A stretch of DNA of 64,000 nucleotides from assembly GCA_001800675.1 (NCBI GenBank), contig MGVW01000005.1, positions 7,493 through 71,492 of the forward strand, given 5' to 3'. Position numbers and translations under genes: made by a program. The DNA is from Euryarchaeota archaeon RBG_13_57_23. Its GTDB lineage: Archaea > Thermoplasmatota > Thermoplasmata > UBA10834. Under the pieces are notes generated by a model. The model ran no database searches. It was not told where the DNA came from and saw only the letters and a program-made list of their open reading frames with translations. This document shows, one piece after another, positions 1 through 64,000 of the stretch (positions within the stretch are counted from its first letter, which is position 1; each line of letters begins with the position of its first letter).

Positions 1-165
1 TGTCTCACCCGTCTTCATGAACTGAATCACATGAACCCTCAGTCCGTGACCCAACGCCCTCATCGCGAGGCCGAAGGCGGCAGTTGTTTTCCCTTTGCCT
101 GGGCCGGTTATGAGGTGCACTTTGCCGAGCTCGTCCCGCATTCCTACCGGGCACCGGATGGGCAT
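1..165 (-). CDS. cobO: cob(I)yrinic acid a,c-diamide (corrinoid) adenosyltransferase, CobO/BtuR family; start is at 165 and the 3' part runs off the window start
   Basis: My minus-strand translation from ATG(165) is [55 protein letters not shown]. The P-loop GKGKTTAA and the LRVxxxQFxK motif are typical of the CobA/CobO N-terminus. This ORF is not in the track because it is truncated by the window edge. Confidence 0.7.
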
Positions 166-183
166 GCTACTAGAAAAACGGCT

Positions 184-702
184 CTAGCCCGACCCGCCCT
201 GGCTCGGGACTCGCCTGTTCTCGCTGGGGAGCGAGAACTCCCTCTCGAGCAGGCCGAGCTGTGTGGTCTCGAACGTCCTAGGGTCGATGGGGACGATCAA
301 GAAGGAGCCCGACATCGCCACCTCTTCGTTGGTCAACTGGATCGCCTTCATGACCGCGCCGAACCCGTTCTCTGTCACGAGGTATTCCAACCCGTCGAGC
401 AGAACCACAGCACCTGCGTTCGTCTTGATGAAATCCGATATGGTCCCATGGATCTTCATCAGCCTGGTGGGCTCAAGGCTTATGATGCCGCCCGTCGGCT
501 TCGACGCCTTCGCGATCCACATGATCGGGCAATCCACACCGTGCAACTGCTGGACTCGATTTGGGTGGCTACGGGTTATCACAAGACCCCTGTGACCCTC
601 GGCGAGGAGCCTCTTGAAGGCCGCATAGGCTCGTACGACCCCCTTGTCGGTGTAGAGGTACGAGCTTCCGCCCTTCAGGATTGGCTCCTCCGCGTCGTTC
701 AT
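184..702 (-). CDS. DUF835 domain protein (KaiC-associated)
   Basis: 172-aa ORF with a conserved DUF835-like core (LDGLEYLVTENGF...). It lies immediately downstream of a KaiC-like ATPase in the same orientation with a 9-nt gap. Confidence 0.7.
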   Translation of the reverse strand: MNDAEEPILKGGSSYLYTDKGVVRAYAAFKRLLAEGHRGLVITRSHPNRVQQLHGVDCPIMWIAKASKPTGGIISLEPTRLMKIHGTISDFIKTNAGAVVLLDGLEYLVTENGFGAVMKAIQLTNEEVAMSGSFLIVPIDPRTFETTQLGLLEREFSLPSENRRVPSQGGSG

Positions 703-711
703 AGCTCCTGT

Positions 712-1386
712 CTACCTCAGGCCAGCTTGGACTGCCAGGCCCTCGTCGGTTATGTCGATCAATTGTCTTCCAGTAGTGTGTTTCGTCCCTCTCATCTTGA
801 GGACCTCGAGGAACTTCCGCCTCACCTTCTCCTCCTCGGGGTATGAGAGCATTATCACACCATCGACCATGTAGGATTCCTGGCTGTGCGAGATATCGTC
901 GTACGACATTTCGGCCGTGACGATGGTCACGCAATTGAACGCCTTCAGGTATGCGAAGAGCTCGTGCATGAACTCCCTGGTCTCGCCCCTCCACTGCAAC
1001 ATGTCCGTCATGGGCGTGATCGGGTCGATCACTATCCTCTGGGGCTGGTACTGCTCGATCTTCTTCTTGATTATGTTCAGCATCTCGCTCGGGTTCTTGA
1101 GAAGAGTGGGGCCGATGTCGATGAAGCTCACCAAGCCCTTCTCGACCTGCTCCTGGTTGTAGAACGAGAAGGATGACAGGAATTTCTGGACGAGCCACTG
1201 TGGCTCGGATATGGCGGTGATGTAAAGGCCCTTCTCATTCCCCTTGGCCCCGTGGAACAGGCTCTGGACCGCGAAAGTCGTCTTGCCGGTACCAGGCTCT
1301 CCGGCGACGAGGATGGCTGCTGGGAACGGAAACCCACCTTGGAGCATGCCGTCGAGACCAGGGATGCCGGTCGTCTTGCGGGTCAT
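712..1386 (-). CDS. KaiC-like RecA-superfamily ATPase (single domain)
   Basis: Walker A GEPGTGKTTFAVQ and a Walker B-like VIDPITPM, preceded by an IPGLDGML motif. The start is refined to ATG at 1386 (MTRKTTGIPGLDGML); the track ORF extends to 1467 and overlaps the upstream gene. Confidence 0.85.
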   Translation of the reverse strand: MTRKTTGIPGLDGMLQGGFPFPAAILVAGEPGTGKTTFAVQSLFHGAKGNEKGLYITAISEPQWLVQKFLSSFSFYNQEQVEKGLVSFIDIGPTLLKNPSEMLNIIKKKIEQYQPQRIVIDPITPMTDMLQWRGETREFMHELFAYLKAFNCVTIVTAEMSYDDISHSQESYMVDGVIMLSYPEEEKVRRKFLEVLKMRGTKHTTGRQLIDITDEGLAVQAGLR

Positions 1387-1387
1387 T

Positions 1388-1795
1388 TCAGAGCACCTCG
1401 GTATCGATGACGAACACGCATCGGTCATCTCCCTTCGACACGCACTTCCGCTCGTGGCAGTAGACATCCTTCCCTGTGCGCTCCTCGAATACCTTGGCCA
1501 GTATGCCTCTCAACATATGGCATGTGGGGGAATCGGCGCTCGATGCCTCGACGGAGCCCACGACGGCGATCGTGTCGCCCTCGAACGATATGTCCGTGAC
1601 CCATCCTTCTTTGATGAGCACTTCTCGGACCCTGTTGAGCTCCGTGCCTGCAGACCTAAGGAGACTGTCACCGATTATGCGCCCACTCCTGTAGAACATG
1701 CCATGGGACGCAAAGGTCATGACGGTCTCAAACAAACGCTTGATCTCCAAGAGCTCTTCCCTGCGAAGCCTGATGCTGCGCTCTGGTTGCTCCAT
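1388..1795 (-). CDS. V4R-domain-like small protein with C-terminal Cys/His cluster
   Basis: 135-aa ORF. Its stop lies 1 nt from the KaiC start (TGAaATG), so it is the first gene of a V4R-KaiC-DUF835 operon. It has a C-terminal CH...C...C pattern. Confidence 0.55.
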   Translation of the reverse strand: MEQPERSIRLRREELLEIKRLFETVMTFASHGMFYRSGRIIGDSLLRSAGTELNRVREVLIKEGWVTDISFEGDTIAVVGSVEASSADSPTCHMLRGILAKVFEERTGKDVYCHERKCVSKGDDRCVFVIDTEVL

Positions 1796-1921
1796 AATAC
1801 CACCTGGTCGGGGTTGTCATCTATCTGTAAGTCGGGACTTATATCTTTTGGTTTGGGACTCTCCCCATGATATTGGCTGGCTTGGGCAGGTTAATCTACT
1901 TCCAGACTCTTTGGAGTCGTC

Positions 1922-2467
1922 GTGTTAGAGGTAGAGGTCAAGTATCGTTCCCCTGGGAACGACATTGTTGAGAAGACCTTGGCACGACTGGGGGCGAAGA
2001 AGATCTCCGACGGGGCCATGGAAGACCTCTATTTTGCGCATCCGATCAAGGATTTCGGCAAGAGCGACGAAGCCCTCCGGCTCAGGAAGACGGCGGACGG
2101 GGCAGAACTGACCTACAAAGGTGCGCGGATGGCGTTGGAGCACACCAAAGCAAGAGAGGAGGTCACGCTGAAGACGGACAACCCCCTTGCGATCCAACGG
2201 ATCTTAGAGAGGCTCGGTTTCAAAGAAGTCTATGTCGTTCGGAAGTCGCGCAGAACCTATCAGCTCGACAAGCTCAGGGTCGAAATCGACGATGTTGAGG
2301 GCTTGGGCGAGTTCGTCGAGCTCGAGATCATGACGGAGTCTCCCGAAAGGAGTGCAACGCTGATGGAGACTGCGAGGAAGGAGCTGGTCCTTGAGAAGAT
2401 CGAGCCCAAGACCTACCTGGAACTCCTGATCGAGAAAGGTCTATCCAAGGAAACAGATAAGAAATGA
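1922..2467 (+). CDS. CYTH-domain protein (class IV adenylyl cyclase / thiamine triphosphatase family, triphosphate tunnel metalloenzyme)
   Basis: The N-terminal EVEVKY signature is the hallmark ExExK of CYTH. GTG start at 1922; 181 aa. Confidence 0.8.
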   Translation: MLEVEVKYRSPGNDIVEKTLARLGAKKISDGAMEDLYFAHPIKDFGKSDEALRLRKTADGAELTYKGARMALEHTKAREEVTLKTDNPLAIQRILERLGFKEVYVVRKSRRTYQLDKLRVEIDDVEGLGEFVELEIMTESPERSATLMETARKELVLEKIEPKTYLELLIEKGLSKETDKK

Positions 2468-2538
2468 CTTCGAGGCGAGGCTTCCACCTCGCCCGTGGTT
2501 TCGGATACTGTCGCAATCCGCGCCCCATCGGGACGAAA

Positions 2539-2787
2539 TCAGAGTTTGTTTATTTTCTCCGTAACGAACGCCTTAATTACCGGGTCGTCGGGGATCGTTA
2601 TTGACTTCTTGTACTTCTCGCTTCCATCTGGAAGGAAGTAACCCCTGGACACCGAGATGAACTCGCTGACTCCTTCGTCGGTTATTGCCTTCTTTCGCGC
2701 CACCTCTAGGAAGTTGTTCTTCCCAAATGGGATCTTCTCAGCGCTCAGCGTCTCGAACTGTACCTTTGTTTCCTTCTCATCATCCAT
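2539..2787 (-). CDS. small conserved hypothetical protein (82 aa)
   Basis: Clean ORF with balanced composition (KIPFGKNNFLEVARKK...), divergent from the CPBP gene. No family assigned. Confidence 0.4.
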   Translation of the reverse strand: MDDEKETKVQFETLSAEKIPFGKNNFLEVARKKAITDEGVSEFISVSRGYFLPDGSEKYKKSITIPDDPVIKAFVTEKINKL

Positions 2788-2987
2788 TAGGTTGCCTCCA
2801 TGCGAAGTAGGCGGCCCTCGAATATTGTCTCTTAATATAAACGTTCGTTACTGATTCGAGCGCCGGAACGACGAAATGCCTCATCTGGACGTGGGTGCAA
2901 GTCGCGAATTCAATGTCTGCAGAAACGATCCGACGAGAGACGTTTCCCACAGGAATGAGATAATGTAATATAGAGACGAGAATCTAC

Positions 2988-4358
2988 TTGCGACCAGTGT
3001 CGGAATCTACTGTGCCCCAGCAAGTACCACCCTCTCAGGAGTTCTGCAGATTCTGCGGGGCTCAGATACCCCCGTCTGGCAACTACTGCTCCAGATGCGG
3101 GGCGATGAGCGGGCAAGCGATGCAATTGGGCATGCCGCCTGTCGGGAATCGACAGACATTCAGCTACATTAGACCCGTGAAGAAGGCCGATTTCCGGCTC
3201 GTCATCAAGACCATCTCCGCATTCATCATGCTCACATTCGTCGCGCAGCTCGCGCTGTCCCTCGGGACTCTGTTCTATGGGGTCAATCTGGTCGTTCCTG
3301 ACATCCTGGACACCTGGTCAGGGTTCACCTTATTCATTGTCGTGCCAGTGCTAGTAGAGCTCTTCACAATCTCTGGATACGTTCTGCTGGCATACTACAT
3401 GTTCTTGGTGTTCGCCATTTTCCTGAGCTGCGTCTGGATTCTGTTGACCAGCCTCCGACGATTCAAGGACGAACTCACAATGAAGGCAAAATCCCGCGAA
3501 CACAGCGCACTCTTTGATACGATAGGGCTTCTGTTCGCAACGGTGTTCTTCTCAGCAGTGATCGGCCTCATCGTGAATCCATCCCCTGAGGATATGCCGA
3601 GCACGGACTCGGTCTCGGAAATGCTTTTCCTGCTGGCCAACGCATCAGTCTGGGAAGAGATCATAGTGAGAGTCCTGTTCATCGGGCTGCCTCTGGTGTT
3701 CGTGGATCTCGTTAGGAGAACTCGCCAGAAACACTGGTACTCTTACGCAATCGGCGGCGGGATGTCCTTCGGAATTCCCGAGACGATCCTCATCGTGCTC
3801 TCAGCCTTGATCTTCGGGGTTGGCCATTTCACGGGTGGATGGGGTGCCTGGAAGATTCTGCCAGCCACGGTTGGAGGAATAGCGTTCGGCTACCTCTTCG
3901 TGAAGTTTGGAATTGCCGCTTCCATCATGATGCATTTCGGAACAGACTACCTGTCGATGCCCTCCGAGGTCACGGGGTCAACAGCGCTCCTTGTCTTGAC
4001 CGGGCTCGGAATCCTGATTTGGCTCGGAGTCGGCGCCGGGTTCTTCGTATACTACACCACAAGAATATTGGAGTTCCTGACCGGAAAGAGGTACTTCGGG
4101 CCAAGGCCGGAGCCTTATCCTCAGCCATGGGGGTATCCGCCCCTCTATATGCCAGTCCAATCGCAGTACCCTCCGCCACAGATTCATCCCATGATACCAC
4201 AACCGATTCCGGCCACCATGGAATACCACCCAATGCCCTACAATCAGCCGGTGCAGTCGTGGTTCACGGACGGATATGTGTGCCCCGCATGTGGACATAC
4301 GCAGGCGCGCTGGGTCAACGGAAGATTCCAGTGCATGAGATGCGGGAGACTATCATAG
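2988..4358 (+). CDS. CPBP-family (CAAX protease / Abi) intramembrane metalloprotease with N- and C-terminal zinc ribbons
   Basis: Multiple TM helices. CPBP motifs EEIIVRVLF (EExxxR) and FGVGHF (H motif). N-terminal CRFCGAQIPPSGNYCSRCGA and C-terminal CPACGHTQARWVNGRFQCMRCG, with a Pro/Gln/Tyr-rich linker. The start is a TTG at 2988 about 20 nt after a TATA-like AATGTAATATAG; the exact start is uncertain. Confidence 0.75.
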   Translation: MRPVSESTVPQQVPPSQEFCRFCGAQIPPSGNYCSRCGAMSGQAMQLGMPPVGNRQTFSYIRPVKKADFRLVIKTISAFIMLTFVAQLALSLGTLFYGVNLVVPDILDTWSGFTLFIVVPVLVELFTISGYVLLAYYMFLVFAIFLSCVWILLTSLRRFKDELTMKAKSREHSALFDTIGLLFATVFFSAVIGLIVNPSPEDMPSTDSVSEMLFLLANASVWEEIIVRVLFIGLPLVFVDLVRRTRQKHWYSYAIGGGMSFGIPETILIVLSALIFGVGHFTGGWGAWKILPATVGGIAFGYLFVKFGIAASIMMHFGTDYLSMPSEVTGSTALLVLTGLGILIWLGVGAGFFVYYTTRILEFLTGKRYFGPRPEPYPQPWGYPPLYMPVQSQYPPPQIHPMIPQPIPATMEYHPMPYNQPVQSWFTDGYVCPACGHTQARWVNGRFQCMRCGRLS

Positions 4359-5108
4359 AAGACGCTCAAGGATCCTCTTGCTCTCGGCTCCGCTCTCCAG
4401 ATCCGTCGCCTCGATTATGATATTGCCCTTGTAGGATCGCTTGAGCACAGAGACGACTTTGTCGAGATCCGCAGAGCCCTCGTCTATCCTGTTGTGCTGG
4501 TCCCACCGGCCTTCGTTATTGTGCAAATGGACGTTAGTGAACCTATCTGCCAGCTTCAGCATGTCCTCCAGCTGTCCCGTCGTGTTCGCGTGCCCCATGT
4601 CGAAGCATATCCCCAAGCCGGAACCCTCGACGACCCCGAGCAGTTCGCTAGCGTGCGTGCATGTGGCGTTGATGTTCGCTGGCATGTTCTCGACCGCTAC
4701 GGCGACGCCAAGGTCCTCCGCCGTCCGGGAAATATCCATGATCGAATCTCTGGTCTTGACGACCGCCCTATTCTTGTCGAGGAAGGCTATTCCCTGGACG
4801 AACCCTGGATGAATGGTGACCAAGGAGATCTCGAGCTGCCTGCAGAGGACAAGAGTCTGTTTTATCTCGTTTACCGCTGCGATCCTCATCGGCTCGTGAA
4901 CGCTACCAACGTTCACATCACTCAAAGGCGCATGCACTTGAAAATGTAAATTGAACGATTCGCGCGCGTGCTTGATGTCGCCCTTAATCAGTTCGAGCCG
5001 ATCCTCGCCTTCGGAAAGCAGCTCCCACAAATCGAAGTGTTTGGATATCTCCTCGAGCATGCCCAAGAAAGGAGTCTGGCAGAAAGTTGGAGAGCCAATG
5101 CCGATCAT
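4353..5108 (-). CDS. sugar phosphate isomerase/epimerase (xylose isomerase-like TIM barrel)
   Basis: 251 aa with the typical AP-endonuclease-2/xylose isomerase-like motifs (HAP...E.MP...H.H.N). Confidence 0.8.
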   Translation of the reverse strand: MIGIGSPTFCQTPFLGMLEEISKHFDLWELLSEGEDRLELIKGDIKHARESFNLHFQVHAPLSDVNVGSVHEPMRIAAVNEIKQTLVLCRQLEISLVTIHPGFVQGIAFLDKNRAVVKTRDSIMDISRTAEDLGVAVAVENMPANINATCTHASELLGVVEGSGLGICFDMGHANTTGQLEDMLKLADRFTNVHLHNNEGRWDQHNRIDEGSADLDKVVSVLKRSYKGNIIIEATDLESGAESKRILERLL

Positions 5109-5485
5109 GATGCATCCATCCTGCGGGTATCCGGCGCTACTGATTCGATGAGCGCGTCAATATCGTCCGATTCAAAGGTGACCTCGAGATCTCCAAGCGC
5201 GTGGCCTTCCTGGGAGAACGATACCTTGCCAACAGTCGCGACTTGTTTGTTGAGCCTGAAGATCGTGGCACCGTTGATGATACCTCGCCTGAGCACCGCG
5301 CGCGCAGCATCTCTGATTCGCTGTCTCTTGAGCAGCTCGGAGAACACCTCGATCGAAGAGGCGGTCGCGTGAATGGGATCGTCCCCCTCGACGATCGAAT
5401 CCGGGAAGATGCTCTTGATAGCATTCTCGACCTTGTCCCTGTTCTCAGTCGGATAACACCTTGCACTGAGCCGGACAATCAACAT
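5105..5485 (-). CDS. UPF0201/COG1931 archaeal RNA-binding-domain protein
   Basis: MLIVRLSARCYPTENRDKVENAI...LLKRQRIRDAARAVLRRGIINGATIFRLNKQ matches the MJ1564-type UPF0201 family. It has an ATGA overlap with the downstream isomerase gene. Confidence 0.65.
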   Translation of the reverse strand: MLIVRLSARCYPTENRDKVENAIKSIFPDSIVEGDDPIHATASSIEVFSELLKRQRIRDAARAVLRRGIINGATIFRLNKQVATVGKVSFSQEGHALGDLEVTFESDDIDALIESVAPDTRRMDAS

Positions 5486-5769
5486 GAGCCAGCCATGTTA
5501 GAAAAGATATTTAACTGTGCGTTTTCGCGTCGTTAAACCCATGCCAGCGGAGCGTTCGAACGAATCTCTCGCCCGTCCCCACAAACTCTTTGACATTTCT
5601 TCATGTGACAATCCCGGGAGGAACCTCACCATCAACAGTCCAGTAATTCGAGATAGCACGTCGAACAGCCGCTTGTCCTTTTGCTTGCCTTGTTCAACAT
5701 ACAAAGGCCCATATGGACGAATTGACATTGCGACCAAGGAGGAAGTGGTCCTGAGACAGAGGTGATATC

Positions 5770-6636
5770 ATGGCGGAGCTCTGGCTGTTGCTTGCGCTAG
5801 GGACGATGCTTATGTATGGCATCGGCCAGGTATTCCAGAAGATAGGGACGACTGGGAGCAATCCAACTACGATGATCCTGCTCACCGCTCTGGTCATGGG
5901 ACCGATATGGGGCGCATGGTACGTCATATTCAGAGATGATGTGAATCTGACAGTCTATTCCATCGTCGTACCCGTCGTCGGCGGCGTTCTGGGCATGGCG
6001 GGAAACATCTTCTTCTTTGAGGCTTTGGCGAGGGGCAACGTGAGCATCATCGGAACACTGGTTGCCGCCTATCCCTGCGTGACGGTGATAACCGCTTTCT
6101 TCCTCCTCGACGAGCGACTGACTGCGGTGCAGTACGCCGGCGTCGGACTGATAATTCTGGGGATTGTGGGCTTGTCGACGAGCCGGTCTGATTCTGTGCC
6201 ATCGGCATCGAAGCTCGGACTGATGCTCGCCATTGCCAGCTTTCTGGCCTTCGGTCTTGCCGGCGTCACTCTGAAGGAAGCCGTGAGAGTCGTCGGAAAC
6301 GATAACGCGATGGGGTTCTACGCGCTATTATACTCCGTTATCGGCGTCTCATATTGGGTCAGCAAGCGCAGAAGCCATCCTGAGCAATCGCTTACTGAGA
6401 TACCGAGGAAGGTTGTCGGAATCGGCGCCATTGGCCTTGCGTTCAGCGCGATTGGCGGTATTATGCTGATATGGGCGATGGTAGATGGCCCTGCGTCTGT
6501 CGTGATTGCCCTCTCAGGAGCCTATCCTGTGATCATGATCCTCCTAGCGCTCATGTTACTGAAAGAAAGAATCGCACTGCGGCAAGTCCCTGGGCTGCTT
6601 GCTGTCCTCGGGGGGTTGCCCCTTGTGTCACTCTAA
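5770..6636 (+). CDS. EamA/DMT-family membrane transporter
   Basis: 288 aa, about 10 TM helices, two EamA-like halves. Confidence 0.8.
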   Translation: MAELWLLLALGTMLMYGIGQVFQKIGTTGSNPTTMILLTALVMGPIWGAWYVIFRDDVNLTVYSIVVPVVGGVLGMAGNIFFFEALARGNVSIIGTLVAAYPCVTVITAFFLLDERLTAVQYAGVGLIILGIVGLSTSRSDSVPSASKLGLMLAIASFLAFGLAGVTLKEAVRVVGNDNAMGFYALLYSVIGVSYWVSKRRSHPEQSLTEIPRKVVGIGAIGLAFSAIGGIMLIWAMVDGPASVVIALSGAYPVIMILLALMLLKERIALRQVPGLLAVLGGLPLVSL

Positions 6637-6744
6637 GCCCTATAAGGACAGGACCCCGGCCGATTCTTAGTGCTTGTCCGCCGAATAACACGTGATTCCA
6701 CCTAATGAAAGATATTTAAAGACGTCCGCGCTAGGTTTGGCGAA

Positions 6745-8202
6745 ATGAAGAAGCGCATTTTGAAGGTCTTCCAGGATAAAGGGATCCTCGTCGACCCAGA
6801 CGCCATCGACGAGCTAACGGGTGCAAAGGACGCGATGAAGTGCGTGGATGCGATTCTCAGCGACCCCGAAAGGCCACTTGTTGTTACCAAGGCCGATGTC
6901 CAACACTATCTCACTTGCCAGCCAGTCAAGACGAGGGCCAAACCTCGGCCAAAAGTAGCTCCTGAGCCAAAGACTGCTTTGCCGACCTCAGAGGAGAAGC
7001 CCGCAGAGATCAGAATACTCAAGGACATCACCGGAGATTCGACCTGTGTCGGGAATGTCATCGATTTCGCGAAGCTGTTCAACGACCGGTTCCAGACCCT
7101 GAAGAAGATACTCGCCCGACGAAGAGAACTTGCAGGAATGATGTCAATAGACAGGGCGAGGAAGATACGGAAAGATGTTCGCTTCGTTGGCATAGTGAAC
7201 GACTCGCGGACGACCAAGAACGGCCACACGATGCTCGATGTCGAAGACGAGGACGACAGGATTCAGGTACTCATCATGAAGGGGTCCAAGAAAGGAATGG
7301 ATGCCTTCATCAAGGACGAGGTCCTTGGAATTGTGGGCTCCTTCAGCAAGGACGGGGAGCTGGTGGTGGCGAAGGAAGTCATCCGGCCAGAAGTGCCGAT
7401 GAACAACGCGATGGCACCGAACGGGTCGAATGCGATCGTCGCCTTCGTCTCCGACGTGCACGTGGGAAGCTCTGAGTTCCTACCTGATGCCTGGAATCGA
7501 TTCGTGACTTGGCTGAACAAAGATACGCTTGCGAAGGGCATCGCGTATATCGTCATGCCGGGGGACCTAGTGGACGGCATCGGAATCTACCCCGGGCAGG
7601 AAGACGAGCTGTCGATCGAGGATGTGTACGAGCAGTATCAGGAGTTCGCCAGGCTCGTGACCGCCATCCCGCAGAGGATCAAGATCGTCATGATGCCGGG
7701 CAACCACGATGCGGTTAGACTCGCGGAGCCCCAACCCGCCCTGCCCAAGGAGGTGAGCTCGATGTTCGACACACGAGTGACTTTCGTGGGCAACCCGTGC
7801 TACATGGAGATTGAGGGCAGGACGATCCTCGCGTACCACGGCAGGAGCATGGATGACTTCGCGGGCAACATCCCCAACATGTCCCAGATGCGACCTGGAG
7901 AGATCATGAGGGAGATGCTCCGGAGAAGACATTTGGCGCCAATATACGGCGACAGAACGGCCCTCGCGCCTGAGCAGAAAGACTATCTGGTGATAGACCG
8001 CGTACCTGACATCTTCGTCACGGGGCATGTCCACCGGTGCACAGTCGGGGAGTACCGTGGGGTGAAGATAATCAACGCATCCGCATGGCAGGGACAGACT
8101 GAGTATCAGCGGATGAGAAACCAGGTTCCGGAGCCGGCTAGGGTACCTATGGTCGACCTTGGCACTGGAGACACGTGGGTCGAGGACTTCTCGTCTTCGT
8201 AG
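6745..8202 (+). CDS. polB: DNA polymerase II (PolD) small subunit DP1, 3'-5' exonuclease
   Basis: Calcineurin-like phosphoesterase motifs (DVHVGS, GDLVDG, MPGNHD, GHVH) and an N-terminal region typical of archaeal DP1. Confidence 0.9.
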   Translation: MKKRILKVFQDKGILVDPDAIDELTGAKDAMKCVDAILSDPERPLVVTKADVQHYLTCQPVKTRAKPRPKVAPEPKTALPTSEEKPAEIRILKDITGDSTCVGNVIDFAKLFNDRFQTLKKILARRRELAGMMSIDRARKIRKDVRFVGIVNDSRTTKNGHTMLDVEDEDDRIQVLIMKGSKKGMDAFIKDEVLGIVGSFSKDGELVVAKEVIRPEVPMNNAMAPNGSNAIVAFVSDVHVGSSEFLPDAWNRFVTWLNKDTLAKGIAYIVMPGDLVDGIGIYPGQEDELSIEDVYEQYQEFARLVTAIPQRIKIVMMPGNHDAVRLAEPQPALPKEVSSMFDTRVTFVGNPCYMEIEGRTILAYHGRSMDDFAGNIPNMSQMRPGEIMREMLRRRHLAPIYGDRTALAPEQKDYLVIDRVPDIFVTGHVHRCTVGEYRGVKIINASAWQGQTEYQRMRNQVPEPARVPMVDLGTGDTWVEDFSSS

Positions 8203-8246
8203 ATTCCCGTGAGAGATTTGATATCCGACGACGGGAATTGACCGCC

Positions 8247-9644
8247 GTGAAAGACCTGGACATTTTCTTCAGACCGAAGTCCGTCGCCGTGATAGGTGCT
8301 ACCCCTAGCTCGGGGAAGATAGGGAACATCATAATCGAGAACCTCCTCGGAGAAGGCTACAAAGGGAAGATATACTTCGTGAACCCGAACTACAAGGAGA
8401 TCCTTGGGATACCTTGCTACTCATCTGTCATCGACTGTCCAGGGCCCGTTGACATGGCGGTGATCGTCGTTCCAGCGCTGCTCGTGCCCGATGTGATGGA
8501 GCAGGTCGGCAAAAAGGGCACCAAGGCGGCAACTGTCATCTCAGCAGGATTCTCGGAAGGCGGCGAGGAAGGGAAGGAGCGGGAGAAAGCCTTGTCCGAG
8601 ATTGCGGACAGGTACGGCATTCGATTCGTGGGACCGAACTCGCTCGGGGTGATCTCGCCACACTACAATCTGAACGCCTCATTCGCGCGCGCATCTCCAA
8701 TGGCGGGACCAATCGCATTCTTCTCTCAGAGCGGCGCGTTCTGCACCGCCGCGATTGAGTATTCCCTTGGAGAGATGTTTGGGTTCTCCGCATTCGTGAG
8801 CTCAGGCAACAAGGCCAATATCGATGACGCCGACCTCGTGACTTACTTCGCCAAGGATGCCAAGTCCAAGTGCATCGCAGCATACATGGAATCCACACGA
8901 CGGGGGAAGGATCTGTTCAAGGCACTGGACAAAGCCTCCAAGAAGAAGCCGATTGTGATTCTGAAAGCAGGCCGGTCAAAACGGGGAGCTAAGGCTGCGA
9001 GCTCTCACACGGGGGCGCTTGCTGGGTCGGATGCCTCCTTCGACGCCGTCTTCAAGCAGACGGGGGTCTACAGGGCGAAGACGATGTTCGAGCTGTTCGA
9101 CGCTGCCCAGGCCCTTGCACATCAGCCGCCTATGGTCGAGGACGGCATCGCGATAGTCACGAACGCAGGAGGCATGGGAGTGATCGCGACTGATTGCGCT
9201 GAGGATCTCGGGTTGGAGCTGTCAGAGCTGTCCAAGACCACTCTGGATGAGATTGGCAAGGTCTGTCCTCCTACCTGGAGCTGGGGCAACCCGGTCGACA
9301 TCATAGGAGATGCGGACACCGCGAGGTACGCGAATGTTCTGAAGGCGGTCGGGCAGGCGCCCGAGGTAAAAGGAATAATGGTCATAGCGGCGCGACAAGC
9401 AGCAACCAACCTCTACGAGATCGCCAAGTGGATAGCCATCACGGCGAAACTGAGTGGAAAGCCGACGGTCGCGTGCTTCGCCGGCATTGAGAATCCTGAG
9501 TCTGAGAACTTCCTGGACTCGAGAGGCATCCCCGTCATGCCAGTTCCCGAGAGGGCGGTTACTGCACTCCATGCGCTTCGGGTCAGAGGAAAGTACCTGT
9601 CCACGAAAGGGTTGCTCGACACTCCTCAACCGAACAGGTCCTGA
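8247..9644 (+). CDS. acdA: acetate--CoA ligase (ADP-forming) alpha subunit / CoA-binding domain protein
   Basis: FRPKSVAVIGATPSSGKIGN CoA-binding N-terminus and succinyl-CoA-synthetase-like fold motifs. The start is refined to GTG at 8247, after the polD stop. No beta subunit is adjacent. Confidence 0.75.
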   Translation: MKDLDIFFRPKSVAVIGATPSSGKIGNIIIENLLGEGYKGKIYFVNPNYKEILGIPCYSSVIDCPGPVDMAVIVVPALLVPDVMEQVGKKGTKAATVISAGFSEGGEEGKEREKALSEIADRYGIRFVGPNSLGVISPHYNLNASFARASPMAGPIAFFSQSGAFCTAAIEYSLGEMFGFSAFVSSGNKANIDDADLVTYFAKDAKSKCIAAYMESTRRGKDLFKALDKASKKKPIVILKAGRSKRGAKAASSHTGALAGSDASFDAVFKQTGVYRAKTMFELFDAAQALAHQPPMVEDGIAIVTNAGGMGVIATDCAEDLGLELSELSKTTLDEIGKVCPPTWSWGNPVDIIGDADTARYANVLKAVGQAPEVKGIMVIAARQAATNLYEIAKWIAITAKLSGKPTVACFAGIENPESENFLDSRGIPVMPVPERAVTALHALRVRGKYLSTKGLLDTPQPNRS

Positions 9645-9755
9645 AGGATTACTACTGCACCTATGGCGATGAAGACCAAGCTGGAGATGAGGGCGACCAA
9701 AACGAGTTTCATCATCGTTTGCCGGTCGTGAAGCAGGTCAAGGAGGGCCATCCGT

Positions 9756-10409
9756 TCAAATCTCCGCCTTGGCCTCAGCCCTGGCCTCAGCCTTGTCCTT
9801 GATCCGCTTGAGTCTGAAGATGTTGTCTCTTTCCATCTCCTCGAGCCTGAATGCAATGAACCGTTCGATCTCCTCGAGCTCTGGCAGGATCTTGTATTCG
9901 AGCGCGTTGACCCGGCGCTTCGTCCGCTCGATCTCCTCGATCAGCTTCTTCATCGTCGTCTCGAGTTCGGCCGCCTTCACGACGGTTTCGACAAGGTTCT
10001 CGTAGGCCTCCGTGGCCTCGTCGATCCTCGGGGACGTGCCAATGATGCCGTATCCACGTTCCGTGAGAGGGGCGACGATCTTGCTCGACTTGATGTCGGG
10101 CACGACGACTCCCATCAGGTTCCTGCTCCTCAGCTGTATCTCTGGGTGACCGGTGAGGGCATAAGACGCCGAGCGCACAGCGATGACGCCGTCGACCGCA
10201 CTCGCAATGGCTATCTTCTCGCTGGCTTCCTTGTACCTCCTCGCGATCTCGACCCTGAGATCCTTCGCCTGGTCGAGTATCTTGAAGAACTCCAGGATGA
10301 GTCCGTCCCGCTTCAGCTTGAGTATCTTGTGCCCGTTCTGAGTCAACTTGATCTTCTTCTTGACCTCGAGCAGTTCTGACCTGGTAGGCTGTATCTCTCT
10401 GACCGGCAT
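9756..10409 (-). CDS. atpD: A-type/V-type ATP synthase subunit D
   Basis: 217-aa coiled-coil protein (MPVREIQPTRSELLEVKKKIKLTQNGHKILKLKRD...), last gene of the operon. Confidence 0.9.
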   Translation of the reverse strand: MPVREIQPTRSELLEVKKKIKLTQNGHKILKLKRDGLILEFFKILDQAKDLRVEIARRYKEASEKIAIASAVDGVIAVRSASYALTGHPEIQLRSRNLMGVVVPDIKSSKIVAPLTERGYGIIGTSPRIDEATEAYENLVETVVKAAELETTMKKLIEEIERTKRRVNALEYKILPELEEIERFIAFRLEEMERDNIFRLKRIKDKAEARAEAKAEI

Positions 10410-10416
10410 TGCGCAT

Positions 10417-11796
10417 TCACTTCTTCTTCACAGTCGGGTGATATTTCTCGATGAACTTCCTGTCAATCTTCGTGAGCGAATCTGTGGGCAGCATGGACAG
10501 CAGCTCCCAGCCGAGGTCGAGCGTCTGTTCTATCGTGCGGTCCTCGTCCTTCCCCTGACGTGTGAATCTGTCCTCAAAGGCATCCGCGAAGTCGAGGAAC
10601 TTCCTGTCCCTGTCCGATAGGGCCTCCTTGCCGACGATCGCGACCAGTCCCCGCAGGTCCCTGCCCTCGGCATATGCGGCATATAGCTGGTCAGAGACCG
10701 CCCTGTGATCCTCACGTGTGCGGCCGGGGCCGATTCCCTGGCCCATGAGCCTTGACAGGGACCGCTCGACCGCGATCGGCGGGAATATGCCCTTCCTGTG
10801 AAGGTCTCTGGAGGCGACTATCTGTCCCTCCGTGATATAACCAGTAAGGTCAGGTATGGGGTGCGTGATGTCGTCTCCCGGCATGGAGAGGATTGGGAAC
10901 TGCGTGATCGAGCCCTTCTTGCCTTTGATCCTCCCGGCCCTCTCATACATGGAGGCCAGGTCTGTGTACATGTACCCTGGGTATCCCCGTCTCGCGGGAA
11001 CTTCCTCTCTCGCGGCGCCGATCTGTCTCAGCGCCTCCGAGTAATTCGTGATATCTGTGAGTATCACGAGCACGTGCATCCCGAGGTCGAAAGCAAGGTA
11101 CTCTGCGGTGGTGAGGGCAAGTCTCGGAGTCAGCAACCTCTCGATTGCGGGGTCGTCCGCAAGGTTGAGGAACACGACCGCTCGCTTCAGAGCGCCCGTC
11201 CTCTCGAAGTCCTTCATGAAGTACTGCGCCTCCTCGCTCGTAATGCCCATCGCTGCGAAGACGACCGCGAACTCTTCCTTCCCGCCCAGGACCTTCGCCT
11301 GTCTCGCGATCTGCAATGCGATGTCGTTGTGCGGCAGACCGGCACCGGAGAATATCGGAAGCTTCTGACCGCGGACGAGCGTGTTCATCCCGTCTATCGA
11401 CGAAATGCCCGTCTGGATGAACTCCTGCGGGTTGTCCCTGGCCCACGGGTTGATGGCGGCACCGATGATCTCCAGACGCTTCTCCGGGATGATCGGGGGC
11501 CCGTTATCGAGCGGGTCCCCAGAGCCGTTCAGTATCCTGCCGAGCATGTCCTTCGCAACGGGCATTTTGACGGTCTCTCCGAGGAACTTCACTCCCGAAG
11601 ACCTGTCGATGCCTCCCGTTCCCTCGAACACCTGGATGACCACGACCTCGTCCGATGTGTCCAATACCTGTCCTCTCTTCGTGCTCCCGTCTGGGAGCGC
11701 GATCTGCACGAGCTCGCCGTAGCCGATGGGCTCCGTCTTCTCAACGAAGACAAGTGGTCCTGCAATCTGGTTGATCGTGTGGTATTCCTTCGCCAT
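10417..11796 (-). CDS. atpB: A-type/V-type ATP synthase subunit B
   Basis: [20 protein letters not shown]-terminus. ATG at 11796; a GTG at 11805 overlaps the atpA stop. Confidence 0.95.
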
Positions 11797-11801
11797 ATCT
11801 C

Positions 11802-13538
11802 TCACGCTCCCAAAGAGGCGAACTGCTTGTCCATCTCCGCGGCGACCTTCTTCAGGTCGGCATCCATCGTCTCCTCGAACTTCAGCTTCCCGAGGTCCGT
11901 CCTGGACTGCAGCGAGGATATCCTCTCGAGAGGCACCTCGAGCGATATCGCCTTCTTCGCGAGTTCAGAGAATCTCTTTATCGCGCTCATGTACTCGTAC
12001 TGCCTCTTGAGCGGGCTGTAAGTGTCCACCGCATGGTACGCGCTCTGCTGGAGGAAGAATTCCCTGATCATCCTGGCAACATCGAGCGTCAGCCTCTGCT
12101 CCTCAGGCAACGCGTCCGAACCGACCAGCTGCACTATCTCCTGCAGCTCCGACTCCTTCTGGAGCGTCTCCATGGCCCACAGCCTCACCTGGTTCCAGTC
12201 CTCGGCGACATTCTTCCTGTACCAATCCTCGAGGATCGGGCTGTAGAGGCTGTACGAGGTCAGCCAGTTGATGGCTGGAAAGTGCCTTCTCTCCCTAAGT
12301 TTTGAATCGAGCGCCCAGAATACCTTCACGATCCTGAGCGTGTTCTGAGTGACGGGTTCGCTGAAGTCTCCTCCAGATGGGGATACGGCACCGATGACCG
12401 ATATGGATCCAATCCCTCCTGAGAACACCTTGACGCGTCCGCATCGCTCATAGAACTCCGAGAGCCTAGCAGCGAGATAGGCCGGATATCCCTCCTCACC
12501 GGGCATCTCCTCCAACCGTGACGATATCTCTCTCATGGCCTCGGCCCACCTGGACGTTGAGTCGGCCATCAGTGAGACGTCGTAGCCCATGTCCCTGTAG
12601 TACTCGGCTATTGTGATCCCAGTATACACGGACGCCTCTCTCGCAGCGACAGGCATGTTGGAGGTGTTCGCTATGAGAACCGTCCTGCCCATCAGGGGTT
12701 TCCCCGTCTTCGGGTCCTCCAGCTCGGGGAACGTGGTCAGGACCTCTGTCATTTCGTTACCCCTCTCACCACAACCGACATAGATGACGATCTGCGCATC
12801 GCTCCATTTGGAGAGCTGTTGCGACGTTACGGTCTTACCCGTCCCGAACCCGCCAGGAATGGCCGCAGTGCCGCCCTTCGCGAGGGGGAACAGCATGTCA
12901 AGCACCCGCTGGCCTGTCACGAGCGGTATATCTGGCATGAGTTTCTCGACATATGGCCTCGCCTGCCTGACCGGCCACTTCTGCATGAGCTTGAGCTCAT
13001 ACCCAGAATCCAGCTGGCCGATGACATCTTCCACAGTGAAATCTCCGGATGAAATGCTCTTGATCTTCCCCTTCGCGTCATTCGGTGCGAGGACCCTGTG
13101 AATGATGTTGCCCTCCGGCACCTCGCCAAGTATGGTCCCGCGACCGACCTCATCGCCCTTCTTGACAAGAGGAGTGAACTCCCACTTCTTCTTCCTGTCA
13201 AGGCCAGGAGCCGTGATGCCCCTCGAGACGAAGTCGCCCTGGGTCTCCCTCAGGACGGGCAGAGGCCTCTGAACGCCATCGTACACGCTCGAAAGCAGCC
13301 CTGGCCCCAGCTCGACCTGGAGAGGGGCCCCAGTGTCGACGACTACCTCGCCGGGCCTTATGCCTGATGTGTCCTCGTAGACCTGGATGACCGTCTTCTT
13401 GCCCACGAGCTTGATCACTTCACCCATGAGCTTGAGCTCGCCAACCAAGACGACGTCGTACATCCTCGGGGAGATACCCTCCGCCGTGACGACCGGCCCT
13501 GCGACTCTGCTTATCCTTCCCGTTTCCTTCGTAGCCAT
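11802..13538 (-). CDS. atpA: A-type/V-type ATP synthase catalytic subunit A (no intein)
   Basis: P-loop GGFGTGKTV and the typical A-subunit non-homologous region. ATG at 13538; the track start at 13553 is a GTG. Confidence 0.95.
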
Positions 13539-13552
13539 ATGATCCGCTCCCA

Positions 13553-13849
13553 CTACCTTGACTTGTAAAGGTCGATCCCCATCGCCCTTCGAACCTTATC
13601 CCTCATATCGCCTTCATCGAGCCCGACTGGTATGACGACGGGGTCGACGCTCTCCATCATCTTCGTCCTCAGCTGAGGAGGCAACTTCTCGAGGTCCTTC
13701 GTGTAAAGCGCGAGTATGCCGACATCCTCCTCGTCCATGACCTTCACGATCGTCTCGACCAGCTTGTCCGGGGCGACGGCGTACACTTTCCTGATGCCTG
13801 CCAGGCGGAACCCTGTCACGAACTCCTCGGTGCCCACGACAGCGATCTG
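13553..13849 (-). CDS. atpF: A-type/V-type ATP synthase subunit F
   Basis: [21 protein letters not shown]-terminus. Confidence 0.85.
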
Positions 13850-13853
13850 CATC

Positions 13854-14924
13854 TCACACCACCAGCAGGTCCTCGATGACCGTAGTCGAGAGGGCACTCG
13901 CCTTGCCTCTCGCGATTATCCTGATGTTGTCCACTTCCACTTTCTTGCGTATCATGTAGTTCACAATCGGGAGGACCGAGAGCGGGTAGAAGTGGGCGAA
14001 TTTCTCGCTCTTGCGAATGAGCGCCTTATCCAACGCGATCGTGATGCCCGAGAGCTTCCTGTCCGTCTTGAAACGCTCAAGAGGTTCCCTTATGTCGGCG
14101 TACATGGAGGACTTCTCGAGCTCCTCGATTATCGGTGGCATGCCCTCCGCCTGCGCGAGCGCGCGCAGCTTCTCGATGCTGTAGTCCATGCCTCCCGGTA
14201 TCAGATACTTGACGATCTTGTCCTCGGGGATGCGCGCGGCCTTCAGTTTCAGGAGCACCTTGAGGTTCGTCACGTCGATCTCCTCCCTGACGAAATCCCT
14301 GAGCAGCTTGTCCGCGCTGACCGTCCCTTTGACCACCTTGAGGAGGTCGTAGTACATCCTCTGGTCCAGATGGTCCTCCAAGGGTGCCAGCCTGCCCGCA
14401 TCCACGACTTCTCTTACAAGTTCGGGGGTGATCGCGAGTGCAGCGTCCGCAACGAGCGCGTCCATGATCTCGGAGACCGAGCTTGACTGTATCAAGGACT
14501 TCAGGTATGCCTCCGTGTAGGCGCCTGCCGGAACGAGTGTGTCGACTATCTCCTCAGCCCTGACATTGGTCATCTTGCCCCTCAGGAGCGTCTTGACGTT
14601 GTAGATATCCCAGCGCTTCAGGTAGTTCCCGACCATTTCTCTCAGGTGGCCTGTTGTGAAGCCTAGTATGTCGGAATATGTGTTCGCGAGGTTTCGCGTG
14701 ACTGCCACCTCGACCAAGTTGGCACCCGAGTACACCGAGGCGTACTTCGCCATCTCCTCACGGTACTGGGTCTCTCCGAGGAACCTGCCAACTTCGTACA
14801 CGTCCATGACGAGAAGGCGGGAGTAGACGTCCCTCGAAAGGAGGAACCTCTTCTTCGCCTTCACGCGAGTGCACGCGTATGCATAATTGCCTCGGTTGCC
14901 TGCAAACCACATGCTCCGAATCAC
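13854..14924 (-). CDS. atpC: A-type/V-type ATP synthase subunit C (d-type)
   Basis: 356 aa; position between E and F in the operon; helical composition. Confidence 0.85.
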   Translation of the reverse strand: MIRSMWFAGNRGNYAYACTRVKAKKRFLLSRDVYSRLLVMDVYEVGRFLGETQYREEMAKYASVYSGANLVEVAVTRNLANTYSDILGFTTGHLREMVGNYLKRWDIYNVKTLLRGKMTNVRAEEIVDTLVPAGAYTEAYLKSLIQSSSVSEIMDALVADAALAITPELVREVVDAGRLAPLEDHLDQRMYYDLLKVVKGTVSADKLLRDFVREEIDVTNLKVLLKLKAARIPEDKIVKYLIPGGMDYSIEKLRALAQAEGMPPIIEELEKSSMYADIREPLERFKTDRKLSGITIALDKALIRKSEKFAHFYPLSVLPIVNYMIRKKVEVDNIRIIARGKASALSTTVIEDLLVV

Positions 14925-15478
14925 CCGAACAGCTTCTCGTATATCTCCCGTATCTTCCCGTTCCAGACATCGTCCAGAATGCTCTCGAACCGGTAGTCCA
15001 GACGCACGGTCCTGTCCTTGCTCTCGAATATGAGCCCGCCCGCGCAGTCAACTACTCCTCCGCTGGTCATTCCCGAGGGCAGCTGCAGCAACGGCTTGTC
15101 GGCCTTGTTCGTGTACACATAGCAGTCCCCGAGCTCCTTCTTCGCCTTGGAGACGAGCTTCGAGTAGACCTTCTTGCGTTTGTCCGAAGGATAGCTGGCC
15201 AATTCTTCGAGCGCCTGCGACCTGAGATCCTCCATTACCTTCCTCTGTGCAGCCAGGAGCGTCTTCTTCGATTCCAGCTCCGCGCTCGACAGCTCCTGCT
15301 GTTCCATCTGAGCGGTCTTCGCTTCGGACCTCTTCTCGGCCTTCTGGCGGTTCTCTTGTATCTTCTTGTCCGCCTGGAGGACCTGCTCGTCACGCTCCTT
15401 CTGCCCGAGCTGGATGATCTCTCGCTTGCGCTCCTCTCCCTTGCGGAGGATCTCATCGACTACCTTGTTCAGACTCAT
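14921..15478 (-). CDS. atpE: A-type/V-type ATP synthase subunit E
   Basis: 185-aa charged coiled-coil protein in the E position of the operon. Confidence 0.85.
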   Translation of the reverse strand: MSLNKVVDEILRKGEERKREIIQLGQKERDEQVLQADKKIQENRQKAEKRSEAKTAQMEQQELSSAELESKKTLLAAQRKVMEDLRSQALEELASYPSDKRKKVYSKLVSKAKKELGDCYVYTNKADKPLLQLPSGMTSGGVVDCAGGLIFESKDRTVRLDYRFESILDDVWNGKIREIYEKLFG

Positions 15479-15537
15479 CCTACCTCAGCTCCGATGATCC
15501 CGGCCTCGTATCGCCGATCTCCGTTCTTCTTCCCGTT

Positions 15538-15768
15538 TCACACCAAGCCGTAGATCAGGAACGCGACGACGAACCCGAAGATGACGATGGTCTCGGGCAG
15601 GACCATCAAGGTCAAGCCCTTGCCGAACATCTTTGGGTCTTCTGCAGTTGCGCCCACCGCCGCCGCTCCGATCTGTGCCTGGGCTATGCCGGTGCCTATG
15701 CCCGCTGCGCCTATTGCGATGCCCGCACCGACAAGCGCCAATCCGACCGCTGTTGGGTCCAATGCCAT
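15538..15768 (-). CDS. atpK: A-type/V-type ATP synthase proteolipid subunit K (c subunit)
   Basis: 76-aa two-helix Gly/Ala-rich hairpin carrying the conserved carboxylate (LPETIVIFG). Confidence 0.9.
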   Translation of the reverse strand: MALDPTAVGLALVGAGIAIGAAGIGTGIAQAQIGAAAVGATAEDPKMFGKGLTLMVLPETIVIFGFVVAFLIYGLV

Positions 15769-15781
15769 TTTCTTCTACCTC

Positions 15782-17788
15782 CTATTTCGTTATCACAGAG
15801 TACTTCCTCTCGTAGCTCAAAGGGGAGAATTCAGTACCCCCACCCTCGAAGAACTTTAGGAAGAACTCAACATAGTTCAGCCTGATAGCCTGAATGCCCG
15901 ATGACAGAGCCCCGATGAAGAACACGAAGAACGCTTGGGACACGAACAGCGCCAAAACTCCCAGTATCGCCACGACGATATTCCCGCTCTCGAATATCAT
16001 CGGGAACAGCATGAAGTTGAATGCGACCGCCACCGCACCCTTGCCAATCGCCATCGCAGCCAGTCTTGCGTACGAGACGAGGTTCGTAAACACGCCTACA
16101 ACCTCGGTAAGTGCCATCGCCCCCTCGAAGACCACGATGCCCAGGACGCCTGCTACGATGAGCCCCAGCGCCGGCATCGAGACCTTTATGCCGATCATAT
16201 CGGCGCTCACGTCCGGGATGGGTGAGAGAACAGTCGAGTTCATGAAGTGACTAGTTTGGGTGGCATCTCCCGCGATGACCATCATCTCAGCGAATAGTCC
16301 GAAGAGCACCAGAAGCCACGCGATCTTTCCCACGGCATGTTTCTTGCTGTGCGGGTAGTGATTTACAAAACCGAAGGTGAAGCCGACGGTCAGGTGGATC
16401 CAACCGGCGACGAGCGATATCGCGATCATCTCCATGGAGTCGCGCATCTTGTCGAGCAAAGGATGAATGGGTATGTTCGCGATGACCTCCCAGGAGTGCT
16501 CGTCAGGGTTCTCCACCGGCGGATGGAATGGCACCCCGAAGGCCTCGGCGAACACGAACAGTCCGAACACGCTAGCCATGAATCCGCCTGCCAAGATTAT
16601 CGCACCTAACTTAAGCAGATCAGGGGACGACTTGAACTTCCAGCGAATCATGGCGCCGAGGACGACCAGACTCAGGCCGAATCCTAGGTCGCCTATCATG
16701 AAGCCGAAGAAGAGAGGGAATGTGATGAACAGGACAAGAGTAGGGTCTATCTCCTCGTACTTCGGCGTTGATACGAGATTGATGAAGAACTCGAACGGCT
16801 TAACCGGTTTCGGATTCTTCAGTTTGACCGGAGTCTCCTCGGATTTCTCCGGAGAGACGGTTTCGATGAACGCGAGGCCGCAACACATCGTGTCCAGGGC
16901 CGTCCTTATCTCGTCCACACGGTGACTCGGAGCCCATCCGTCGATGATGAACGAATTTGCCGAAGTCGCAATCCGCAAAGGGGTTTCCGCCTTGAGTATC
17001 TCGATGGATAGGTGCTCATCGGAGCTGATGATGAAGTCTGCGAATTGTTTTCGGATGGCGTCCAGGTCGGCCTCGATCCTTGCCAGGTCCGCCTCAAGCT
17101 CTTTGATCTGCTTGCGAAGCTGGACGACGATCTCGTCCGGGTCGCCCTTCACCTTCGGCAGTTTGATCTCCTGGAAACCGTGCTCCGCCAGTATCTTCGA
17201 GGCCTCCGTGCGGCCTTCGCTCTTTACGAACGCCACAACGACGACATCGGATTTCCTGGCGTCGGCGAACACCTCGCATTCGGCCACCTTGCTCGTCAGA
17301 GCAGCGCTCGGGTCAGTCTTGCATATCCCGACGAAGCTCGAGAGATTGTCATAGCCATCAAAGAGTTCCACTGGTATCGCGAAAGGGACGATTGGCTCTA
17401 GGGCCCTGATCTCCCCTTCCTTCTCCCTGACCAGCGCCTGTATCTTCTGTCGTGAATCTGCCTTGCTCGATGTATTGAGGTCCAGTGTGACAAGCGCCTG
17501 ATCCATCCGAGACCTGATGTCGTGGACGTGCATGGCACGAGCCGGCTTGTGGTCCTCAATCTCGAGAGATCGGATGATCGATCTAAGCTTGAGGAGCTTC
17601 TGAGACGTGTCAGAGGCCGTCGGGAGCGGCTGGCCGATCCTAAATTCCTCATCCTGTTCCGTGAAGTCTATCAGATGGAGTACGCCCAACTCGTAGAGGC
17701 ACTCGATTGTAGCATCGAGGCTTTCAATCGACCCGACGACAACGACCCGCGTCATCTCCTCTGGCTTAAGCATCAATCGTCCTCTCAA
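15782..17788 (-). CDS. atpI: A-type/V-type ATP synthase subunit I (a subunit)
   Basis: 668 aa with a hydrophilic N-terminal half and a multi-TM C-terminal half. Confidence 0.9.
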   Translation of the reverse strand: MRGRLMLKPEEMTRVVVVGSIESLDATIECLYELGVLHLIDFTEQDEEFRIGQPLPTASDTSQKLLKLRSIIRSLEIEDHKPARAMHVHDIRSRMDQALVTLDLNTSSKADSRQKIQALVREKEGEIRALEPIVPFAIPVELFDGYDNLSSFVGICKTDPSAALTSKVAECEVFADARKSDVVVVAFVKSEGRTEASKILAEHGFQEIKLPKVKGDPDEIVVQLRKQIKELEADLARIEADLDAIRKQFADFIISSDEHLSIEILKAETPLRIATSANSFIIDGWAPSHRVDEIRTALDTMCCGLAFIETVSPEKSEETPVKLKNPKPVKPFEFFINLVSTPKYEEIDPTLVLFITFPLFFGFMIGDLGFGLSLVVLGAMIRWKFKSSPDLLKLGAIILAGGFMASVFGLFVFAEAFGVPFHPPVENPDEHSWEVIANIPIHPLLDKMRDSMEMIAISLVAGWIHLTVGFTFGFVNHYPHSKKHAVGKIAWLLVLFGLFAEMMVIAGDATQTSHFMNSTVLSPIPDVSADMIGIKVSMPALGLIVAGVLGIVVFEGAMALTEVVGVFTNLVSYARLAAMAIGKGAVAVAFNFMLFPMIFESGNIVVAILGVLALFVSQAFFVFFIGALSSGIQAIRLNYVEFFLKFFEGGGTEFSPLSYERKYSVITK

Positions 17789-18101
17789 ACTCCGAAAGAA
17801 CGAACTCCTTTGCCGTGCCCATGCGCTTCTGGGCGGTGGCGGTCAGTGCGGCGGCCTTTTTCTCCCCTTCGGCAAGGACCGTCCTCTTCTTCTGGTCAAT
17901 CCGCGATTGGGCCTCGGCCACCCTGGCATCCAGCTGCTTCCTGAGAATCGCTTCCGCGCTGTCACTTCTCAAAATCGCCGCACGCTTCCCCTCGGCCTGG
18001 AGTTGCCGCCTTTTCTCCTCGGCCTCCTTCGTCATTATGCGTACCTTCTCTTCCGCATCTTTTATTTGGCGAAGTATGTCGGCCTTGCCCAAGTCAGACA
18101 C
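17766..18101 (-). CDS. atpH: A-type/V-type ATP synthase subunit H
   Basis: 111-aa charged helical protein, first in the operon. Confidence 0.8.
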   Translation of the reverse strand: MSDLGKADILRQIKDAEEKVRIMTKEAEEKRRQLQAEGKRAAILRSDSAEAILRKQLDARVAEAQSRIDQKKRTVLAEGEKKAAALTATAQKRMGTAKEFVLSEFERTIDA

Positions 18102-18121
18102 GTCCAGTCGCTGATGCGGGT

Positions 18122-18136
18122 TTCGATATAAATAGC
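18122..18136 (-). promoter_or_regulatory. putative TATA box for the ATP synthase operon (leaderless or very short leader)
   Basis: The reverse complement reads CTATTTATATCG, about 25-30 nt upstream of the atpH ATG at 18101. Confidence 0.35.
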
Positions 18137-18234
18137 CTACGGGGTTCAGATTTTTCGATTTATTTCCCCGCTAATTCGACAATTAACGACAAATGAGGGT
18201 TTGCTTCGATTCTCCGATAGCTCACGCAAGCGCA

Positions 18235-18756
18235 CTACACCTGCAGTTTCTTCGCGAACAATCTCTTGTCCATCCTCGTGACCTTGATACCGGCCTGCTT
18301 GAGCAGTTCGACCCCTGTTAGATCCGAGTAATCATCGATGTAGACGACTCGGGCGACCTGAGCGTTCAGAATCATCCGCGCGCAGATGGGGCACGGAACG
18401 ATAGTCGAATACATCGTGGACGAGCGCGCATTCGTTCCTGCCTGTATCAAGGCGTTCTGCTCGGCGTGCACCGCGGTGCACGTCTCTAGTCTGGTGCCTG
18501 ACGGGATGCCCAGCTTGTCCCTGATGCATCCAATCTCGTGACAGTGCGGGAGGCCTCTCGGATTTCCGTTGTACCCCGAGCTCTTGATCTCGCCAACATC
18601 GCTGACGACGATAGCTCCTATCTGCCTTCGGGTGCAGGTGCTCCTCCGGGAGACCTCGATCGCGATATTCATGAAGTACTGGTCCTTCGATATGCGAGTG
18701 TTCTTCCCGTGGGCCTTCTCCGCCTTCACCTGATACCCCCTCGGCCTCAATCCCAT
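18235..18756 (-). CDS. dCMP deaminase (cytidine/deoxycytidylate deaminase family)
   Basis: HAEQNALIQAG and PCPICARMI zinc-binding motifs. The start is refined to the M preceding ISKDQYFMNIAIEVSRRSTC. Confidence 0.8.
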   Translation of the reverse strand: MGLRPRGYQVKAEKAHGKNTRISKDQYFMNIAIEVSRRSTCTRRQIGAIVVSDVGEIKSSGYNGNPRGLPHCHEIGCIRDKLGIPSGTRLETCTAVHAEQNALIQAGTNARSSTMYSTIVPCPICARMILNAQVARVVYIDDYSDLTGVELLKQAGIKVTRMDKRLFAKKLQV

Positions 18757-18870
18757 CTTGACATTTCTAGCTTTGCCTCGGATGGCACCACGCGCTAGCG
18801 CCCTCGCAGGCATGGGAAAGGGTAGAAATAGAGATGGGGCTCTACGAAACGCCACCACAAGGCAATTGGA

Positions 18871-19446
18871 ATGAGCAAGTGGGTTAAGATAGGTGCTGGG
18901 ATCGTCGCCGCCGTCGCGGTGGTGCTTCTAGCGTATGCGGTGCTCACCCCCGAGGACACGACAGATACTACCGACCACATGGGCGTGAATGGTCACATGA
19001 TCTACAGCTCCAGCAACGTCGGGATCATAGCCATCGCGATAGTGCTGATAGTCGGAGCCGTGATGGTAGCCGCCCTTTGGAACGAGTACGAGCCCTTGCC
19101 GCCGAGCATGGTCCCTCCGAGCAAGCCGCCTGAGCGGACGGTCGGAGCTGCCAAGGAACCAGAGCTGCCCGCTGTGGTCCCAAAGGAGGCGCCCCGCACC
19201 CCCTCAGAGGAGACGGAGGCGAGCAGAAACTATCTCGTCCTTCGACTGTTGAGCGGGGACGAGCGTACTATGTTCAAGTCAATCATGGACTCTGGCGGGG
19301 AGGCGCTACAGAAGAACCTGATATCCCAAACCAAGATGTCGAATGCCAAGGTCTCCCGAGTCCTGGACAGGCTGTTGCAGAAGGGCGTCATAACCAAGGA
19401 ACGGTACGGGGCGACGAACAAGGTCAAAATCAAGCCCGAACCGTGA
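18871..19446 (+). CDS. membrane-anchored winged-helix (MarR/ArsR-like) transcriptional regulator
   Basis: Two N-terminal TM helices, a Pro-rich linker, and a C-terminal wHTH (MFKSIMDSGGEALQKNLISQTKMSNAKVSRVLDRLLQKGVITKERYG). Confidence 0.6.
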   Translation: MSKWVKIGAGIVAAVAVVLLAYAVLTPEDTTDTTDHMGVNGHMIYSSSNVGIIAIAIVLIVGAVMVAALWNEYEPLPPSMVPPSKPPERTVGAAKEPELPAVVPKEAPRTPSEETEASRNYLVLRLLSGDERTMFKSIMDSGGEALQKNLISQTKMSNAKVSRVLDRLLQKGVITKERYGATNKVKIKPEP

Positions 19447-19585
19447 TTTTGACCGGGTTTTCAGCCTCTTTTCACCCCAGTGAAAACGTTTTCGCCGCTT
19501 TTCAGGATAGGTCCAAGTACCATTTCATCCAAACAGTACACCACGGGCGAATGGAGCCCGAACGACACCCGGAGGTGAAAGAACA

Positions 19586-19858
19586 ATGAAGACGTCAATA
19601 ATGGTGGCCATTGCAGCGGTGGTAGGAGTGCTCGCAGTCGCAGGAGTAGCCGCGGCGGCATCCCCAACAGTTGCGCAAGCCATGGGCCTAGGATCGGATT
19701 CCGGGGACGGCAGCGGCAACATGCACGGATGGCATCACCAGTGGTCATATCAGCATGCGAACCAGAACGACACATGCGGCATGCACGAGTATGACTATGC
19801 CTGGGAGTATGACTACAACTACTCCGACGGCCCCAAGAACTGCACATGCGTGGGCTGA
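19586..19858 (+). CDS. small secreted His/Trp/Tyr/Asp-rich Cys-containing peptide (signal peptide + about 55-aa mature part)
   Basis: Strong SD GGAGGTGA 7 nt upstream of the ATG. Classic signal peptide MKTSIMVAIAAVVGVLAVAGVAAAAS. Mature part GWHHQWSYQHANQNDTCGMHEYDYAWEYDYNYSDGPKNCTCVG. Confidence 0.5.
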   Translation: MKTSIMVAIAAVVGVLAVAGVAAAASPTVAQAMGLGSDSGDGSGNMHGWHHQWSYQHANQNDTCGMHEYDYAWEYDYNYSDGPKNCTCVG

Positions 19859-19978
19859 TCGGGCATTCACGCGCCTGGAAAACTAAACCCCTTCCTCCCT
19901 CATATTTTTGGAATCTTGACGCACTCGAGGCAGCGCACGACCCGAGGCGCCGGGGCAGCTTGATATCCGGGACAGGCG

Positions 19979-21472
19979 ATGCGGGGTCGTCATCAAAACG
20001 CTGTTACTGAGGGGACAGACTTGCCAATACACGAACCGATTGGGGGCCAGCTGAACATCTTCACCAAGAGCGAGGTCCAGAAGATCCACGGCGCGGCGAT
20101 GGAGGTTCTCAAGAGGCTGGGCATCAAGATCTGGTCCGAGAACGGACGGAAGCTTTTCGCAGATGCGGGCGCGGAAATCGATGACAAGTCGATGACCGTC
20201 AAGATGGACGAGGGATTCGTAATGGACATCATTCACAAAGCACCGTCCTCGTTCGATTACTACGGCCGGGACCCGAGCTACAGACTCCTGATGGGTAAGA
20301 AGAGGGTCCATTTCTCGCTCTGTGGCCAGGGCGTGAAGGTGCAAGACCTCGATGGAAAGGTGCGCCCTGCGACCCTGCATGACCTCGAGAACATGGCCAT
20401 TATTGGGGACTACAGTGAGAACATCCACCACATCTCGATGATGACCACTCCCATGGACGTCCCGCCTGAGACGATGCACATTCGGGCGCTCTGGGGGATG
20501 CTGAAGAACACCGTGAAGACGGTAGACGGATACACTCACGGGACGAGATCGGCCGAGGAGACGATTCAGCTTGGATCGATAGTCAGAGGGTCGACAGACG
20601 CCTTGGTGAAGAAGCCGTTGTTGCTTGGCTTCACGAACCCGGTGAGCCCGATGCAACTCTCGAAGGAGCTCGTGGACGGAGCGATAGTGTATGCGAAGTA
20701 CAAACAGCCTGTGCTCTACGCTCCTGAGGCTCTCTCGGGTGGGACGGCCCCTGCGACCTTGGCCGGCCTCATGGTGCAGCAGACGGCAGAGGTGCTATCG
20801 GGGATCATGGTCTCCCAGCTGGCGAATCCGGGTGCACCTGTGCTCTTCGGCACGGTCTCGGCAGCGATGGACATGAAGACCGGCACACCAGCACTTGGTG
20901 GACCCGAAGTGGGCCTGCTCAACCTGGCTACTGCCCAGCTTGCGAGGCACTACAAGCTACCGTGCAGGGGGACTGGAGGGAATTCGGATTCGAAAGTCGT
21001 CGATGCGCAGGCCGGCATCGAGACCGCCATAAGCATCCTGCAAGCGAGTTACGCAGGTGTCAACTTCATGTACGATTCGGCGGGCTCTTTGGACGGATCC
21101 CTCACCACTTCGTACGAGAAGATAGTCATAGACAACGAGATCTGCGGCATGGTTTCGAGAATACTCAAGGGAATAGAGGTGACAGACGAGACGCTCGCCG
21201 TCGATGAGATAGTCCGGATCGGACCCGCCGCGAGCTACCTAGGCACACCCTACACGCTTCACCACTTCAGGAAAGAGCAATTCATTCCGGAACTGCTTGA
21301 CAGGAAATCGAGAGATTTGTGGGAGGCGGCCGGCAGGAAGGACATGGCGCAAGTCGCACGAGAGAAGGCTAGATGGATACTCGAGAATCACACGCCCGAG
21401 CCCCTTGAGAAGGACGTCTTGAACGAGGGGGATGAATTCGTGAAGAAGGTAGTCAAGGGATACGGTCACTGA
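19979..21472 (+). CDS. MttB-superfamily (trimethylamine methyltransferase-like, COG5598) corrinoid-dependent methyltransferase, non-pyrrolysine type
   Basis: 497 aa, full-length MttB-family pattern (N-terminal EVQKIHGAAMEVLKRLGIKIW, central VDGYTHG...). No in-frame TAG. An in-frame TGA lies 18 nt upstream of the ATG. Confidence 0.8.
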   Translation: MRGRHQNAVTEGTDLPIHEPIGGQLNIFTKSEVQKIHGAAMEVLKRLGIKIWSENGRKLFADAGAEIDDKSMTVKMDEGFVMDIIHKAPSSFDYYGRDPSYRLLMGKKRVHFSLCGQGVKVQDLDGKVRPATLHDLENMAIIGDYSENIHHISMMTTPMDVPPETMHIRALWGMLKNTVKTVDGYTHGTRSAEETIQLGSIVRGSTDALVKKPLLLGFTNPVSPMQLSKELVDGAIVYAKYKQPVLYAPEALSGGTAPATLAGLMVQQTAEVLSGIMVSQLANPGAPVLFGTVSAAMDMKTGTPALGGPEVGLLNLATAQLARHYKLPCRGTGGNSDSKVVDAQAGIETAISILQASYAGVNFMYDSAGSLDGSLTTSYEKIVIDNEICGMVSRILKGIEVTDETLAVDEIVRIGPAASYLGTPYTLHHFRKEQFIPELLDRKSRDLWEAAGRKDMAQVAREKARWILENHTPEPLEKDVLNEGDEFVKKVVKGYGH

Positions 21473-21479
21473 CCCGGGC

Positions 21480-22499
21480 ATGATGACCCGGGATGCAACC
21501 ATATCCATTTTATACGAGTCTCCCACTCTCAGCGTCGTGGTCGATAGCGAACCGAAAGAGGACCGGCTGCCCAAGAAATATCGCGGCACCCTGCTGTTCC
21601 TGAGAGATGCGGGAATCGCGTTCCTATTCGTGTGCCTCGTGCTACTCACCATGTTCGCGTACACGGGTCTGTGGCCTCCCCTGGTCGTCGTGGAATCGAA
21701 CAGCATGATGCACGGCGAGGAGAATCTCAGCAGCATTGGGACGATCGATACGGGAGACCTCGTGCTCGTGAAGAAGGTCGACCAGGTCTCAGAGGTGGAA
21801 ACCTATCTCGAAGGCTACGTCTCGGGATACAGCAGCTACGATGATTACGGGGATGTGATCATCTACGAACGGGGAGGCGTTTCGGCCACTACGCCGATAA
21901 TCCACCGCGCGATGATGTATTTAGAGTTCAACGCAGACTACACCAGCTACAGCTGTGCCGCGCTCAAGAACGTTCCACGCACCGGTCCAAGCGCCAAGTG
22001 GTCGACCCTCAACCCGTCCGATACATGGGACAATCTCACGAGCACGCTGATAATTTCTGACGTCGGCTGGAACAGCCTCTCCGTCTCGGTCGACATACGG
22101 TCGCTGCTGGCATCCCACAGAAGCGGTTTCATAACCAAAGGGGATCACAACTCTGGAATCGATCAGATGTATGGCGCCGCGGGTCCGGTCGATGTGAATT
22201 GGGTTGTGGGAAAGGCTCGCGGGGAGATCCCATGGTTCGGACTGCTCAAGCTATGGTCGACCGGCACACTTGGGAGCCCCGCACCGCCCAACAGCGTGCG
22301 CAACCTGTGGATCGCCATCGCAGTAATCGTCATAGCACCGGTCGTGCTGGACATATTTCTCACATACCGCGAGAAGAAGCGCATCGCGCGCAGACGGGCC
22401 CTGTACGAGCGGCACGCAGGAAAGAGCTCGAATGTGGATAAAAGGGTGGAAGGCGAGGAGCAGAAGAAGCCCCCCGAGCCACCTCCGAAGCTGGCGTAG
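21480..22499 (+). CDS. signal peptidase I (archaeal Sec11-type, S26 family), unusually long
   Basis: N-terminal TM, box B VVVESNSMMHGEE, GDLVLVKKVD, KGDHNSG (GDNN-like), C-terminal TM plus a charged tail. About 150 aa longer than typical archaeal enzymes. Confidence 0.65.
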   Translation: MMTRDATISILYESPTLSVVVDSEPKEDRLPKKYRGTLLFLRDAGIAFLFVCLVLLTMFAYTGLWPPLVVVESNSMMHGEENLSSIGTIDTGDLVLVKKVDQVSEVETYLEGYVSGYSSYDDYGDVIIYERGGVSATTPIIHRAMMYLEFNADYTSYSCAALKNVPRTGPSAKWSTLNPSDTWDNLTSTLIISDVGWNSLSVSVDIRSLLASHRSGFITKGDHNSGIDQMYGAAGPVDVNWVVGKARGEIPWFGLLKLWSTGTLGSPAPPNSVRNLWIAIAVIVIAPVVLDIFLTYREKKRIARRRALYERHAGKSSNVDKRVEGEEQKKPPEPPPKLA

Positions 22500-22500
22500 A

Positions 22501-23736
22501 TCACATCAGTGTCGTCTGATAGCGCAGCTTGTAGTTCTTGAGCTGGCTCAGTATCTCGTCCTCTTCGAGTATCTTCCTCGCTTCCACCACTGGCACGCTG
22601 GGCTCTATCTCCTTCGTTCTCCCCCCTCTCCCGAAGGACTTCACCCGAGCATGTATTATGCCGAGCATATCGAGTTCCGAAATCAGGTCCGTGATTCTCC
22701 TCTGGGTGAGTATGGCAATCGAAGTGCATTGGCAGAGTTCCTTGTAGGTTTCGTACAGATCCCCTGTAGTGAGCTTTCCGTCTCCCCTCTCCGTGTTCAG
22801 GAAGACCCCCATCAGCACCAATTTGGACTGAATGGGCAGGGTCCTGACCGCCTCGGTGATGCAGTCGAGCTCGATCTTGTTCTTCGCCCTGATGACATCC
22901 GACTCGGTCACGACCAACACTTGGTTACGCTCGGCTATCTCTGCGGCCACCCTCAGAAGGTCCAGAGCCCTCCTCGCGTCTCCGTGTTCCTGGGCGGCCA
23001 GCGCCGCGCAGAGCGGTATGACCGAGGGCTCGAGCGAGCCCGCCTCGAGCACCAACTTGCTCCTCTGGTCCAAGATGTCCTTCAACTGCTCCGCATTGTA
23101 AGGTGGGAAGACCATCTTCTCCTCGCTGAGCGAACTCTTCACTCGTGGGTCGAGAAACTCCATGAAGCGCAGGTCGTTCGATATCCCGATTACGCTCACC
23201 TTGGCATTCTTGAGATCGTCGTTGATCCTGCACAAGTGATACAGCACATCGTCGCCGCTCTTCGATACGAGCTGGTCGACCTCGTCGAGAGCGATGACTA
23301 TCACGCGCTTCTCCTCGTCGATCTTCTCCCTGAGTATGTTGTACACACGCTCCGTGCTCCAACCAGTGAAAGGAATGCGGGCCTCGAAGTCCTCGATGAA
23401 CCTGTTGCCAATGTTCTGGAGGATTCCATACTGCGTGTCCACGACCTCGCAGTTCATGTAGATGAAATGGACCTTGTTCAATCCCGAATCTGCTCGCTCG
23501 ATCTCCTTGCCGATGTACTTCATGCAGGCGGTCTTTCCCGTCCCCGTCTTCCCGAAAAGCAGCACGTTGGAGGGTCTGTTTCCCTCGAGCGCGGTCACCA
23601 GAATCCTCGCCAGCTCCCCTATCTGCTCCTCTCTGTGAGGAAGAACGTCAGGTATGTATGATGATCTCAGAACGTCCCTGTCGCCCTTGATGATGGACTG
23701 CGATTTGATATACTGGTGGAATATGGTATCCTGCAT
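22501..23736 (-). CDS. cdc6: Orc1/Cdc6 replication initiator
   Basis: Start refined to MQDTIFHQYIKSQSIIKGDRDVLRSSYIPDVLPHREEQI, the canonical Cdc6 N-terminus. Walker A GKTGTGKT, and a C-terminal winged helix. Confidence 0.9.
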   Translation of the reverse strand: MQDTIFHQYIKSQSIIKGDRDVLRSSYIPDVLPHREEQIGELARILVTALEGNRPSNVLLFGKTGTGKTACMKYIGKEIERADSGLNKVHFIYMNCEVVDTQYGILQNIGNRFIEDFEARIPFTGWSTERVYNILREKIDEEKRVIVIALDEVDQLVSKSGDDVLYHLCRINDDLKNAKVSVIGISNDLRFMEFLDPRVKSSLSEEKMVFPPYNAEQLKDILDQRSKLVLEAGSLEPSVIPLCAALAAQEHGDARRALDLLRVAAEIAERNQVLVVTESDVIRAKNKIELDCITEAVRTLPIQSKLVLMGVFLNTERGDGKLTTGDLYETYKELCQCTSIAILTQRRITDLISELDMLGIIHARVKSFGRGGRTKEIEPSVPVVEARKILEEDEILSQLKNYKLRYQTTLM

Positions 23737-23779
23737 CTTGTTCCCCCGCAGAAGCAAAAGGCTCCTTCCCTCCCCTTGT

Positions 23780-23790
23780 TTCCGATGGAA
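23780..23790. repeat. mini-ORB-like element TTCCGATGGAA (TTCC-N3-GGAA)
   Basis: Internally palindromic; its inverted partner lies about 260 bp away. Confidence 0.45.
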
Positions 23791-24047
23791 GCCGCTCTCG
23801 GAATCCACACGAAACTGAGGGAAAAGTGGAATGATGTAGAAGCTACTTAAGTGTTAATATTATCGTGAGAACTCATTTTACCTGCAGCCTCGAAATTTTG
23901 GTGAATCGAGCGAGCCAGCATTTCTAGAAAATGCGATGCGGTGAATAAAAAATTTTGGTGCACATGCATGCGCATTTCCGAGGGGGGACCCCTTTATTTC
24001 CTGTGGAACGCCCTGAAAAAGGGGTGGGACCCTCGGGAATCGCGTGT

Positions 24048-24058
24048 GTCCATCGGAA
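24048..24058. repeat. mini-ORB-like element, inverted copy (GTCCATCGGAA)
   Basis: Reverse complement of the core of the 23780 element. Confidence 0.45.
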
Positions 24059-24140
24059 CACATGGTTCTGAAGCTAAGGATGTGCTGGATTTCGTCAACG
24101 GATATCATTATCTCTCAATATGGCCTAAGCGACGTAGCAG

Positions 24141-25463
24141 ATGAAAAAGGCAGTCCTTCTATCGATCACGGATGACACCACGGAGATGCGCTCCCTTCTG
24201 GATACACTAGGAGTGCAAGTCATTAGAGAGTTCCATCAGAACCTCAGACATCCGCACAAGGCGAGCTTCCTCGGACCCGGGAAGATAGAGGGGATCCAGA
24301 AGGAGCTGGAAGAATCTGAATTCGACGTCGCAGTGGTGAACGGGATCCTACGACCATCACAACACCACTATCTCGAGATGAAGTTTCAGAAGGAGTTTAT
24401 TGACAGGCCTGGTGTGATACTTCGTATTTTCTCAGAGCACGCGCATACCCAAGAGGCGATTGCGCAGGTCACACTTGCCAAGCTGAGATATGAACAGCCG
24501 TTTCTGAGAGAGTGGATACACAAAGCGAAGAGTGGCGATCGTCCGGGCTTTCTCGCAGGGGGAGCCTACGCAACAGATGTCTACTACGAACATGCGAAGA
24601 CTCATGCGAGAAGAATAGAGAAAGGACTGAGAGAGCTATCAAAGCAAAGAGAGATTACAAGAGCTAAGAGAAGAGAGCAGGGATATAGTCTCGTCTCTCT
24701 CGCAGGTTACACAAACGCAGGAAAATCCGCCTTGCTGAACAGGCTGTGCGAAGCCTCAGTGGAAGTCGATGACAGGCTGTTCTCAACCCTGTCAACTACC
24801 ACCAGGCGACTGAAGGGGAGTAGGGCAAACATTCTTGTCTCTGACACAGTTGGTTTTATCAGGGACCTCCCACCAGATCTCATTGATGCGTTCAATTCAA
24901 CACTTGAGGAAGTATTCTATGCAGACCTGATTCTCTTACTGTTCGATTCTAGCGAGAACGACGACTTAATCAAATCCAAATTGAGAACCTCATTAGAGAT
25001 CCTCCTTCCGAGAATCGAGAGGAGGTCTCTCGTCGTTGTTGGTAATAAGACGGATTTGATAGATGATGAGAGAAAGAAGAAGGTAATCAGTATCGTTGAA
25101 TCTATCATAGGATCCTACGAGCTGCTGATGATTTCGACTGTGAGGGAGAAAGGGTTAGATGCACTCAGAACTCGAATAGGGTTAATCCAGAACTTGTCAG
25201 CCGTCCTCAGCGTGGAACTCCCTTTGAGCGACGGGTCGATGGGCCTACTCTCAAGGCTGAGAGCATCATGTGATGTCAGCGAAGAAGTCGTTGGCACCAT
25301 CGTGAAAGCGACGATTCGCTGCAGATCGGATGATCTCGGGAAGATCATTGGATGGCTGGAAGCAGCCGGCGCACTCAAGATAATCACGAACGATGGGCCA
25401 CGGGCCGAGGGGGCACAGAGAACGGGCATCTCCAACGGAAGTGAAGGGGCCCCCCTCACATGA
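24141..25463 (+). CDS. hflX: GTPase HflX
   Basis: HflX N-terminal domain, G1 GYTNAGKSALLN, G3 DTVGF, G4 NKTD, plus a C-terminal extension of about 100 aa. Confidence 0.85.
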   Translation: MKKAVLLSITDDTTEMRSLLDTLGVQVIREFHQNLRHPHKASFLGPGKIEGIQKELEESEFDVAVVNGILRPSQHHYLEMKFQKEFIDRPGVILRIFSEHAHTQEAIAQVTLAKLRYEQPFLREWIHKAKSGDRPGFLAGGAYATDVYYEHAKTHARRIEKGLRELSKQREITRAKRREQGYSLVSLAGYTNAGKSALLNRLCEASVEVDDRLFSTLSTTTRRLKGSRANILVSDTVGFIRDLPPDLIDAFNSTLEEVFYADLILLLFDSSENDDLIKSKLRTSLEILLPRIERRSLVVVGNKTDLIDDERKKKVISIVESIIGSYELLMISTVREKGLDALRTRIGLIQNLSAVLSVELPLSDGSMGLLSRLRASCDVSEEVVGTIVKATIRCRSDDLGKIIGWLEAAGALKIITNDGPRAEGAQRTGISNGSEGAPLT

Positions 25464-25469
25464 GGGCCT

Positions 25470-25877
25470 CTACAGCTTGAACTCTTTCTTCTTCGCAATG
25501 ACCTTGTCCTCGAATCGCTGAGGCAGGGACCAGGCCAGATACTCTATGTCGTCCATGTTCCTGACGAACTTCGCCTTGCTCGGCGTGTCGATGAGGTCAG
25601 CCAGCTCTCTCGTCTTCTTGACGAAATCGTAAAGCCACCAAGCGCAGACAATCAACCCGATGGGCGCCCCGACCGCGATCCAGTCGACCCAGGTTCCGAG
25701 CGGGTTCAGGAAGGACCCCAGGAACGAGATGGGATCGGGCAGATTGAAAATCACTTCTCCGTCAACCATCTTCATGTACACGACGCCAATGATGGAGGCA
25801 ATCGTGAGGAAGGCGAACAGCAGCGTGAGCAGGGTGGCTAGTTCGAGCCTGTACTCGGTTAGAATCGATTTGGCCAT
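25470..25877 (-). CDS. hypothetical membrane protein (2-3 TM)
   Basis: 135-aa ORF with hydrophobic helices. Stop is 7 nt from the hflX stop (convergent). Confidence 0.45.
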   Translation of the reverse strand: MAKSILTEYRLELATLLTLLFAFLTIASIIGVVYMKMVDGEVIFNLPDPISFLGSFLNPLGTWVDWIAVGAPIGLIVCAWWLYDFVKKTRELADLIDTPSKAKFVRNMDDIEYLAWSLPQRFEDKVIAKKKEFKL

Positions 25878-25990
25878 CCGTTCACCTAGCTGACGGATAA
25901 AAGAGGAACCCGTTAAAATGATTTCCTATGGTTTGGGGACCCTACATGTAGCCGTCATCAGTATTCTTTCCTATTGCGGATTGCCCGCAG

Positions 25991-26647
25991 ATGCTTGGCA
26001 GGGGGTCTCGCCAGCGCATTCTGGCAACGGCAAGCCCAATCACACTGGGCCTCGTAGTCCTCATGGCCTGGGGTTCTCCGGTGCCCGTCGTGTCGATTGC
26101 AGCCCTGGCGTCCATCGACGACGGCACTATGGTCCAGACGGTCGGACTCGTGGCGGATTCGTGGGCATGGGATGACGGGACAGAGAACCTGTTGCTTGTG
26201 GAGACCGCCTCTGGATGTACTGTCATCATGGTCTGTTCCAGCGGGATCCACGCCCAGCCGAGCACGTACGTCCATATTGGGGATGAGATCAAGGTCGTCG
26301 GGAAGGTATTCGGGTCGGATTCTCCGAGGAAGCTGTATACTGACAGCGATAAGGTGACTCTTCTTCGACGGTGCGAATTCGTTCTGACGGTGGATTCATT
26401 GGCGGACTGCTGGCGACTGTTCGAAGGGGACGACATCGAGGTCAGAGGGATACTCTCCAGAACGAGTGGTGACATCGGGCTCGCCCTTAGAGGCCTGTCG
26501 GGGGGAAGCACGGTCGCGCTGGACTATCCGAATGAGATCCAGCCGGCATTGCTGGGAAGGGAGGTGGTCGTTGCTGGGCGCCTAACCTTTGAGGAGACCA
26601 TCCTGGCGGTAGTGCTTCGCGCGGATTCGGTGGTAGCATGTTCGTGA
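25991..26647 (+). CDS. hypothetical exported/membrane-anchored protein, possible tandem OB-fold
   Basis: N-terminal hydrophobic segment ITLGLVVLMAWG, then two similar segments with an IEVRG/IKVVG beta-rich pattern. Strand choice over the overlapping minus-strand ORFs rests on composition only. Confidence 0.4.
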   Translation: MLGRGSRQRILATASPITLGLVVLMAWGSPVPVVSIAALASIDDGTMVQTVGLVADSWAWDDGTENLLLVETASGCTVIMVCSSGIHAQPSTYVHIGDEIKVVGKVFGSDSPRKLYTDSDKVTLLRRCEFVLTVDSLADCWRLFEGDDIEVRGILSRTSGDIGLALRGLSGGSTVALDYPNEIQPALLGREVVVAGRLTFEETILAVVLRADSVVACS

Positions 26648-26674
26648 CAACAACCCTTTTCTTGGGGACCAGCG

Positions 26675-28012
26675 ATGGCCGTCAGCGTGAGCGGGACTCT
26701 GCTTGCCTTCGACGATACCGATTCTCCGGATGGCATGTGCACGACCTACCTAGCCTCGCTCATGATCGAGGAGCTGAAGGATTACGACTTGATCGGTCTC
26801 CCACGTCTCGTACGGCTCGACCCCAATGTGCCTTGGAAGACTAGGGGGAACGCAGCCATCTGTCTGCGGCTCGGAGAAGGTACAGGCCCTTCGAGACTCT
26901 GCGGCGCCCTTCCGGGACGGATGGTCAGATACTATGAGAGCGGTCGCTCGGTCGATGGGAGGCAACTACTGGGAGAGGCATCGCGCGTGCTGGAAAGAGT
27001 TGCCCAGTTCGATTGCGACAAGACGAACCCAGGCATCGTCGTGTCGGACCGGAGGCCGTCACAAGGGCTTTATTGGGACGCAGTGCGTGAAGTCGTCCCT
27101 ATCGGCCGCGTCGAGAGACTGCTGAAGGAATGCGGCGCGGAGTGGAGGAAGTACAAGAGCGGAAGGGGGATAATCGGCGCAGCGTCTGCGATGGCGTGGC
27201 GCCCCAGAGACAGGACATGGGAGGTTATCGCGTATCGCCACCCAAAGGTGTTCGGCAAACCACGGAGAGTCGACCCCAAGAGCGTGATCTCCATGGACAA
27301 GGCCACAAGGCGCACCTTCAACAACTATGATTATGAGAGCGGTCACATCGCAATCACTCCGGGGTCGCCTTGCCCTATCCTCTTCGGCATCAGAGGAGAC
27401 TCTTCAGCTGAACTCTTGAGGGCCAAGGACATGATAGAGGGAGAAAGTCCGGACAGATGGCTTCTGTTCCTGACCAATCAGGGCACGGATGACCATATCG
27501 TAAGGAGAAGAATCTGTTCGCTGAGACCCATGGATTCTGCGGAAATCGAGGCCAAGGTCGTCTCGCCACCAGTCACGATACCAGGGAAACACGTCATCCT
27601 CCGCGTCTCTGACGGGGACGAAATCGATGCGGCCTTCTACGAGCCTTCTCGCAGTTTCCGACAGGTGGCACGGGCGCTCCTGCCTGGCGATGAAGTGACG
27701 CTCTATGGCTCCGTGCGCGAGGACAGGTTGACGCTCAACGTCGAGAAGATACACGTCCAGAAACTCGTGAAGGACATCCGAAAGATCCACAACCCTGCCT
27801 GCGAGCGCTGCGGGAAGAGCATGGGCTCAATGGGATCCGGTCAGGGCTACAGATGCAAGAGGTGTGGGGCAAAGGCGCCAGAGTCCGCCGCGGTGTCTAG
27901 GACTTTTGCCCGCTCCATCAGGCCCGGATGGTTCGAGCCGCCAGTCGCATCGCGAAGACACCTTCACAAGCCACTTCGGCGAATGTCGAGGGTGAACATA
28001 GACAATCTATAA
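26675..28012 (+). CDS. tiaS: tRNA(Ile2) 2-agmatinylcytidine synthetase TiaS
   Basis: The N-terminus FDDTDSPDGMCTTYLA matches the TiaS/DUF1743 kinase-like domain; a C-terminal zinc ribbon CERCGK...CKRCG is present. Confidence 0.85.
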   Translation: MAVSVSGTLLAFDDTDSPDGMCTTYLASLMIEELKDYDLIGLPRLVRLDPNVPWKTRGNAAICLRLGEGTGPSRLCGALPGRMVRYYESGRSVDGRQLLGEASRVLERVAQFDCDKTNPGIVVSDRRPSQGLYWDAVREVVPIGRVERLLKECGAEWRKYKSGRGIIGAASAMAWRPRDRTWEVIAYRHPKVFGKPRRVDPKSVISMDKATRRTFNNYDYESGHIAITPGSPCPILFGIRGDSSAELLRAKDMIEGESPDRWLLFLTNQGTDDHIVRRRICSLRPMDSAEIEAKVVSPPVTIPGKHVILRVSDGDEIDAAFYEPSRSFRQVARALLPGDEVTLYGSVREDRLTLNVEKIHVQKLVKDIRKIHNPACERCGKSMGSMGSGQGYRCKRCGAKAPESAAVSRTFARSIRPGWFEPPVASRRHLHKPLRRMSRVNIDNL

Positions 28013-28085
28013 ATACGCTCCAGCGAATCCGCAGCCAACCATCCGCACGATGATTTCCAGCGCGCTGGGCAGGTGTATCTTCATG

Positions 28086-29258
28086 AAGGAAGCAGTCATT
28101 GTCAGTGCTACTAGGACCCCGGTCGGCAAATTCGGAGGAGCTCTCAAGGACCTGAGCGCTCCAAAGCTGGGTTCCATTGTAGTCAGAGAGGCGGTCCGAA
28201 GGGCGAAGGTCTCTCCCAAGGAAATCGAAGAGTGCATCATGGGAAACGTCCTCGCGGCAGGTCTTGGGCAGAACCCTGCGAGGCAAGCGGCACTTCATGG
28301 CGGCCTCACCGAGGAGGTCGCAGCGCTCACGATCAACAAGGTCTGCGGGTCTGGGCTCAAGGCGGTCATGCTCGCCTCTGACGCGATTCTGGCAGGAAAG
28401 GAACGGATAATTGTAGCCGGTGGTATGGAGAGCATGAGCAACAGCCCGTACCTCCTTGAGAAGGCGCGTTTCGGATACAAGATGGGCGATTCGCAGATAG
28501 TGGATTCGATGGTCAGGGACGGCCTCTGGGATATCTTCAACAACTTCCACATGGGCAACACGGGCGAGATAGTGGCTCAGAGGAACGCGATCACGAGACA
28601 GGATGCGGACAAGTTCTCGCTCTGGAGCCAGCAGAAGGCCGTCCAGGCAATCAAGAGTGGCGCGTTCAAGGACGAGATTGTGGAGGTCGAGATCGAGTCC
28701 AAGAAGGAGAAGATCGTGGTCTCCGTCGACGAGGGCCCGAGGGAGGACAGCACCCTCGAGGGGCTCGCGAAGCTCAAGCCAGTCTTCAAGAACGACGGGA
28801 TCCTCACAGCCGGCAACTCCTCCACGATCAATGACGGGGCATCCGCGACGGTAGTCATGGATTTCGAGCTGGCCAAGGAGAAGGGCCTGAAACCCCTTGT
28901 GAGGATTGTGGACTACTTGACCGTTGGAGTCAGGCCGGAACTGCTAATGGAGGCGCCGATTCATGCGGTCAAGAAGCTGCTCAACAGGAACAACCTTCAG
29001 ATAGGCGACATCGACCTGATCGAGCACAACGAGGCGTTCTCGACCGCATCCATCGCGACGATGCGCGCGCTTGCCATCCCCGAATCGCGATTCAATGTGA
29101 ATGGCGGAGCGGTCGCGCTCGGGCACCCGATCGGATGCAGCGGCGCCCGTGTTCTGACCACTCTGATCTATGCCATGAAGGCCAGAGGGGCGAAGAGAGG
29201 CATCGCCACTCTCTGTTTGGGCGGCGGGAACGCCGTTGCGATGCTAGTCGAACAATAG
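28086..29258 (+). CDS. acetyl-CoA C-acetyltransferase (thiolase II, bacterial type)
   Basis: Hallmark thiolase motifs, including the active-site Cys in NKVCGSG and the C-terminal GLATLCLGGGNAVAM. Start refined to MKEAVIVSATRTPVGKF. Confidence 0.85.
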   Translation, partial: KEAVIVSATRTPVGKFGGALKDLSAPKLGSIVVREAVRRAKVSPKEIEECIMGNVLAAGLGQNPARQAALHGGLTEEVAALTINKVCGSGLKAVMLASDAILAGKERIIVAGGMESMSNSPYLLEKARFGYKMGDSQIVDSMVRDGLWDIFNNFHMGNTGEIVAQRNAITRQDADKFSLWSQQKAVQAIKSGAFKDEIVEVEIESKKEKIVVSVDEGPREDSTLEGLAKLKPVFKNDGILTAGNSSTINDGASATVVMDFELAKEKGLKPLVRIVDYLTVGVRPELLMEAPIHAVKKLLNRNNLQIGDIDLIEHNEAFSTASIATMRALAIPESRFNVNGGAVALGHPIGCSGARVLTTLIYAMKARGAKRGIATLCLGGGNAVAMLVEQ

Positions 29259-29329
29259 TCCCGTGGCGGTCAAGCAAGGAAATATACTACTTCGAACTAC
29301 ACAGAGCATCTACTCCATCGGGCGATAGC

Positions 29330-30568
29330 ATGAACGCGAGAGAGCTGATGCAGGCGGTAGCTGAGGATAGGGATGAACTACTGGGCAATTTCTGCGCGAT
29401 GCTGCGGATAAGCGCCGTGGGCCCTGAGAACGGGGGCGAAGGCGAGTCCGAGCGCGCGAAGTTCTTGACCAAGCTGGCCAGGGATCTCGGGTTCAAGTCC
29501 GTGGATGTGCTAGAATCTGCTGACCCGCGGGTCCCCTCAGGCAAGAGGCCGAACATAATCATAAAGCTCAGAGGGAGTTCCGACAAAAATCTGTGGGTCG
29601 TCACACACATGGATACAGTCCCCGTCGGAGACTTGAGCGCGTGGAAATCCCCTCCGTTTGAGCCGAGGGTCGAGGATGGCAAGATATTCGCCAGAGGGTC
29701 CGAGGACAACGGACAGGAGCTGATCGCGTCGCTGTATGGGCTCAAGGCTCTCGCGAGGAACGGGATGACCCCAGAGTGCAACATAGGACTCGTGTTCGTG
29801 GCTGACGAGGAAATGGGCAACGCCCATGGCATCGATTTCCTCCTGCAGAAGAACATCTTTCGGAAAGAGGACCTAGCAGTCGTGCCGGATCACGGCGAGA
29901 AGGACGGCTCCGGCATAGTGGTGGTGGAGAAAGGGATCGCATGGATAGAGGTCGAGGTGGTTGGTGTTCAGACCCATGCGAGCACGCCCGAGAAAGGTGT
30001 GAACGCTTTCGAGGCGGCTGCGCGGTTCATGTTGCTCGCACTTGAGCGCCTGAGAAAGAGATTCATTGTGTGCGATCCTCTCTTCGATCCGCCCTGCAGT
30101 ACATTCGCTCCTACAAGGTGCGAAGCGAACGGCCCGAACATAAACACCGTCCCAGGTCGGCAGCGATTCGCTTTCGATTTTCGAGTTCTGCCTGAGTACA
30201 GTCTTGACGACGTGATGTATGAGGTGCGTGCAGCCGCTGACGATATCGAGAAGTCGACTGGGGCGAGGATAAACCTGAAGCTCGATCAAAGGGCGGATGC
30301 TGCTCCGAGGACTGAAGCGAATGCCGAGATTGTGAGAAGGCTCTCTGCGGCCATTCAAGTGGTTCGCGGCCTCAAAGCTCGCCCAAGAGGGATGGGGGGC
30401 GGCACGTGTGCGGCCCCTTTCAGGCGCCTGGGGATTCAGGCGGCCGTGTGGTCCACATCCTCGCAGACGGCGCACGACGCCAACGAGTACTGTAAACTGG
30501 AAGATGTTATCGCAGACGCACAGGTTTACGCCCTGCTTTTCGCCGGGAAGAACCTCGATAGCAACTAG
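29330..30568 (+). CDS. M20-family metallopeptidase (ArgE/DapE/CPG2-like)
   Basis: VVTHMDTVP, GSEDNGQ and VADEEMG metal-binding motifs. Start refined to MNARELMQAV; the track ORF begins earlier inside the thiolase gene. Confidence 0.75.
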   Translation: MNARELMQAVAEDRDELLGNFCAMLRISAVGPENGGEGESERAKFLTKLARDLGFKSVDVLESADPRVPSGKRPNIIIKLRGSSDKNLWVVTHMDTVPVGDLSAWKSPPFEPRVEDGKIFARGSEDNGQELIASLYGLKALARNGMTPECNIGLVFVADEEMGNAHGIDFLLQKNIFRKEDLAVVPDHGEKDGSGIVVVEKGIAWIEVEVVGVQTHASTPEKGVNAFEAAARFMLLALERLRKRFIVCDPLFDPPCSTFAPTRCEANGPNINTVPGRQRFAFDFRVLPEYSLDDVMYEVRAAADDIEKSTGARINLKLDQRADAAPRTEANAEIVRRLSAAIQVVRGLKARPRGMGGGTCAAPFRRLGIQAAVWSTSSQTAHDANEYCKLEDVIADAQVYALLFAGKNLDSN

Positions 30569-31530
30569 AGGCTTTCCGTCGATTTCGCTTGGGGCTCGTT
30601 GAAGATCCTGGCCACCATCCACTCGGGGTCGAACCTTCTGAACTCTTCGTACTCCTGGCCTACGCTCACATAGGCGATGGGCTTGCCTATGGTCTTGGCG
30701 ATGGAGAGGGCAGCGCCTCCTTTGGCGTCGGCATCCACCTTGGTGAGAATCACGCCGTCTATGCCGACTGCGCCATCGAACCTCTTCGCCTGCTCCACAG
30801 CATCCGAACCAGCGAGCGCATCTCCCACGAAGAAAACCAGATCCGGTTTCGCGACGCGCCGTATCTTCTTCATCTCGTCCATGAGGTTCGTGTTCGTCTG
30901 CATCCTGCCGGCCGTGTCGATCAGGACAATGTCCTTCTTCCTCGCCTTCGCATGCTCTATGGCGTCGTATGCCACTGCGGCGGGGTCGCTCCCTTCCTGA
31001 TGCTTGATCACTTTGCAGCCGAGCTTCTCCGAGTGCAATGTGAGCTGCTCTATCGCGCCTGCTCGGAAGGTGTCTCCCGCCGCGAGCACCACGGAAAGCC
31101 CATGCTTCTGCATCCGATGGGCCATCTTTGCGATGGCAGTGGTCTTCCCACCCCCGTTGATCCCTACGAACATGATAACAAAAGGTGGCGTCTTCTTCTT
31201 GATGAGGTCCATCATCCCGAAGGACTTCTGCTCGAGGACTTCCTTGACCGCAGCCCTCAGGGCGAGTCTCACGGCCTCGTCGATGTCGAAAGATTTGTCG
31301 ATTCGTTTTCCGAGCAGAGAGGCCTTGACGCTCTTTGTCAGCTCCTCCGCTACGGGAAGGGCGACATCTGCCTGGAGGAGGCCGAGCTGGAGCTCCTCGA
31401 GGAGATCGTCCAGCATGCTTTCCTTCAGGCGTCTTCCGGATTCGTCGACTACCTCAGAGATGTCCTCGATGCTCTTCGTCTTCGCCTCTTCCGAGACCGA
31501 GGAAAAGCGCTCCCTGAGCCCCTTGAACAT
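30565..31530 (-). CDS. ftsY: signal recognition particle receptor FtsY
   Basis: NG domain with GINGGGKTT, DTAGR and TKVD motifs. Confidence 0.9.
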   Translation of the reverse strand: MFKGLRERFSSVSEEAKTKSIEDISEVVDESGRRLKESMLDDLLEELQLGLLQADVALPVAEELTKSVKASLLGKRIDKSFDIDEAVRLALRAAVKEVLEQKSFGMMDLIKKKTPPFVIMFVGINGGGKTTAIAKMAHRMQKHGLSVVLAAGDTFRAGAIEQLTLHSEKLGCKVIKHQEGSDPAAVAYDAIEHAKARKKDIVLIDTAGRMQTNTNLMDEMKKIRRVAKPDLVFFVGDALAGSDAVEQAKRFDGAVGIDGVILTKVDADAKGGAALSIAKTIGKPIAYVSVGQEYEEFRRFDPEWMVARIFNEPQAKSTESL

Positions 31531-31539
31531 GTGCCGCCC

Positions 31540-31986
31540 TCAGATCTTGCCGGCTGACTGAAGCGCCTCAACCTGTGACTGCACCTTCTCCGATAGTTCC
31601 TGAACCAGCGCCTCCGTCTGGGCCGCTCTGTCAATAATTGATTTGAAAGCGCGTGATAGCTCGTCAATCTTCTCGTCCAAGAATTTCTCCGCCTCTTCCG
31701 GACTTCTTCTAACGGTGACGCCTGAGCCTATTCCCAGTATCGCGGTCCTGTTGTCCGAGATCTTCGCGTGAACGAAAGAGTCGGCACCAATAGGAATCAG
31801 CAGCTCGTCATTTGTGGGCCCCTTCATGAGCGACTTCACAGTCTCTCTTGCCCTCACATGCTCCTCGACCGCGAGCTGGATTAGCTGCTGCTGCTTCGAG
31901 AGCCCCTCGAGCTGAGCCTTTGCCGTCTCGAGCATCATGTAGTCTTCTTGCAGCTTCCTTTCGTCGACGGCCTGAGGTGTAGTCAC
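31540..31986 (-). CDS. pfdA: prefoldin alpha subunit
   Basis: 148-aa coiled coil with central beta hairpins, in the conserved archaeal position between rpl18a and ftsY. Confidence 0.85.
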   Translation of the reverse strand: MTTPQAVDERKLQEDYMMLETAKAQLEGLSKQQQLIQLAVEEHVRARETVKSLMKGPTNDELLIPIGADSFVHAKISDNRTAILGIGSGVTVRRSPEEAEKFLDEKIDELSRAFKSIIDRAAQTEALVQELSEKVQSQVEALQSAGKI

Positions 31987-32216
31987 TTCTTCGCCTCCAG
32001 CATGTGCCTTACCGCGTGGTCGGTTACCTCTTCGACCCGGAGCGACTTCACTACCACGATCTGTATGTTCTTCCGTTTGACCTTGTGCCTGCTTCCCATC
32101 AGGGCGAGAGTCTTCTCCTTCGCCGCCGACTCGTCCGCGGCAGCTACCTCAAGCGCGAACGGCTGCCATTTGCGGTGAGATTCAATGAACTGACCGCTGA
32201 CTTCGAACGCCTTCAT
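31983..32216 (-). CDS. rpl18a: 50S ribosomal protein L18Ae / LX
   Basis: 77 aa, MKAFEVSGQFIESHRKWQPF...; ATGA overlap with pfdA. Matches the conserved rpl18a-pfdA-ftsY neighbourhood. Confidence 0.75.
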   Translation of the reverse strand: MKAFEVSGQFIESHRKWQPFALEVAAADESAAKEKTLALMGSRHKVKRKNIQIVVVKSLRVEEVTDHAVRHMLEAKK

Positions 32217-32330
32217 CGTGACCAGCCCGCCCTAGAGCGGGCACTTGGGATAAAGCTTTTGCTCGCAACCAGGGCGCTAATTCGAGGGCTACACAACATT
32301 CATTATGCACGCGCACAATGTGAAATATCC

Positions 32331-33176
32331 GTGGCAAGAACGATTGAGTGCTTCTACCCAGGAGACAGCTTCCCAGCGATTTCGATCACGGGCAGAGCAT
32401 GCTCCATGAACTGCAAGCACTGCGGGAAGAAGTACCTCGAAGGCATGGTCCCTGCCACGACCCCAGGGGACCTTCTTGAGATCGCGGAGGCACTCGCGCA
32501 GCGAGGAGCGAACGGCTTCTTGCTGAGCGGAGGGGCGGACCCCCTAGGCAAGGTCAAGCTCGCAAACTATGCAGAGGCCATCAGTGAGATCAAGTCATCG
32601 ACCGACCTGAAAATCAACGCGCACATAGGCCTCACGTCTACTAGCGATATCAACAGACTCGTGGAGTCGGGAATCGATGCGTTCTCTGTGGACGTCTACG
32701 GCTCCGACGAGACGATTCACGAAGTCCTCGGGCTCGACGCGGAGGTGCGCGATTATCACAGAGTCTTGGACGACCTCGAGCATGCGGGCGCCAAAATAGT
32801 CGCGCCGCACATCTGCATAGGAATCCACGGAGGAGAGCTCAGGGGTGAATTCGATGCAATAAAGGCGCTAAAATCGCACGCCCCGAAGACCTTGATTCTG
32901 ATATCGTTGATACCGACGAAGGGGACTGCATACCAAGATGTCGCAGCCCCTTCCGCCAGCGACATCATCTCGGTCGTGCGAAACGCCAGAGAATCTCTTC
33001 CCAGGACAAGATTGCTGCTGGGCTGCATGCGCTCGAAGCTGGATCGGTCGCACGAATGCGGTCTCGTTGCCGCAGGGCTTGACGGCATCGTGTTGCCCGC
33101 GAACAGCACGGTCGAGAGATTGATTGCAGAAGGGTACAGGATCCGGAAGCGATCGGTTTGCTGCTCCATTGGTTAG
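32331..33176 (+). CDS. radical SAM domain protein (BioB/LipA-like core)
   Basis: CSMNCKHCGKKY (CxxxCxxC) and the GFLLSGGADPLG SAM-binding motif. The track ORF (32004-) overlaps rpl18a antisense. The true start is uncertain: the first plausible in-frame start is GTG at 32331, and the ATG at 32305 is out of frame. Confidence 0.55.
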   Translation: MARTIECFYPGDSFPAISITGRACSMNCKHCGKKYLEGMVPATTPGDLLEIAEALAQRGANGFLLSGGADPLGKVKLANYAEAISEIKSSTDLKINAHIGLTSTSDINRLVESGIDAFSVDVYGSDETIHEVLGLDAEVRDYHRVLDDLEHAGAKIVAPHICIGIHGGELRGEFDAIKALKSHAPKTLILISLIPTKGTAYQDVAAPSASDIISVVRNARESLPRTRLLLGCMRSKLDRSHECGLVAAGLDGIVLPANSTVERLIAEGYRIRKRSVCCSIG

Positions 33177-33177
33177 G

Positions 33178-34023
33178 TCATTTGTAGATGGAGCCTGCGG
33201 AATATTTCCTCTCGATCGGTATGAGGTATGCGACCCAGGCGACGTTCGTGACGACGAACGCGATCAGAAGAAGCGAAGTGATACCGGTGAATGTCCCAGA
33301 CACTTCTTTCATGAGCGTGACCACCGCGCTCGTCCCTATGTCGTCCATGCTGTTAATCACGATGTAGAATCTCGTGAATTTGTCCAACTTGGGGATCTCG
33401 ATCAGGAGCTCGTTGTCAATCGTGATGTAATCGACCGTATTCAGCCGGTATGAGGCGAGGGCACTCAGTGAATCCGGGCCGGTGTAGTATTGTCGGAACA
33501 GTTCCTCGATGATGATGTAGACCTGAATCTGCCTTGCAGCGGTGACATGAACACTGGAAGTCTCCATGAGCGCTAACACATCGGACGAGTAAAAGTACGG
33601 GGGGTAGGTGCCAGGGGTTATGTAGACCGACTCGTTCCTCGACTCCTCTATTCCACCGATTATCGATGGCACCGTTATCGTCATGACCACAGCCGCTGCG
33701 ATTGCTGCCATTATGATGGACCGTTTCATAGATCGTTTCGCCATGAGATGACGCGCGCTAGAACTGCGAGCGAAGCGGAGCTCAAGCATTCTGAAGAAGA
33801 AACTCTCGAGGCAGATGATCAGGAGCAGGAGAACGAGGACGCCGAAGAACGCGTCGAGAGGAATATAGACGTAGGGGTCGACAGTCGCCCCGCCAAAGAC
33901 GAATATGGTCACGACCGCTAGGGCGACCAGCATCACTGCCTGTACCGCGTACAGCGTCAGCTTGATCCTGTGGATCCTGCTGAGGCGTATGGAATCCTCA
34001 AGGACTTTGCCAGAGGCAGGCAT
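33178..34023 (-). CDS. hypothetical multi-TM membrane protein
   Basis: Hydrophobic helices throughout. The start is ambiguous between 34110 and 34023. Confidence 0.45.
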   Translation of the reverse strand: MPASGKVLEDSIRLSRIHRIKLTLYAVQAVMLVALAVVTIFVFGGATVDPYVYIPLDAFFGVLVLLLLIICLESFFFRMLELRFARSSSARHLMAKRSMKRSIIMAAIAAAVVMTITVPSIIGGIEESRNESVYITPGTYPPYFYSSDVLALMETSSVHVTAARQIQVYIIIEELFRQYYTGPDSLSALASYRLNTVDYITIDNELLIEIPKLDKFTRFYIVINSMDDIGTSAVVTLMKEVSGTFTGITSLLLIAFVVTNVAWVAYLIPIERKYSAGSIYK

Positions 34024-34131
34024 CGTCTGTAAAAATGCAGAGGTCTGATTAAATAGTTTTCCGCTCCGGTCTGCCTTGTGAAAATGACACTGGCCGTAAA
34101 AGACTGACATGCGCGGGGCCGTCGACCCGGT

Positions 34132-35367
34132 CTATGCCTTCGTGCTTATGCTCGCCAACTTCCTACACAAAAGGTACACTGCGGCGAATTCGGGGACAGA
34201 GTTGCTACCAGAATCCAAAGCAAAGTCGCGCCCCTTCAAGGTCACGTTGCACGGCTTCTCGCATCTGACCGCCACCTCTTCCTCCCCGAAGGCTTTGGAC
34301 ACTGCGTCATCGAATGGGTTGAAACCGGTCAGCTCCCGCCTTGTCAATGGGACGACCTCGAATCCAGTCTTCCCGTGGAGTGATGTGGGCAGCCTGATCA
34401 ATCTCTTGATGTCAGATGTGACCGGCTCATCGGTCTCGCCCTTCATCCTCCCCCTGACACGCATGTCCACGAGGTCAAGGAACGCATCGGAGTGTCGTTT
34501 CTCTGAGAACACCTCGAAGGTGTTCTCCGCCCTCATCCTGTCGACTCCGCGTTTGCCGGTCTTCCCGCCGAACAGATCCTTGTAGAGCCCTTCCAATGTC
34601 TTCTTGCCGATGTCCCTTTTGGATTCCTCGAAGAGTTCGGCCAGTTTCGACCGCGCGTCGACTGGGTCCATCGACTCTATCTCATCGAGGAGGGTGTCAA
34701 TCCCCTTCCTGATGCGCCTCCGCCAACCGCCGTCATCGAGGGACGGCATCGTTCTCTTCTTGTCGGAGTCTACTCTGTCCTTGAACCTGGATATCTCGAA
34801 TGGTTTGGGAGGGAACAACCAATCGATGTCGAGGTCTGTGCCAGTCACGAAGTCCACGATCTCGCGTCTCTCGTGGCTGGTCAGCCGCAGGACTTTGGGG
34901 GAGTTTATGTGGACGTGGTACCCCCTTCCACCTGAGAACGCTATCTTGAGCTCGTTTTCGGGGACCCCAAGGTCCCCAAGAAGGAACTCATCGACCAATC
35001 TCGTGACCTCCTCCTTGACCCTCTCGAGCATCTTCTCGTAGGGCATGTTCTGAGCGCCCTCTACATGGTCCGCGTCCAGGTCGAAGATCAGGTCCGCGCC
35101 CAGCCATTTCTTTTCGGGCATGGTTTGGGCGTCTGGTTTCTCATAGTACGCGCACGAGTAGTAGACATGCGCGGGTGTCTGCTCAATCAAATACTTCTTC
35201 AAGGAAGCCCTCGTAGGAAAGGCTGTGTGGCGCACCATGCCTTGGCGGTCGTAGAACATGAATCCGAACTCTCTTTTGGAGAACCTGTCGGGCATTGCCA
35301 GAGCGGTCTGTCTGTAGTGTCTGGAGAACATCTTCATGATGAACCGGGTCGATTCGTCAATGACCAT
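34132..35367 (-). CDS. priS: DNA primase small (catalytic) subunit PriS
   Basis: Archaeo-eukaryotic primase motifs (ADLIFDLDADH, SGGRGYHVH) and a zinc-knuckle region. Confidence 0.85.
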   Translation of the reverse strand: MVIDESTRFIMKMFSRHYRQTALAMPDRFSKREFGFMFYDRQGMVRHTAFPTRASLKKYLIEQTPAHVYYSCAYYEKPDAQTMPEKKWLGADLIFDLDADHVEGAQNMPYEKMLERVKEEVTRLVDEFLLGDLGVPENELKIAFSGGRGYHVHINSPKVLRLTSHERREIVDFVTGTDLDIDWLFPPKPFEISRFKDRVDSDKKRTMPSLDDGGWRRRIRKGIDTLLDEIESMDPVDARSKLAELFEESKRDIGKKTLEGLYKDLFGGKTGKRGVDRMRAENTFEVFSEKRHSDAFLDLVDMRVRGRMKGETDEPVTSDIKRLIRLPTSLHGKTGFEVVPLTRRELTGFNPFDDAVSKAFGEEEVAVRCEKPCNVTLKGRDFALDSGSNSVPEFAAVYLLCRKLASISTKA

Positions 35368-35412
35368 CGCGCTGAGTCATCCGAGTGGCCAGTATATTAA
35401 GCTCACATCGGA

Positions 35413-36375
35413 GTGTTGCATGCATGTAGACCTGTGATGAAAAACATAAAAACCCCGCAGGGGCATCATATCGCAAGCCTGGTCGATGCAATGATAAAGA
35501 CCTACATCCGAGTGGAGCTGAGCAGCGAGGGCGAATCCCCGAAGCAGGTAATCGAGCGAATGAGGAGGATCGGCGCGGTTCCGATGGTCGGGGACTACGA
35601 TTTCGAGCTGAGGCTCACGGAGGATGAGAGGTTGTTCGACAAACTCGAGGAGATACACCGCGCCCTGAAAGGTTCGAACATACGGTATGCGCTGACGACG
35701 CGCACCGACGCCGAAGCCGAAGACATGATTAGGAGCAAGCGCGAGATCGCCCACTATTTCGGCGAGAAGCCAGTCGAGCTGAAGAAGGCTCTCTACAAGG
35801 CGAAACTGGATCGTTGGAGGGAGATGGGGCTTGAGGTCTCAGAGCTCGAGGAACTCTTGGAGAAGGACCTCGACTCCTTCAAGACGGTTAGCAAGCAGTT
35901 CCTCCGCACGCACCTCGATCAGATGGTCGTGAAGGACAAGAGCCCCGCGAACAACGTCATCGACATGCATGTGCTCGCAGTGCTCGACGAAAAAGGAAAA
36001 GACATCCGCGACCTCGCGCAGAGGACGAAGTACTCAGAAGAGCAGGTCACGCTCTCGCTTGGAAGGCTCATATCCGCGGGGAGCGCGATCAGATCCCAGA
36101 GCGGAGATACAGAGACGTTCTCTCTCACACCTCCACCAGCGCCTCCCAACCACTTCAGGAAGACGGCCACGATCGTAGCTGCGAAGAGCGAGGTAGAAGC
36201 AGAGAAGAGGATAATGGACTCGATTTCCACGGAAGGCATCTCGTCAAGAGATTTAGTCAGGGCGGCGGAGCTGCCCCGGGACCAGTTCGTGAAGGCTTTG
36301 AAAACCCTCCAGAAGGATGGGAAGGTAAAGATTATCAAGAGGAATCAGAGGGAATTCTACTACATGAGGGCCTGA
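35413..36375 (+). CDS. hypothetical protein with two C-terminal winged-helix-like domains
   Basis: 320 aa. wHTH-like segments NVIDMHVLAVLDEKGKDIRDLAQRTKYSEEQVTLSLGRLISAG and ISSRDLVRAAELPRDQFVKALKTLQKDGKVKII. Divergent from priS. Confidence 0.5.
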   Translation: MLHACRPVMKNIKTPQGHHIASLVDAMIKTYIRVELSSEGESPKQVIERMRRIGAVPMVGDYDFELRLTEDERLFDKLEEIHRALKGSNIRYALTTRTDAEAEDMIRSKREIAHYFGEKPVELKKALYKAKLDRWREMGLEVSELEELLEKDLDSFKTVSKQFLRTHLDQMVVKDKSPANNVIDMHVLAVLDEKGKDIRDLAQRTKYSEEQVTLSLGRLISAGSAIRSQSGDTETFSLTPPPAPPNHFRKTATIVAAKSEVEAEKRIMDSISTEGISSRDLVRAAELPRDQFVKALKTLQKDGKVKIIKRNQREFYYMRA

Positions 36376-36466
36376 ACCGAGGCCATACTTCGGTTTTCGC
36401 TGGCACGGCCTCCAAAGGTTTAATAGAGAACCGCCCGATTGAGCGATCCCCTTCTGCAGGTGACCG

Positions 36467-37336
36467 ATGAAGGCGCTCGAACTCAATAACGTCCGCTTCA
36501 AGTATCGTGATTTTCAGAACTGGGCACTGGACTCAGTATCGCTCGAGGTCGAGAAAGGCGAGTTCGTGACCATTCTCGGGTGCAACGGCTCTGGGAAATC
36601 CACATTGTGTCTCCTGACGAACGGCCTCATACCGCATGCGATCCAAGGGAACCTGCAAGGCTCGGTCTCCGTTTTCGGGAACAACGTCGGGGAGCAGCCG
36701 GTCTCTCAGTCCGCGACGAAGGTCGGCATCGTATTCCAGGAGCCCGAGAGCCAGCTGTTCTGCATGAGTGTCGAGGAGGAGGTGGCCTTCGGCCCGGAGA
36801 ACCTGGCAGTTCCTCGGGAGGAGATCAAGACGCGCGTGGAGTGGGCGCTAGAACTCGTCGGCATGAAGGGGTACAACAACCGCTCTCCCTTCAGTCTCTC
36901 GGGCGGACAGAAGCAGCGTGTGGCGATCGCGGCAGCGCTGTCGATGCGGCCCGAAATGCTGGTCCTCGACGAACCAGCATATGCGCTGGACCCCGTCGGC
37001 AGACTCGGCCTCTATTCGGTCCTGAGGGACCTGAAGGAGAAACATGGCATGACGGTCATCCTCGCGGAGAGGGATGCCGAGGAGGCCCTCGCGTTCTCTG
37101 ATCGGTTCGTGTTGATGAAGGATGGGAAGCTGCTCGAATCAGGTCCTCCGAGGCAGGTGCTCAGGGACCCTGCCAAGCTGAGAGAGATAGGAGTCGCGCC
37201 TCCCCAGGTGACCGAGGTAGCGTCATTGCTCAACACTCGAATGGGCACGTCGAAGTTCTCTTTCCTCACGGTCGAAGAGGCTGAGCGGGCCATTCTCGAG
37301 GAAGTCCTGAAACCCAAGAAGGAGGGAAGACGGTGA
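36467..37336 (+). CDS. ecfA1: ECF transporter ATPase component A1 (CbiO-like)
   Basis: Walker A GCNGSGKST, the ABC signature LSGGQKQRVAIA, and Walker B LVLDEP. Confidence 0.85.
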   Translation: MKALELNNVRFKYRDFQNWALDSVSLEVEKGEFVTILGCNGSGKSTLCLLTNGLIPHAIQGNLQGSVSVFGNNVGEQPVSQSATKVGIVFQEPESQLFCMSVEEEVAFGPENLAVPREEIKTRVEWALELVGMKGYNNRSPFSLSGGQKQRVAIAAALSMRPEMLVLDEPAYALDPVGRLGLYSVLRDLKEKHGMTVILAERDAEEALAFSDRFVLMKDGKLLESGPPRQVLRDPAKLREIGVAPPQVTEVASLLNTRMGTSKFSFLTVEEAERAILEEVLKPKKEGRR

Positions 37337-38190
37337 TTCCCAGCGCCCATGGGATTCCGCGGGAGGAGAAGATCATCTCCACACGCAATCTCAAGTTCAC
37401 GTACGAAGGGGGTGTTCAGGCTCTCCAAGGGCTCAACCTCGACATCAGGTCCGGCGACTATGTTGCCATCGTTGGGGGGAACGGGTCCGGGAAGACCACC
37501 CTGGCGAAGGCACTGAACGGCCTCCTGAAACCGACCAGCGGCACGGTCATGGTGAACGGTATGCCCACTTCGGAGCTTAAGGTGGCAGAGATCGCCAAGG
37601 TCGTCGGATACGCGTTCCAGAACCCGGACCATCAACTGTTCTGCTCATCTGTGGAGGACGAAGTGAGATTCGGCCCTCTGAACCTCGGTTACCCGGAGCA
37701 AGAGGTTCGCCAAAAGGTGGAGCGAGCAATCGAGGCCATGAACCTGGGCCAGCTGAGGGCGTTGGCTCCGCTGTCTCTCAGGCTCGGGGAGAGGCGTAGG
37801 GTCTCAATCGCATCTGTGATTGCGATGGATCCGCAGGTGCTGATTCTCGATGAACCGACGACCGGCCTTGACGCAGGCGAATCGCTCGAGCTGATGAACA
37901 GCCTCAAGCGGCTCAACGCTGAGGGCAAGACGATCATCCTGATCACTCATGATATGAAGGTCGTGGCGGAGCACGCGAGGCGCGTGATCGTGATGGCAAA
38001 CGGCAGGATGATACTGGACTCCGACAGCCGAGGTGTCTTCTCCGACCTTGCCATACTCGGTGAGAGCAATCTAGAACCACCGCCGGTGGTAAGGCTCGCG
38101 CACAGGCTCGCCAAGCACGGGATCCCTCATGATGTGATGTCCGTCGAGGAATTAGTGTTCCAGCTCCTTAGGTCGAGAGGTGGTGGATGA
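37333..38190 (+). CDS. ecfA2: ECF transporter ATPase component A2
   Basis: GGNGSGKTT; GTGA start/stop overlap with ecfA1. Confidence 0.85.
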   Translation: MIPSAHGIPREEKIISTRNLKFTYEGGVQALQGLNLDIRSGDYVAIVGGNGSGKTTLAKALNGLLKPTSGTVMVNGMPTSELKVAEIAKVVGYAFQNPDHQLFCSSVEDEVRFGPLNLGYPEQEVRQKVERAIEAMNLGQLRALAPLSLRLGERRRVSIASVIAMDPQVLILDEPTTGLDAGESLELMNSLKRLNAEGKTIILITHDMKVVAEHARRVIVMANGRMILDSDSRGVFSDLAILGESNLEPPPVVRLAHRLAKHGIPHDVMSVEELVFQLLRSRGGG

Positions 38191-38978
38191 TGGGAGGGTT
38201 CATCGATCTCTACACGGAGGCCGACACCTTCCTACACCGGATGGACCCGCGGGTGAAGATCGTCGCAGTCCTGTTGCTCAGCCTGTTGGCATTCATCCTG
38301 TCGCACCTCTACCTCCTCCTCGCGCTCCTCACCTTCATATTCCTGTTGCTGTTCCTTGCACGCGCGACGATATCGAGGACAGCGTTCGCGCTCAAGTTCG
38401 TGCTACGGTTCATGGTTCTCATAATCATCCTTTGGCCGATCTTCGACCCCACTGGTACGCCTGTACTCGCTTCACTAGGGCCTATCAAGATAACTGAGCC
38501 CGCGGTCTGGAGAGGGGTGACATCTGCCGCGCGTGTCGGCTGTCTGGCTACTGTTTGGTACATACTCATGTTCACTACGTCGCAGAGAGACCTCGTAAGG
38601 GCTCTTGTGAAGATGGGCGTCAGATTCGATTTCGGGCTCACGCTGGCGATCTCGCTCAGATTCCTCCCGACCTTCGGGGCACTGATAGACTCGATCAAGG
38701 ACGCCCAGCGGGCCAGAGGTCTGGAGCTCAGCAAGGGAGGGCTTCTGAAGAGGTCGAAGAACTACGTCGCCGTTCTCGTTCCGACCATCGTATCTGCCCT
38801 TCGGACTGCGGACACCCTGTCGTTGGCTCTACAATCACGAGCCTACGGTGCGAGGGCGGACCGGACCTATCTGAGAGATCTGAACATGCGTCCGTCCGAC
38901 TATGTGGCGCTCGCAGTCCTCGCAGCAATTCTGGTGCTTCCGGCCTTCGCCAAGTTCGTAATGCAAGTTGATATATGA
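38187..38978 (+). CDS. ecfT: ECF transporter transmembrane component T (CbiQ family)
   Basis: 263 aa, 5-6 TM helices; the N-terminus FLHRMDPRVKIVAVLLLS is typical of EcfT. ATGA overlap with ecfA2. Confidence 0.85.
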   Translation: MMGGFIDLYTEADTFLHRMDPRVKIVAVLLLSLLAFILSHLYLLLALLTFIFLLLFLARATISRTAFALKFVLRFMVLIIILWPIFDPTGTPVLASLGPIKITEPAVWRGVTSAARVGCLATVWYILMFTTSQRDLVRALVKMGVRFDFGLTLAISLRFLPTFGALIDSIKDAQRARGLELSKGGLLKRSKNYVAVLVPTIVSALRTADTLSLALQSRAYGARADRTYLRDLNMRPSDYVALAVLAAILVLPAFAKFVMQVDI

Positions 38979-39035
38979 CCGCGGATTCCGCTCTTGTAGA
39001 GTTTAAGTACCACGTCAGCTTGTAGCATCATCCGG

Positions 39036-39599
39036 ATGTCAGCTCAAGGCTCGAATTGGGGGAATAGCGGTGCCGCGGGCAAGCCAGCGAACTACGTATC
39101 TCCGAAGATCGTCGCGGTGTACGGGGTGCTCACTGCGCTCACAGCGGCCATCACCTACGCATCGTATACTCCATTTTCGCCCACAAAGGGCTACTTCAAT
39201 CTCGGGGACTCGATGGTCTTCTTCTCTGCCCTCGCCTTCGGCTGGAGGGCTGGCGCAATCTGCGGAGGCATCGGCTCGGCCGCGGCGGATATTCTTCTGG
39301 GCTCGGGCATCTATGCCCCAATCACGCTCGTAGCGAAGGGGGCCGAGGGACTCGTAGCTGGAGTCATCGGCCGCATGAAAGGCGGTAAGGCTTGGGCCGT
39401 CGCACTCGGGATCGGCGCTGGCGGAGCATGCATGATAACGACATATTTCCTCGGAGAGTGGCTCCTGCTGGACGTCGGCTTGGGAAAGGCCATAGCTGAG
39501 ATCCCTATCAACATCGCCCAGGTTGTGCTAGGCGGGACCATCGGTGCGCTGCTGTCGTACTACGTCAAGAAGTCGTACCCGTCTCTGACGAAGACCTGA
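39036..39599 (+). CDS. probable ECF transporter substrate-specific S component (substrate unknown)
   Basis: 187 aa, 5-6 TM Gly-rich helices, immediately downstream of ecfA1A2T. Confidence 0.55.
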   Translation: MSAQGSNWGNSGAAGKPANYVSPKIVAVYGVLTALTAAITYASYTPFSPTKGYFNLGDSMVFFSALAFGWRAGAICGGIGSAAADILLGSGIYAPITLVAKGAEGLVAGVIGRMKGGKAWAVALGIGAGGACMITTYFLGEWLLLDVGLGKAIAEIPINIAQVVLGGTIGALLSYYVKKSYPSLTKT

Positions 39600-39604
39600 G
39601 TTGG

Positions 39605-41086
39605 CTACTTCAGCTTCGAGAGCTCCTTCTCGCCTATCTTGTCCCTAGGCAGTATCCTCTTCATCGAGCCCATCATGTGCATTCCGAAGTTCATCAGGAA
39701 AGCAGGCATCGAGATGCCGTAGCGCGTGCCCGTCTGGACCATCTTCCCGGGGTTCATGATGCCATGAGGGTCGAGGAGATCCTTCATCTTCCGGATCAGC
39801 TCGGCGCCGTTCTTCCCGCGGTACTTGCTGAGGTTGCCCGCGAAGAATATGCCCAGGCCGACCGCGCGGCCGCCGTTGTCCGAGGCGAGGTCACCCAGCC
39901 TCTTCGCGAAGCCCATCGAGGCAGTGGAAGCGACCAGCTTGTGCTCGTCTGTGAGGTAGTAGGGCATGAGCATGACCGTGTTCTGGTCCGCGACTGTGCC
40001 GATCAGGGGAGCCTTCAGCTTGAGGTCCTTGATGAGCTTAGCCGTGCCCTGGAGCACAACGTTCAGCTTGTCCATTGGTACTAGTATTTCTCCCGGAATT
40101 GCGCCAACGCCTAGCTCCCGGACCCTGAACTCATAGTTTCTCTCCTCCCACTCGTGCGTCGCCAGTTCTTGAGGTTCCTTCTTTGCTCCGGCGTTCTTCA
40201 TTATCTCGTCCAGCAGATGCTCCTCCATGTCGACCGAGGCCTTGGACCCGGTCATCATGCAGGTCACGAGGCATCCGACCTGAGGCGCGTGCTTCCCGAT
40301 TGCCCTGAGGTAATCATAGTGCAACTTGTCGCCGAACATGATGTGCATCGGCCGCACTTCAGAGCGGGCCAGCTTCACGAAAGCGGGCTGCATCTTCATG
40401 ACGTCGTCGAACGAGTATGTTAGAGGTCTCATCTCCTCCGGCTTGGGCAGGACTGAGAGGGTGATCTCGGTGATTATTCCAAAGGTGCCCTCGGCGCCGA
40501 TGAATAGCCAGTTCAGATTCGGTCCGCAGCCGTTCTGGGGCACGTACTTGTCGCCTGTGTGTATGACCTCGGTTGTGGGCAGGACGACCTCCATGTCACG
40601 GACGATGTCGCCTGCGGTACCGTACTTGTAGGCACCTATGCCCGTGCCGCCAGTACTGACCCATCCGCCAATCGTTGCGGAGGGTGCGCTGCTCGGGTAG
40701 CATGGCAGAAACAGTCCCTTGGCGTCGAGCGCGTCGGAAAGCGCCTTCCATGTGATTCCTGGTTGCACGCGGGCTATCAGGTTGACAGGGTCGATCTCGA
40801 GTATCTTGTTCATCGCGGTCATGTCGAGGACGCGGCCGCCCTTCACCGGCACGGAGCCCCCCAGGCCCCATGTGCCCGCGCCTCTGGGCACCAGAGCCAC
40901 TTTGGTCGAGATCGCCTTCGTTACCAGCTGCACGACGTCCTGTGTGTACTGCGGCCTGTCGACGTGATCAGGCATGGTCTTGAAAATCAGGTCCATCTCC
41001 TTCGGGAGTGGAGCGAGGTCGTGGCTGTACAGTCTCCTTTCCATCTTGTCGTCTGTGGTCTCCATCTTGAACACCTGCCGTGGCAC
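39605..41086 (-). CDS. FAD-linked oxidoreductase (GlcD / D-lactate dehydrogenase family)
   Basis: FAD-binding PCMH domain (ALVPRGAGTWGLGGSVP) and a C-terminal FAD-oxidase domain. Confidence 0.8.
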   Translation of the reverse strand: MPRQVFKMETTDDKMERRLYSHDLAPLPKEMDLIFKTMPDHVDRPQYTQDVVQLVTKAISTKVALVPRGAGTWGLGGSVPVKGGRVLDMTAMNKILEIDPVNLIARVQPGITWKALSDALDAKGLFLPCYPSSAPSATIGGWVSTGGTGIGAYKYGTAGDIVRDMEVVLPTTEVIHTGDKYVPQNGCGPNLNWLFIGAEGTFGIITEITLSVLPKPEEMRPLTYSFDDVMKMQPAFVKLARSEVRPMHIMFGDKLHYDYLRAIGKHAPQVGCLVTCMMTGSKASVDMEEHLLDEIMKNAGAKKEPQELATHEWEERNYEFRVRELGVGAIPGEILVPMDKLNVVLQGTAKLIKDLKLKAPLIGTVADQNTVMLMPYYLTDEHKLVASTASMGFAKRLGDLASDNGGRAVGLGIFFAGNLSKYRGKNGAELIRKMKDLLDPHGIMNPGKMVQTGTRYGISMPAFLMNFGMHMMGSMKRILPRDKIGEKELSKLK

Positions 41087-41292
41087 GATGTGTGTGAGGC
41101 CGGAGAGCCTCCCCCGCGGATGGTAACCTCTGCACCCAATTAAATCCTTACGTCATAACACCGACAAGGGCCCTGTGAACAGCGCCAGGATTCGTCGTCG
41201 CGCCTCGGGTTCACATCGAAACGTTCTTATCGGTGGGGGGAGTGAACAGTACCTCGCTTTAGACGAATTCTCGTCAGAAGAGGGGGCGGAAA

Positions 41293-42162
41293 ATGCAGAC
41301 CACACTCAGATTGTTGGCGCTCTTCGGCGCGCTAATAGGGCTCTTCATGGTAATCGGTTGGGTAATCGGAGGCCTGCTCTTCGAAGATTGGATAACAGGC
41401 ACGATAATCTTCGCTGCGCTGGCGGCGGTGATCAATTTCGTGAGCTACTTCTACAGCCACAAGATTGTGATGTGGTCGTACAAGGCGAGAGTCGTCACGC
41501 AGGCCGAGGCACCGAGGCTGTACAATGTGGTTAACAAGGTCTGCCTGAAGGCCAACATGCCTATGCCAAAGATCGCTATCGTCCCGACGCAGACCCCCAA
41601 CGCGTTTGCTACTGGCCGGAACGAGAAGACTGCGGTGGTCGCCGCCACCGAGGGCCTGCTCTCGATGCTGACGGATGATGAGTTGGAGGGAGTCCTAGCG
41701 CACGAGATGGCTCACATCAAGGACAAGGACATGCTCCTGATGACCGTCGCGGCAACGATAGCTGGTGCGATATCCATCGCCGCTCGAATGGCGTGGTTCG
41801 GATCAATGGGCAGCAGAAGGGGCAACGGGAATGCCATCCTCTTGCTGGTCGTAGCTATCACGGTCCCCATCGCGGCGCTGCTGATCAGGCTGGCGATCTC
41901 AAGGAATCGGGAGTACAAGGCCGACAGAGAGGGCGCGATCATGATTCAGAGGCCCTTGGCGCTCGCGCGCGCCCTCGAGAAGCTTGAAGAGGGCAACAGG
42001 CGGAGGCCACTCGCACATGGTAGCCCGGCTTCTGCATCGCTGTTCATAGTCAACCCGTTCAGAGGGAGCGGGCTGATGACTGTCTTCATGACCCACCCAC
42101 CGATGGCGACCCGCGTCAGAAAGCTGGAGCAGCTGGCCGATGAGACCGGGTTCATAGGATGA
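41293..42162 (+). CDS. htpX: M48 zinc metalloprotease HtpX
   Basis: HEMAHIKDKD (HExxH) and four TM segments. Confidence 0.85.
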   Translation: MQTTLRLLALFGALIGLFMVIGWVIGGLLFEDWITGTIIFAALAAVINFVSYFYSHKIVMWSYKARVVTQAEAPRLYNVVNKVCLKANMPMPKIAIVPTQTPNAFATGRNEKTAVVAATEGLLSMLTDDELEGVLAHEMAHIKDKDMLLMTVAATIAGAISIAARMAWFGSMGSRRGNGNAILLLVVAITVPIAALLIRLAISRNREYKADREGAIMIQRPLALARALEKLEEGNRRRPLAHGSPASASLFIVNPFRGSGLMTVFMTHPPMATRVRKLEQLADETGFIG

Positions 42163-42195
42163 CTTCAGAAACCTCTTCCGCTCTTCCTTCAATCC

Positions 42196-42777
42196 TCATA
42201 GATTCTTGACCATCAGCACGTCATCGTGGTATTCCTTGCCTTCTTTGTTCGCCCTCGGGACGCGACCCACTTCGACGAACCCGAATCTCCTATAGAGCGC
42301 CAGCGCCTTCTCGTTGTAGGCAAATGCCTTGATGTGGAGCATCTCAAGGCCACGCATGCGTTTGCGCGCCAGCTCGATGGTTTTCGTCATCAGCGTCTCT
42401 CCCACCCCTTTTCCGCGGATCTCGCGACTGAGGGCGATGCCGAGGTTCGCCACGTGCGAGCTCTTCCAAGGCAGGCGGTTGATATCGCAGTTGCCCATGA
42501 TCTCCCCGTCCACATCGACGAGGAGCATCACTCCCTTCCTCTTGCGGATATCCGCTAGCACTCCTCTCAGCCATGCCTTCTCCTCATCTAGACCAACTCT
42601 TTCGTTTATGAGAATGCCAGACCTCTTCTCCGTCACGAAAGCGTTTATGAACTTCATGAGCTGCGCTGCGTCCCTCGGGCTCGGCTCCCTGAAAAGAACA
42701 TGCGTGCCATCTCTCGCAGTGAATCTGAAAGCGACCACGCCCCAGAAAAATGCTAGTAGGTGAAGAAGTTTGCGCAA
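42196..42777 (-). CDS. GNAT family N-acetyltransferase
   Basis: Acetyl-CoA binding motif IRGKGVGETLM. Confidence 0.75.
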   Translation of the reverse strand: MRKLLHLLAFFWGVVAFRFTARDGTHVLFREPSPRDAAQLMKFINAFVTEKRSGILINERVGLDEEKAWLRGVLADIRKRKGVMLLVDVDGEIMGNCDINRLPWKSSHVANLGIALSREIRGKGVGETLMTKTIELARKRMRGLEMLHIKAFAYNEKALALYRRFGFVEVGRVPRANKEGKEYHDDVLMVKNL

Positions 42778-42784
42778 GGCCGCG

Positions 42785-44077
42785 CTAGCCGACCTTCTCC
42801 CATTTCTCTAGTTTCATGACGCTCGACAGAGTGCCGCCTTTCTTGATCTCCTCTCGCAGTCTGTTCTCTCGCTCCAGGACGTCCAAGGCCCTGTTCGCGA
42901 CCTCGACCGCGCTCTCCTGGGAGACAACCACGACCCCGCTCTCGTCGCCGATAATCCAGTCGCCCGACATGACCGTGATGCCGCCGCAGACTATCTCGTG
43001 GCCTATCCCGCCGTAACCCTTCGGCTCTCCTGCGTTCGATGCGATGTGTCTCGAGAAGCACGGGAAGCCCAGCTCGATGATGGAGTCGATGTCCCGGGCC
43101 GCCCCGTCGATGACGACCCCAGCCACTCTCTTGGTCTTGCAGCTCCATGATGCTAGCTCGCCCCAGACCGCGATATCGCCGCCGCAGGCGTCGATGACTA
43201 TCACGTCTCCTGGCTTCGCTCTGTCGATGGCCTCGACGGGTTTTGCCCAGTCTCCGTTGATGGTGTGTACCGTGAGTGCCTTCCCGACCATCTTCACACC
43301 GTGAGCAATCCTGGGATGGATGCCCTTCATCGCCCCCTTCTTGTGCTGGGCGTCCGCGACATTTGGGGAAGATACCTTTGAGAACGCGATGAACAAGTCT
43401 TTCTCGGAGTATTTCTTGAACAGCTCCGACCTGACCTTCTTGCGGCTCGTGATGGCCTTCTTCACGTTCCTTGCGGCCTTCGCAACGTCTTTGGCCTTGA
43501 TGATGGCGCCTCCGACGATTATGATAGAAGCCCCTGCCCGGAGAACATCTGGAGCTGTCTCGCTGTTTATCCCGCCAGCCGCCGCGATCGGTATCCCGAC
43601 GGCGTCTACAAGCCCCTTGAGTTCGGACAGAGGCGTGCCTCCGACCATCTGCTCGTCGACCCCGACATGTATGCAGATGTAGTCTGCACCCATCTTCTCG
43701 ATCTCCTTTGCTCGCGCCGCCTTGTCTCTCACGTTGAAGAGATCGACCATGACCTTGGAGCCGTACTGCCGCGCGCTGAGTACCGCTTCAGTTATCGTGG
43801 GGTCTGAGGATATTCCCAATATTACAACGACATCTGCCCCGGACTTGGCTGCCATCTCGACCTCCGCACCACCAACATCGATGGTCTTCATGTCCGCAAC
43901 GATTGTGTGGGTCGGAAATGTCTTCTTGAGTAGCCTGACTATCTCCATTCCCTCGCTCTTGATCAAGGGCGTGCCGGCCTCTATCCAGTCAACTCCTCCT
44001 TTGACTGCGTCTCTGGCAATCTCGATTGCGCGGTCCCCGTGGACGAGGTCGAGTGCTACCTGCAGGACGGGCTTCAT
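42785..44077 (-). CDS. bifunctional 3-hexulose-6-phosphate synthase (OMPDC-fold) / RraA-MenG-like domain fusion protein
   Basis: The N-terminus MKPVLQVALDL...TIVADMKTIDVGG matches HPS (HxlA). The C-terminal 200 aa (GDVIVIDACGGD...VWGELAS...VAGVVIDGAARD...LGFPCF) matches the RraA/DlpA family. Confidence 0.8.
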   Translation of the reverse strand: MKPVLQVALDLVHGDRAIEIARDAVKGGVDWIEAGTPLIKSEGMEIVRLLKKTFPTHTIVADMKTIDVGGAEVEMAAKSGADVVVILGISSDPTITEAVLSARQYGSKVMVDLFNVRDKAARAKEIEKMGADYICIHVGVDEQMVGGTPLSELKGLVDAVGIPIAAAGGINSETAPDVLRAGASIIIVGGAIIKAKDVAKAARNVKKAITSRKKVRSELFKKYSEKDLFIAFSKVSSPNVADAQHKKGAMKGIHPRIAHGVKMVGKALTVHTINGDWAKPVEAIDRAKPGDVIVIDACGGDIAVWGELASWSCKTKRVAGVVIDGAARDIDSIIELGFPCFSRHIASNAGEPKGYGGIGHEIVCGGITVMSGDWIIGDESGVVVVSQESAVEVANRALDVLERENRLREEIKKGGTLSSVMKLEKWEKVG

Positions 44078-44200
44078 CTTCGTTAAGACCTCTGTGCACC
44101 GATAAAAACGTGTCGCACATGCTCACTGACCTGTGCAGACGGTGTCTGCATTTCAGCGTAAGAAACTCTAATATCGGTTCCACTGCATACTCGAAGAGCG

Positions 44201-44950
44201 ATGGCAACCAAGATTGCCGAGAGGGACCGCTGCGTCACGGGCGTCGAGGGCCTCGACACCATCCTCTATGGCGGGATTCCCCGGTCCAACACAGTCCTCC
44301 TGACTGGCAGCTGCGGTACTGGGAAGACATCTCTGGCGCTCGAGTTCCTGATGCACGGGGCCGTCAAGGGCGAGAACTCTCTGTTCGTGAGCGTCACCGA
44401 GAATTCAGAGAAGCTGTTGCAGAACATCATACCATACAAGTTCTTCGACAAGAGCCTCATCAAGTCCGGCCGGCTCGTTTTCGTGGATATGCCTGTGATG
44501 TATGAGCGCCTCGGCCTCACGAAGGCCGAGCTGAGCATGGAGGAGATCGAGCTGCTGGTCAACTCGCTCGCGAGCCTGGCCAAGGAGCTCCAGGCCAAGC
44601 GTCTGGTGATGGACTCCATCACATCGGTCTGCTACAAGCTGAAGACTTCGGAGAAGATCAGGGATTTCATCCTGAAGCTGTCCAAGGCCTTGTCAGACCT
44701 CGGGTGCACTTCGATACTGGTGGGAGAAGTGACCGCCGATTCCACTTCATACTCCACATTCGGGGTAGAAGAGGCCATCGCAGATGGCATCATACTCATG
44801 GCGAACATGGAGAGGCGCGGGGACCTCCTCCGGACGCTCCAAGTGATAAAGATGCGTGGCACGATGCACTCTCGGGCCAAGTACGTGCTAGACCTCACGC
44901 CGGTTGGTGTTCTCTTGGTTCCGCTCCTGAAAGGAGGTAGCACAGGATGA
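44201..44950 (+). CDS. KaiC-like RecA-superfamily ATPase, paralog 1 (intact P-loop)
   Basis: GVEGLDTILYGGIPRSNTVLLTGSCGTGKTSLALEF and Walker B RLVMDSITS. Confidence 0.8.
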   Translation: MATKIAERDRCVTGVEGLDTILYGGIPRSNTVLLTGSCGTGKTSLALEFLMHGAVKGENSLFVSVTENSEKLLQNIIPYKFFDKSLIKSGRLVFVDMPVMYERLGLTKAELSMEEIELLVNSLASLAKELQAKRLVMDSITSVCYKLKTSEKIRDFILKLSKALSDLGCTSILVGEVTADSTSYSTFGVEEAIADGIILMANMERRGDLLRTLQVIKMRGTMHSRAKYVLDLTPVGVLLVPLLKGGSTG

Positions 44951-45540
44951 GCCCGGAGATGGTGAGCGCCCAGCAGATCGCCTCGGAATTGAACGAGACG
45001 CCACCCTCGTCCGCCATATCGCTTCAGATGAGTGTGGACAACTACCTGGATGTTATCCGCGGAGTCGTCGACCTGTTCGCGAACAAGAAGCAGATGGACA
45101 CGATCTATGTCGCCGCGACGATCTCATCGGACGCGATCAAGCGGGTGCTCCAGGCGCTGGACATCGACGACTCGCGAGTGTACTTCGTGGACTGCATCTC
45201 GCACATCATGATGGGCGCGACCGCAACTCAACAGGACGAGCAGACGACGTTGGTCGAGAGCCCGACGATGCTCGAGAACATCATGCTGAAGGTCGAGTAC
45301 CTCATCCGCAGGTCGCAGTCGAAGGACAAGCTGGTCGTCATAGACTCCATCAATTCGCTGGCAATCCACAACAACAACTGGATCCTGTCCGAGTTCCTGC
45401 ACGTTCTGGTCTCCGGGCTGAGGTCCAGGGATGCGTACACCGTCATACTCACCGTGGAGGAGCACTCGACCCCAGAGCTGAACAACATGGTGAGCCTCGT
45501 GTGCGACCACGGCATACACGCGGGCAAGAAGGAGGGATGA
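44947..45540 (+). CDS. RecA/KaiC-fold paralog 2 lacking a Walker A P-loop (predicted inactive ATPase)
   Basis: ATGA overlap with paralog 1. Retains a Walker B-like KLVVIDSINSL, but the P-loop position reads TIYVAATISSDA with no GxxGxGK[ST]. Confidence 0.6.
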   Translation: MSPEMVSAQQIASELNETPPSSAISLQMSVDNYLDVIRGVVDLFANKKQMDTIYVAATISSDAIKRVLQALDIDDSRVYFVDCISHIMMGATATQQDEQTTLVESPTMLENIMLKVEYLIRRSQSKDKLVVIDSINSLAIHNNNWILSEFLHVLVSGLRSRDAYTVILTVEEHSTPELNNMVSLVCDHGIHAGKKEG

Positions 45541-46277
45541 TGATGAGCTTTACCAGCATCGGGATACCAGCTCTTGACGAACACCTAGGAGGAGGGATAC
45601 AGAAGGGCTCCACGGTACTGGTCATGGGCAGCCCGGGCTCGGGCACGGAGTTCTTCGCGAAACAGTTCGCCTCGACTGGTCGGGAGGCCGTGACATACTT
45701 CACATCGACCGAGCGGGATGAGGATGTCCTGTCGGTCATGCGCGAGTACGGGTGGAGAACGGACATGAAGATAATCAACGTGGGCACGAAGTATTACGAG
45801 CGCGTGCTCGCGAAGAAGCTCGAGATCAGCAGGTTCAGGCAGGAGGGGATCACCCTCGGGGATATCAGGAAATTCAAGGAGGCGGACGCCGCGAAGGAGG
45901 AGAACTTCCTGACGTTCCTCGCGTACGAGATCTCGAAACTCAGCCCGCCGTTCCGGGTCGTCATCAATTCCTTGGACTTCTTCCTCGAGAACTACGAGAG
46001 CTCCGAAGTGCTCATGGCTATGCGGACGATCAAGGCGCACACGCAGCACTCAGAGAGCGTGACGCTCATGACGATGCTCAAGGGAGTGCACGATTCCCGC
46101 ATTCAGAGCAGCATTGAGGATTTATCAGATGTGATAATAGAGTTGGACCGCGATAAGGTCGGCCACGAGTTCAAGAAGTACATCATTGTCCAAAAAGTGA
46201 GGAACAAGCCCTCACAGGTGGGCATCATACCGGCGGTCTACGACAGGACGGGGATTCGGCCTGCACAGGTAACTTAG
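45537..46277 (+). CDS. KaiC-like paralog 3 with degenerate P-loop (GSPGSGTE; Lys and Thr replaced)
   Basis: ATGA overlap with paralog 2 and an SD AAGGAGGGA upstream. IPALDEHLGGGIQKGSTVLVMGSPGSGTEFFAKQF. Confidence 0.7.
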   Translation: MMMSFTSIGIPALDEHLGGGIQKGSTVLVMGSPGSGTEFFAKQFASTGREAVTYFTSTERDEDVLSVMREYGWRTDMKIINVGTKYYERVLAKKLEISRFRQEGITLGDIRKFKEADAAKEENFLTFLAYEISKLSPPFRVVINSLDFFLENYESSEVLMAMRTIKAHTQHSESVTLMTMLKGVHDSRIQSSIEDLSDVIIELDRDKVGHEFKKYIIVQKVRNKPSQVGIIPAVYDRTGIRPAQVT

Positions 46278-46442
46278 GTCAGTAGTCGCTTTTCCGGGAA
46301 TTGTTGTCGTTTCTTGCCGAAGTGTCTCTTGAACAAGAAGACTACGTCTTCTTGCTCTGGCCAGCAAATGCGACATAGCCAGATGCATCGCTTCGACAAT
46401 CGGCGAAATGGTTAACACTCAATTCTGATAATCGGCCGAAAA

Positions 46443-46452
46443 GGTATATAAA
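46443..46452 (+). promoter_or_regulatory. BRE/TATA promoter (CGAAAAGGTATATAAAC) for the pilin-like gene
   Basis: Consensus archaeal TATA about 58 nt upstream of the ATG at 46511, with an SD GCAGGAGGA at 46496-46504. Confidence 0.45.
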
Positions 46453-46510
46453 CTCAGCTCGGGCGTATTACAGTCCAAGCGGGCCGAAAGGTCCGCAGGA
46501 GGACTAAACA

Positions 46511-47041
46511 ATGAAGAAGATTTGGGCAATCCGAAAGGATGCCGAGGCGGTGTCCCCCGTCATTGCGACCATCCTGATGGTCGCGATCACCGTCGTTCTA
46601 GCGGCCGTGCTATATGTCATGGTCCTGGGCTTCGGAGGGACATCGACGACGACCCCAGCCGCGACTTATTCGAAGATGACCGCAACCAACGGTCAGAGGA
46701 TCAACATCGTGTCAATAACGAAGACAGATGTCCCGTGGGATGACATAAAGGTGCAGCTGTCTGACGGAACCAACTTCGCTGAGTGGGATACTGCCACAAC
46801 GGACTTGGACGGCGGATCTGCGCTCACGCACAACTACACAACCGACACCCTGGGTACACTGACAGTGTGTCTCCTCGTGACCGATATAGGTGGCAATGGA
46901 TTCGTGAGTGGCACTGACTACTTCGTCGTGTACACCTACGGTGGCGCAACCGGCTTCGTAGCTGGCACAACCTACAGTGCAGCGCTGGTTTACACGGTCA
47001 CTGGCGAAAAGATTGGCACGGGTCAGACCTTCACGACCTAG
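46511..47041 (+). CDS. archaeal type IV pilin-like protein (class III signal peptide, Pilin_N/DUF1628-type N-terminus)
   Basis: MKKIWAIRKDAEAVSPVIATILMVAITVVLAAVLYVMVLGF matches the archaeal pilin N-terminal domain consensus (..GVSPVIGVILMVAITVILAA..). Thr/Gly-rich beta-rich C-terminal part. Confidence 0.75.
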   Translation: MKKIWAIRKDAEAVSPVIATILMVAITVVLAAVLYVMVLGFGGTSTTTPAATYSKMTATNGQRINIVSITKTDVPWDDIKVQLSDGTNFAEWDTATTDLDGGSALTHNYTTDTLGTLTVCLLVTDIGGNGFVSGTDYFVVYTYGGATGFVAGTTYSAALVYTVTGEKIGTGQTFTT

Positions 47042-47168
47042 ACCAATTGTTGCAACCAGCGGTTGGACTGAGCACAAACCCTTTCCTTCACTTTTCATTC
47101 TCTGATGCTGGCGGAAGCCACGTCCTTTTCGCTAGTGCCCTTCGAGGGAAAGTGATATCACCGCCCAA

Positions 47169-47420
47169 GTGATGGCTCTCTCGATGAACGGCAGCGACGG
47201 TCCGCTGGCGATGAACGGCGAAGAGGCCGAGAAGTTCGTGATATCCCTGCTGAGGGAGAGGGGGCCGCTCTCGACCATGCAGATCGAGCGGCTCGCTCGG
47301 AAGGAGCACAAGCGTTGCCCCGACCAGACGGTCATCTTTCTCACGAAGATGAAGCGAAAAGGCCTCATAAAGGGGGAGGCCTCTCTCGAGAAGAGGGGTT
47401 GGCTCTGGTGGGCCGCCTGA
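47169..47420 (+). CDS. small winged-helix DNA-binding protein
   Basis: 83 aa; ISLLRERGPLSTMQIERLARKE...VIFLTKMKRKGLIKGE resembles a PadR/MarR-like wHTH. An overlapping antisense ORF was rejected. Confidence 0.5.
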   Translation: MMALSMNGSDGPLAMNGEEAEKFVISLLRERGPLSTMQIERLARKEHKRCPDQTVIFLTKMKRKGLIKGEASLEKRGWLWWAA

Positions 47421-47432
47421 GCAGAACCTATG

Positions 47433-47855
47433 TCAGTACAGCATCACCGAGGTCTTCGCCAACTGGTCCGACCACTTCTGTCTGGGGTCCTGTGTGTCTA
47501 TCGCCATGCCGATGATCCAGTCGAGGAGCAGGAGCGGCCAGAATATCTTGGAGATGTTCCTGAGCAAGGCCTGGGCTATGTCAAGCTTCCCCGAGAGCGC
47601 GACAACCTTGAGCCTCATCAGCATCTTGCCTACCGTGCCGCCGATGACGTACTCGAAGAACGCGCAATAGAGGAAGAACGCGGCTCCAGGAATCCCTATG
47701 AACATGAAGGAAAACCAAGCGATGCTCAGCACGCTGAAGAATACCATGAAGGGGATCCATATGACCAGCCAGTCGATGACTATGGCTACGAAGCGCCTCA
47801 GCCAGTGCTCCTGGAGTGCCTTGTCCTTGCTAAGGTAATCAAACCCTGTTACCAT
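47433..47855 (-). CDS. RDD-family membrane protein
   Basis: 140 aa, 3 TM, RDD-domain pattern (R..A..IDW...). Confidence 0.7.
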   Translation of the reverse strand: MVTGFDYLSKDKALQEHWLRRFVAIVIDWLVIWIPFMVFFSVLSIAWFSFMFIGIPGAAFFLYCAFFEYVIGGTVGKMLMRLKVVALSGKLDIAQALLRNISKIFWPLLLLDWIIGMAIDTQDPRQKWSDQLAKTSVMLY

Positions 47856-48070
47856 GGTTCTACGACTCCGATGTCTCTCGGATGCCTCGCGCCTCTATAT
47901 TACTTTCTGGGGCAGCGGCCACTCAGATCGCCCGTCTTTCATCACAGGTCAGCAGGAATGTTCTCTTCACGGTGGCGGACGCATATCTACGCTTTACCTT
48001 AAGAATAGTGAGGCCAGATTCGCGTGTTCCTCCCCTATTCCTATATACTGGCTCGGCCACTCTTGTGCCG

Positions 48071-48616
48071 ATGTCAGCGCTGAGGCTCTACGCTCTCCTC
48101 GAGCATGAGGACGACCCGAAGAAGTGCACTGCGGCGAAACTTGTGCGGCTCGGGGAGATATCGGAAGTCAAGGGGCTGGGGCGGGTGCCAAGACGCATCA
48201 TCGTGCTCGACCCAGAATCAGAGAAAGCCCTGTCCAGGGAGGACGTGGAGTCGGCGGAGCGCTTCGGGGTCCTCGTCCTAGATTGTTCATGGAACAAGCT
48301 CACCAAGTTCCCGAGGCTCAGAGCAGGGATGCAGCACAGGGCATTGCCGTTCATGATCGCCGCGAACCCGACCAACTTCGGAAAGGCCCAGAAGCTCTCG
48401 AGTGCGGAGGCTCTTGCGGCTGCAGCCTACATTCTGGGAGATAGGGCACGCGCAGAGCAGTTGATGAGTAGATTCAAGTGGGGGCCAACATTCATCGATA
48501 TCAACAGAGAAAGACTAGAGGAGTACGCGGCGGCGGCCACGAGCGGAGAGGTTGTGTCCGTGCAGAACCGTATGCTAGATGCAGCCAAAAGGAGCAAAGA
48601 TGCGCACACCGACTAG
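48071..48616 (+). CDS. tsr3: 16S rRNA aminocarboxypropyltransferase Tsr3 (DUF367)
   Basis: LEHEDDPKKCTAAKL and VLDCSWNKL motifs. Start refined to ATG at 48071. Confidence 0.8.
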   Translation: MSALRLYALLEHEDDPKKCTAAKLVRLGEISEVKGLGRVPRRIIVLDPESEKALSREDVESAERFGVLVLDCSWNKLTKFPRLRAGMQHRALPFMIAANPTNFGKAQKLSSAEALAAAAYILGDRARAEQLMSRFKWGPTFIDINRERLEEYAAAATSGEVVSVQNRMLDAAKRSKDAHTD

Positions 48617-48786
48617 TCTTATGTATCACATTGTCGATTCCCTTTCCCCTTTTCCCAAAGACTTCGTCAAGGGGGAGGGCATCGACTTTGATTTGCGGGG
48701 GGAACTGAACGCCTAAGGAGTACACGCCCGAGGACCTTGTCGCCATCTGGGAGGAGTTCCTCGGTGGGCAGGAGCGGAGACACCAG

Positions 48787-50832
48787 GTGACGGCGATAGC
48801 CGACCTATACCCAGATGTGAGAAGCATCTACGTTTCATTCTCCGACGTCGACAGGTTCGACCCCGACCTTGCCAACTACACGCTTCAGAACCCGACGCAA
48901 TCTCTCAGGTCTGCCGAGGACGCTCTCAAGCACATGATTTCCCACGCCCTCACCAACCCGTTCGTGCATTTCAGGATCAAGGATCTTCCGCGCGACTCGA
49001 GGATCGAGATCCGGAAGTTGCGGGCGAAGCACCTCGGCTCATTCGTGTCCATCGAGGGTCTTGTCAGGAAGGCCACCGAGGTCAGGCCGAGGGTCACCAT
49101 CGCGGAGTTCGAGTGCGTCAGGTGCGGCCACAGAATCGTGATAGAACAGGAGGGCATGCAGTTCCACGAGCCACTCGAGTGTTCGAAGGATGATGGTGGC
49201 TGCGGCAGGGGCACGGGCTCCACGAAGTTCAGGCTCTTGACGGACCCATCCAAGTTCGTCGACACCCAGAAGATCGAAATCCAGGAACCTCCGGAGGGCC
49301 TCAGAGGGGGCTCGCAGCCAGAACGGTTGGCGGGGTACATCGAGGACGATCTGTCGGGGAAGATCTCACCGGGGGACAGGGTGATCATCAACGGGATCCT
49401 CAGGAGCCAGCAGAAAGGAACCCAGGTCAAGTCCACCCTGTTCGAGATACATCTGGACATCAACGCCATCGAGTTCGAGGAGAAGGAGTACGAGGAAGTG
49501 CTCATAACGCCGGAGGACGAGCTCCGGATCCGCGAGTTCGGCGAGGCTCCCGACCTTTTCGAAAGGATCATAGCGTCCATATCGCCGACGATCTACGGCT
49601 ACGATCAGGAGAAGGAGGCTCTCTCACTGCAGCTGTTCGGCGGGGTGAACAAAACGATGGACGACGGCACTCGTATACGGGGTGATATCCACATCGCGCT
49701 CATCGGGGATCCTGGTACCGCGAAATCCCAGATACTCCGCTATATGGCCATGTTGGCCCCGAGGGGCATATACACATCCGGGAAATCCTCTTCTGCGGCC
49801 GGGCTCACCGCTGCTGCGGTGAAGGACGAGTTCGGAGAAGGTCGCTGGACTCTCGAGGCTGGAGCCCTTGTGCTTGCGGACAAGGGTCTGGCGTGCATCG
49901 ATGAGTTGGACAAGATGACGGACCAGGACAGGTCAAGCATTCACGAGAGTCTGGAGCAGGGAACGATATCCGTCGCGAAGGCGGGTATCACCGCCACCCT
50001 ACAATCGCGGTGCGCGGTTCTAGGGGCCGCCAACCCCAAGTACGGGAGGTTCGACGACGCCCAGCCGATCGCTGATCAGATCAACCTTCCTCCGACCCTG
50101 CTTTCGAGATTTGATGCGATCTTCACGATGTCTGACAAGCCAGATGCAGAGAAGGACAGGAGTTTGGCTGTCCATCTGCTGCGCGTCCATCGACGTGGTG
50201 AGGTCAAGCTGCAAGAGTCACCAGAGTCCATAACCGCAGTGGATACGAGGGAGATACTGAGGGACAGCGCTGGCTTGATCCCTGCAATGGACCGTGAGTT
50301 CCTCAGGAAATATGTCGCGTACAGCAAGCGCATAATACCGATCATGAGCGACGAAGCCATGCGAACGCTCGAGAACTACTACGTCAGCATCAGGAAGATG
50401 GGCGAGGGTGAGCAATCCTCCGTGCCCATCACCCCCAGGCAGCTCGAGGCTCTGATTCGTCTATCGGAGGCGAGCGCGAGGGCGCGCCTGAACCAAATCG
50501 TCAGCTCCGAGGATGCTGCGAGGGCAATCAAAATCGTCGAGTACTACCTGAACAAGGTCGCGAGCGATAGCGGTAAGTTGGACATCGACCTCATCTATAC
50601 GGGCACGAGCAGGAGTCAGCGGGAGCAGATATACGTCGTCAGGAACATGATCCAGCAGATGTCGGATGAGAAGCGGGGCGTGAGCGAGGAAGCGCTCATA
50701 CAGAGGGCATCTTCCGAGAACATCCCTGATGACAGGGTGAGGGCGCTCCTCAAGAGGCTCAGCGAGAGCGGAGAGGTGTATCGTCCACAGCCCGGGTTCT
50801 ACAGGCTGACCAGCGAGGAGCGCGCAAGATGA
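48787..50832 (+). CDS. mcm: MCM replicative helicase; the annotated GTG start is probably too far downstream (see finding)
   Basis: N-terminal zinc finger (CVRCGH...CGRG), Walker A IALIGDPGTAKSQ, arginine finger SRFD, and a C-terminal wH. Conserved N-terminal sequence (EYTPEDLVAIWEEFL) continues in frame upstream of 48787 back to a TGA at 48706, with no ATG/GTG/TTG. Confidence 0.9.
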   Translation: MTAIADLYPDVRSIYVSFSDVDRFDPDLANYTLQNPTQSLRSAEDALKHMISHALTNPFVHFRIKDLPRDSRIEIRKLRAKHLGSFVSIEGLVRKATEVRPRVTIAEFECVRCGHRIVIEQEGMQFHEPLECSKDDGGCGRGTGSTKFRLLTDPSKFVDTQKIEIQEPPEGLRGGSQPERLAGYIEDDLSGKISPGDRVIINGILRSQQKGTQVKSTLFEIHLDINAIEFEEKEYEEVLITPEDELRIREFGEAPDLFERIIASISPTIYGYDQEKEALSLQLFGGVNKTMDDGTRIRGDIHIALIGDPGTAKSQILRYMAMLAPRGIYTSGKSSSAAGLTAAAVKDEFGEGRWTLEAGALVLADKGLACIDELDKMTDQDRSSIHESLEQGTISVAKAGITATLQSRCAVLGAANPKYGRFDDAQPIADQINLPPTLLSRFDAIFTMSDKPDAEKDRSLAVHLLRVHRRGEVKLQESPESITAVDTREILRDSAGLIPAMDREFLRKYVAYSKRIIPIMSDEAMRTLENYYVSIRKMGEGEQSSVPITPRQLEALIRLSEASARARLNQIVSSEDAARAIKIVEYYLNKVASDSGKLDIDLIYTGTSRSQREQIYVVRNMIQQMSDEKRGVSEEALIQRASSENIPDDRVRALLKRLSESGEVYRPQPGFYRLTSEERAR

Positions 50833-51125
50833 TCTGCCTGAGGGTATACAGCCGCGGAGGCGAGACGCTTCTGGCTGCCTGTGACAAGGACGTTCTGGGC
50901 AAGACCTTCAAGGGAAAGGGGTTGAAGATCACGGTGTCCGAGGGTTTCTACCGCGGCGAGGATGCCGACGAGGAGACGCTCGTGAACAGGCTGCAGCTCG
51001 CGACCGTCGCGAACCTCGTGGGCAAGAGGACCCTTGAGATCGCGATCAGGCACGGCTTCGTCGACTCAGACTGCGTGATGGATATCGGAGGCGTCCCGCA
51101 CGCGCAGATGGCGAGGATGATGTAG
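50829..51125 (+). CDS. DUF424-family protein
   Basis: 98 aa; MICLRVYSRGGETLLAACDKDVLGKTF... matches archaeal DUF424. ATGA overlap with the mcm stop. Confidence 0.65.
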   Translation: MICLRVYSRGGETLLAACDKDVLGKTFKGKGLKITVSEGFYRGEDADEETLVNRLQLATVANLVGKRTLEIAIRHGFVDSDCVMDIGGVPHAQMARMM

Positions 51126-52160
51126 TTGTTCTGCGTCGAGTGCGGCAGAGAGGGCGAGTTGGTAGGCGCCCTGTGCCGGGACTGCTACTCGAAGAAGCAC
51201 GTCCAGCCAACGATCGCGGACCATGTCGACCTGACGATTTGCGCACACTGCCAATCAATGCAGACCGACAAGGGCTGGGAGGACATCGGGTCCATCAGGC
51301 AGGCTGCGGAGGCAGCGATCGAAGATTCGCTTGTGCTCCCGAAGGACGCCAAGCTATCGGACTTCAGGGTCCACCTGTCGGAGAAGGACGAGCGCAACCT
51401 CGAGGCCAAGATCGCTGTCATGCTCGTGGTGCAGGGGCACGAGTTCACGCGCGAGCTGCTGACGATAGTCAGGGTCAAACGCGGATCGTGCACCGAGTGC
51501 TCCAAGCAGCAGGGGAGGTACTACGAGGCGATACTTCAGGTGAGAGGTCCGGCGCGCACGCTGCCGAAGCACCTCGAGGCTGATGTGGAGCGTCTTGTCA
51601 GGGATCGGGTCGGCGCCATGAGGAAGTCGAGCAGAGAGGTGTTCCTGAGCAAGGTCGAGAAGGTCAAGGGCGGACTCGATTTCTATTTCAGCACGGTGAA
51701 CTCGGCCAGGAGTGTGGCCAGGGAGCTACAGGAGGTCTACTGCGCGGAGTTCAAAGGGTCATCGAGCCTTTGGGGCCGGAGGGACGGCAAGGACGTCTAC
51801 AGGATGACCTATCTGGTCCGTCTGCCGGGTATATTCAGAGGAGATGTCGTCGCCTTGGGCGGGAGGGAGTTCTACGTCCGCGGGATGTCCAGGGGCATGC
51901 TGCACGGGATCGACCTCTTGACAGGCGAGGAGCGCGCCATCAAGTTCACCGAGCGCACGGAGTGTTCGCTCTCGCAGTCTAAGCCCGAGATCTTGAAGGC
52001 GGTCGTTCTCAGCGAGAAGGAGCGCGAGCTGCAGGTGCTCGACCCGGAGACGATGAAGCCTCTGGAGGTCAGGAAGCCACGCGGATTCTCTCGAAAAGGC
52101 GACCAGACACGGCTCGTGAAGACGAAGCTCGGGACATACGTCCTAAGCGACAGCTGGTAA
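51126..52160 (+). CDS. nmd3: NMD3-family protein (60S/50S ribosomal export-assembly factor homolog)
   Basis: N-terminal 4-Cys pairs (CVECG...CRDCY; CAHCQ...) and an NMD3 OB-like C-terminal region. Apparent TTG start directly after the DUF424 stop. Confidence 0.75.
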   Translation: MFCVECGREGELVGALCRDCYSKKHVQPTIADHVDLTICAHCQSMQTDKGWEDIGSIRQAAEAAIEDSLVLPKDAKLSDFRVHLSEKDERNLEAKIAVMLVVQGHEFTRELLTIVRVKRGSCTECSKQQGRYYEAILQVRGPARTLPKHLEADVERLVRDRVGAMRKSSREVFLSKVEKVKGGLDFYFSTVNSARSVARELQEVYCAEFKGSSSLWGRRDGKDVYRMTYLVRLPGIFRGDVVALGGREFYVRGMSRGMLHGIDLLTGEERAIKFTERTECSLSQSKPEILKAVVLSEKERELQVLDPETMKPLEVRKPRGFSRKGDQTRLVKTKLGTYVLSDSW

Positions 52161-52236
52161 TCGTCCACATTTTGTCGGTTGACATCCAAAGGAATTAATC
52201 CTGAGGTCGCCTTTTCGGGCCCGAGGACGGAGATTT

Positions 52237-53112
52237 ATGGTCACCGAGCAGGAGGATGTATCGAACGCAGTAGTCGAGCTGCTCCGGAAGACCGTCGTCA
52301 GGCTCCCGCAGGATGTCGAGGACGCCATTAGAAATGCATATGCCAGCGAGACTGACGAGGTCCCGAAGATGCAGCTGAAGGCAATCGTGGACAACATAGA
52401 CATGGCGATCAAGGGCAATACGCCCATGTGTCAGGATACTGGCGTGGCGATCTTCTACGTCGATCTGCCCAAGGGCTGTAAGGTGGATGTCGGGGAGGGC
52501 ATCGTCGAAGGTGTGCGCAGGGCCACGAAGGAGGTCCCACTAAGGCCGAACGCGGTCCACCCGATCACGAGGAAGAACCCGGGCGACAATGTCGGCGAGA
52601 GGATGCCGTACATCAGCCGGCGCATTCATGACCAGGACTACATCGAGATAACTGTCATGACGAAGGGCGCGGGCTCCGAGAACATGAGCCAGCTCGCGAT
52701 GCTCACGCCCAGCCAGGGCCTGAAGGGGATTAAGGAGTTCGTGCTCAACGGTGTGCTCAGAGCGGGCAGCAACCCGTGCCCGCCCACGATCTTGGGCGTC
52801 GGCATCGGTGGTTCGAGCGACATCGCGATGAAGCTTGCGAAGGAGGCGCTCCTCCGGCCGATCAACGTGAGGCACAAGGACCCCGAGATGGCCAAGCTGG
52901 AAACCGAGCTCCTGGAGGCGATCAACATGTTGGGGATCGGACCCATGGGCCTTGGAGGCAAGACGACATGCCTCGGCCTCAACATCGAGTACGCATACTG
53001 CCACACTGCAAGTCTTCCTGTTGGATTGAATGTACAGTGCTGGGCGGGAAGGCGCGGGACCGTCAGGATATACCCAGACGGCAAGGCGACCTATCCGACG
53101 CACGAGAGGTGA
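52237..53112 (+). CDS. fumA: class I Fe-S hydro-lyase (fumarate hydratase / L(+)-tartrate dehydratase) alpha subunit
   Basis: The CQDTG catalytic motif in GNTPMCQDTGVAIF, and overall FumA-N/TtdA similarity. Confidence 0.85.
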   Translation: MVTEQEDVSNAVVELLRKTVVRLPQDVEDAIRNAYASETDEVPKMQLKAIVDNIDMAIKGNTPMCQDTGVAIFYVDLPKGCKVDVGEGIVEGVRRATKEVPLRPNAVHPITRKNPGDNVGERMPYISRRIHDQDYIEITVMTKGAGSENMSQLAMLTPSQGLKGIKEFVLNGVLRAGSNPCPPTILGVGIGGSSDIAMKLAKEALLRPINVRHKDPEMAKLETELLEAINMLGIGPMGLGGKTTCLGLNIEYAYCHTASLPVGLNVQCWAGRRGTVRIYPDGKATYPTHER

Positions 53113-53117
53113 TGTGA

Positions 53118-53717
53118 ATGCCCAAGAGGATCAAGACACCAATCTCCGAGGCGGACGCGCGCGCGCTGAAGGCGGGCGAGACCATATACATGGACGGGAT
53201 AGTCTTCACAGGAAGGGACGAAGTGCACATCCACGCCCTCGAGTACCTGGAGAAGGGCAAGAAGATCCCTGTCGATTTCAAGGGCGCGGCCCTCTTCCAC
53301 TGTGGCCCGATCATGAAGAAGGTCGAGGAGAAGTGGGTCGCGGTCGCCGCTGGACCGACGACCTCGTCAAGGATGAACTCGCTCGAGCCGGGGTTCATCG
53401 AAAAGTTCAGGCCAGGGGCCATCATCGGCAAAGGAGGCATGTCACAACCGACCGTGGACGCAATGAAGGAGTTCGGGTGCGTCTACCTCGCCTTCACAGG
53501 TGGGGCGGCGGTCCTTGCCGCGAAGGGCATCAAGAGCGTTGAGGGAGTCGAGTGGTTCGAGCTCGGGATGCCAGAAGCCATCTGGATACTCAACTGCGAC
53601 AACTTCGGGCCTTTGACCGTGGCTATCGACGCGCACGGGAACAGCCTGTTTGCGGACGTGAATGTGAAGGTCAAGGAGAACGAGAAGAAGGCGCGGGCGA
53701 AACTGGGCCTGAGCTAG
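53118..53717 (+). CDS. fumB: class I fumarate hydratase / tartrate dehydratase beta subunit
   Basis: GRDEVHIHALEYLEKGKKIP and GGMSQPTVDAMKEFG motifs; lies 5 nt after the alpha subunit. Confidence 0.85.
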   Translation: MPKRIKTPISEADARALKAGETIYMDGIVFTGRDEVHIHALEYLEKGKKIPVDFKGAALFHCGPIMKKVEEKWVAVAAGPTTSSRMNSLEPGFIEKFRPGAIIGKGGMSQPTVDAMKEFGCVYLAFTGGAAVLAAKGIKSVEGVEWFELGMPEAIWILNCDNFGPLTVAIDAHGNSLFADVNVKVKENEKKARAKLGLS

Positions 53718-53745
53718 AACCGAAACGAGCCGCCTTCGGGCCGCT

Positions 53746-55413
53746 TCACTTCAGTTTTCTCACTTTCTTGTTTTTCGAGCCGCTTTCGCTGTCCTCCGTG
53801 ACGGAGTCCCCGTCTCCGAGCTCCTCTTCACCTAGCTCCTCGTCGGCGTTCTCCTCCTCGGACTGGTCATACACTGCCGGGGTGGTCGACGGGGAGATGA
53901 AGGTTCGGATTCTCAGCGCCAGCGCGACGACGAATATGATGAGTGCGAGGGCGAGTGCGAGTAACATCATCGAGTGCGCCATGTCAAGTCCCTCGATGAA
54001 TCCTTCGAAAGTCTCGCGCAGGGGGGTCATCTGGAACTCGATTATCTCGATGGAGCCGTCCACGGCCTCAACGTCACTGATCTCCAGAGGCCTGTATCCA
54101 GTCTTCTCGAACCTGAGCGTGTAGTTGTCGGCAGGCAGCGCGGCGAACTCGAATTCACCGTTGATGTCCGTGTAGACCGAACGAGGTTGGGGAGACAGGT
54201 CGATGACAGTCACGAGGACGTTCACGATCGGGGCGTTCGTCCGAGTATCCTTGACCGTCCCTCGGAGTCTTGCGCCCGGGAGCCCAGTCATGTTGAAGTT
54301 GAGCTGGGTCTCGCCGCCGGGCAGGATCTCGACGCCCGTGACGGACTGGGTCTCATAGCCTTGGATTGTGGCCACCACAACATAGACTCCGGCTGTGAGG
54401 TTCCTGATCTCGTAGTTGCCGTCCGAGCCGGACAGAGTGGAAATGTCCGTGCCGGCGATGGAGATGTTGGCGCCAACCTTGAGTACCTGCCCAGACCTAA
54501 CCACTCCGTACAGCCGAGTTGGCTTCTCCTGCAGGTAGAGATCTACCCCCAGCGTGCGGTTACCTCTCGTGACCTCCACATCGGTCACACTGGCTGCAAG
54601 GAAACCTTCTCGTGATGCCGTGACGATGTATTTTCCCTCCGGGACGTTCGTGATGTTGTAGTTGCCGCTGGGATCGCTCTGGATCGTGACAGTGACCAAG
54701 CCGATCTGGACGGACACGTTGGTCGCATTCAGGGGAGTGCCGAGCTGCGAGTGATATGTGCATCCTGAGATCGAGCCGTTCTGGGTCACAAGAACGAAGT
54801 TGGCCAAGGAGCTGTCAGCAATGGGCACGAACACATCCAGCGTCTGAGGCACATATCCTTGCGCACTCGCCGTAACGGAATGCGTCCCTCCGGGCAGCCC
54901 GTCGAGTCTGTAAGATCCGTTGACAGGAGACACGGACGCAGAATACCCGAGAGAGATGATTGAAACCGTAGCTCCAGAGATGTACCCTGTCGGGCTGGTG
55001 ACCGTCCCCAGAATTGTGCTCCCCTGGATCGTCAAGGTAACGTATGTGGTCTGGTTCTCGACTACTGTGCCATCCTGAGGCAGGCTATCCCAGTAGTTCG
55101 ATTTGGCCGCCGAGAGCTTGTAAGGAAGGTCGGTCTCGTTGGGTGCAAGGTCATGGATGAGATATGTCCCATCCGCACCAGTCACTCCGACAGTAGTGCC
55201 ATTCAGCCTGACCGTGGCGTCCACCACGTATCTTCCGACATTGTCCACGACGGTGACGTTGATGGCACCCAAACCGGGCGTCTGAAGCGCGGAGACGGTT
55301 CGAGGCTCCTCGCTCGAGAATGAGACGATCACACCAGCTCCCACTGCTCCAAGGATCAAGACCAACGCGATGATCGCTGTCGGCAGGGAGCTCGAAACCG
55401 AATGTCTGGCCAT
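53746..55413 (-). CDS. cell-surface (S-layer-like) glycoprotein with repeated CarboxypepD_reg-like beta-sandwich domains and C-terminal TM anchor
   Basis: N-terminal signal/TM, at least 5 repeats of about 80 aa with a GxYxxxV / NxT pattern, many N-x-S/T sequons, a C-terminal hydrophobic helix, and an acidic tail. Confidence 0.7.
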   Translation of the reverse strand: MARHSVSSSLPTAIIALVLILGAVGAGVIVSFSSEEPRTVSALQTPGLGAINVTVVDNVGRYVVDATVRLNGTTVGVTGADGTYLIHDLAPNETDLPYKLSAAKSNYWDSLPQDGTVVENQTTYVTLTIQGSTILGTVTSPTGYISGATVSIISLGYSASVSPVNGSYRLDGLPGGTHSVTASAQGYVPQTLDVFVPIADSSLANFVLVTQNGSISGCTYHSQLGTPLNATNVSVQIGLVTVTIQSDPSGNYNITNVPEGKYIVTASREGFLAASVTDVEVTRGNRTLGVDLYLQEKPTRLYGVVRSGQVLKVGANISIAGTDISTLSGSDGNYEIRNLTAGVYVVVATIQGYETQSVTGVEILPGGETQLNFNMTGLPGARLRGTVKDTRTNAPIVNVLVTVIDLSPQPRSVYTDINGEFEFAALPADNYTLRFEKTGYRPLEISDVEAVDGSIEIIEFQMTPLRETFEGFIEGLDMAHSMMLLALALALIIFVVALALRIRTFISPSTTPAVYDQSEEENADEELGEEELGDGDSVTEDSESGSKNKKVRKLK

Positions 55414-55546
55414 CGGATATCCGCAGCCTTTCCTATCGGTTCGTTTACATAAATACGTTTGCCGCTGTGAGGACTTTCTCCATCCTGTCTGAAAACGTAT
55501 TAATAGGCTTGAAGGATAAGGAAATGGAATTTGACGGTCAGTTCAC

Positions 55547-58500
55547 ATGGTCACTAGAGTCGAGGATACGGGAACCACGGACGAGGTACTGTCCCTGATG
55601 CATCCGACTGTGTCAGAGTGGTTCAGGTCGAAGTTCGGAGAGGTCACGGAGGCCCAAGGCATGGCAGTGCCCCTCATCCATGCCCGCAGGAATGTGGTCG
55701 TATCGTCTCCGACAGGGTCAGGAAAGACACTGACCGCATTCCTCGCCATAATCAATGAGCTGATACTGCTGGCAGAGAAGGGGCAGTTGGAGGATAGGAT
55801 CTACGCTGTCTACGTGTCACCCCTCAAGGCTCTGGCCAACGACATCAACGAGAACCTGATCAAGCCCTTGTCGGAGATATCCGAGCTCTTCAGGGCAAAG
55901 GGCTTGACGCCTCCTGAGGTCAAGGTGGCCGTCAGGACGGGCGACACCCTTCCGAGCGAGAGGCAGAGACAAGCGCGCTCGCCCCCTCACATATTCATCA
56001 CTACTCCGGAATCCTTGTCTCTTGTACTGGCGACACCAGTATTCAGCACCAAATTCGCTGGCGTGGACTACGTGGTCGTGGACGAGGTGCATGAGATATG
56101 CGATTCTAAGCGAGGCGTGGCTCTTTCGCTCGCCCTCGAACGTCTCCAGAATCTGTGCAAGAAGGAGTTCGTCAGAATAGGGCTCTCTGCAACAGTTGCC
56201 CCGCTCGAGCAGGTCGCGGAGTACCTGGCGGGGCTCAGCGACGGCAGACCCAGGGAGATCAACGTTGTCGAGGTGTTCAAACAGCGAGATCTCGACCTCA
56301 AAGTGCTCTGCCCGACCAAGGACATGACCGCCCTCTCGTTCGAAGTGGTCAACTCGAAGATGTACGACATGCTGAAGGACATGATCAACCAGCACAAGAC
56401 CACCCTGGTATTCACCAACACCAGGAGCGGGGCCGAGAGCGTCGTCTACAAGCTCAAGGAGCGCGGGCTCGAGAATATCGGTACGCATCACGGGAGCTTG
56501 AGCAGGGAGACCAGGATGGATGTAGAGGGAAGCCTGAGGAACGGGCTCCTGAAAGCGGTGGTCTCGTCCACATCTCTGGAGCTTGGAATCGACATCGGTT
56601 CCATCGACCTCGTTGTCCAGATAGGATCTCCAAAATCGGTGGCAAAGGGCTTGCAACGGGTGGGCAGGGCCGGGCACCAGTACGGGGGCACCTCGACAGG
56701 CAGGATGGTGGTCTTCGAGAGCGACGACCTGGTGGAGTGCGCTGTGCTCTGCAGGGCGGCTCATAGGAAGATGATCGATCGGGTGACGATTCCGGTCAAT
56801 TCGTTGGATGTGCTCGCTCAGACTCTCGTGGGGATGTCCATAGAACGCAGGTGGAAGGTCGAGGATGCCTTCGACCTGATCAGACGTTCGTACTGTTACA
56901 GGGACTTGCCGCTGGAGCAGTTCGATAGCGTCCTCAAGTACCTTGGCGGAAAGGAACAGTTCGAGGGCATATACGCCAAGCTCTGGTACGATGACAAGGA
57001 ACGCGTGTTCGGAAGGAAGCGCGGGGCCAGGATGATATATTATCTGAACCAGGGGACGATCCCTGAGGAGGCGGACTACCAGGTCTACTCCGAGCGCGGC
57101 TCGCCCGTGGGCTCCCTCTCCGAGAAATTCGTTGAGCGCCTCTCACAGGGCGACATATTCGTCCTTGGGGGCAGGAGCTACGAGTTCATCAAGTCCAAAG
57201 CGACCAAGGTATTCGTCAAGAGCGCTAGTGGGCGCAAGCCGACGGTTCCGTCCTGGACCGGCGAGATGCTGCCCAGGAGCTTCGACCTCTCTGTAGCCAT
57301 CGGCCAATTCCGAGGCGAGATGGAGCAGCGCCTCGGGACGATGCCTGAGCAGGCGATCGCAGCGTGGCTGAGGGAGGAATTCGGTCTGGATGAGGGGTCC
57401 TCTACAACCATAGTCAACTACTTCAAGGAGCAAAAGGCCGTCGCGAAGGTGCCGACGGATTCTAGGCTCCTGGTCGAAGGGTACGTCGACGCGACGGGCA
57501 ACAAGAGCGCAATCTTCCACTTCCCGTTCGGCAGGCGTGTCAACGACGCCCTCAGCAGGGCGTACGCATCGGTCCTGTCCGAGAGGCTGCGATCGAATGT
57601 GACCGTATCGGTGACAGACGACAGCTTCATGGTCACAGTCCCCAGGAGTTTCAAGCTTGAGGAGCTCGGCGACATGCTGCGCTCAGAGAACTTGGAAAGG
57701 ATACTGAGGAACGCTGTTCGCGATTCCGAATTGTTCTCGCAGCGGTTCAGACACGTCGCGACCAGGAGCTTCATGGTCCTCAGGAATTACAAGGGAAAGG
57801 AACTCTCCGTGTCGAGGCAACAGCTCCGGTCGAGCCGTCTTCTCGACGCTCTTCACGAGGTCGAGAAATTCCCTGTCATAGCCGAGACCTATGAGGAGAT
57901 ACTGACCGAGGTCATGGACATGGAGCACGCGAGGGAGGTGCTCGCATCCATTGAGAGAGGCGAGAGGAGGATAGAGTATCTGCCATTCTCTGGTGTTCCC
58001 TCACCATTCGCGCACAATGTGATCCTCGTGGGCGTGTCCGACATCGTGCTGATGGAGGACAGGAGCATGCTGCTCAGGGAACTCCACAGGAAGGTGCTGG
58101 AACGGGCGCTGGGGGAGGAGGCCGTATCCGAGTATCAATTCGATCCCGATGTCGTCGAGGAGTACTACGCCGCGAAGTTCCCCCGAATCCAGTCCAAGGA
58201 GGACATCATCGGGGCGCTCCGTCTCGTCGGCCCGATGAACATATTCAGAGAGAAGGGAGAGAACATCTTCTCGCATTCGAAGGTGGCGTTCGACAAGCTC
58301 AGATCATGGGGGACAGAGCTTCTGAGGGAAGGCAAGATCCACTCGGTCTGGATAGGGGAGGATCTGTACGTCTCCTCTGAGGAGTATCCGCTCTACGCGT
58401 GCCTTCACTCGCGCCAGGTTGACCTGGGTCCGAGCGAGAAGGCAATCGTGGACGAGCTCAAGAAATCCCCGAGGACCCAGAGCGAGCTCACGGGGCTCAT

Positions 58501-60937
58501 CAAGCTTGACAAGGAAGAGATGAGAGAATCCCTGAGGAAGCTGGAGACCGCGAACATCGTTTTCAGGTCAGACCTGAGGGGCCAGACAGTGGTCTATTCG
58601 CTTGGGGAGTTCGAGTCGATGCCGAGGAAGGACTGTCTCATGGAGGCGGTGTCAAGACATCTCGCATATCACGCCCCGATTACCATCGACGACCTCGCGT
58701 ACGAGGTCGGAGTAACGGAGCAGGAAGCGGAGGAGGCACTCAATGAATTGGCCATGGACGAAATCGTCGTCTCAGGAAGGTTCGTTGTGGGTGAGCAACA
58801 GCAGTTCATGTTGGCCAGGGACTACCTCCGTCTCAAATCCGAGGGCAGACCTGTCTACGACAGGGAGACCGTACGGGCGTATTCGGAGCGGAAGCAATTC
58901 GGCAAAGTGGGTTCGGTCAGGGAGTTCTTCGACAAGTTCGGCGAGGCCGGGATGATCTATGACATCTTCCAGCGGGTCGACGGATTTGACATGCAGGAGT
59001 TCGGAGATCTCCGTAGCAAAGGGGAGATACTGCTCGGGAGGTTCGTGCGCGGCAGACTGCGCTATGTGCTTGCGGTAGACGCACCACATTTCCTTGGGGT
59101 TTATCGGCGCAATGAACTGGACAGATATGAATCTGAGATTGTTCGGACCATCGAGAGGTTGGGCTCAGGGACATTCCTGGAGATCGCCCAAGCCACTGGA
59201 TTTCCTCCTGATCTGATGAGAGAGCACTTCGATTCTCTTGATAGGAAAGGGTATCTCCTGAGAGAGTACGACGAGGCCGAGTCGTGGAGTTCTAGGAACG
59301 TCTACACAGTCTGCAAATTGGAGCCGGAGATCGAGAACCCGTACGAGCGCATAATAAGGAAATATCTCAGGGGGTTCGGCCCGGTGACGGTTCTCCAAGC
59401 CGCCTCTTACCTTGACGTGGATCCGAGCGAGGCCGAGGTACTCCTCAGAGGCACAGGTGCCAAGAGCATATTCGTGGGCCTCGAGCGGACCGAGATGTTC
59501 ATACTGCCTGACGAGCTCAGGGAGCTCGACCACGACCACGTTCCCGACGAGAGCCTGCGGATCCTCTCGCTTTACGACTCCTTCCTGAGCGACAAGTGGA
59601 CGGAGATAACTTCGAGGTTCGGGGAAGGCTGGATATTCCCACTTGTCAGGCACGGTAGAATCGTTGGAATGGTCGAGAAGTGGCTGCTCGCTGGCTCGGT
59701 CGAGATCCGCGAGATACTGCTGGACGACCCGGACACTCTCCCTCAACTCATACACTCGTTGGACTCGATGATGTCATTCTACAACGCACTGGGCGTTGAG
59801 ATAATCCGGGTACGAAGCATACTTGGGACAGATGTCTCCGAGGTCAAGGACGGGCTTAAGAGCGAGTTCCTCAAGCACGGCTACTCCGAATCGAACGGAA
59901 TGTTGGTCAAGGGCAGGCTTGTCACGGAATGCTTCGATCTTCAGCAGATACTGGAAGTCGCATTCTCCATGCAGCACCTGACTGGCGCCTCGAAGTTCAA
60001 GGACATGAATCAGGCGCTGGAGGCTTATGGAGGGCTTCGCTCGAACCAGGAGGCGCTTCTCCGTGTCAAGAAGTTCGAGCCGATCCCCAAGCTCCTGAAG
60101 CGCGGAGTGGTCCTCAGAGGTCATCTCATACCGGACAGGGTCGGCTTCTGTACCCCTGAGGCGGCCAGCTTGTACAGATCCGCGCGGTTCAGGGACCTCA
60201 GCGCAGACGAGAAGATCGTCACGCGCATCATCAAAGACCAGGAGCCTGTCAAGAGGGACCGACTGCTGGATCTGTCCCCGCTCGGACACGATGACACAAT
60301 CGAGGCACTCAAGGCCTTGTACAGTTCATCCAGGGTCTACATCGACAATTCCAATGCGTATGTCTCCTCCAAGCGACAGAGGACTTCGAAGGAGGCCGCA
60401 TGGACGAAGGTCATGGGACGAATCTTTGACAGCTTCGGGATAATGAGCGCCGAGTCCCTTGCGCTCCTGCTCGGCCACGAGATACCGATGCGCGAGCTGA
60501 GGCGCTGTCTACGGAGTCTGGAGGATGAGGGCAGATTGGTCAAGGGTTACATGCTCCGAGGGTCCGGGACCTTGCACTGGGCCAGCACCGCAGCCTTTGA
60601 GATGCTAGGCAAGGCGAAGTTCTCCGAGATCTTCGTCATGTCCCCGGGGGACATGGTCATCCAGTATCTCAGGGCCACCTTCCGCAACCTGTTGCCCGAG
60701 ACGGGCAGGTTCGCCATATTCCGCGGCACCGAGCTCATCGGATCGTTCGAGGGGAAGTTGAAGGGCGGCACTCTTGAGATATCGAATGCGCAGGGCGAAC
60801 CGGGGTGCGAGAGGATCATATCGGACTACGCGAAGAAGCTCGGCCTTGCTGCATCTGAGCGCGAGGAGGGGCGGATGTCCGAGTGGGAAATCATCGATTT
60901 CTACCAGAAGACTCACCCTGGCATGGGCGCCGACTGA
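55547..60937 (+). CDS. lhr: Lhr-family ATP-dependent helicase, long form (1796 aa)
   Basis: DEAD/DEAH motifs (SPTGSGKTL, DEVH, SAT), an Lhr-core-like winged helix and domain 4, then a C-terminal extension of about 900 aa. The start may be at the MHPTVSEWF Met (55601). Confidence 0.9.
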   Translation: MVTRVEDTGTTDEVLSLMHPTVSEWFRSKFGEVTEAQGMAVPLIHARRNVVVSSPTGSGKTLTAFLAIINELILLAEKGQLEDRIYAVYVSPLKALANDINENLIKPLSEISELFRAKGLTPPEVKVAVRTGDTLPSERQRQARSPPHIFITTPESLSLVLATPVFSTKFAGVDYVVVDEVHEICDSKRGVALSLALERLQNLCKKEFVRIGLSATVAPLEQVAEYLAGLSDGRPREINVVEVFKQRDLDLKVLCPTKDMTALSFEVVNSKMYDMLKDMINQHKTTLVFTNTRSGAESVVYKLKERGLENIGTHHGSLSRETRMDVEGSLRNGLLKAVVSSTSLELGIDIGSIDLVVQIGSPKSVAKGLQRVGRAGHQYGGTSTGRMVVFESDDLVECAVLCRAAHRKMIDRVTIPVNSLDVLAQTLVGMSIERRWKVEDAFDLIRRSYCYRDLPLEQFDSVLKYLGGKEQFEGIYAKLWYDDKERVFGRKRGARMIYYLNQGTIPEEADYQVYSERGSPVGSLSEKFVERLSQGDIFVLGGRSYEFIKSKATKVFVKSASGRKPTVPSWTGEMLPRSFDLSVAIGQFRGEMEQRLGTMPEQAIAAWLREEFGLDEGSSTTIVNYFKEQKAVAKVPTDSRLLVEGYVDATGNKSAIFHFPFGRRVNDALSRAYASVLSERLRSNVTVSVTDDSFMVTVPRSFKLEELGDMLRSENLERILRNAVRDSELFSQRFRHVATRSFMVLRNYKGKELSVSRQQLRSSRLLDALHEVEKFPVIAETYEEILTEVMDMEHAREVLASIERGERRIEYLPFSGVPSPFAHNVILVGVSDIVLMEDRSMLLRELHRKVLERALGEEAVSEYQFDPDVVEEYYAAKFPRIQSKEDIIGALRLVGPMNIFREKGENIFSHSKVAFDKLRSWGTELLREGKIHSVWIGEDLYVSSEEYPLYACLHSRQVDLGPSEKAIVDELKKSPRTQSELTGLIKLDKEEMRESLRKLETANIVFRSDLRGQTVVYSLGEFESMPRKDCLMEAVSRHLAYHAPITIDDLAYEVGVTEQEAEEALNELAMDEIVVSGRFVVGEQQQFMLARDYLRLKSEGRPVYDRETVRAYSERKQFGKVGSVREFFDKFGEAGMIYDIFQRVDGFDMQEFGDLRSKGEILLGRFVRGRLRYVLAVDAPHFLGVYRRNELDRYESEIVRTIERLGSGTFLEIAQATGFPPDLMREHFDSLDRKGYLLREYDEAESWSSRNVYTVCKLEPEIENPYERIIRKYLRGFGPVTVLQAASYLDVDPSEAEVLLRGTGAKSIFVGLERTEMFILPDELRELDHDHVPDESLRILSLYDSFLSDKWTEITSRFGEGWIFPLVRHGRIVGMVEKWLLAGSVEIREILLDDPDTLPQLIHSLDSMMSFYNALGVEIIRVRSILGTDVSEVKDGLKSEFLKHGYSESNGMLVKGRLVTECFDLQQILEVAFSMQHLTGASKFKDMNQALEAYGGLRSNQEALLRVKKFEPIPKLLKRGVVLRGHLIPDRVGFCTPEAASLYRSARFRDLSADEKIVTRIIKDQEPVKRDRLLDLSPLGHDDTIEALKALYSSSRVYIDNSNAYVSSKRQRTSKEAAWTKVMGRIFDSFGIMSAESLALLLGHEIPMRELRRCLRSLEDEGRLVKGYMLRGSGTLHWASTAAFEMLGKAKFSEIFVMSPGDMVIQYLRATFRNLLPETGRFAIFRGTELIGSFEGKLKGGTLEISNAQGEPGCERIISDYAKKLGLAASEREEGRMSEWEIIDFYQKTHPGMGAD

Positions 60938-60958
60938 GAATGGACAATAGTACAGTAG

Positions 60959-61282
60959 GTGTCCGGATCTAATCCGATTCGTGGTCGATATCGGTTTGTT
61001 GGGCGGAGGATCCTGTCCCTCTTCCTCAAGCCCATGAGGGAGATACCTTTGGCCGCCATGGGGGCGCTAGTGGACGGAGTGGTTGCCGCGATTGCGTCTT
61101 TCTACTTGCCTTCTGAGGTTTTCGCGATCGAGGAGTGGATAGTGCTCGTGATCAATTTCCTGGTCGTCGTATCCATCACACACTTGTTCTTCCACTTCAT
61201 CGAGGATTTGTTGTTGGTCGGCAGGATGGTCCTCGATTGGAAGCCCACAGTGGTTATTGTCGGGCTCGTCGCGATAGCCTAG
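60959..61282 (+). CDS. hypothetical small membrane protein
   Basis: 107 aa, two hydrophobic helices; weak call. Confidence 0.3.
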   Translation: MSGSNPIRGRYRFVGRRILSLFLKPMREIPLAAMGALVDGVVAAIASFYLPSEVFAIEEWIVLVINFLVVVSITHLFFHFIEDLLLVGRMVLDWKPTVVIVGLVAIA

Positions 61283-61312
61283 GGCGTCCTGACACTGATG
61301 GACCTGCCGATT

Positions 61313-62167
61313 CTATCTTACCTCTGAGAAAGCGCACGCGTCTTCCTGAGCTGCAGATCTCTCGTTGAAGTACAGGTACTCCTGGGCATAGCCGGAGTAT
61401 TCTCCGAATCTCTCAGAGGCAAACTCGCTGAGCCTACGATACGATCCTTTCACGTGATATAGCCTGCCGAGAGCGCGTTCGATCCAGATATCGATCGGGA
61501 AAGCCTCGAGCTTTCCGAAACCGAAAAGCGAGACGCAGTCCGAGACCTTCTCACCGACGCCGTCTAGTTCCAAGAGCCTCTCCTTGAGGTCCGGGTACTC
61601 CAGTCGAGTCATGGATTTCATCTCGTTCGGCGTGAGAGAGTCGCACAATCCAGTCACATACTTGGCCCTATATCCGAGACCGCAACGCTCAAGCTCCTTC
61701 TCCGAGGCCTCTCCGAGCCTCTTGATGGTCGGGAAGGCGTGCGCCCCACCCGGGATGGGCTCTCCGTATTTCGTGCAGAGCGTGTCGATCATCTTCTTGA
61801 TGCGCGGTATGTTGGCATATGTTGCAAGAGTGTAGCTGACAAGACACTCCCACTCATCCATTTTGACGATCCGGAGACCGCGGTACTCCTTCATCCCTCG
61901 CACCAGGACTTCGTCCTTGGCCAGGGCTCTTTGGATTCTGGCGACGTCGTCATCTGCTCGCAGATACTCTCGGACTAGCCTCACGACACTGTTGTCCTCG
62001 GTGCTTGCATTGATGGACACTGATCTGGCAGACTGCCTCAGCGTCAGCTGGTATTTCCCCACGATGCCTGTCCATGAACCTCGCTCTAGCTCCTTCCACC
62101 TGAAGGTTTGACCACAATCCAGAGTGAGTGTCAGGTCAAGCGGGCTAATCTCTGTCTTGAAAATCAT
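61313..62167 (-). CDS. ogg: N-glycosylase/DNA lyase (Ogg-type HhH-GPD 8-oxoguanine DNA glycosylase)
   Basis: N-terminal LDCGQTFRW, HhH-GPD LELDGVGEKVSDCVSLFGFG with catalytic Lys and Asp. Confidence 0.8.
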   Translation of the reverse strand: MIFKTEISPLDLTLTLDCGQTFRWKELERGSWTGIVGKYQLTLRQSARSVSINASTEDNSVVRLVREYLRADDDVARIQRALAKDEVLVRGMKEYRGLRIVKMDEWECLVSYTLATYANIPRIKKMIDTLCTKYGEPIPGGAHAFPTIKRLGEASEKELERCGLGYRAKYVTGLCDSLTPNEMKSMTRLEYPDLKERLLELDGVGEKVSDCVSLFGFGKLEAFPIDIWIERALGRLYHVKGSYRRLSEFASERFGEYSGYAQEYLYFNERSAAQEDACAFSEVR

Positions 62168-62187
62168 TCAGAAGAACTTCCCGCACT

Positions 62188-62670
62188 TCATCTCTTGTAT
62201 CCGATCATTCGCAGGAACTTCTTCCTGTCGTCAGCGTCCTTCTCCGTCTCGACGCCCTTCGGCCGCTCCCCGTCAATCACTCCCAAGACGCCTCTTCCGC
62301 GTTCGTTCTCGGCGACGATGACATCGACAGGGTTCGCGGTAGCGCAAAAGATGGAACAGACTTCCTGCAAATCCTTGATCCTGTTGAGCACATTGATAGG
62401 ATAGGCGTTCTCGATCACGACGATGAAAGTGTGACCCGAGCCGATCCTCCCCGCGTTATCGGCTGCCACTTTCTTGAGGCGGTCGTCGTTACCATCAACT
62501 CGTATCAGACACGGTCCAGACGCCTCGCAGAATGCCAGCCCGAACTTGGCTCCGGGAACAGTGCTCACAATTGCCTCGTAGAGGTCCTCTGCAGTCTTGA
62601 TGAAGTGAGTCTGGCCGATGATCACGTTCGCGTTCTCCGGGATTTCGACCCTCACCGATTTTATATCCAT
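62188..62670 (-). CDS. PF04008-like protein ('adenosine-specific kinase' family, DUF355-type)
   Basis: Start refined to MDIKSVRVEIPENANVIIGQTHFIKTAEDL; conserved GSGHTF and CATANP segments. The family assignment is from memory and not verified. Confidence 0.5.
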   Translation of the reverse strand: MDIKSVRVEIPENANVIIGQTHFIKTAEDLYEAIVSTVPGAKFGLAFCEASGPCLIRVDGNDDRLKKVAADNAGRIGSGHTFIVVIENAYPINVLNRIKDLQEVCSIFCATANPVDVIVAENERGRGVLGVIDGERPKGVETEKDADDRKKFLRMIGYKR

Positions 62671-62846
62671 CTCTACCCCCACGTCTCCGCAACGACAATC
62701 GCGTGGAAATAAGTTTCTCCGGATGCCAGTCGTAGCCTCAGACTGTGTTGGAAAAACGCCGTTATCGAAAATCGAAATCAAAACGATTAACTATATATCC
62801 AGGCATACCGTAAACTGCATCTGAAATCCGAAGGAGGCCCCTCTAG

Positions 62847-64000
62847 TTGTCAGACTCCAGCGGGGACAAGCTCTGCCCGATATGCGATTCCCCCCTACAA
62901 CCCGGTTCGAAGAAATGTGGTTTCTGTGGGACCGACCTCTCGATCTTCGATATCGAGACTGAAACAGGCAGATCCACATCGGAACCAGCACCCTCTCAAC
63001 CCAAGGCATCACTAGAGAACAAGATCGAGGAGATACTCAGGCCTAGACCCGTAGAAGTGACCACTACACCACCTCCTGCGCCGTCTCCGCCTGCTGTGAA
63101 GAGGGCCGAGCCTCCTAAGCCAGAACCGCCGAGGCCGGAACCACGGAAGGAGGGGCGAACCATCTCCGAGGTCGTGGAGTCGAAGAGGCTTCCGGAGCCA
63201 CCGAAACCAGCTCCTCCAGTCGTTGCTGAAGAACCTAAGGAGTACTTCGAGTGCCCACAATGCGGCTCGGCGGTGGAGAACACCGCTTCTTCCTGTCCCA
63301 AGTGTGGAGTGTTGTTCACAGAAGAGGGCGCCGATTCATTCGAGTGCCCCGCTTGCAGTACTCTTGTCCCCCTCGATGCCAAGACGTGTCCAGGATGCGG
63401 TGCGGTTTTCGTTGAGGAAGAGGAAGCAGCCGCTGCACCGCCTCCGGCAACTCAGAAGCCTCCGGAGAAACCCGTCGCGGAGGTTAGAATCCCTCCCGCG
63501 AAGGCCGAGACAAAGGCAGCAGTGAAGGAGGAAGAGGAGGCTGCCGAAAAAGGCAAAGGCTTCATGGGATTGTTCAAACGCAAGAAGGAACCAGAGCCGA
63601 CACCTCCCCATGCGAAGCCCGCCCCGTCACCTGCCGCTCCAGCTCCGAAAGCTCCCGCTCCTGCCGGGAGACCGGCGGAAGCACAAGTCGTCAGAGAGGT
63701 CGCTCCCGCACCTGCCCCCAGGCCGTCGGTGAGGCCGGCTGCTGCTGAAGCACCCGGTGGGAGGGATAAGGGCAAGGACCTCGCGAGGATGGTGGCCGAG
63801 ATGAAGCCTCTTCTCGCCGTTGCTAGGGAGAAGGATGTCGACATCGGCGAGAGCAAGCTGTTGATCGACGAAGCTGCGGTTGCGGGAAGAGAGCGTCAGC
63901 TTGACAAGGCGATCGAGCTCGTGGACAAATCCAGGTTGGTGCTGATGGGTAAGATCGACGCGCAACTCGGACAGCTGGTCCTTCAGCTTAACGAGGAGAC
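62847..64000 (+). CDS. multi-zinc-ribbon, proline-rich, C-terminal coiled-coil protein; 3' end beyond window
   Basis: Not in the ORF track, because the ORF is open at the window end. TTG start at 62847 immediately after an in-frame TAG, with an SD GAAGGAGG 10 nt upstream and a TATA-like CTATATAT about 45 nt upstream. Three CxxC-N9-12-CxxC ribbons (CPICDSPLQPGSKKCGFCG; CPQCGSAVENTASSCPKCG; CPACSTLVPLDAKTCPGCG), PxxP-rich linkers, then a helical region. Confidence 0.65.
   Translation, partial: MSDSSGDKLCPICDSPLQPGSKKCGFCGTDLSIFDIETETGRSTSEPAPSQPKASLENKIEEILRPRPVEVTTTPPPAPSPPAVKRAEPPKPEPPRPEPRKEGRTISEVVESKRLPEPPKPAPPVVAEEPKEYFECPQCGSAVENTASSCPKCGVLFTEEGADSFECPACSTLVPLDAKTCPGCGAVFVEEEEAAAAPPPATQKPPEKPVAEVRIPPAKAETKAAVKEEEEAAEKGKGFMGLFKRKKEPEPTPPHAKPAPSPAAPAPKAPAPAGRPAEAQVVREVAPAPAPRPSVRPAAAEAPGGRDKGKDLARMVAEMKPLLAVAREKDVDIGESKLLIDEAAVAGRERQLDKAIELVDKSRLVLMGKIDAQLGQLVLQLNEE

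Follow-up and report, generated by a model that had tools for sequence, protein, structure and literature searches.

A conserved, translationally coupled trio of KaiC-like genes, one intact and two degenerate, beside an archaeal type IV pilin gene: a possible heteromeric regulatory switch

In the window, the whole 64,000-nucleotide stretch of DNA from an uncultured Thermoplasmata archaeon that was analysed here, three consecutive KaiC-domain paralogs (genes A, B, and C) comprise one copy with a canonical Walker A motif and two degenerate copies, and a type IV pilin gene follows them (Table 1). All three scored above the Pfam KaiC cut-off. Most likely, the trio serves as a conserved regulatory switch, and switches of this kind have been proposed for archaea before. 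More specifically, we favour, at slightly less than even confidence, a heteromeric KaiC-type ring whose switching is probably tied to the adjacent pilin.

Table 1. Positions of the trio, the pilin gene, and neighbouring features in the window.
Feature	Position	Strand	Details
Candidate TATA element ctctaatatc	44166..44175	+	About 30 nt 5' of the gene A ATG; sequence reading
Gene A	44201-44950	+	249 aa; Pfam KaiC E=3.7e-55
Gene B	44947-45540	+	197 aa; Pfam KaiC E=1.6e-7, residues 47-190 only
Gene C	45537-46277	+	246 aa; Pfam KaiC E=4e-22
Pilin BRE/TATA ccgaaaagGTATATAAA	46436..46452	+	Sequence reading
5'-UTR hairpin GCGGGCC-GAAA-GGUCCGC	46479..46496	+	3' arm abuts the Shine-Dalgarno sequence
Pilin Shine-Dalgarno GGAGGA	46498-46503	+	
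Archaeal type IV pilin (PilA/Pilin_N type)	46511..47041	+	Pilin_N E=3.8e-13; TIGR02537 E=1.8e-12
Small winged helix-turn-helix (wHTH) protein	47172..47420	+	82 aa; AlphaFold2 fold
RDD-family membrane protein	47433-47855	-	Pfam RDD E=4.8e-13; convergent with the trio and pilin genes

The preliminary description of this DNA had reported three KaiC/RecA-fold paralogs that overlap at ATGA sequences (44947 and 45537), and the open reading frame positions and Pfam matches agreed with it. The candidate TATA element lies so close to the start codon of gene A that the operon mRNA would be leaderless or nearly so. Genes B and C are preceded by GGAGG Shine-Dalgarno sequences, in contrast to gene A. Translational coupling within the trio is conserved among related loci: the A/B junction was an ATGA overlap in 40 of 75 loci, with a gap of 8 nt or less in 72 of the 75, and the B/C junction was +1 or -4 nt in 52 of 62. 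The window also carries housekeeping genes, among them those for MCM, primase, ATP synthase, and Cdc6; PolD, Lhr, and OGG genes are present as well.

Gene A contains Walker A (GSCGTGKTS), Walker B (VMDS), Glu67, and a Lys/Arg finger (IKMRGT), and its product is predicted to be a catalytically competent, single-domain KaiC-like ATPase. Walker A was kept in all 78 of 78 orthologs, and the finger was invariant. The best sequence match of A was cyanobacterial KaiC (E=1e-53, mainly the CI domain), a RecA-type fold that forms a hexameric ring; PH0284 and PH0186 followed among the PDB relatives at about 1e-35. KaiC has two fused domains (~500 aa), KaiB/KaiA partners, and Ser/Thr autophosphorylation, whereas the trio proteins have one domain each and no KaiB gene lies nearby. 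A scored below the KaiC equivalog cut-offs. In an alignment to KaiC domain 2, the autophosphorylation residues were not conserved in A; hence, a KaiC-style phospho-switch is not supported.

Alignments likewise bore out the claim that Walker A is canonical in the first gene only, B having no P-loop and C reading GSPGSGTE. The P-loop of C (GSPGSGTEF) aligns to KaiC GTPGTGKTV, with Lys replaced by Thr and Thr by Glu, and its orthologs share the deviant loop G-x-P-G-[SA]-G-[TAM]-E. Either Asp or Asn occupies the Walker B position, and the K-V-R finger motif is kept and conserved among C orthologs. By these motifs, C is classed as a full-length KaiC-like pseudo-ATPase. About 10 loci have the arrangement A-B-pilin, which indicates that C is dispensable in some lineages.

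B has no glycine-rich loop; the residues …LQMSVDNYLDV… stand at the P-loop region. The C-terminal quarter of the KaiC domain is also missing, and the protein ends before the Lys/Arg finger. B is, as judged from its sequence, a truncated inactivated KaiC-like (iKaiC, DUF7504-like) subunit, and it has conserved motifs of its own (VESPTMLEN, DSINSLAIHN, and LSEFLH). A sequence search of the PDB found no relative of B. Its AlphaFold2 model (pLDDT 91) retrieved PH0284 (2dr3) first in a Foldseek search, at a TM score of 0.74, followed by KaiC, SSO2452, and RecA. In other proteins, B-type domains occur in fusion with DUF835, TPR/SNAP, and further modules, and multidomain archaeal signalling proteins use this domain type as a terminal module. 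A second pair of KaiC and DUF835 genes is located at 184-1467 (- strand) of the same window. In one related locus (L086), a V4R-like gene, so read by eye and with no significant Pfam match, stands between B and C.

About 78 related species-level genomes share the pattern of intact A, loop-less B, and deviant C, and the recurrence of this motif pattern in that many orthologous loci argues against chance. The deviant loop of C (66 orthologs) and the absence of the loop in B (79 orthologs) recurred in every variant listed, and the same motif states were seen in relatives with only ~30% identity in B. In L085, a distant relative, C keeps the Lys, yet Glu still follows. When phmmer bit scores of L033 orthologs were divided by those of near-identical L028 copies, the ratios were 0.87 for A, 0.88 for C, 0.75 for B, and 0.82 for MCM, and strong purifying selection acts on both degenerate subunits. 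Relatives of B were present in at least 582 species-level genomes, those inspected all being Thermoplasmatota. Together with the pattern kept across about 78 genomes, this breadth points to a selected design rather than decay.

The favoured mechanism is as follows. A, B, and C would be made in roughly equal amounts from one, probably leaderless, mRNA and would assemble into a single KaiC/RecA-type ring, as operon structure and complementary motifs suggest; the simplest stoichiometry and order that we infer is A2B2C2. ATP would be bound and hydrolysed by A alone. C would act as a pseudo-ATPase with the glycine loop kept and the Lys and Thr replaced (G-x-x-G-x-G-T/A/M-E); because it keeps the trans-acting Lys-x-Arg finger, it could complete or sense the A active site across the subunit interface. 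B, with neither P-loop nor finger, may present a face to which partners are adapted. Depending on the nucleotide that A carries, the ring would flip between conformations to be read by an output partner; the role of the trio would be regulatory and not mechanical. The output is probably tied to the pilin as its target: the ring might, for instance, link pilus assembly or the pool of pilin to the assembly ATPase or to gene expression, much as two KaiC-like proteins, ArlH and CirA, work on the archaellum.

The components of this proposal have precedents. A strong association of KaiC-family ATPases (KaiC arCOGs) with archaeal type IV pilus loci has been reported (PMC4858521), and KaiC domains that have been inactivated ('iKaiC') form a recognised category (PMC5847659, citing Makarova 2017); both concepts are published, and the idea in the preliminary description is not new. 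A role as signal-transduction hubs has been suggested for archaeal KaiC-like ATPases with iKaiC partners (Makarova, Galperin & Koonin 2017, as cited in PMC5847659 and PMC10983859). As outlined in those citing papers, iKaiC systems resemble the trio in the single-domain KaiC fold and in destroyed Walker motifs in some copies, which are encoded beside active ones and tend to lie near type IV pilus genes. Set against that outline, the trio is distinguished by a fixed, translationally coupled three-gene unit with its many B relatives, by the specific deviant C loop (GxxGxG-T/A/M-E) and truncated B, and by a position beside a stand-alone major-pilin-type gene instead of an assembly operon.

CirA of Haloferax volcanii is a KaiC-like motility repressor that is genetically tied to pilin-mediated regulation and functionally connected with type IV pilins and the hydrophobic N-terminal domain conserved in them; CirA and ArlH are both KaiC-like regulators of motility (PMC10983859). 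CirA is encoded in the arl cluster, acts as a single protein, and needs Walker A; the likeness to the trio implies no orthology. ArlH (FlaH) is a single-domain KaiC-like regulator of a type IV pilus-related machine (the archaellum motor ATPase ArlI). It was the best NCBIfam match of C, yet C scored 55 bits and A 37 bits against a cut-off of 215, and no arlI, arlJ, or other arl gene lies near the trio. The Walker A of ArlH, a homo-oligomer, is intact, in contrast to two of the three trio subunits, which are degenerate.

Eukaryotic Elp456 and Rad51-paralog complexes are hetero-oligomeric RecA-fold rings of paralogs with degenerate ATP sites, and the trio is presumed to be alike; it differs from Elp456 in having one fully intact ATPase subunit. 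Membership of Elp456 was considered and rejected. The Pfam matches were weak: that of C to Elp4/PAXNEB (29.4 bits) covered only the first ~40 residues, that of B to Elp5/Iki1 (20.6 bits) was below the cut-off, and no Elp protein was among the top 50 Foldseek matches listed for the B model, which were headed by archaeal KaiC-like proteins, KaiC, and RecA. Elp456 is a design analogy.

The linkage to the pilin, as described for this window, holds in relatives: of 56 evaluable loci, 51 have a pilin gene next after the KaiC genes. This count includes L088, in which A-B-C-pilin-pilin is kept between unrelated flanks. Among the most distant loci, a pilin follows in 21 of 26 evaluable (81%), HPS-RraA lies upstream in 67%, and MCM, M48, and wHTH genes are found in none. 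RDD is kept in 12 of 37 (32%), with GYD and universal-stress-protein-like genes between RDD and the pilins.

A possible but somewhat unlikely alternative is that the trio is a KaiC/iKaiC hub for general housekeeping or signalling that has no specific tie to the pilin, their adjacency being inherited gene order in one Thermoplasmata clade. The metabolic gene HPS-RraA persists upstream nearly as often as the pilin does downstream, so shared gene-order ancestry could explain part of the adjacency; Tsr3 and RDD are likewise syntenic with the trio. In six loci (L047, L067, L068, L070, L073, and L090), the trio is followed by unrelated genes and no pilin. The hub is also favoured by the wide occurrence of B relatives, by surroundings that include MCM, primase, ATP synthase, and Cdc6, by conservation of the trio equal to that of MCM, and by the separate pilin promoter and the gap of at least 93 nt. 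However, the pilin is the most persistent neighbour of the trio in the most divergent loci, it stays with the trio in L088 although both flanks differ, and KaiC-family association with archaeal pilus loci was reported independently (PMC4858521).

The two genes beyond the pilin were correctly named in the preliminary description, by model fold and by Pfam match, respectively, but neither belongs to the conserved core. The small wHTH protein probably starts at the ATG at 47172, and this 82-aa form is identical to P0271. It had no Pfam or NCBIfam match, only 222 homologs were retrieved, and it is lineage-restricted; the gene is missing from loci with B similarity below about 60%. Its AlphaFold2 model (pLDDT 78, H-β-H-H-β-β topology) best matched PadR/MarR/BlaI-type regulators in Foldseek (TM 0.6-0.7), and the protein is probably a transcription regulator. 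The RDD gene is a syntenic neighbour whose membership of the module is doubtful.

It is improbable that the three proteins form no single complex, with A a homohexameric ATPase like PH0284 or ArlH and with B and C separate regulators or substrates. Crystal entries of the relatives contain identical chains (six for PH0284, 2dr3; three for PH0186, 2zts), and C is absent from about 10 lineages. A joint ring is instead favoured by the stop/start overlaps conserved at both junctions, by the complementary motif loss (C keeps the finger, and B loses finger and P-loop), and by the selection on both dead subunits.

Very unlikely is a recombination mediator like Rad55-57, RadB, or Rad51 paralogs, that is, a heteromeric RecA-family complex on DNA. 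The trio proteins belong to the RecA superfamily, JGI names them after COG0467 (the KaiC/GvpD/RAD55 family), and MCM, primase, PolD, Lhr, and OGG genes share the window. But A scored far better against KaiC-type models (155 and 134 bits) than against RadB/RadA (at most 30 bits; cut-offs 172-403), distant loci lose the replication genes from the neighbourhood, and no conserved nuclease or helicase partner was found.

As had been noted, genes for a PilB/ArlI-type ATPase or a TadC-like protein were not detected when 44 ORFs, most of those in the window, were compared with Pfam; several had no match, and a divergent platform protein may have escaped. When the window and every related locus retrieved were scanned for Walker A motifs, only ECF/ABC ATPases came up, and no prepilin peptidase gene was seen in either. 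A lone pilin, which had seemed remarkable, is ordinary in archaea: in Cuniculiplasma, pilin genes lie ~500 kb from the pilus machinery (PMC12448462). That a KaiC-like ring replaces the PilB/ArlI-type ATPase as an unconventional pilin assembly motor would fit the missing PilB, TadC, and peptidase genes but is extremely improbable, because pilin genes in archaea often lie far from the machinery (PMC12448462, PMC4858521), the signal peptide is canonical and the pilin homologous to conventional pilus subunits, and no trio protein has a membrane-anchoring or platform-binding feature.

The pilin has the expected processing signal, a canonical class III signal peptide (…RKDAEA/VSPVIATILMVAITVVLAAVLYVMV…), and matches archaeal pilus subunits of solved structure (8fj5 at 6e-11, then 8gi2, 9myg, and 8rey). 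Its N-terminal helix is almost invariant across loci, each with 1-3 tandem copies. The BRE/TATA and Shine-Dalgarno sequence previously assigned to it were located (Table 1), and most of the 25 further pilin loci inspected have a TATA-like element about as far from the gene. Across loci, the pilin starts 93-270 nt downstream of the KaiC genes, with no obvious co-transcription with the trio.

An additional finding beside the trio is a covariation-supported hairpin in the pilin 5'-UTR, which should lie at or near the mRNA 5' end. No Rfam family matched it. The hairpin was found in 54 of 59 distinct pilin 5'-UTRs, its stem taking 27 different sequences and its loop being mostly of the GNRA type, and a comparable one in only 4 of 143 control genes. 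When 960 kb were searched with a covariance model, matches at E<0.1 were pilin 5'-UTRs only. Two-sided changes occurred in 7 of 8 pairs, and the observed covariation score was reached by 0 of 500 shuffles.

Six genes make up the region: three neighboring KaiC-fold paralogs (genes A, B, and C, the trio), a pilin gene, a gene with a small product, and, on the opposite strand, a gene for an RDD membrane protein. Its base composition is unremarkable. The coordinates of these and other features are as follows.

Features of the window discussed in the text
Feature	Position	Strand	Length	Characteristics
DUF835 gene	184-702	-
KaiC-like gene of second module	712-1467	-		Intact; Walker A GEPGTGKTT
MttB-family (trimethylamine methyltransferase) ORF	19979-21472	+	497 aa	No in-frame stop
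HPS-RraA	42785-44077	-		Hexulose-phosphate-synthase (HPS)-type OMPdecase and RraA-like aldolase fusion
Gene A	44201-44950	+	249 aa	KaiC domain, Pfam E=3.7e-55; canonical Walker A, GSCGTGKTS
Gene B	44947-45540	+	197 aa	KaiC model over residues 47-190 only, E=1.6e-7
Gene C	45537-46277	+	246 aa	Full-length KaiC domain, E=4e-22
TATA box of pilin gene	46444-46452
Hairpin in pilin 5'UTR	46479-46496	+		GCGGGCC-GAAA-GGUCCGC; 3' arm abuts Shine-Dalgarno
Shine-Dalgarno of pilin gene	46498-46503
Pilin	46511-47041	+		Pilin_N PF07790, 50.5 bits (cut-off 25.2); TIGR02537, 46.5 bits (cut-off 20)
Small wHTH protein	47172-47420	+		Start probably ATG at 47172
Tsr3 ORF	47882-48616			Looks over-extended 5'
Candidate C/D-box sRNA	47921-47974	-		Rfam sR2, 30.7 bits (cut-off 42), E=4.6e-4
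Lhr-type helicase	55547-60937	+	1796 aa	DEAD, WH_Lhr, DEAD_assoc, and C-terminal AlkZ-like DNA glycosylase domains

The preliminary description held that the three paralogs share the KaiC/RecA fold and that only the first has a canonical Walker A motif. All three passed the gathering threshold of Pfam PF06745 (26.6 bits), with scores of 187.3 bits for A, 79.1 bits for C, and 31.4 bits for B. In the PDB, gene A matched KaiC (1e-53) and Pyrococcus PH0284 and PH0186 (~1e-35). The gene C loop, GSPGSGTEF, was aligned residue for residue to GTPGTGKTV of KaiC, and the Lys and Thr are both replaced. Gene B has no glycine-rich loop, and its C-terminal end falls before the last quarter of the KaiC domain. 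PDB sequence and profile searches with gene B yielded nothing meaningful; its AlphaFold2 model (pLDDT 91) adopts a RecA/KaiC fold, closest to PH0284 (TM 0.74), with KaiC and SSO2452 also matched. The description of the fold and of the Walker A motifs is therefore correct, and the ATGA overlaps reported at 44947 and 45537 are present in the sequence. Genes B and C are inactivated KaiC (iKaiC) domains, with a KaiC fold and a disrupted Walker A motif that is conserved as such.

The window derives from an uncultured Thermoplasmata archaeon: gene B shares 98% identity with 'Euryarchaeota archaeon RBG_19FT_COMBO_56_21', and the small wHTH protein has a 100% identical counterpart in RBG_13_57_23. Relatives of gene B numbered 926 in a collection clustered at 90% identity (648 clusters at 50% identity), and a scan with each species represented by a single genome placed them in at least 582 species-level genomes. 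Both the best 80 loci and all named protein matches belonged to Thermoplasmatota or to generically named euryarchaeal MAGs. A second profile search with distant B sequences retrieved uncultured Thermoplasmata only and no cultured organism. For ortholog comparison, the window proteins were mapped onto the best 80 loci. Neighbor genes were assigned by targeted phmmer mapping and from Pfam-annotated contigs; an all-versus-all clustering of neighbor ORFs was set aside, as shadow ORFs, abundant in such GC-rich genomes, overwhelmed it.

The motif states of the trio are conserved. GxxGTGKT was kept in 78/78 gene A orthologs, and the P-loop was absent from every listed variant of gene B (79 orthologs). 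All listed variants of gene C (66 orthologs) read G-x-P-G-[SA]-G-[T/A/M]-E-[FL], with the glycine loop retained. The A-B-C order persisted in relatives with only ~30% identity in B, in which gene C carried GSGTE, GAGMD, and, once, GSGKE. At the Walker B position, A and B always have Asp, and C has either Asp or Asn. Gene A carries the finger, the trans-acting Lys-x-Arg motif of KaiC/RecA rings, without variation (IKMRGT), and the motif is also conserved in C (QKVRN); B terminates ahead of it. Ortholog bit-score ratios between two related loci, L033 and L028 (the L028 copies are near-identical), were 0.87 for A, 0.88 for C, 0.75 for B, and 0.82 for the neighboring MCM gene. These ratios and the conserved motif states indicate that the 'dead' genes B and C are under strong purifying selection.

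The three genes are tightly coupled. Genes A and B meet in an ATGA overlap at 40/75 loci and within 8 nt at 72/75; between B and C, the spacing is +1 or -4 nt at 52/62 loci. GGAGG precedes B and C; gene A has no Shine-Dalgarno sequence and has a TATA-like element ~30 nt upstream. Gene C is missing from approximately 10 lineages, and A-B is therefore the minimal core. The motifs are complementary, as A has the P-loop and the finger, C the finger only, and B neither. Such a pattern is expected of a mixed ring with a single active-site type; together with the coupled genes, it indirectly supports the idea that A, B, and C may act as one machine. The heteromeric pseudo-enzyme design proposed for the trio is plausible. 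In one subclade (L052, L053, L063, L065, L074, L076, L078, L079, L081, and L082), A-B is followed by the pilin gene, with gene C absent; the A orthologs of this subclade form a distinct sequence group with the Walker A context GSVGTGKTSICIE.

Known families were considered as identities for the trio. Among the Elongator proteins Elp4/5/6 (PF05625, PF10483, and PF09807), gene C scored 29.4 bits against PAXNEB (cut-off 28) over residues 5-45 only, gene B scored 20.6 bits against Iki1, below the 22.5 cut-off, and no Elp6 match was obtained. An Elongator identity appears unlikely, as the weak PAXNEB and Iki1 matches are partial or sub-cut-off and the fold search prefers KaiC-like proteins; the likeness of the trio to Elp456 is an analogy of design only. 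For ArlH/FlaH (NF052589), the equivalog cut-off is 215 bits, and C and A scored 55.1 and 37.4 bits, respectively. No arlI, arlJ, or arl operon was found in the window or related loci. ArlH identity was ruled out by these low scores together with the absence of arl genes. Circadian KaiC (NF006799/TIGR02655) consists of two tandem domains in ~500 aa, whereas A, B, and C are single-domain proteins of 197-249 aa. Gene A scored below both equivalog cut-offs (155 bits vs 408 and 112 vs 546). The Ser/Thr autophosphorylation segment of KaiC domain 2 (CII), hiSTITD, aligns to veEAIAD of A, and the phosphosites are not conserved. No KaiB-type family was found among the Pfam-annotated neighbors at four related loci (L001, L088, L089, and L090) or the 44 window ORFs scanned. 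Domain number, scores, missing phosphosites, and the lack of a nearby KaiB together rule out circadian KaiC. The trio is not RadB or GvpD either, and a defense-system reading was rejected, as PADLOC gave no convincing matches.

The pilin gene product is a genuine archaeal type IV pilin. Its N-terminus consists of a class III signal peptide and, after it, a hydrophobic helix; the site reads …EA|VSPVIATILMVAITV…. It is homologous to solved archaeal pilus subunits, first 8fj5 (6e-11), then 8gi2, 9myg, and 8rey. Across loci, the N-terminus AVSPVIATILMVAITVVLAAVLYVMV is almost invariant and the head domain varies; one to three gene copies occur in tandem, depending on the locus.

The adjacency of the pilin gene to the trio is conserved in related genomes. 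The pilin gene directly follows the last KaiC gene in 28/28, 2/2, and 21/26 evaluable loci of three groups ordered from high to low B similarity. Within the last and most distant of these, the pilin gene is downstream in 81% and HPS-RraA upstream in 67% of evaluable loci; over all 37 loci of this group, RDD was found in 32%, Tsr3 in 27%, and MCM, M48, and wHTH in none. One related locus, L088, has kept A-B-C-pilin-pilin among entirely different flanking genes. As the preliminary description had it, the pilin gene stands directly downstream of the trio in the window behind its own BRE/TATA and Shine-Dalgarno sequence. In all loci, the pilin start lies 93-270 nt past the preceding stop, with its own TATA. 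At six loci of Methanomassiliicoccales-like and Aciduliprofundum-like genomes, the trio is followed by unrelated genes without a pilin gene. The gap with its own TATA and these six loci count against a tight functional unit. A functional link between the trio and the pilin is, like the complex, an inference.

A PilB/ArlI-type ATPase and a TadC-like platform, earlier stated to be missing near the pilin gene, were indeed not detected: neither the 44 window ORFs scanned against Pfam nor ~85 related loci yielded a pilus ATPase, a platform, or a peptidase. Archaeal pilin genes usually lie apart from the pilus machinery (PMC12448462; PMC4858521). With such separation being usual, the missing machinery is no reason to regard the trio as a motor candidate.

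A 2016 paper already linked KaiC arCOGs to pilus loci (PMC4858521), and CirA and ArlH are KaiC-like proteins regulating type IV pilus-related machines (PMC10983859). With B and C fitting the iKaiC definition, this published link and precedent mean that the trio was conceptually anticipated. The trio is well defined and strongly conserved; the KaiC-pilus module, suggested to be uncharacterized, is not a new concept.

Published work views modules of KaiC and inactivated KaiC as archaeal signaling hubs (PMC5847659, citing Makarova 2017). The gene coupling and motif pattern of the trio fit this view, and so do three further observations. First, domains of the B type (DUF7504-like in Pfam) are found in other archaeal proteins as terminal modules, in fusions with DUF835, TPR/SNAP, and other domains. 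Second, the window contains another KaiC module (184-1467), in which the KaiC-like gene, 29% identical to A, is followed after a 9-nt gap by the DUF835 gene. Third, at the related locus L086, a 370-aa protein (1444-2556, plus strand) is inserted between B and C, and B there is ~35% identical. This insert has two repeats with the motif CPFSYGYARA…FPEGEV and no significant Pfam match. We read it as V4R-like ligand-binding repeats, which hints at small-molecule input to the module.

The pilin 5'UTR contains a hairpin, which was resolved by Shine-Dalgarno-anchored per-sequence folding and a covariance model. Of 59 distinct pilin 5'UTRs, 54 have it. The stems are of 27 different kinds, the loops are mostly of the GNRA type, and the z-score averages -2.9; among other Shine-Dalgarno-bearing genes, used as the control, 4/143 had such a hairpin. 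At E<0.1, the covariance model (14 sequences) matched pilin 5'UTRs only in 960 kb searched on both strands. Two-sided changes occurred in seven of eight pairs, and the observed covariation was reached by 0/500 shuffles, with the caveat that the alignment was fitted to the model. Given a plain MAFFT alignment, RNAalifold returned no structure for the pilin 5'UTRs because their stems differ in length, and the hairpin had no match in Rfam. A TATA box lies ~60 nt upstream of the pilin ATG in nearly every locus; therefore, the hairpin should be at the mRNA 5' end. We regard this hairpin as a new cis-element, small but well supported. It could be a stabilizer or a translational-control site, and it suggests post-transcriptional control or stabilization of pilin mRNA in this lineage.

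A fuller scheme can be drawn, which we consider a long shot. The trio would always assemble as an asymmetric ring, A2B2C2, in which only one type of subunit is catalytic; it would be the prokaryotic equivalent of RecA rings such as Elp456 or those of the Rad51-paralog type. Through the nearly invariant N-terminal helix of the adjacent pilin, the ring would sense how much pilin is in the membrane or how far it is assembled, and it would feed back on pilin synthesis via the pilin-specific 5'UTR hairpin next to the ribosome-binding site.

To our knowledge, KaiC-like ATPases are the most expanded putative signaling family of archaea, and the partner set or output is known for almost none. The trio has a fixed composition, strong conservation, and a plausible output gene adjoining it, and its predicted subunit roles (catalytic, finger-bearing pseudo-enzyme, and adaptor) are clear. 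Its fixed make-up, predicted roles, and nearby output gene make it a good system to test whether mixed rings with active KaiC domains are how the inactivated ones function. Because the trio is confined to uncultured Thermoplasmatota, such work would have to be heterologous.

Several neighbors were also noted. HPS-RraA is divergent from gene A, 123 nt apart, and lies upstream of the trio in ~80% of loci; the two genes may share a bidirectional control region. The small protein was described as a winged helix-turn-helix (wHTH) protein, with an RDD membrane protein beyond it, and both assignments hold. Its AlphaFold2 topology, H-β-H-H-β-β, is that of a wHTH, and its best Foldseek matches were the DNA-binding domains of PadR, MarR, BlaI, and Fur (TM 0.6-0.7, E only ~2e-3); a sequence-family match was not obtained. 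The candidate archaeal C/D-box sRNA, matched in the E-value mode of Rfam by sR2 and also by sR9 and sR12, has by eye the boxes C (GUGAAGA), D' (CUGA), C' (UGAUGA), and D (CUGA), with guide regions of ~12 nt. Given the apparent 5' over-extension of the Tsr3 ORF, it is placed in the interval that separates the RDD gene from the start that Tsr3 probably uses. Elsewhere in the window, the Lhr-type helicase carries its AlkZ-like domain at the C-terminus, and the uninterrupted MttB-family ORF suggests a non-pyrrolysine member of that family.

What the first reader, a model, noticed from the sequence alone, without database searches (positions are those of the whole stretch)
62847..64000. Uncalled SD/TTG-initiated ORF for a triple zinc-ribbon, proline-rich, coiled-coil protein running off the window
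Frame 3 of the plus strand is open from the TTG at 62847 to the window end, more than 384 codons. The TTG sits directly after an in-frame TAG, behind GAAGGAGG and a TATA-like box. The ORF track omits it because it has no stop inside the window. The product has three Cys4 zinc ribbons separated by PxxP-rich low-complexity linkers (PEPPKPAPP, PAPSPAAPAPKAPAPAG), then a charged helical region. The minus-strand ORFs listed over this span (62996-63965) are antisense shadows of the proline codons. Architectures of this kind, ribbons plus flexible linkers plus coiled coil, resemble membrane-proximal scaffolds or cell-division and secretion adaptors.
Basis: seen in the sequence. Interest (0 to 1): 0.55.

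Follow-up and report, generated by a model that had tools for sequence, protein, structure and literature searches.

The report
Conserved archaeal multi-zinc-ribbon tether protein
The open frame is the first two-thirds of a real, already deposited but uncharacterised protein of uncultured Thermoplasmata archaea: three zinc ribbons on long floppy linkers ending in a helical rod. Its gene always sits tail-to-tail with a bacterial-DnaA-like ATPase gene, which hints at a tether or hub role that has not been tested.

Summary
The ORF runs from TTG 62847 to the window end, 384 codons, with three CxxC…CxxC ribbons, Pro-rich linkers and a helical tail.

It is not an uncalled gene. It is residues 1-384 of the 558-aa GenBank protein OGS45067.1, a hypothetical protein of Euryarchaeota archaeon RBG_13_57_23. 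The ORF list skipped it only because it runs off the window.

More than 240 homologs exist, and every one that carries a source name comes from an uncultured Thermoplasmata/Thermoplasmatota genome. Across 44 species the TTG start, the AGGAGG and a roughly 50-nt promoter block are conserved.

- **Architecture:** N-terminal ribbon plus an invariant DLSIFD motif, an 80-125-aa disordered linker, a double ribbon, then a 104-198-aa linker carrying a basic-aromatic motif that resembles the MinD membrane-targeting sequence.
- **C-terminal domain:** about 250 aa made of four related helical repeats. The model is confident (pLDDT 94), but there is no Pfam family and no PDB fold match.
- **New lead:** the gene is convergently paired, 3-150 nt apart, with a roughly 700-aa DnaA/Hda-type AAA+ protein fused to DUF835 (an inactive KaiC-like domain). 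The pairing holds in lineages that share no other neighbours.

Best guess, at low confidence: a flexible tether or hub for that ATPase, possibly at the membrane. It resembles CdpC and YabA in layout only, and is not shown to belong to either family.

The parts
62761..62812 (+). Conserved upstream block GTTATC-N8-GAAATCAAAACGATTAACTATATATCCAGGCATACCGTA. It contains the TATA-like box (62787-62800) and is the likely promoter of the gene. It lies in the 176-nt divergent intergenic region shared with the adenosine-specific kinase gene.
   Evidence: Almost invariant in a 20-species alignment whose coding sequences are only 41-82 % identical. Single copy in the window. No Rfam match. The promoter role is inferred from its position and archaeal TATA/BRE conventions.
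62830..62837 (+). Shine-Dalgarno-like GAAGGAGG, 9 nt upstream of the start codon.
   Evidence: Read directly. AGGAGG (AGGTGG in three loci, CGGAGG in one) sits at the same distance in the orthologous loci where the TTG is the first start after the stop.
62847..62849 (+). TTG start codon, immediately after an in-frame TAG.
   Evidence: A TTG nine codons before the first Cys is present in all 47 orthologous loci where the N-terminus was found. In most of them it is the only possible start after the stop. GenBank also starts the protein here.
62868..62951 (+). N-terminal C4 zinc ribbon (CPICDSPLQPGSKKCGFCG, aa 10-28) plus the invariant TDLSIFD motif. This is the most conserved part of the protein.
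   Evidence: 23 invariant columns among aa 6-34 in 39 sequences. DL[STA][IL]F[DE] is present in 116 of 116 close homologs and in many distant ones. AF2 pLDDT is about 80.
62952..63236 (+). Disordered Pro/Glu/Lys-rich linker 1 (aa 36-130), with one semi-conserved short helix (aa 57-63, E62 invariant).
   Evidence: pLDDT 42-58. Length 80-125 aa in 116 homologs, with P+E+K+A making up 56 % of residues. Alignment.
63237..63416 (+). Double zinc ribbon (aa 131-190): CPQCG…CPKCG, 12-13 residues, CPAC…CPGCG.
   Evidence: Pfam DZR aa 136-185, 43.8 bits against a cut-off of 27.3. pLDDT 78-88. Spacing is fixed at 12-13 residues.
63417..63761 (+). Disordered Pro/Ala-rich linker 2 (aa 191-305).
   Evidence: pLDDT 40-52. 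Length 104-198 aa, with P+E+K+A making up 64 % of residues.
63549..63590 (+). Conserved basic-aromatic short motif KGKGFMGLFKRKKE (aa 235-248) inside linker 2. Candidate amphipathic membrane-targeting or partner-docking peptide.
   Evidence: The motif pattern is found in 109 of 116 close homologs. G238 and K247 are at least 90 % conserved. Analogous motifs occur in distant subfamilies. It resembles the E. coli MinD MTS KGFLKRLFGG (PMC5471200). Its function is inferred, not tested.
63762..64000 (+). Start of the C-terminal helical-repeat domain (aa 306-384 of 306-558). The rest of the domain lies beyond the window.
   Evidence: AF2 on the C-domain gives pLDDT 94.5 and nine helices in a short/long pattern. 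The four ~62-aa units are related (hhalign 59-96 %). 166 cluster representatives match at E ≤ 1e-3. No Pfam family reaches threshold and there is no PDB fold match.

Best explanation
**Shown.** The ORF is the 5' 69 % of a real, vertically conserved, cytoplasmic protein gene of an uncultured Thermoplasmata archaeon. The protein is built like beads on a string:
- a highly conserved N-terminal zinc ribbon with a DLSIFD motif;
- a disordered Pro-rich spacer of about 100 aa;
- a double zinc ribbon;
- a second disordered spacer of about 120 aa carrying a conserved basic-aromatic peptide;
- a C-terminal rod of about 250 aa made of four related helical repeats.

The gene is kept tail-to-tail with a gene for a roughly 700-aa protein. 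That partner has an N-terminal domain, a zinc ribbon, a DnaA/Hda-type AAA+ module with intact-looking ATPase motifs, and a DUF835 (inactive KaiC-like) domain.

**Inferred.** The two proteins work together. The ribbon protein acts as a long flexible tether or hub: its ribbons and short motifs dock partners, and its rod gives reach or self-association. In this way it would localise or regulate the DnaA-like ATPase. The MinD-like motif suggests this may happen at the cytoplasmic face of the membrane. The conserved weak TTG start suggests translation is kept low.
For: **Real gene.** A 100 % identical 558-aa deposited protein and more than 240 homologs. Substitutions concentrate at third codon positions. 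The TTG, SD and promoter are conserved.

**Architecture.** Pfam ribbons. AF2 gives ordered ribbons and rod with disordered linkers. The repeats are related to each other. Linker length and composition are conserved while the sequence varies. No segment is hydrophobic enough for a TM helix.

**Same architecture in distant relatives.** Homologs with only 25-30 % identity in the C-domain keep it.

**Gene pair.**
- The partner is present in all 46 close-clade loci with enough downstream DNA (41 of the 44 GTDB loci).
- It is present in 40 of 41 informative loci of a distant clade pulled from metagenomes, always on the opposite strand and 3-151 nt away.
- It is also present in two further lineages whose other neighbours are all different (L051, L054/L055).

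**Nature of the partner.** Pfam Bac_DnaA E 5e-48 and DUF835 E 2.5e-28. PDB DnaA 8btg E 5e-60. TIGR00362 scores 273 bits. NCBI names it 'DnaA/Hda family protein'. DUF835 is classed as an inactive KaiC-like domain in PMC5847659.

**Membrane idea.** The motif resembles the MinD MTS.
Against: - No direct evidence of interaction with the partner.
- Convergent genes are not co-transcribed, so the link rests on conserved adjacency alone.
- Two homologs lack the partner nearby: L053 (although only 812 nt of downstream DNA was available) and L094.
- The MinD-like motif is absent from short-linker subfamilies, and AF2 does not model it as a helix.
- The role of a DnaA-like ATPase in archaea, which use Orc1/Cdc6 initiators, is itself unknown. 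Naming a process such as replication, segregation or division would be speculation.
- The C-domain has no informative structural relative.
Confidence: 0.4

Rival explanations
1. It is a CdpC-like division protein. Like Haloferax CdpC, it would anchor FtsZ (or another cytoskeletal filament) to the membrane through zinc ribbons joined by a long disordered linker. The DnaA-like neighbour would be irrelevant.
For: - CdpC (HVO_0399) has two essential zinc ribbons, a 243-aa disordered linker, an amphipathic membrane helix and a ribbon that binds FtsZ1. Its authors report remote multi-ribbon relatives in all Thermoplasmatota classes (bioRxiv 10.64898/2026.07.16.738847).
- Our protein has ribbons, long disordered linkers and a MinD-like basic-aromatic motif.
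Against: - No match to CdpC's Pfam family DUF7093, even at E ≤ 10 on the isolated ribbon segments.
- The N-terminal ribbon is C4 with no N-terminal amphipathic helix, and the C-terminus is a helical rod rather than a ribbon.
- The paper says its Thermoplasmatota relatives lack an obvious disordered linker, so they are probably different proteins.
- This reading does not explain the conserved pairing with the AAA+ gene.
Confidence: 0.15
2. It is a conserved scaffold protein whose adjacency to the DnaA-like gene is inherited gene order with no functional meaning. Its real partners are elsewhere and unknown.
For: - Within the close clade the whole block Lhr-OGG-AdoK-ribbon gene-AAA+/DUF835-Yip1-ThiC-GyrBA is syntenic, so adjacency there carries little information.
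- The genes are convergent, not an operon.
- Two homologs lack the partner nearby.
Against: In three further lineages every other neighbour has changed, yet the tail-to-tail partner remains within 3-150 nt. That is hard to explain without selection.
Confidence: 0.25
3. It is a nucleic-acid-binding or transcription-related zinc-ribbon protein, as the automatic JGI names 'RPABC4/Spt4' suggest, or a PTS IIA-like protein.
For: JGI names on some homologs. Zinc ribbons often bind DNA or RNA. Weak PTS_IIA similarity, E 5e-4.
Against: - No Pfam hit to Spt4 or RPABC4 families.
- PTS_IIA scores 20.6 bits against a cut-off of 27 and covers only 45 residues.
- The ribbon segments are acidic, with net charge -2 and -6.
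- The names come from generic ribbon or helical-bundle matches.
Confidence: 0.08
4. It is a spurious low-complexity ORF created by proline-rich sequence, or the shadow of a minus-strand gene.
For: About 40 % of the product is low-complexity Pro/Ala/Glu/Lys sequence, and long minus-strand ORFs overlap it.
Against: - Full-length homologs at 44-82 % identity.
- Excess of third-position substitutions in the plus frame.
- Confidently folded domains.
- Conserved start signals.
Confidence: 0.01

Closest known systems
CdpC (HVO_0399, DUF7093) of Haloferax volcanii, the FtsZ1 membrane anchor (bioRxiv 10.64898/2026.07.16.738847)
   Same: An archaeal cytoplasmic protein made of zinc ribbons joined by a very long disordered linker. 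The ribbons and an amphipathic peptide serve as docking and membrane modules. The sequence evolves fast while the ribbons stay conserved.
   Different: - No DUF7093 match.
- Three C4 ribbons instead of C3H plus C4.
- No N-terminal amphipathic helix.
- A 250-aa helical rod at the C-terminus where CdpC has its FtsZ-binding ribbon.
- A conserved DnaA-like neighbour that is not reported for CdpC.
YabA of Bacillus subtilis, a hub regulator of DnaA and DnaN (PMC4705661)
   Same: It combines a helical domain, a flexible linker and a zinc-binding domain (the paper's abstract only). Its partner is a DnaA-type AAA+ protein. It acts as a multi-partner hub.
   Different: YabA is much smaller (about 119 aa from my own recollection, not checked here) and bacterial, with one zinc site and a tetrameric helical bundle. 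No sequence comparison was made here. The resemblance is functional analogy only, prompted by the gene neighbourhood.
MinD/FtsA-type amphipathic membrane-targeting sequences (E. coli MinD MTS KGFLKRLFGG, PMC5471200)
   Same: The linker motif KGKGFMGLFKRKKE (consensus KKGFxGxFKRGKKE) shares the K-G-F-hydrophobic…L-F-basic pattern and the net positive charge.
   Different: It is internal to a disordered linker rather than C-terminal. AF2 does not predict it as a helix. It is missing in some subfamilies. Membrane binding is untested.
Pfam DZR / Zn_ribbon_3 'zinc ribbon domain-containing proteins'
   Same: The three ribbons meet these models above threshold. NCBI names some relatives this way.
   Different: These are generic domain families with no assigned function. 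They do not cover the linkers or the C-terminal domain.
Rod-like helical-repeat proteins (S. aureus EbhA, spectrin/plakin, talin rod)
   Same: Tandem helical units alternating short and ~40-residue helices. These are the nearest, though non-significant, Foldseek neighbours. The same repeat builds 1,300-3,100-aa proteins in Thermoplasmata.
   Different: Foldseek E ≥ 0.1 and TM ≤ 0.3. There is no sequence relationship. Only a weak consensus-TPR profile hit, E 9e-5.

Membership tests
Zinc ribbon (Pfam Zn_ribbon_3 PF13248, DZR PF12773) | Two CxxC knuckles a short loop apart, with an HMM score above the gathering threshold | tested here: met
   Three C..C-x(13-15)-C..C units. Zn_ribbon_3 scores 44.3 bits against 27 and DZR 43.8 against 27.3.
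Zinc ribbon (Pfam Zn_ribbon_3 PF13248, DZR PF12773) | Actual zinc binding | not testable with these tools
   Needs metal analysis of purified protein. All 12 Cys are invariant in 39 sequences.
CdpC / DUF7093 (Haloferax FtsZ1 anchor) | Sequence match to the DUF7093 family model | tested here: not met
   DUF7093 is absent from all 19 families returned for the 384-aa product at E ≤ 1 and from all 6 returned for the N-terminal ribbon segment at E ≤ 10. It is also not among the 25 best of 107 families listed for the double-ribbon segment.
CdpC / DUF7093 (Haloferax FtsZ1 anchor) | N-terminal C3H ribbon with an embedded N-terminal amphipathic membrane helix | tested here: not met
   The N-terminal ribbon is C4. 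Residues 1-6 are disordered, and the only helix near it is aa 31-34.
CdpC / DUF7093 (Haloferax FtsZ1 anchor) | Long intrinsically disordered linker between zinc ribbons | tested here: met
   Linker 1 is 80-125 aa with pLDDT 42-58.
CdpC / DUF7093 (Haloferax FtsZ1 anchor) | C-terminal C4 ribbon that binds FtsZ1, and midcell localisation | not testable with these tools
   Here the C-terminus is a helical rod, not a ribbon. FtsZ binding and localisation need experiments.
PTS lactose/cellobiose IIA (PF02255; the JGI name on some homologs) | HMM score above the gathering threshold over the roughly 94-residue three-helix domain | tested here: not met
   20.6 bits against a cut-off of 27, and only profile positions 8-52 of 94 are matched.
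RPABC4 / Spt4 (the JGI name on some homologs) | Match to the Spt4 or RPABC4 family models | tested here: not met
   Neither family appears among the Pfam hits to the 384-aa product at E ≤ 1. The name reflects a generic ribbon match.
Tetratricopeptide (TPR) repeats | 34-residue helix-turn-helix repeats, with a Pfam TPR score above threshold | tested here: inconclusive
   TPR_2 scores 14.1 bits against 27. The C-domain profile hits designed consensus TPR proteins at E 9e-5 to 2.5e-4. But the repeat is about 62 aa, with helices of 15-16 and 39-41 residues.
Spectrin / EbhA-type helical rods | Significant structural superposition on a solved rod repeat | tested here: not met
YabA-like DnaA hub regulators | Zinc domain that binds DnaA domain III, and helical oligomerisation domain | not tested
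   An analogy suggested by the DnaA/Hda-type neighbour and the abstract of PMC4705661. No sequence or interaction test was done.
Known anti-phage defence systems (PADLOC) | Match to a defence-system protein model | tested here: not met
   No hit for the ribbon protein. The partner gives only weak generic ATPase hits. The locus is core and syntenic in 44 species.

The most novel reading that the evidence does not exclude
The ribbon-rod protein and the DnaA/Hda-type AAA+/inactive-KaiC protein form a previously undescribed two-protein module, seen here only in Thermoplasmatota. In it, a bacterial-type initiator ATPase is tethered, possibly to the membrane, and controlled by a long zinc-ribbon hub. 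This would be an archaeal counterpart of DnaA-YabA- or FtsZ-CdpC-type control, linking chromosome replication or segregation to the cell envelope in archaea that otherwise use Orc1/Cdc6. In one clade, KaiC-like ATPases add a possible timing or signalling input.
Probability: 0.2. Interest if true: 0.75.

Novelty: new variant of a known kind. Interest (0 to 1): 0.4.

Why it matters
Taken alone, the finding is an ordinary window-edge artefact: the gene is already in GenBank as a hypothetical protein.

What is worth keeping is the family behind it:
- It is conserved in every lineage of uncultured Thermoplasmata sampled here.
- Its 250-aa helical-repeat domain reaches threshold in no Pfam or NCBIfam family and matches no solved fold.
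- Its non-ATG start is strikingly conserved.
- It is almost invariably paired with a bacterial-DnaA-like ATPase whose role in archaea is unknown.

If the two proteins act together, the pair offers a concrete handle on what DnaA-type ATPases do in archaea. It would also add a second example, after CdpC, of archaeal proteins made of zinc ribbons and disordered linkers acting as cellular tethers.

Tried and rejected
- **Exact look-up of the window's own protein:** tried in order to read the rest of the contig; not on record. The ortholog loci L001/L006 were used instead.
- **PDB sequence searches of the C-domain:** none with the single sequence. The profile gave only weak hits to designed TPR proteins.
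- **Family libraries for the C-domain:** Pfam gave only a sub-threshold PTS_IIA hit. NCBIfam gave nothing on the C-domain in the full-length scan, and the ribbon hits were far below cut-off. The JGI names were rejected as generic.
- **Locus searches with diverse alignments:** failed for lack of a conserved 7-10-residue stretch. Narrower alignments worked.
- **Second homolog search with the C-domain profile:** returned mostly fragments, and the few with names were all uncultured Thermoplasmata.
- **CdpC paper supplement:** does not list OGS45067, TET91545 or any Thermoplasmatota entry. The HVO_0399 sequence itself could not be obtained, so no direct comparison was made.
- **Other checks:** no Rfam match in the upstream region or the gene. 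No PADLOC match. GC skew follows gene orientation and shows no origin-like switch near the locus. Literature searches for archaeal DnaA-like proteins with DUF835 found only the classification of DUF835 as an inactive KaiC-like domain.
Full report
**1. The observation**

Plus-strand frame 3 is open from TTG 62847 to the end of the window, 384 codons. The TTG follows an in-frame TAG. GAAGGAGG lies 9 nt upstream (62830-62837) and TTAACTATATATCC lies at 62787-62800.

The product has three CxxC…CxxC units, at aa 10-28, 136-154 and 167-185. They score above Pfam's thresholds for Zn_ribbon_3 and DZR.

One correction: ribbons 2 and 3 form a tight double ribbon 12-13 residues apart. The two Pro-rich stretches flank that pair rather than separating all three ribbons.

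**2. It is a real gene, and it is already deposited**

The translation is 100 % identical to residues 1-384 of a 558-aa protein, OGS45067.1, 'hypothetical protein A3K76_01900 [Euryarchaeota archaeon RBG_13_57_23]'. So 'uncalled' is a window-edge artefact.

- More than 240 homologs of 530-630 aa score E ≤ 1e-3.
- A scan of one genome per GTDB species found 44 loci, all in uncultured Thermoplasmata/Thermoplasmatota genomes.
- Against the ortholog in L001, differences fall 36/35/132 on codon positions 1/2/3 of the plus frame, with 104 synonymous against 62 non-synonymous codon changes. The overlapping minus-strand ORFs are therefore shadows.

**3. Start signals**

A TTG nine codons before the first Cys is present in all 47 orthologous loci where the N-terminus was found. 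In most of them it is the only start codon after the upstream stop. It is preceded by AGGAGG (AGGTGG in three loci, CGGAGG in one) in the loci where it is the first start after the stop.

A roughly 50-nt block, GTTATC-N8-GAAATCAAAACGRTTAACTATWTATCCAGGCATAYCGTA (window 62761-62812), is almost invariant in 20 species whose coding sequences are only 41-82 % identical.
- It is unique in the window and matches no Rfam family.
- I read it as the promoter (BRE/TATA) plus probably a regulator site. That is inference.
- A conserved weak start codon suggests deliberately low translation. That is also inference.

**4. Anatomy**

Sources: the 39-sequence alignment, AlphaFold on that alignment and statistics on 116 close homologs.

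- **(i) aa 1-35:** a C4 ribbon plus TDLSIFD. This is the most conserved part; DL[STA][IL]F[DE] is present in 116 of 116.
- **(ii) Linker 1:** 80-125 aa, 56 % P/E/K/A, pLDDT 42-58, with one short semi-conserved helix.
- **(iii) Double ribbon:** pLDDT 78-88.
- **(iv) Linker 2:** 104-198 aa, 64 % P/E/K/A, pLDDT 40-52. It carries KGKGFMGLFKRKKE (aa 235-248), and the motif pattern is present in 109 of 116. Similar basic-aromatic peptides recur in distant subfamilies. The motif resembles the E. coli MinD membrane-targeting sequence KGFLKRLFGG (PMC5471200).
- **(v) aa 306-558:** all-helical.

There is no hydrophobic segment of transmembrane strength, so I take the protein to be cytoplasmic.

Details of the C-terminal domain:
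- A second AlphaFold run on the C-domain with a 23-sequence diverse alignment gave pLDDT 94.5 and pTM 0.77. The helix pattern is 24 / 15+39 / 16+41 / 15+39 / 16+18 residues.
- The four ~62-aa units are related by profile-profile comparison, with probabilities of 59-96 %.
- From the alternation of short and ~40-residue helices I infer a rod of stacked helical repeats. I could not inspect the coordinates.
- The monomer model is self-contained, so a classical coiled coil is not required. Coiled-coil propensity was not computed.

**5. What the C-domain is related to**

Nothing informative.
- Pfam gives only a sub-threshold PTS_IIA hit, which explains the JGI names on some homologs.
- PDB sequence search finds nothing. 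A profile gives only weak hits to designed consensus TPR proteins.

An exhaustive HMMER search of 1.84 billion cluster representatives found 166 at E ≤ 1e-3.
- Those at 25-30 % identity keep the same architecture: N-terminal ribbon, DLSxFD, double ribbon, C-domain.
- Others are 1,300-3,100-aa proteins with 6-13 copies of the repeat, also from Thermoplasmata.

**6. Genomic context: the main new lead**

In the window the upstream neighbours are:
- an Lhr-type helicase (55547-60937);
- an 8-oxoguanine glycosylase (61313-62167, minus strand);
- an adenosine-specific kinase, whose real start is the ATG at 62670.

In the close clade the whole block is syntenic: Lhr-OGG-AdoK-ribbon gene-AAA+/DUF835 (opposite strand)-Yip1-ThiC-GyrB-GyrA. 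That alone says little.

Distant homologs are more telling. Their other neighbours are entirely different, yet they keep one neighbour: a roughly 700-aa gene on the opposite strand, tail-to-tail.
- L051, L052 and L054/L055, where the two ORFs overlap by 4 nt.
- A metagenome scan for a distant clade, labelled Methanomassiliicoccales in one NCBI record, gave 54 loci. Of the 41 with a full gene and enough downstream DNA, 40 carry the partner 3-151 nt away.
- Exceptions are L094 and L053, where only 812 nt of downstream DNA was available.

**7. The partner**

It has an N-terminal domain of about 300 aa with a zinc ribbon, a DnaA-type AAA+ module and a C-terminal DUF835.
- Pfam Bac_DnaA E 5e-48 to 4e-68.
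- PDB DnaA 8btg E 5e-60.
- TIGR00362 scores 273 bits, below the 344 cut-off; the match ends at profile position 347 of 437, consistent with the missing DNA-binding domain IV.
- In the translation I read Walker A GLGKTH, Walker B LLIDD, an arginine in RLNSRI and sensor-2 NVRELE. These motif assignments rest on my knowledge of DnaA.
- NCBI names relatives 'DnaA/Hda family protein'. DUF835 is classed as an inactive KaiC-like domain (PMC5847659).

In the distant clade, a KaiC-like ATPase and a coiled-coil protein with three ribbons lie divergently upstream. I found no paper on this archaeal DnaA-like/DUF835 protein.

**8. Mechanism**

What is shown: a conserved, cytoplasmic, modular protein with ordered docking modules on long disordered spacers; a selectively maintained gene pair; tightly conserved expression signals.

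What I infer, at about 0.4 confidence for the overall idea: the protein is a flexible tether or hub for the DnaA-like ATPase. The ribbons and short motifs would bind partners, the rod would give reach or self-association, and the MinD-like motif may give peripheral membrane attachment.

Rivals:
- a CdpC-like FtsZ anchor (0.15);
- a scaffold with unrelated partners, where the adjacency is only inherited (0.25);
- a nucleic-acid-binding ribbon protein (0.08);
- a spurious ORF (refuted).

**9. Comparison with what is known**

- **CdpC of Haloferax** (two ribbons, a 243-aa disordered linker, an amphipathic helix, FtsZ1 binding) is the closest characterised layout. Membership is not supported: there is no DUF7093 match, the ribbon chemistry and positions differ, and the C-terminus is different.
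- **YabA** (PMC4705661) is a functional analogy for a zinc-containing, flexible hub that acts on DnaA. It was not tested.
- There is no PADLOC match.

**10. Verdict**

The finding as stated, an uncalled ORF, is an artefact of the window boundary. The gene is real and its description is largely accurate. The protein belongs to an uncharacterised family found here only in Thermoplasmatota. Its new helical-repeat domain and its conserved DnaA-like partner make it moderately interesting. Function remains unproven.

Noticed in passing
window 62761-62812: A roughly 50-nt upstream block is almost invariant across 20 species, far more conserved than the coding sequence and extending well beyond a TATA box. 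It may hold a regulator site or act as a bidirectional promoter for the divergent adenosine-kinase gene and the ribbon gene. It is single-copy in the window and has no Rfam match.
   Followed up: partly
window 62847-62849, and loci L001-L049: The non-ATG (TTG) start codon is conserved in all 47 orthologous loci where the N-terminus was found, and is usually the only possible start. A more distant relative also uses TTG (L053), and another has only GTG candidates (L050). This suggests selection for weak translation initiation.
   Followed up: partly
beyond the window end; L001 9685-11793 (minus strand): Archaeal proteins of about 700 aa with a bacterial DnaA/Hda-type AAA+ module (PDB DnaA E 5e-60) fused to DUF835 (inactive KaiC-like) in place of the DNA-binding domain. 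They are better conserved than the ribbon protein (65-93 % identity among the top hits, against 44-82 %). In the close clade the gene lies three genes from gyrB-gyrA. No literature was found.
   Followed up: partly
L060 2880-4796 (minus strand), and equivalents in L057-L099: In the distant clade, labelled Methanomassiliicoccales in one NCBI record, a KaiC-like ATPase (237 aa) and a coiled-coil protein with three tandem zinc ribbons (371 aa) lie divergently upstream of the ribbon-rod gene. With the DnaA-like partner they form a four-gene cluster.
   Followed up: partly
window 184-702 (minus strand), 712-1467 (minus strand) and 44201-44950 (plus strand): The window holds a stand-alone DUF835-like ORF: tblastn with the partner's DUF835 region gives E 8e-17 at 229-669. 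A KaiC-like ORF lies directly next to it, and a second KaiC-like ORF lies near 44.2 kb. So this genome carries further KaiC and inactive-KaiC modules.
   Followed up: no
window 55547-60937: A 1,796-aa Lhr-type helicase carries an AlkZ-like DNA glycosylase domain in its C-terminal part. It is followed by an 8-oxoguanine glycosylase gene (61313-62167, minus strand). This is a DNA-repair cluster conserved in all 44 species.
   Followed up: no
window 60959-61282: The small hydrophobic protein between Lhr and OGG is 183-192 aa in the related loci examined, but only a 107-aa ORF here. tblastn matches only residues 88-191 of the L001 protein, and the alignment runs past the ORF's stop. This could be a truncation, a divergent N-terminus or an assembly error.
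   Followed up: partly
proteins P0164, P0170, P0177, P0212 (search result, not in the window): Thermoplasmata encode 1,300-3,100-aa proteins made of 6-13 copies of the same ~62-aa helical repeat. Some have a C-terminal Cys-rich RING/PHD-like finger, and many of the ~1,500-aa ones share a conserved N-terminus (SYLKxxQL). They are uncharacterised.
   Followed up: no
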